A stretch of DNA of 20,000 nt, taken from Rozella allomycis CSF55 (Eukaryota). The notes beneath the pieces are model-generated. The model was not told the DNA's origin and did not search any database. It saw only the letters and a program-made list of their open reading frames with translations. This document shows positions 1 through 20,000 of this stretch, in pieces (within the stretch, counting starts at the first letter, position 1; each line of letters opens with the position of its first letter). The stretch spans positions 48,742-68,741 of the forward strand of contig KE561130.1 of assembly GCA_000442015.1 (NCBI GenBank), given 5' to 3'. A program made the position numbers and the translations under genes.

Positions 1-708
1 AGATAGGACCAAGAGCAGGATTGATATTCTTTAGAAAAGTAAGTGACCTTGAGTCGAGAATCAATTCTGCGGTGTTTCCTTCTTGCCAAGGTGGTCCTCA
101 TAATAACACTATTGCAGCGATTGCTGTCGCTCTAAAGCAAGTGTCTGACCCATGTTTCAAATTATATGCTAAGCAAGTTAAACTAAACGCAGTTGCTTTG
201 TCTTCAGCACTTCAATCCTTTGGCTACAAGATCGTCACAAGTGGGACAGNGCTACAAGATCGTCACAGGTGGGACAGATAACCACTTATTACTTTGGGAT
301 TTACGACCACTAAAGTTAACAGGTAGTAAAATGGAAAAAATATGTGATTATGTCAAGTAAATTAAGTATAATTCTATCTTAGCATCACCTTGAACAAAAA
401 CGCAATTCACGGGGATACCAGCGCGTTATCCCCCGGAGGAATACGACTTGGAACACCTTCTTTAACTTCAAGATCATTTAATGAAGATCATTTCCAAATA
501 GTTGCCGGGCTATTACATGAAACTGTCCAACTTGCATTAGATATCCAATCAAAGACTGGAACTAAATTGTTAAAAGACTTTGAACAGTCTCTAGTACTGG
601 ATGAAAGAGTCAATGTAATTATTTAGATGACTATTTATCTAGTCATTGAAACAAAAAGTCGTGGAATTCGCGAAAAAATTTCCCGCTCCGGGATTTTCTT
701 TTCAATAA
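1..708 (+). CDS. SHMT: Serine hydroxymethyltransferase, 3' part (5' end outside window)
   Basis: Spliced translation gives [11 protein letters not shown]...[23 protein letters not shown]...[14 protein letters not shown]...[29 protein letters not shown] introns 357-382 and 615-642, TAA 706-708. An N at 250 with a duplicated flank interrupts the frame. Confidence 0.96.
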
Positions 709-732
709 AATTCATATTTCAAAATTTTCTAA

Positions 733-1491
733 ATGTCTTGGAAGGCTCTAGATTTAAGTCACATCGACAAAACTAAAGTTTACGATCCAGACGGTAAAAT
801 AGTGCCTATCATTTTCAAGTGGTAGATGACTCATTTCTCATGGGCGATACTTTGATCAACGAATCAGGCTTTTTAAGAAATATTCTGAAACCTACAGTGT
901 GCGTTGAAATAGGCTGCGGATCTGGCGCCGTTATTACTATTTTGCATGAAATTATGAAGGGACTCGGTATTCACTTGAAGTGGCTAAAATAGCTGTTTGC
1001 ATAGGCACAGATATAAATTTAAATGCATTAAATTGCACCAAGAAAACTTCATCAGTACAAAATGAATTATTTTCAAAAACATTAGAATACGGTCGAGACA
1101 ATAAGAACTGATCTATTTTCTGGAATTCGGACAAAACCCGACGTTGTTGTTTTCAATCCTCCTTATGTAGTTACTGACAATGAAGAATTGAAATTAAAAG
1201 ATCCTCTCGTACAGGCATATGCTGGAGGGTACAAGGGAAGAGTGGTTATTGATCGATTTCTTAGTCAATTAGAAGTAAATTAACGATAAAAATGTTGATT
1301 AATAGAATATTTTGGGTCCGTGTTCAACATTATATTTACTTTTGATTCAACCTAACGATGTTGACGAAGTCCGATCCATTCTTAGAGAGAAAGGGATATA
1401 TTCTTCAATTATTGCAAAAAGAAGGTCTTTAATTGAGCAGATTTTCATTTTGAAGTGTTCTAGAAATATCCAATACGTTGAATGTTGTTAA
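733..1491 (+). CDS. MTQ2: HemK-family eRF1 glutamine methyltransferase (Mtq2/N6AMT1-like), missed by the ORF track
   Basis: Hand-spliced with introns 794-825, 967-992, 1055-1085, 1275-1305. Motifs VYDPDDDSFL, VEIGCGSG (SAM binding), GTDIN, VVFNPPY (catalytic), AYAGGYKGRVVIDRF. TAA 1489-1491. Confidence 0.92.
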
Positions 1492-1533
1492 GAAATTTCA
1501 CAAATAAAATTTTGACCCCGGTTAAAGCTAAAG

Positions 1534-1687
1534 GTAAAGCATTTGTAGCATTTAAAAACTTCTTTATGATGATGTTTCTAAACTTTCGTTCTACCGAATA
1601 ACATGTTATATATTTGTTATGCGGACAACCTTGCACTGATACTTTTTTTGATGTTTTTTTAAAAAAATGAGCGTATCTAATTTCTAG
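1534..1687 (+). other. Probable 154-nt 5'-UTR intron of RPL29 hosting the snoRNA
   Basis: AG|GTAAAG donor at 1534, CTAAT branch-like motif and CTAG acceptor at 1687, 3 nt before the ATG. The donor position is inferred. Confidence 0.65.
1566..1639 (+). ncRNA. snR54: Box C/D snoRNA, snR54/SNORD59-like (guide for the 18S rRNA site equivalent to yeast Am974)
   Basis: C box ATGATGA 1566-1572; guide AACTTTCGTTCT 1581-1592 complementary to conserved 18S AGAACGAAAGTT; D' CCGA 1594-1597; degenerate C' ATGCGGA 1619-1625; D box CTGA 1636-1639. The fifth base upstream of D' (T1589) pairs with an A. Confidence 0.85.
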
Positions 1688-1690
1688 GAA

Positions 1691-1933
1691 ATGGCAAAGT
1701 CAAAGAATCACACTAACCATAATCAAAGTAATAACATTTTATCATTATCATATAGACAGAAAAGCTCACCGCAATGGAATCAAAAAAGTGAAGACCCATC
1801 GTTACAAATCCCTAAAAGGAGTATGATTGGTTTATTTTAAATATTAAAGGTCGATCCAAAATTTGTTCGCAACCAAAAATTTGCTCGTCGTGGAACTATC
1901 AGGGCTTTGAGAGCTACAAAAATGCAAGAATAA
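1691..1933 (+). CDS. RPL29: 60S ribosomal protein L29 (eL29)
   Basis: [46 protein letters not shown] after removing introns 1728-1755 and 1821-1849. TAA 1931-1933. Confidence 0.97.
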
Positions 1934-1967
1934 ATGTTACATCAATATTTTATAAAATTTGTTTATT

Positions 1968-3042
1968 TCACTGAAAAGCCAATGACGCAATCATTGAAGC
2001 AGAACTTTGCATTATGTTGTTACCCATTGTCTCTTCAACATTTTGCAAAAGATGCCTTTTCGGATCACGTTTGCCAATATGGCGGGTCTTAAGTTGTTCT
2101 TCTGTCAAGGTATCCTCTTCCTGAACACTTTTGTTGTACGCTTCTGTAAGAGCGAGCATTTTCTAAATTTCTGGAAAGGATTTCTTACCTTGATTGTTTC
2201 CGCATTCTTCGTAGAATGAGCTTCATGGTCAGATAGTTTTAGGCCGCTACTCCAAGTCTTTTTGTGCAAATTAAGTAGCATTTTTTGTTCAAGCTCATTC
2301 TTTCTATAGTTCATCGCGATGGAATAGTAATGTCTATTCAAACCGTGTATGAGAGTCTTTGTCAATGGAATATTTATATAATACCTGGATAGATGGTTTT
2401 TGCAAATGACCAATATTAGAGGTTGTTTGTCTTGGCTCGCGATTGGTTAAAATGTACTGAGCATCAATTAACCTGAACGCATCTATCACAACCTTCCCTT
2501 TAACTGACTGAATCGGATCAATAACAACAGCAACAGCACGTTTATGAAGCGATTCAAAACTCTAGTTTTCATAAAAACACATTTTCACCTGCTGAGTATT
2601 GACATCGACTGCAGATAGCCAGCAGCCAAAACCTGGATGTGAGTGATACCAACCAACCACGATTTCAGGTCTTCCTGTTTGCTTCAACATATCTAACATG
2701 CTTGTTTGAAACGCAGGATCTACTGACTCAACTGAAACTGATGTTCCGGATTGAGGCATTGCAAACACATCAACAACCTGGACAGTGTAATCGTCAATAA
2801 ACTCCCCAAGCATTAGTCCCATGACTTCCATAGGCACACCAGCGCGTCCTGTGTTTAGATATGATTATCCTTACCATGTTTCAGCATCTATTAAGCGTGA
2901 CAAAAATATTTACCTTCAGTAAAGCCAAGGAGGATATATGAATAACCTCTGAAGTGTCCATAATTTGTACATCTTGCCCCTGCTGAGTCATCTGAGTCAT
3001 CCCTCCCGCAGAAGCTAGTAGTTGTTGCAATCGTCTTTCCAT
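1968..3042 (-). CDS. RPN11: 26S proteasome lid deubiquitinase Rpn11/PSMD14
   Basis: [31 protein letters not shown] motif [28 protein letters not shown]. Introns 2888-2913, 2849-2874, 2562-2588, 2357-2384, 2163-2188. Confidence 0.97.
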
Positions 3043-3170
3043 TAAAAATTGCCAGGGTTAAATACGTATGATTAAGTAAAATATCTGAAACATTCAGTGG
3101 ACTTATGTTTATTTAATGCTTTTTCTTATTCCAAATTGTAATAACATATCAGGAATACCATTTGAAGCCC

Positions 3171-4025
3171 ATGTGGCTCATCATCTTCATATCGATTTTC
3201 GTCGCCGTTACAGTTTCATGGATATTCCTTTTACTTCAAAATGGAAAAGAATTCAAGAGGTTAGATGAGAAAGTTGCTGTAATCGTTGCTCATCCTGACG
3301 ATGAATGCCTATTCTTTGCACCAACTATTGTTAAACTGATTTCAGCTGGAAAAGATGTACATATATTTTGTTTAAGCAACGGTATTATTTATATCTATTT
3401 GTTTTATCAAGGCAATTATGAAGGATTGGGAATGAGAAGGGAGCAGGAGTTTAAGAGAAGTTGTCAAGCATTAGGAATACAAGATGAGAATATTGTACTA
3501 AATATGGAAGAGTAAGTGTTATTTTATTTATGCATAAGTATATTCAAAGATAATCCATCATTAACTTGGAGTCCAACCCTTGTTGGGGAACATGTTAAGA
3601 ATTTAATCGAAATACGAAAAATTAAATCAGTAATCATAGCCGTATAAGTTAATTAGGTTATCAGTTTTGATGATTATGGCGTTTCAGGCCATTTGAATCA
3701 CATTTCAGTTTTTCATGGATTGAAGTAAGAAACCCGACTCGTCTTATCTAGCCAATTGAAGAGAAGTAACTGGGATTTAAAAATTTATAAGCTTCATAGT
3801 GTACCTCTCTGGAGAAAATATTTAGGTGTTTTTGATGTTCCATTGACATTTTATTCCCAAAAGTGGAAAACTGTCACGTTTACATTAAGCCCGTATGAAG
3901 TTTATAAGAAAGGATTTTATGCAATGAAAATGCATAGTAGTCAATTGGTTTGGTTTCGTTTCTTGTTTTTGATTTCAAGCCGATACATGATAACGAATAC
4001 TTTGACAGAAATTGAGTTAAGATAA
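3171..4025 (+). CDS. GPI12: GlcNAc-PI de-N-acetylase (PIG-L/Gpi12)
   Basis: N-terminal TM helix, AHPDDE motif, CLSNGN, SFDDYGVSGHLNH, HSSQLVWFR..SRYM. Introns 3382-3411, 3512-3538, 3630-3656, 3725-3751. Confidence 0.93.
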
Positions 4026-4128
4026 AACAAGATTTGTCATAATAAATGATTGAATTTTCTACTTATATTCTATTTTTGATGAAATTGTCGTTAGGAACCC
4101 TCGTCGTTACCGGGGGTTTATTTGCCGA

Positions 4129-5264
<1,136 letters not shown>

Positions 5265-5417
5265 ATATTAACTTTTGTTAATTATAAATGATTTTCATTT
5301 TCTTACTTTTATTCTTCTTTTTAAATTTTTGATATAATATGGTTGTTCAGAACCTTTAGTTACACATTGTCAAATTTCCTTACAGGGCAGACCCACCCAA
5401 AATCGATTAATTGAATT

Positions 5418-6986
5418 ATGCAAGGGAATGTATCATTGTCAAAGTGGCAAACTATTTTTTGTATTGCTAATTTGGCAATGTTGCTGCCTGGGGTATATTA
5501 CGCGTATGACATCCCAGCTAGTCTTTATGCAGTTCTACAAAATGAACTGGGCTCAAATGATGAAGAATATGAATATCAAATGCAGTTAATGTATGCACTT
5601 TATTCATTTCCAAACATAATTCTTCCAGTAGGTGTTGGGGCAGTAATGGATAGGCTTGGGACACCAAAGTCCATTACGGTTGTTTTCTTTTTCGTGATCC
5701 TTGGGCAAATATTGACGAGCTTGGGCGTTGCTAACAAATCTTTCTATATAATATTGACCGGGCGAACCATTTTCGGTATTGGTGGCGAGTCTGTGAACAT
5801 TGTCCAAGGGAATCTATCTTCATACTTTTTTAATGGATCGTTTTTATCATTTGTGTTGGCATTCAATACTAGTGTAGCCAGAGCCGGTTCTGTAGCTAAT
5901 GATCTGCTTACAAGACGGATACAGATGGCATACGGAAGCGCATTTGCCTTCTGGGTTGGAACATTGATTTGTGCTGTAGCAAGTATAAGTAAAGAAAAAA
6001 CCCCCTATAAATGCTAGGTGCGTTATGGTTAGCAAGATTTTATTCAAAAATGTCCAGAAATCAACTTTTGCAGATTCCCACTAATAGCCAAGCGCATGTA
6101 GAATATCAAAATGAGAGTCAAGTGAACTTGACTGAGCAAGTTGAAGCGCGTATGAAACATTCATCATCAAATTCTTCAACTGAAAACATAGATGAAAAAG
6201 GAATGCAGACTGTGATATTGCCAGTTTTTGATGACACTAGAATGGATATGTCTATCAGACAAAAAGCTTTTCAAAATATCAAATACGTTTATCAAAACTT
6301 TCCCCTTCCTTTCTGGCTTATTTGCGCCGATCTTTTGATATTCAATGGCATCATGATCCCCTTCAACTTAATACAATCTAGTTTCGTTGGTGATAAATTT
6401 TTTGGCGGAGATGATGTGACAGCAAAAGGTCTGATGAGTGTAACAACAAATAGATCAAATAATAAAGATTCCAAACACCGCTTGTGTATTCTTGGGACCT
6501 CTAATCGGAATTATTCAAGACAAGAAGGGAAACTTGCCATTTTATCTAATCGCTTGTGGCGGTTTGTATTTTATTTCTCACAGCTTACTTACTTTTAGCA
6601 ATATGCCACCAATTATCGCCATATCATTATTGTCATTTCCATATGTTTTCCAATTGACAGTGTGGCCATGCATCCCAAAGCTTTTACAAGAAAAAGACGT
6701 GTCGTTGGGATTTGGCATTGCTACTGCAATTATGAATCTAGGTCTTTTCCTAGTTCCTATTATTGTTGCGTGGGTTGGAACAAGCGCTTCCGACCTGAAG
6801 AACGGACAAATGAAAAGTTTTTACAATCAAGAATATCTATTTTTGAGCATGGCTTTTCTATCGATTATTATTTCCATAATTTTGTTTGATGTAGATAAAA
6901 GAAGATTTGCATCAATTTTATCAAATGTTAAAATTGAAGATAAAGATACCGTAGAGTTACATTCATCTATTAGCAAAGAATCCTGA
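5418..6986 (+). CDS. Major facilitator superfamily transporter, MFSD1-like
   Basis: YYAYDIPASL, LMYALYSFPNIILP, GAVMDRLG (MFS motif A), GRTIFGIGGES, multiple TM helices. Introns ~5989-6017 and 6440-6467 join the three ORFs. Confidence 0.85.
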
Positions 6987-7065
6987 ATTTACGTCCACAG
7001 GATTTTGTGAAGAGGCAATAAAATTTATTTACGTTCGTTCAAGAATATATTTTCATTTATTAACC

Positions 7066-7851
7066 TTATACATATTGTTGGAATTTTGATATCGACAGGT
7101 CTAATGTTATTTCATGCACATATTTACTAGCACTTGTCAACACCTTGCCCTCGGCATCTGTGCCTGACCATCCAACATAAATCTATGATATCAAATATCA
7201 ATATTATACTTTAATGTTACACGGATCTTTTTCAGTACACCTTTTAGCTGGAACACCATCAAGACAAGGTAATTTTTGGCTTAAAAATCGATCGCAAGTT
7301 GATTGATCCCAGAATACATCAACAATTATTCCTTACGTTCATTGTTAAATAGTTCTACCTTTGTTTAATCTGATTATCATTGTCCGTGATTTGGCACCGG
7401 CCTCGATTTGAGAATCATACCAAGGTCTTGGCGAAAGAGACACTAGAGAGTTATTGTATAAGACATCAACACCGATACTTGGCGCGTATGCAGTAACCAG
7501 ATCATTACCTTGAATAAAGCGATGATGCTTTTAGTTACTGTTGGGAATACTCAGTGCCGAGTATGTATCTACAGGTGCAAAAAATTGTGCTGTTTGATTG
7601 AATGTTGTTGAATAAGTTGAATTCACAGCAACAGATGCATAAAATCGCATATACATAGCCACGCATTCATCTTTTGAGTATAGAGTTTTTGATTTGAGTC
7701 TGTTGACCATCGCATTGCAAGCGCCTGCGACAGTAGAAACACCACAATTGCATGTCTTATCTGATCCAGAGGTTGGAACTGATGATACAGTTTGAGTTTG
7801 GCCATTTAAGAAGAGGCATTGTGACAAGAAAAGCAGGAAGAATAAAAACAT
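7066..7851 (-). CDS. Uncharacterised secreted Cys-rich protein (5 exons)
   Basis: Signal-peptide-like N-terminus. GT-AG introns 7509-7538, 7332-7358, 7183-7209, 7101-7127 keep the frame open to ...CNIKIYVGWSGTDAEGKVLTSANLSISKFQQYV*. AATAAA follows the stop. Confidence 0.8.
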
Positions 7852-8046
7852 AACGAGATTACGTAAACAAACAAACCTATTCTTTTGAATGAATAAAGGA
7901 CTCTATTTTAATTAATGTAAAAGTAAATTTCTTTCGCATTATTTTTTGACTGAATGTTTATTAACTAAATAATGTAAAATTTGAAGTGCTTTGAATAAGA
8001 TGATAGAATTTACATTTTCTCTTTTAAAATTGTATTGATAATTAAT

Positions 8047-8071
8047 AGAAATCTAAAGAAATTTACAGAAT
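8047..8071 (+). promoter_or_regulatory. Candidate step-type heat-shock element
   Basis: AGAAA-n5-AGAAA-n5-AGAAT (GAA at 8048, 8058, 8068), ~85 nt upstream of the Hsp70 ATG. The AT-rich context makes a chance match possible. Confidence 0.35.
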
Positions 8072-8154
8072 AAAGAATTTTTAATTTTTCCAAAATGGGA
8101 ATAGTATTTTTCCAGGTTGACATTGTTTAAGGAAATAGTGAACCCTTGTAAATA

Positions 8155-10248
8155 ATGATGCAACGATACCTACTTTCGCGAACAATTAATGCTTTTAGAC
8201 CATTTAGGTAATTGTGAAATGAAAGAAATAACAATAGCACTAAAGCCCAAGGAGCAGTTATTGGAGTTGACTTGGGTACAACATTTTCTTGTGTGGCAGC
8301 CATGGAAGGAAAGACACCAAGAATTATAGAGAACAGTGAGGGAGCGAGAACGACTCCATCAGTGGTGGCATTTACCAAGGAGGGGGAGTTGCTAGTGGGA
8401 CAGCCAGCTAGACGCCAAGTAAAAAGTGAGGTTGTATGAGATAGGCTGTTGTTAACCCTGAAAACACAGTGTATGCAGCGAAGAGATTGATAGGACGCAA
8501 GTTTGAAGATCCAGCAGTGCAGAGAGATTTGAAGACTGTTTCATATAAGATAGTGAGACATAATAATGGGGATGCATGGATAGAGGCTGGTGGCAAGAAG
8601 TATTCACCGAGTCAAATTGGAGGATTTGTGTTGGGAAAGATGAAGGAAACAGCCGAGGCGTATTTGGGAAAGAAGGTAGTGAATGCGGTAGTGACTGTGC
8701 CTGCGTATTTTAATGATGCGCAAAGACAAGCGACTAAAGATGCAGGAAAGATTGCAGGGTTGGATGTGTTGAGAGTTATTAACGAACCAACCGCTGCGGC
8801 GCTAGCGTATGGAATGGACAAGTCTGGAGATCGAGTAGTTGCTGTTTATGATTTGGGTAATTTGGTGATTGATTGTTGATGAAGGTGGAGGAACATTTGA
8901 TATAAGTATTTTGGATATCCAGAATGGAGTGTTTGAGGTTAGATCAACTAATGGAGATACGCATTTGGGAGGAGAAGATTTTGATCATCAATTGTTGGAA
9001 TATATTTGTTCAGAATTTAAGAAGAGTTCAGGGGTTGATATTTCAAAAGATAAAATGGCACTTCAAAGAGTTAGAGAAGCAGCTGAGAAGGCGAAGATTG
9101 AATTGTCGAGTTCTTTGCAAACAGAAATCAACTTGCCATACATTTCAGCCAATGCAAGTGGGCCAGTCCATTTGAATATTAACTTGACAAGATCTAAATT
9201 TGAATCCCTTGTCAATAATTTAATTGAAAGAACAAAAACACCATGTGAGAAAGCAATTAAAGATGCTGGATTGACTGTTGATAAGATTAGTGAAGTTATT
9301 CTAGTTGGAGGAATGACCAGGGTACCTAAAGTGCAAGAAACAGTTAAAAATTTATTTAAGAAAGATCCATCGAAAGGAGTTAATCCAGATGAGGCTGTGG
9401 CTACAGGAGCAGCGATCCAAGGTGGTGTTTTAGCTGGAGACGTTAAAGATGTGTTGTTGTTGGATGTGACGCCTCTTTCTCTTGGTAATTTGAATTGGAT
9501 TTATTAATGAAAGGAATTGAAACGTTGGGTGGAGTTTTCACGAGATTGATTACAAGAAACACGACGATTCCAACGAAAAAGTCTCAAGTGTTTTCAACAG
9601 CCGCCGATGGTCAAACGCAAGTAGAAATTAGAGTCTTTCAAGGAGAAAGAGAATTAGTCAAAGATAATAAACTTTTAGGTTCCTTCAATCTTGTTGGAAT
9701 ACCACCTGCTCCACGTGGGGTTCCTCAGATTGAAGTCACCTTTGACATTGACGCTGATGGAATTGTTAATGTCTCTGCTAAAGATAAAGCCACAAATAAA
9801 GATCAATCTATCACAATTGTGGCGTCTGGTGGCTTGTCTAAAGATGAAATTGAAAAAATGGTTCATGACTCTGAACAATACGCTGAAGCTGATAAAAAGA
9901 AAAAGGAAGCAATTGAATCCATCAACTCTGCCGAATCTTTCATTGCAGAAGTTGAAAAAAGTTTGAATGAATACAAGGATCAATTAGATCAAGAAAAGGC
10001 AAATCAATTGAAATCAAGCATTGAAGAATTAAGAGTCCTAATGAAAGAATCTGAAGACCCCGAAGCTATCAATTCCAAAGTTCACGAAGTCAAACAATCT
10101 TCTCTAGCTCTATTTGAATTGGTTTACAAGAATGTAAATTTATTTCTTCTTTTTAATTTAGCGTGCAAATGCAAACAACTCTTCTTCTTCCTCTGAATCT
10201 TCATCAAACCAAGATGCTGACTTTAAAGATGCAAACAATGCAAAATAA
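8155..10248 (+). CDS. SSC1: Mitochondrial Hsp70
   Basis: Arg-rich, acid-free presequence [27 protein letters not shown]; mitochondrial signatures GDAWI and YSPSQIG. Introns 8208-8237, 8419-8444, 8857-8884, 9485-9513, 10134-10161. TAA 10246-10248. Confidence 0.97.
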
Positions 10249-10392
10249 TCATTCACAAATAAATTAAACTTGTATCACTATTAAGAATTTACTTATATGC
10301 GATTTGATTGGATTATTGTTTTTTAGAATACAATGTTTTAAGGAATCTTTTTATTTTCTATTTCTTTTCTTACAATCTCCTTTGTGGCTTGG

Positions 10393-13300
10393 ATGTCATT
10401 TCTATTGTTCGCTACGCTTCTTTTTCAATTGTTTTTATTAATTTCAGCATATTCTGTCAATTCAAGATTAGAAGCTCATTGGCTAAACTCGTTAACATTG
10501 GAAGCATATCATTTCTTTTCCTTTGACCAAGAATCTTTCATATCTTTTCTTTCCACTGCACACAATCAAAAACAAGAATACGAAAATATTCTCACATTTA
10601 CAAGGAAAAAGTATCCATTGCTTGAGCCCTACTTGAATTTCACTCTCTCTTCCAGGCTCTTTGCCCCTCTAGTTTCAAGTACTCTGATTACATGCAATAA
10701 TAATTCATTAATTGCTGCTAAATGCCATGATGAATGGAATTGCTTTTCATCAATATCTGATATATCAAATTTGAAATGTACAGATATTGCTGGAAGATTC
10801 AACAATATTGAATTTGTAGACTTTATCAAACAAAATAGTCACTTGAAATTGCATTTATTAAATAATTTGAATTCCGAATTTAATGATGCTCTGAACCCTT
10901 CAAAATTTGCACTTTCTGGTTATGGGGTTGAATTAGTGGTAAAAAATTCAGAGTATCTTGTGTTGGATGATTTGAAATTTAAAGATTTTATAAAAGATAA
11001 AGAATTCAATAAACTTATTGAGAACAATGATGAGCAAATAGATGAGAAAGTTAGTGAATTGTTGAGTGACCCTAAAATTCATACATTGAATTCAACTGAA
11101 AATGAAATGGCAATCAATGGGATCTTTTCTATTTTAAAAGACTCTTATAACTTTTTAAATGATTTAACAACAATTTCCCATAATTATCCAATTGTCATTC
11201 CACATTTGCTCAAAAGTGCCAAAAGGAAAAAGATACGAAAATATGAAAGGGATGTTTTATTTTTGAATAATATTCCTCTTGATATGAATCAAATTAATTT
11301 ATTCCAGTAATAGTTTTGAATGAAATGAATAGTTTAATTAGTTACTTGAATTCCATAAAGATACTTGAAGTAGTTTGTAAAAAGGTTTGGAATAAAGATA
11401 TTGGAAGAATAATTAAAGAATTTAGGGGAATGAAATTGATATCTCCCAGATTTGATATTCCAGTTGAGAAATGCATAACGATATCGGATGTTGAAAGAGA
11501 TAAGAGATTTAAGCATTTTTCAAGGGATATAAGCAGAGTAAGTTTTTAATTTAAAATTTAAAGATATTTTATCCATTTAATGGACCGTTGATTCCCATTA
11601 GATTCAATATGGCAACTCTTGTGTATGTGTTTGATATTTCGGACAATGAACAGTATAAAGAGATTTTAGATTCTCTGGTGTTTCTTGTGCAAAATACAAT
11701 TCCCTTGAGAATATTAATTTTGCCGTTTGCGACGAATGATTTTGATTTAATAAATTTGGTTTCAATTTCTGAAATTTCGAGTCCAAAGAAGATTATTGAA
11801 ATTTTGAAAGATTTGAAATCAAATAAAGAAAAAGAAGAAATTAATGAAAACATTGAAAAGATTAAAATTTGGAATGAAATTGGAAGAAAATTTTCTGGAT
11901 TTAAAAAGAATTCATTTTTTCTTAATGGAAGAGAAATTTTGATTGAAACTTTTGAGGTAAAAATGTTTTTTTAATTAGAAAGCCAAATTCTATATATTCA
12001 TCTGTGGCTAATGCATTTGAAAAAGATCTTGAATTTTTTCAATCTAGATTTGAAAGTTTGGATTTAAAGACAAATTTTTATGAATTAATATTAAATTCAG
12101 ATAAAAGATTTAATTTTAATTATCCATTATTTTTCAAGTCTATTAATTATTTAGAATTTTCCAATTTAAAGCAAGTTTTGTGGATAAAGGAAAAGTCATT
12201 GCCAGGAAAGATTATGATTTTTGCGAATTCTAAAATTTCATTTAAATTTGAATTGAAAAAAGAATTTAATTTAATTTTAGATGAATTTTTAGATTATAAA
12301 TTGGCGATTAATTCATTTGCTATTAATGGAAGAATATTTGAGCTTGAAGATTCAGAATTGACGAGAGAAATATTTGATTTGGCTTTGGAGATTTATTTGT
12401 ACGAGACGAGAGAGAATAACTTTGGCGATGAAAAGTGGTGTACTAAAAGTGGTGAAAAGTGGTGTATTAAAAATGGTAAAAAGAGTGAGGAGTGTATTAA
12501 ATGCAATTGTATAGAATGTGTTGATTGTGGATGTGATTATCGCGATGAAGAAAGTGTTATTACTTCTACTATACCTGCTAATGATTCTACTATACCTGCT
12601 AATGATTCTACTTTGAATAATTGTAAGTCTAACTCATTGATAGCAGTCGCTTTGGGTACGCTGCAAAATCAATTTAAATTGCTTCCAACAAGAGATGAAA
12701 GAAACGAAGAAATAAAATTTGATCTTTTTGTAAACCAAAAATGTTTGTTTTGCTTTAAATGGATTTCAACGCCATTGTCCAAATCAACTCTTTCTCTTTC
12801 TAAAATATTTAAAGAATTAACCACTAGCAATGAAATTGGAGTCTCATTTGGATTTAATGCAAATAATATTCAGAAATTTGAATCTAATCGAATCTATAGA
12901 TTTGTTTTTTCATCCAAGCCACAATTTGATCTAGAAAAGTAAAAAAAATAATTTTAATTAAAAGTAAATTAATTCTAGATTACGCAAAGTTTGAAAATGT
13001 TCCAATGGAGACTCTGTTTACTTTGAATTATGATGTTATTCATGAGTGGATTGTAGTTCCAGAGAAGGGAGAAGATGACTTTGATAACATTAAACTATCC
13101 TTGCTAAGAAAGAATGTTTACAGCATTTACAAACTATCAAATATTTTAACACAAGGCCAAGCTATAGATGAAACCAACATGGATTATCCAAAGGGTCTGG
13201 AGATCCAAATGGGGATCAACAAGATTAAAAATATTCAAGCATCAAATGGTGAAAGTGTAAATACATCAAACATCGATACAATCGTCATGTACAATCTCGG

Positions 13301-14638
13301 CTACTTTCAACTAAAAACAAACCCCGGCAGTTGGTTCATTTCACTTTGCAATGGAAAATCATCCGATTTCTTCTCTATAACTTTTCCCACAAATATTCTA
13401 GTAAATAAATTTCATGGATCATCCGTCTTACTAAAATTAAAACGCAACAAGGGAAAAGAATATTTAGACTTTAACAAAGAACCTTCAAATGTTTCCATCT
13501 GGAAATTTCTTGCAAATAAAATTCCATTCTTGAAAAATGAAAATAAATCAAAAGCAGAAATTAACATTTTTTCTGTTGCGTCTGGCCATCTTTATGAACG
13601 AATGCTAAGAATTATGATCAAAAGCGTTGTTTCCAACACAAAGTCTTCTGTCAAGTTTTGGTTCATTGAAAGCTTTCTTTCCCCAACATTCAAAGTATTT
13701 CAACTAATCTCATTTAACTAGAAAACAATCCCCTTCTTGGCTAAAGAATACAATTTCATCTATGAAATGGTGGCTTATAAGTGGCCCACGTGGCTTAGAG
13801 ATCAGAAAGAAAAACAAAGAAAAATTTGGGGCTACAAAATTTTATTTCTCGATGTTCTTTTTCCTCTAGATCTCGATAAAATAATCTTCGTTGACGCAGA
13901 TCAAGTAAATTTCTCAATCTATTTATATCTTGATTGTTAGGGCGGATCTTAAAGAATTAATTAATTTAGATCTCCATGGGGCTCCTTACGCCTTCACTCC
14001 GTTTTGCGACTCTAGAGAAGACATGCAAAATTTTAGATTCTGGAATCATGGCTACTGGAAATCTTTCCTCGGCGATAATTTAAAATACCACATTAGGTAC
14101 AAAATTATGTCTCCTTAAATCTAAGCGCCCTGTTTGTCGTTGATCTAAAAAGATTCAGAGAAATTGCGGCAGGCGATTTGTTGCGCCAAACTTACCACTC
14201 TCTATCGCTAGATCCCAATTCTTTGGCAAATCTAGATCAAGATCTACCAAATCACATGCAACAATTTGGTCTTAAAATTCATTCTCTCCCTCAAGAATGG
14301 CTGTGGTGCGAAACTTGGTGTGACGACAAATCTCTTTCAACTGCAAAAACAATCGATCTCGTAATCAAACTCTTTCACTCTTATAGTGCAACAATCCAAA
14401 AACTAAAGAGCCAAAACTGGATCGTGCAAGACGCTTAATTCCTGAATGGAACATTTACGACAATGAACTCACAAATCTACTACTATTCATTCAAAAAGCA
14501 CTTGAAATTTACCCTCAAAATTATTTATTAGAAAACTGGAATTATATTCGCCAAAATAAATTTCATCTTGAACTTTATCCCGCTGTCTACAATTTTAAGC
14601 CCCATCTCAGCCACTTTTTAAGATGGACTCGAGACTGA
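10393..14638 (+). CDS. UGGT: UDP-glucose:glycoprotein glucosyltransferase; true C-terminus probably HLEL at 14575, first genomic stop 14636-14638
   Basis: Signal peptide, [17 protein letters not shown]24 motifs [63 protein letters not shown]. Introns 11307-11332, 11538-11563, 11957-11982, 12939-12964, 13695-13721, 13905-13932 (GT-TG), 14097-14125, 14361-14386. Confidence 0.94.
12429..12612 (+). repeat. Coding tandem repeats within UGGT (24-nt x2; 21-nt x2.3)
   Basis: TGAAAAGTGGTGTA(C/T)TAAAA(G/A)TGG at 12429-12476; TTCTACTATACCTGCTAATGA at 12564-12612. Confidence 0.9.
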
Positions 14639-15687
14639 GACCACAAAGTGACTCATTCTTAAACAACTTTTTTCTACATGCCCCTTCTCCAAAATCAAAC
14701 TCTGCTCTCGATGACTTCATTTCTCAATATTCTGGAACTCGCTCTTCAACGCCAGTCGAAAAATTTTTACAGAGACCTCAAACAGAAATGATATCCAAAA
14801 ATGACTCTACAAACTTTGATAAATTATTCGATGATTTAAAATATCACGAAAATATGTTCCAAACAATGGCAAAAGCTAGACTTTGTCACACCTTCCAAGA
14901 AGAACTAAATGATATCAATGTTTGGTTCAAAGTACTGTCAGATGCTGAAAAAATAACTCTTATCTATTCTCTTATTCATCATTTAAGCCCTTTACACACA
15001 GTAACAACCATCACTATATATAATTATAGCGCTTTTTGAGTTCCGTTTTGCTTCGTGTAAATAACGAAATTCCAACACCCGCAGAATCTCCAATATCGAG
15101 AAACAGTATTCTTTCCTTAATATTCAATAATAGATGAAGAAAAAACCAACAGTTTACGGACTGGAAGTTTAAAACGGCTCAGTAGTCGCCTCTACGATAG
15201 ATCAGTAACTTCCTTGATGGAATGTAAGATTTACATGATTTTAAAAGTAGCACTATCATTCGAAGAGACTCAATACAGCGTGAATAGCAATACTAATATT
15301 CTCAAACGTCACATCCCGTCACCAATTGCAAGGCCTGATTCTTGTAAAACAAAGACAATGGAAAGACAAATGAAAAATAGTTGCTTAAAAATCTCTTTAA
15401 GAGATGAGGAAAAAAGCGAAGAATGCGATAAGCGTGAAAAAGGAAAAATTCCAGATTCAATTGATTTGGATCTTTTGGAAGGTAAAATCTCTTGCTTTAT
15501 TTTCATAGACGTCCCTGCATGGCTTAGATCCTTAAGATTGCACAAGTATTCGCCAATTTTTGAAAAAATGAACTGGAAATCCATGATATACTTGACAGAT
15601 GAACAACTTGAAGCGATGGGAGTGTCTGCTCTGGGAGCAAGGCGCAAGATGCTTAAAGTATTTGATAAAATCAAAGAACAAATTTAA
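14623..15687 (+). CDS. VTS1: Vts1/Smaug-family SAM-domain RNA-binding protein
   Basis: [10 protein letters not shown] region and SAM domain [14 protein letters not shown]...[11 protein letters not shown]. Introns 15001-15029, 15106-15133, probably 15224-15250, and 15482-15508. Confidence 0.9.
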
Positions 15688-15752
15688 TCCATTAACTTTT
15701 AATAAAACATTTATTTTAATTATATCTTACAGGGTTTTGTTTCCGAATTTTC

Positions 15753-17102
<1,350 letters not shown>

Positions 17103-17147
17103 TAACTAATAAACATTTTTAATTTTCATATTGTCGGAAATTTTAGA

Positions 17148-17669
17148 ATGGGTGAAGTTATAACTTTTCTTATCGCCTTGCTTTTGGTTACGGTCTTACT
17201 TTTTGCCATGATCTTTTTTGTAAGTGATTTTTAAAAATAAAATTATAGGTTATAATGTATTCCGATTTAGAGTGCGACTATATGAACCCTATCGACTTGT
17301 GCAACAAATTAAATCCGGTAATAGTCTAATATGATATATACGCTAGTATATCATTCCTGAAATACTAGCTCACGGAACTCTTACGATAATTTTGTTTATA
17401 GGCTTTTATTGGGTGCCAGTTCTTTGGAATATTCCTCTTTTGGCATATCATATATATTGGTAAAATGGAAAATAATAATTTAAAAGCATTGCTAATGGCA
17501 GACACATGTTAGATGCAACTGAAATTTTCAGGAGACTACCGGAAAGGAAGCGGGAAGCGTTTGTAAAGCTAGGATTCTACTTGCTGTCCTTCTTTTATTA
17601 CATTTATCGGTAATACATACCTACTTACTTCTTAATAGTATGATATTAGGTTTGATGGACTTGAAATGA
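17148..17669 (+). CDS. ERV14: Cornichon-family ER cargo receptor, missed by the ORF track
   Basis: [50 protein letters not shown]. Introns 17220-17248, 17318-17346, 17460-17486, 17610-17638. Confidence 0.95.
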
Positions 17670-18090
17670 CACGCTCTAAATAAATTAATCCTTCAATCAC
17701 GTATATTTTATTTGACATTTTTTTGGGAAATATTAATGCAGGCCTATGCCCTATTAATTCAGAAATAATTCAGATAATCGATTTTATAAAAGACATAGAG
17801 CATCTCAAAAATCTTTCCGGCAATTTTCTAGAGAGATTTCTTATCACGTATCAAGTCCAAGGCTCAAATTTTATATTGAATTGAGCCATCCAAGCGTTTG
17901 AAGAAATGTCATTTATTGTGTTGGAGACGATTCAGTAGTAAGTACACTGTTAAATGTGGTGGTCGACTCAAGCTGTTGCTGTGTCAATATAATATGTATT
18001 ATGTAATTATATGATTACAATAATATGATAAATGTGTTCAGACAAATATGTAAGAAGTAAATCTATTTTTACAAGGGTGGGTTAGCAAAA

Positions 18091-18780
18091 ATGTTTGAAG
18101 ACCCAGATGAACTATTTAATCCCTCGCTGGAAGCCAAATTAAATTTTTATGATAAGCTCCAAGATATAATCAAAAGGTATGATAAGGAATTCGATAACGA
18201 CGATATCATTGATCTCGAAACAATGCAAGTTATAGAAGACAACGGGGCTTTAAAAGGACAAGAAGAAAGACCTTTTGGAAGTTTTATGATTTTTAATGGC
18301 AACGGTGAGAGTGATTCAGATGACGAAAGCACATTGTCGAGCTATGACAACGATACAGAGGCGAATGTTAACCTTCTAGAAGACAATGCCAATTTGAAAG
18401 AAAAACAGAATATAGATATTAAACAAGAAATATTAAAAGGCCAAAGGGAAGAAACCCCAGAAGATGAAACAGATTTTTGGACGGTTGGTCTTTCAGCAAA
18501 GCGAAAGAAAGAATTTAAACAATCAGAAGGCACTAAAAAAATTAAACCAACATCAAAGAAACATTTAGAAACCCCCAAAAAGACTAATGCAATATGCAAC
18601 GAGAAAAGTGCTGATCAGGAAAACTTGGAAAAAGTCGGCGATTACCAAACTTCATCAAAGAAGATAAAGAACACTGCATTCAATGATACAACTACACCTG
18701 TTCCAGATCCTAAACTAATGCGACATATGGAACTATTGGCTAAAATCCACACACCACTGAGATCTTTAAGAACTGTGTAA
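18091..18780 (+). CDS. SCM3: Scm3/HJURP-domain CENP-A chaperone candidate (intronless)
   Basis: KLQDIIKRYDKEFDNDDIIDLETMQVIEDNG fits the Scm3 pattern I..KY...D.IDL.TG.IV.DNGH, followed by acidic and basic low-complexity sequence. AATAAA lies downstream. Confidence 0.75.
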   Translation: MFEDPDELFNPSLEAKLNFYDKLQDIIKRYDKEFDNDDIIDLETMQVIEDNGALKGQEERPFGSFMIFNGNGESDSDDESTLSSYDNDTEANVNLLEDNANLKEKQNIDIKQEILKGQREETPEDETDFWTVGLSAKRKKEFKQSEGTKKIKPTSKKHLETPKKTNAICNEKSADQENLEKVGDYQTSSKKIKNTAFNDTTTPVPDPKLMRHMELLAKIHTPLRSLRTV

Positions 18781-18941
18781 CTATATTATTTTTGCTGTTT
18801 TTGATTAATATTAATAAATAATACAATCAATGATTTGGCCAGTGAGGTATCAATTTTGTTTATTGCTTTCTTTTGTATACCGTATATGGTCCCTCAAATA
18901 CCACAGCGATTGTAAGGACAATCAAAGGACTTACATCATAG

Positions 18942-19532
18942 TGTAAGGATANCGACAATTTAAAATCCACCAGACCATGTAAGAAACTAGATTTACAGTT
19001 TATTAGACCGTTTAATATTCTAGAACAGATTAATCAAGTTACTTACAAGTTGAAGTTACCGCCTGAGTACCGCATTCACAATGTTTTCCATGTATCCTTA
19101 CTAGAACCATTTAATCCTTCTAAACAATTTTTAAAGAAAGAAAAATTCATAGATTAACCTTTGTTTAGTTAACACAGAAAATTTACTACAACCTGAAGCT
19201 ATCTTAGATTCTAAATTTATTAATGATAGGTTACATTATCTAATTCAGGGAAAGAATCAACCACCATCAGAAAGAAGTTGGGAAAATATTGATACTTTAA
19301 AGAATTTTGCATCACTCATTGATAACTTTCACAAATCCAAAAGAAATCCTAGAAGAGGGGGTGATGTAAGGATACCCTTACATAAGCATGTAACTCTTAG
19401 ATTTCCTGATCATCGATAATCGATTGAAGCTTAAGGAAACAATATAAATAAAATCACTGAATACAAGACCCCAGTCTTGTTAATTCAGACTTTTAAATTA
19501 GTTTCTAATTTAATTGACAAGTATTTCTTACA
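18942..19532 (+). mobile_element. Degenerate Ty3/Gypsy chromovirus LTR retrotransposon, interior lost at an N gap
   Basis: LTR start TGTAAGGATA at 18942, then N at 18952. Integrase C-terminus KKLD..FIRPF..YKLKLP..RIHNVFHVSLLEP. Chromodomain PEAILDSK...HYLI..K......SWE. In-frame stop and frameshift between them. Polypurine tract AGAAGAGGGGG 19351-19361. Confidence 0.9.
19365..19532 (+). repeat. 3' LTR (~168 bp)
   Basis: Starts TGTAAGGATAC just after the PPT and ends GTATTTCTTACA (imperfect terminal inverted repeat). Contains TATAAA and AATAAA. Confidence 0.8.
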
Positions 19533-19636
19533 ACAACCTTCACAACAACAGGACCTGAAATTAAATATTACTTCGAATATTGAAGGTTGTGAATTCACTG
19601 ACTAAATTTGGGAGAAAACAGAAGCAAAAAATGGTT

Positions 19637-19694
19637 ACATACACACACACACAGACAGACACACAGACACACACACACACATACACAGACACAC
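19637..19694. repeat. (CA)n microsatellite with CAGA/CATA interruptions
   Basis: Directly visible CACACA...CAGACA run. Confidence 0.95.
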
Positions 19695-20000
19695 CACTCG
19701 ACAACCCCCTGGTCAGCGATGTAAATCGCTAAAGGTGAGTGTATATTCGAAGTGAAAATGGCATTAACTCAACTTGCCAATAATCGTTTCTGAAGTCCGG
19801 GTCGTAAACTCCCCGTCAGATAAAATTTACAGGTCTTCTTATTTTAGCAACTCTTTAACGTTTCTAGCTTTGGTTCCTTAAAATTTAGGAAAAACGTAAG
19901 TTTTTCCGAATATTACCGAATTCCGAATATTACCTGTCGTACCAGGGATTCTCATCCCACTTCACAGAGGGATTCTCATCCCACCTTCCTTAGAATAATT

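What the first reader, a model, noticed from the sequence alone, without database searches (positions are those of the whole stretch)
14555..14638. UGGT stop codon may be created by polyadenylation (HLEL + UA|AAA)
Seen: the last UGGT exon reads ...NKF-HLEL-Y (CAT CTT GAA CTT TAT, 14564-14578) and runs on to a TGA at 14636-14638, overlapping the VTS1 start by 16 nt. An AATAAA sits at 14555-14560, with none near the TGA, whereas nearly every other gene here has AATAAA at or within ~35 nt after its stop. Known: UGGTs usually end in HDEL/HEEL-like ER retrieval signals, and poly(A)-generated stops occur in animal mitochondria and in Blastocystis nuclear genes. Inference: cleavage after T14576 or A14577 (16-17 nt past AATAAA) would yield UAA and expose HLEL*. 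I am not aware of this mechanism in fungal nuclear genes.
Basis: partly seen in the sequence, partly recalled or inferred. Interest (0 to 1): 0.8.

Follow-up and report, generated by a model that had tools for sequence, protein, structure and literature searches.

The report
Possible poly(A)-made stop codon in Rozella UGGT
In the parasite fungus Rozella allomycis, the gene for an ER quality-control enzyme runs on for 20 codons past its expected HLEL end signal, and the sequence fits, but does not prove, a stop codon made only when the poly(A) tail is added.

Summary
The window is Rozella allomycis CSF55, and the gene is its UGGT (EPZ32652.1). The last exon reads ...NKF-HLEL-Y and runs 20 codons on to TGA 14636-38, overlapping the next gene's ATG by 16 nt. 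AATAAA lies at 14555-60.

A second Rozella assembly encodes the same HLEL-Y tail, so this is not an assembly error.

- HLEL sits where the family ends. 106 of 111 homologues end in x-x-[DE]-[LF], including HIEL and RVEL. Internal [HKR]xEL is rare in their tails (2 per 6161 positions).
- AATAAA behaves as the poly(A) signal here. In 10 of 11 other definable genes it starts -2 to +35 nt from the stop.
- For UGGT it starts 21 nt before TAT, and no other follows until 15701.
- The only adenines 13-30 nt past the hexamer are A14577 and A14589, and both are position 2 of in-frame TAY codons.

So UA + poly(A) = UAA after HLEL is plausible (about 0.4), but it is unproven because no RNA data could be found. 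Thirteen internal AATAAA hexamers show that the hexamer alone is not sufficient.

Rivals are a real extension with a transcript that runs into the next gene, and early gene decay. The same gene also has a GT..TG intron.

The parts
10393..14638 (+). UGGT (UDP-glucose:glycoprotein glucosyltransferase, GT24) gene of Rozella allomycis, as annotated (ATG to TGA), with 8 short introns
   Evidence: the window matches EPZ32652.1 (P0122). Precomputed Pfam domains are PF18402, PF06427 and PF18404. tblastn of P0122 and of Rhizophagus P0010 was run.
14555..14560 (+). AATAAA hexamer inside the coding sequence (codons AAT AAA = N K). Candidate poly(A) signal of UGGT.
   Evidence: The same hexamer starts -2 to +35 nt from the stop in 10 of 11 other genes.
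14564..14575 (+). Codons for HLEL, a KDEL-type ER retrieval motif at the family's usual C-terminal position
   Evidence: 106 of 111 homologues end x-x-[DE]-[LF]; HIEL, RVEL and KYEL occur.
14576..14578 (+). TAT (Tyr) codon. Cleavage after A14577 plus poly(A) would give UAA.
   Evidence: A14577 is 17 nt past the hexamer's end, is preceded by T and is at codon position 2. The Y is confirmed in the second assembly.
14579..14638 (+). 19-codon remainder of the annotated extension plus TGA. GC is 0.47. Under the poly(A) reading this is the promoter or leader of the next gene, not UGGT coding sequence.
   Evidence: GC 0.47, against 0.24-0.33 in 8 intergenic stretches and 0.31 in the last exon up to HLEL. 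(CCC/GGG patches lie 15-45 nt upstream of other ATGs as well).
14623..15687 (+). Downstream SAM-domain (VTS1-like) gene. Its ATG overlaps the annotated UGGT end by 16 nt. Its own AATAAA is at 15701-15706.
   Evidence: (SAM_2 1.4e-10).
13905..13932 (+). 28-nt UGGT intron with GT..TG ends (non-canonical acceptor). The next AG (13939-40) would shift the frame to DADQGGS*.
   Evidence: frame 1 from 13933 reads [19 protein letters not shown], matching homologues ([13 protein letters not shown]...). The Rhizophagus HSP starts at 13933.

Best explanation
The UGGT mRNA of Rozella allomycis is cleaved about 17 nt downstream of the in-frame AAUAAA (14555-60), after A14577. The poly(A) tail then completes UA to UAA. 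The protein therefore ends in ...NKFHLEL, exposing a KDEL-type ER retrieval signal, and the 20 annotated codons up to TGA 14636 are not translated.

Shown:
- the gene, the frame and the TAT
- that HLEL sits at the family's normal terminus
- that AATAAA marks gene ends in this window
- that no canonical signal follows the TGA

Inferred:
- that this particular hexamer is used
- that cleavage falls at A14577
- that HLEL works as a retrieval signal in Rozella

A likely history: the 3' UTR shrank until cleavage fell inside an ancestral TAA. The third base then became neutral and drifted to T.
For: (1) HLEL is at the expected terminus. 106 of 111 homologues end x-x-[DE]-[LF]. Position -4 is H in 34 of 103 and position -3 is variable (D, S, T, E, V, I, A, Y). 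Internal [HKR]xEL occurs 2 times per 6161 positions. In metagenome loci, 26 of 38 tails read to a stop end in x-x-[ED]-[LF] directly before a genomic stop. The other 12 appear to be interrupted by introns.
(2) 10 of 11 other genes have AATAAA starting -2 to +35 nt from the stop, and two have the stop inside the hexamer. 3' UTRs here are therefore already very short.
(3) The UGGT hexamer starts 21 nt before the TAT. That is close to the roughly 20 nt hexamer-to-cleavage distance stated in PMC2803860 and the 22-nt median 3' UTR of stop-in-hexamer genes in Naegleria (PMC11529991).
(4) The only adenines 13-30 nt past the hexamer are A14577 and A14589. Both are preceded by T and both are at position 2 of in-frame TAY codons.
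(5) After the TGA there is no AATAAA until 15701, only AATCAA at 14693 and GATAAA at 14818.
(6) With the TGA, UGGT would overlap the next gene's coding sequence by 16 nt. With A14577 there is a 45-nt spacer whose GC-rich CCC patches resemble other ATG-upstream regions.
(7) The Tyr codon is present in a second, diverged assembly copy whose ORF is also intact.
(8) The same logic (a missing C-terminal motif restored by a poly(A)-made stop) led to the discovery in Blastocystis, and UAU-to-UAA conversion by polyadenylation (PAY*) is described for mammalian genes (PMC4159000).
Against: There is no RNA evidence of any kind.

- AATAAA is not sufficient. Thirteen other sense-strand hexamers lie inside coding sequences of this window, 8 of them in UGGT, with no depletion against the antisense strand (9 sense and 7 antisense in UGGT).
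- The 45 nt after the hexamer are less A+T-rich (0.62) and more C-rich (0.29) than at all 10 presumed genuine sites (A+T 0.64-0.82, C at most 0.16).
- No other gene in the window has its hexamer wholly upstream of the stop, so UGGT would be an outlier.
- No precise positioning element like the Blastocystis TGTTTGTT motif is visible. Ordinary cleavage scatter would yield non-stop mRNAs.
- L at position -3 was not seen among the 103 -EL homologues.
- One of the 11 other genes (PP1) also lacks AATAAA after its stop, so a non-canonical signal is possible.
- The same gene has a second anomaly (a GT..TG intron), which raises the odds of decay.
- All 11 other genes have ordinary genomic stops, so nothing in the window suggests a genome-wide habit.
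Confidence: 0.4

Rival explanations
1. The annotated ORF is right. A stop-loss change (TAA or TAG to TAT) extended UGGT by 20 residues to TGA 14636. The mRNA ends at a non-canonical site or runs on into or through the VTS1-like gene. HLEL is a masked relic, and the AATAAA at 14555 is one more non-functional coding hexamer.
For: Thirteen other internal sense AATAAA hexamers are evidently tolerated. PP1 shows that a gene here can lack a canonical hexamer. Transcription overrun and multi-gene transcripts with stochastic AAUAAA recognition are documented in the sister group Microsporidia (PMC2803860, passages). The downstream context of 14555 is more C-rich than at genuine sites. Both public annotations use the TGA.
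Against: It needs several coincidences together. A retrieval motif must be kept exactly at the family terminus (about 0.02 by chance). A hexamer must lie 21 nt before it (about 3-5%). No canonical signal may follow the TGA (1 of 11 genes). There must be a 16-nt coding overlap, which I saw at no other gene junction that I examined in the window (not systematically checked). It would also leave a signal-peptide-bearing lumenal enzyme without a free retrieval signal, unlike 106 of 111 homologues. The annotations carry spurious 15-nt introns, so they carry little weight.
Confidence: 0.3
2. UGGT is in early decay in this reduced parasite. The lost stop after HLEL and the lost AG acceptor of intron 13905-13932 are two recent single-base lesions (both could be A-to-T changes) in a gene that is no longer needed.
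For: There are two rule-breaking features in one gene. By the usual first-AG rule the mRNA would read DADQGGS* and lose most of the catalytic domain. The N-terminal domains are divergent, with fewer Pfam domains than the homologues. From my own recall, not checked here, Microsporidia have lost N-glycan quality control.
Against: About 1300 codons in 9 exons are otherwise intact in an A+T-rich genome. The exons after the odd intron are still 58-69% identical to Rhizophagus. A second copy that differs at 34 residues is also intact and has no residue change in the last 470 residues. This looks like purifying selection. Decay does not explain the hexamer position or the missing downstream signal.
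Confidence: 0.15
3. The hexamer at 14555 is used, but cleavage is elsewhere or scattered. For example, cleavage after A14589 would give ...HLELYPAV*. Cleavage at non-A positions would give non-stop mRNAs that are degraded. HLEL would then be exposed only in a fraction of molecules or not at all.
For: A14589 is also position 2 of an in-frame TAC, 29 nt past the hexamer. Cleavage scatter of a few nt is seen in E. cuniculi (33, 34 or 35 nt; 415, 417 or 419 nt; PMC2803860).
Against: It would waste transcripts and mask HLEL. A14577 lies nearer the usual distance of about 20 nt.
Confidence: 0.1

Closest known systems
Polyadenylation-created termination codons in Blastocystis nuclear genes (Klimes et al. 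2014, PMC4159000; main text parts 1-2 read)
   Same: The gene has no genomic stop where the protein should end. An in-frame U or UA is completed to UAA by the tail. Annotation wrongly extends the last exon to the next in-frame stop. The case was recognised through a missing C-terminal motif (CaaX there, HLEL here).
   Different: In Blastocystis about 15% of genes are affected, with EST proof, and the site is set by a conserved TGTTTGTT element 4 nt downstream with no upstream AAUAAA. Here there is one candidate gene, no RNA proof, an upstream AATAAA and no such downstream motif (GCTGTCTAC follows).
PAY* (polyadenylation-mediated Tyr-to-stop conversion) in mammalian EPRS and other genes (Yao et al. 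2012, seen only as described in PMC4159000)
   Same: Cleavage inside an in-frame UAU or UAC codon within the coding region, which poly(A) converts to UAA.
   Different: PAY* is an alternative site that makes a truncated isoform beside a normal full-length mRNA. Here it would be the main or only way to make the functional C-terminus.
Dual-use stop codons overlapping AAUAAA in compact protist genomes (Sajek et al. 2024, PMC11529991; passages read)
   Same: Extreme 3' UTR shortening around an AAUAAA signal. This window has two such genes (SHMT at 704-709, RPL29 at 1929-1934) and one stop that abuts the hexamer (Rpn11).
   Different: In dual-use cases the stop is still encoded in the genome. In UGGT the hexamer lies wholly upstream and no stop is encoded.
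Transcription overrun and overlapping transcripts in Microsporidia (Peyretaillade et al. 2009, PMC2803860; passages read)
   Same: A sister lineage with a compact genome, where AAUAAA lies near the stop in about half of the genes and some transcripts run into downstream genes. This is the model for the main rival.
   Different: In those cases the stops are genomic and poly(A) sites lie 16-419 nt after them.
Incomplete T/TA stop codons completed by polyadenylation in animal, dinoflagellate and diplonemid mitochondria (as summarised in PMC4159000)
   Same: UAA is completed by the tail and there is no 3' UTR.
   Different: That is an organellar system with different processing machinery. This is a nuclear gene with spliceosomal introns.

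Membership tests
Poly(A)-completed nuclear stop codon (Blastocystis type / PAY*) | No genomic in-frame stop at the position where homologous proteins end | tested here: met
   TAT follows HLEL. 106 of 111 homologues end at the equivalent x-x-[DE]-[LF].
Poly(A)-completed nuclear stop codon (Blastocystis type / PAY*) | In-frame U, UA or UG at the cleavage site | tested here: met
   T14576 and A14577 are codon positions 1-2. Met only as a possibility, because the cleavage site itself is unknown.
Poly(A)-completed nuclear stop codon (Blastocystis type / PAY*) | Poly(A) junction mapped at that nucleotide in mRNA | not testable with these tools
   No RNA holder was listed. Run X1 gave only 18-25-nt matches. 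There are no transcript-derived protein fragments.
Poly(A)-completed nuclear stop codon (Blastocystis type / PAY*) | A positioning signal at a fixed short distance from the site | tested here: inconclusive
   AATAAA ends 17 nt upstream of A14577, and the hexamer marks 10 of 11 other gene ends. Thirteen internal hexamers are apparently not used. No Blastocystis-like TGTTTGTT motif lies downstream.
Poly(A)-completed nuclear stop codon (Blastocystis type / PAY*) | Recurrence in other genes of the genome | tested here: not met
   0 of 11 other definable genes in the window lack a genomic stop. The rest of the genome is not held, so this covers the window only.
KDEL-type ER retrieval signal | Tetrapeptide [KRH..]-x-[DE]-L with a free carboxyl terminus | tested here: inconclusive
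   H at -4 and EL at -2/-1 fit (H in 34 of 103). L at -3 is unseen among the 103, though I, V, A and Y occur. The motif is terminal only if the poly(A) stop is real. In the annotated ORF it is internal.
UGGT / glycosyltransferase family 24 | GT24 catalytic domain with a DxD motif, N-terminal thioredoxin-like domains and a signal peptide | tested here: met
   Precomputed PF18402, PF06427 and PF18404. The catalytic exons are 51-69% identical to Rhizophagus UGGT. FVDADQ is present. The hydrophobic N-terminus [19 protein letters not shown] was judged a signal peptide by eye. In-frame splicing needs a TG acceptor.

The most novel reading that the evidence does not exclude
Rozella allomycis has shrunk some 3' UTRs to zero. 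A subset of its nuclear genes, not only UGGT, would then rely on an upstream AAUAAA and the poly(A) tail to complete their stop codons. This would be the first such case in the fungal/opisthosporidian lineage. It would mean that a share of annotated Rozella C-termini (ER, prenylation and peroxisomal signals) are wrongly extended.
Probability: 0.12. Interest if true: 0.75.

Novelty: new member of a known kind. Interest (0 to 1): 0.5.

Why it matters
If it is confirmed, this would extend poly(A)-completed nuclear stop codons from Blastocystis and a few mammalian isoforms to the lineage at the base of Fungi and Microsporidia, and with a different positioning signal (an upstream AAUAAA).

It would show that genome compaction can repeatedly remove the 3' UTR down to part of the stop codon. 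It would also warn that extending to the first in-frame stop mis-annotates C-terminal sorting signals in compact eukaryotes.

The test is a single 3' RACE. If the reading is wrong, the locus is still a clear example of a masked ER signal or of the first steps of loss of glycoprotein quality control in a parasite.

Tried and rejected
- RNA evidence. The look-up of sequencing runs listed no RNA holder, only one metatranscriptome with the same species label and next to none of the words. Laying that run on 9900-15800 gave 4 contigs with 18-25-nt chance matches and nothing usable.
- Whole genome. None is held, so no genome-wide scan for in-frame T/TA at hexamer +21 was possible.
- Transcript- or read-derived protein fragments ending at HLEL. 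Searches with the last exon at lengths 45-146 and 147-2000 returned only the known NCBI cluster.
- Close relatives for a comparative test. The metagenome scan gave 54 loci, with best identity 74-75%, and none was Rozella-like at the tail. The apparent tail match of L026 is a low-identity alignment to an animal-like gene with introns.
- Alternative splice to a stop after HLEL. Rejected, because there is no GT next to it. The only GT between 14440 and 14640 is at 14585, and GTCTAC...AAG would be a 15-nt intron.
- Another exon ending in x-x-EL-stop downstream. None exists between 14380 and 15800.
- Assembly error at 14578. Rejected on the second assembly's protein. Both copies could still represent one haplotype in this region, since there are 0 residue differences in the last 470 residues and one difference in a retained-intron stretch.
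- Telling genuine from internal hexamers by flanking composition. The ranges overlap, and 14555 is intermediate: downstream T 0.40 is within the genuine range, while A+T 0.62 and C 0.29 are outside it.
- Earlier notes of this scan. There are none for this genome.
- Literature. Searches for Rozella with polyadenylation, Rozella RNA-seq, Microsporidia with stop codon and polyadenylation and fungi with nuclear genes and poly(A)-created stops returned no report of this mechanism in fungi. Most results were seen only as listings. Supplementary files were not seen.

Full report
**Identity of the locus.** The window is Rozella allomycis CSF55 (Cryptomycota/Rozellomycota). A 238-residue exon (12981-13694) is 99% identical to RKP19222.1 (P0002). 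The other cluster member, EPZ32652.1 (P0122, 1315 aa, named a UDP-glucose:glycoprotein glucosyltransferase domain protein), matches the window's own variant residues. The next best relatives are Glomeromycota UGGTs at 47% identity or less over that exon. No whole genome is held for the window.

**The observation.**
- AATAAA lies at 14555-60, HLEL (CAT CTT GAA CTT) at 14564-75 and TAT at 14576-78.
- The frame then runs [20 protein letters not shown] to TGA 14636-38.
- The downstream SAM-domain gene (Pfam SAM_2 1.4e-10) starts at ATG 14623, so the annotated UGGT end overlaps it by 16 nt.
- No splice can remove the extension. The only GT between 14440 and 14640 is at 14585, and no other x-x-[ED]-[LF]-stop exists in + frames between 14380 and 15800.
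- The Tyr after HLEL is also present in the independently assembled single-cell copy P0002. That copy differs from P0122 at 34 of 1283 aligned residues but has the identical tail. The base at 14578 is therefore not an assembly error.
- One caution applies. The last 470 residues show no amino-acid difference between the copies, so they may share a haplotype in this region.

**Is HLEL the real terminus?**
- Of the 119 other proteins returned, 111 carry the CNNPxTKExKL motif. Of these, 106 end in x-x-[DE]-[LF] and 103 end in -EL. The endings include KDEL 36, RDEL 17, HSEL 13, HTEL 10, HDEL 5, HIEL 2, RVEL 2 and KYEL 1.
- The 5 exceptions look partial or mis-modelled.
- Tail length from the motif is 47-153 residues, median 66.5. 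Rozella has 63 residues to HLEL and 83 to the TGA.
- Internal [HKR]xEL occurs twice in 6161 tail positions, so about 0.02 is expected by chance in the Rozella tail.
- In metagenome contigs, 40 of 54 loci carry the motif and 38 of these read to a stop. Of the 38, 26 end x-x-[ED]-[LF] directly before a genomic stop. The other 12 appear to run into introns.
- None of these loci is a close Rozella relative; best identity is 74-75%.
- HLEL is thus almost certainly the ancestral, and possibly the present, C-terminus. Leucine at position -3 was not seen among the homologues, but I, V, A and Y were.

**Is AATAAA the poly(A) signal here?**
- For 11 other genes I could define the last exon. They are SHMT, a methyltransferase, RPL29, a JAB/Rpn11-like protease, PIG-L, PP1, an MFS transporter, mitochondrial Hsp70, the SAM/VTS1-like gene, an actin-related protein and Scm3. 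Pfam supports most of these names. RPL29, Hsp70 and the methyltransferase were named by eye.
- I left out one minus-strand gene around 7345-7902 and a few unnamed ORFs, because their ends were unclear.
- In 10 of the 11 genes an AATAAA starts -2, -2, +3, +8, +12, +14, +16, +18, +33 or +35 nt from the first base of the stop. PP1 has none.
- The background density of sense hexamers is about 1.1 per kb, so about 4% is expected per gene by chance.
- In two genes (SHMT, RPL29) the TAA lies inside the hexamer.
- For UGGT the hexamer starts 21 nt before the TAT and 81 nt before the TGA.
- After the TGA no AATAAA occurs until 15701, which is the next gene's own signal. The only one-mismatch variants are AATCAA at 14693 and GATAAA at 14818.

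**Where would cleavage fall?** PMC2803860 gives about 20 nt from AAUAAA to the cleavage site. In Naegleria, stop-in-hexamer genes have a median 3' UTR of 22 nt. Between +13 and +30 nt after the hexamer's end there are only two adenines, A14577 and A14589. Both are preceded by T and both sit at position 2 of in-frame TAY codons. Cleavage after A is the usual preference; that is general knowledge and was not tested here. Cleavage after A14577 gives UAA directly after HLEL. Cleavage after A14589 would give ...HLELYPAV*.

**What speaks against it.**
- The hexamer is not sufficient. Thirteen other sense-strand AATAAA hexamers lie inside coding sequences in this window, 8 of them in UGGT, with no sense-strand depletion.
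- Flanking composition does not separate the classes cleanly.
  - Downstream T at 14555 is 0.40, within the genuine range of 0.33-0.53.
  - Downstream A+T (0.62) and C (0.29) fall outside the 10 genuine sites.
- No precise downstream element like the Blastocystis TGTTTGTT motif is present.
- No other gene in the window has its hexamer wholly upstream of the stop, and all 11 have genomic stops.
- No RNA evidence could be obtained.

**Context that fits the poly(A) reading.**
- The 57 nt after the TAT have GC 0.47. This compares with 0.24-0.33 in eight intergenic stretches and 0.31 in the last exon up to HLEL.
- This stretch carries CCC and CCCC patches 23-43 nt before the VTS1-like ATG. Similar CCC/GGG patches lie 15-45 nt before the PP1, MFS and Scm3 ATGs.
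- A CCC-like motif before start codons is reported for E. cuniculi (PMC2803860 abstract).
- The stretch may therefore be the neighbour's promoter or leader rather than UGGT coding sequence.

**A second anomaly in the same gene.**
- Homology requires the exon after ...FVDADQ to begin at 13933 (ATT GTT AGG = [19 protein letters not shown]). Homologues read [13 protein letters not shown]..., and the Rhizophagus HSP starts at 13933.
- That makes intron 13905-13932 a 28-nt GT..TG intron.
- The first AG (13939-40) would give DADQGGS*.
- By eye, the other 7 introns are GT-AG.
- Both public models avoid the problem with a different intron that deletes the conserved peptide. They also contain spurious 15-nt introns (for example, skipping VKNSE), so the annotation, including its C-terminus, carries little weight.
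- This anomaly raises the possibility of early gene decay.
- Against decay, about 1300 codons are intact in two diverged copies, and the catalytic exons remain 58-69% identical to Rhizophagus after the odd intron.

**Comparison with what is known.**
- In Blastocystis about 15% of nuclear genes get their stop from the tail. This was found through missing CaaX motifs and proven by ESTs, and the site is positioned by a downstream TGTTTGTT motif (PMC4159000).
- That paper also describes PAY*, a UAU/UAC-to-UAA conversion by coding-region polyadenylation in mammalian genes, and the mouse thymidylate synthase case. I did not read those primary papers.
- Microsporidia, the sister group, show AAUAAA near the stop in about half of the genes and transcripts that overrun into downstream genes (PMC2803860). 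This is the model for the main rival.
- My searches found no report of poly(A)-made stops in fungal nuclear genes.

**Verdict.** The rivals are:
- a true 20-residue extension with a transcript that runs into the next gene (about 0.3)
- early decay of the gene (about 0.15)
- use of the hexamer with cleavage elsewhere (about 0.1)

One 3' RACE would settle it.

Noticed in passing
window 13905-13941: UGGT intron with GT..TG ends. In-frame splicing to the conserved [13 protein letters not shown] peptide needs a TG acceptor at 13931-32. The first AG (13939-40) would frameshift to DADQGGS*. Both public protein models dodge this with a wrong intron ([11 protein letters not shown] in place of the conserved peptide).
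   Followed up: partly
window 704-709 and 1929-1934: Dual-use stop codons. The TAA of SHMT and the TAA of RPL29 lie inside the AATAAA hexamer (caATAAa, gaATAAa). The Rpn11-like gene has TGA directly followed by AATAAA (1970-1962, minus strand).
   Followed up: partly
window 1929-1970: Convergent RPL29 (+) and Rpn11-like (-) genes have their poly(A) hexamers only about 30 nt apart. Their transcripts must therefore overlap tail to tail or end within each other's signals.
   Followed up: no
window 10900-10960 and 11370-11400: The annotated UGGT models contain spurious mini-introns of about 15 nt. One skips VKNSE in [18 protein letters not shown] and another skips VCKKV. The deposited gene models at this locus were evidently not guided by RNA.
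   Followed up: partly
P0002 vs P0122 (whole UGGT): The two Rozella CSF55 assemblies encode UGGT copies that differ at 34 of 1283 aligned residues. All differences lie in the first ~850 residues, apart from one in a retained-intron stretch. This suggests divergent haplotypes and strong constraint (or loss of heterozygosity) on the catalytic third.
   Followed up: partly
window 4085-4128, 5375-5417, 14579-14622, 18060-18090: Short G/C-rich patches (CCC, GGG, CCCC) lie 15-45 nt upstream of several ATGs in otherwise A+T-rich spacers. They recall the CCC-like motif reported upstream of microsporidian start codons.
   Followed up: no
window 5262-5330: PP1 is the only one of the 11 definable genes without AATAAA after its stop. 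The nearest look-alike is TATAAA within AATTATAAATGA, about 20 nt downstream.
   Followed up: no
window 18942-19419 and 19600-19730: ORF fragments resembling a retroelement integrase/chromodomain tail (…NVFHVSLLEPF…), followed by a long (CA/GT)n-like simple repeat. The window also contains N positions near 250 and 18950.
   Followed up: no
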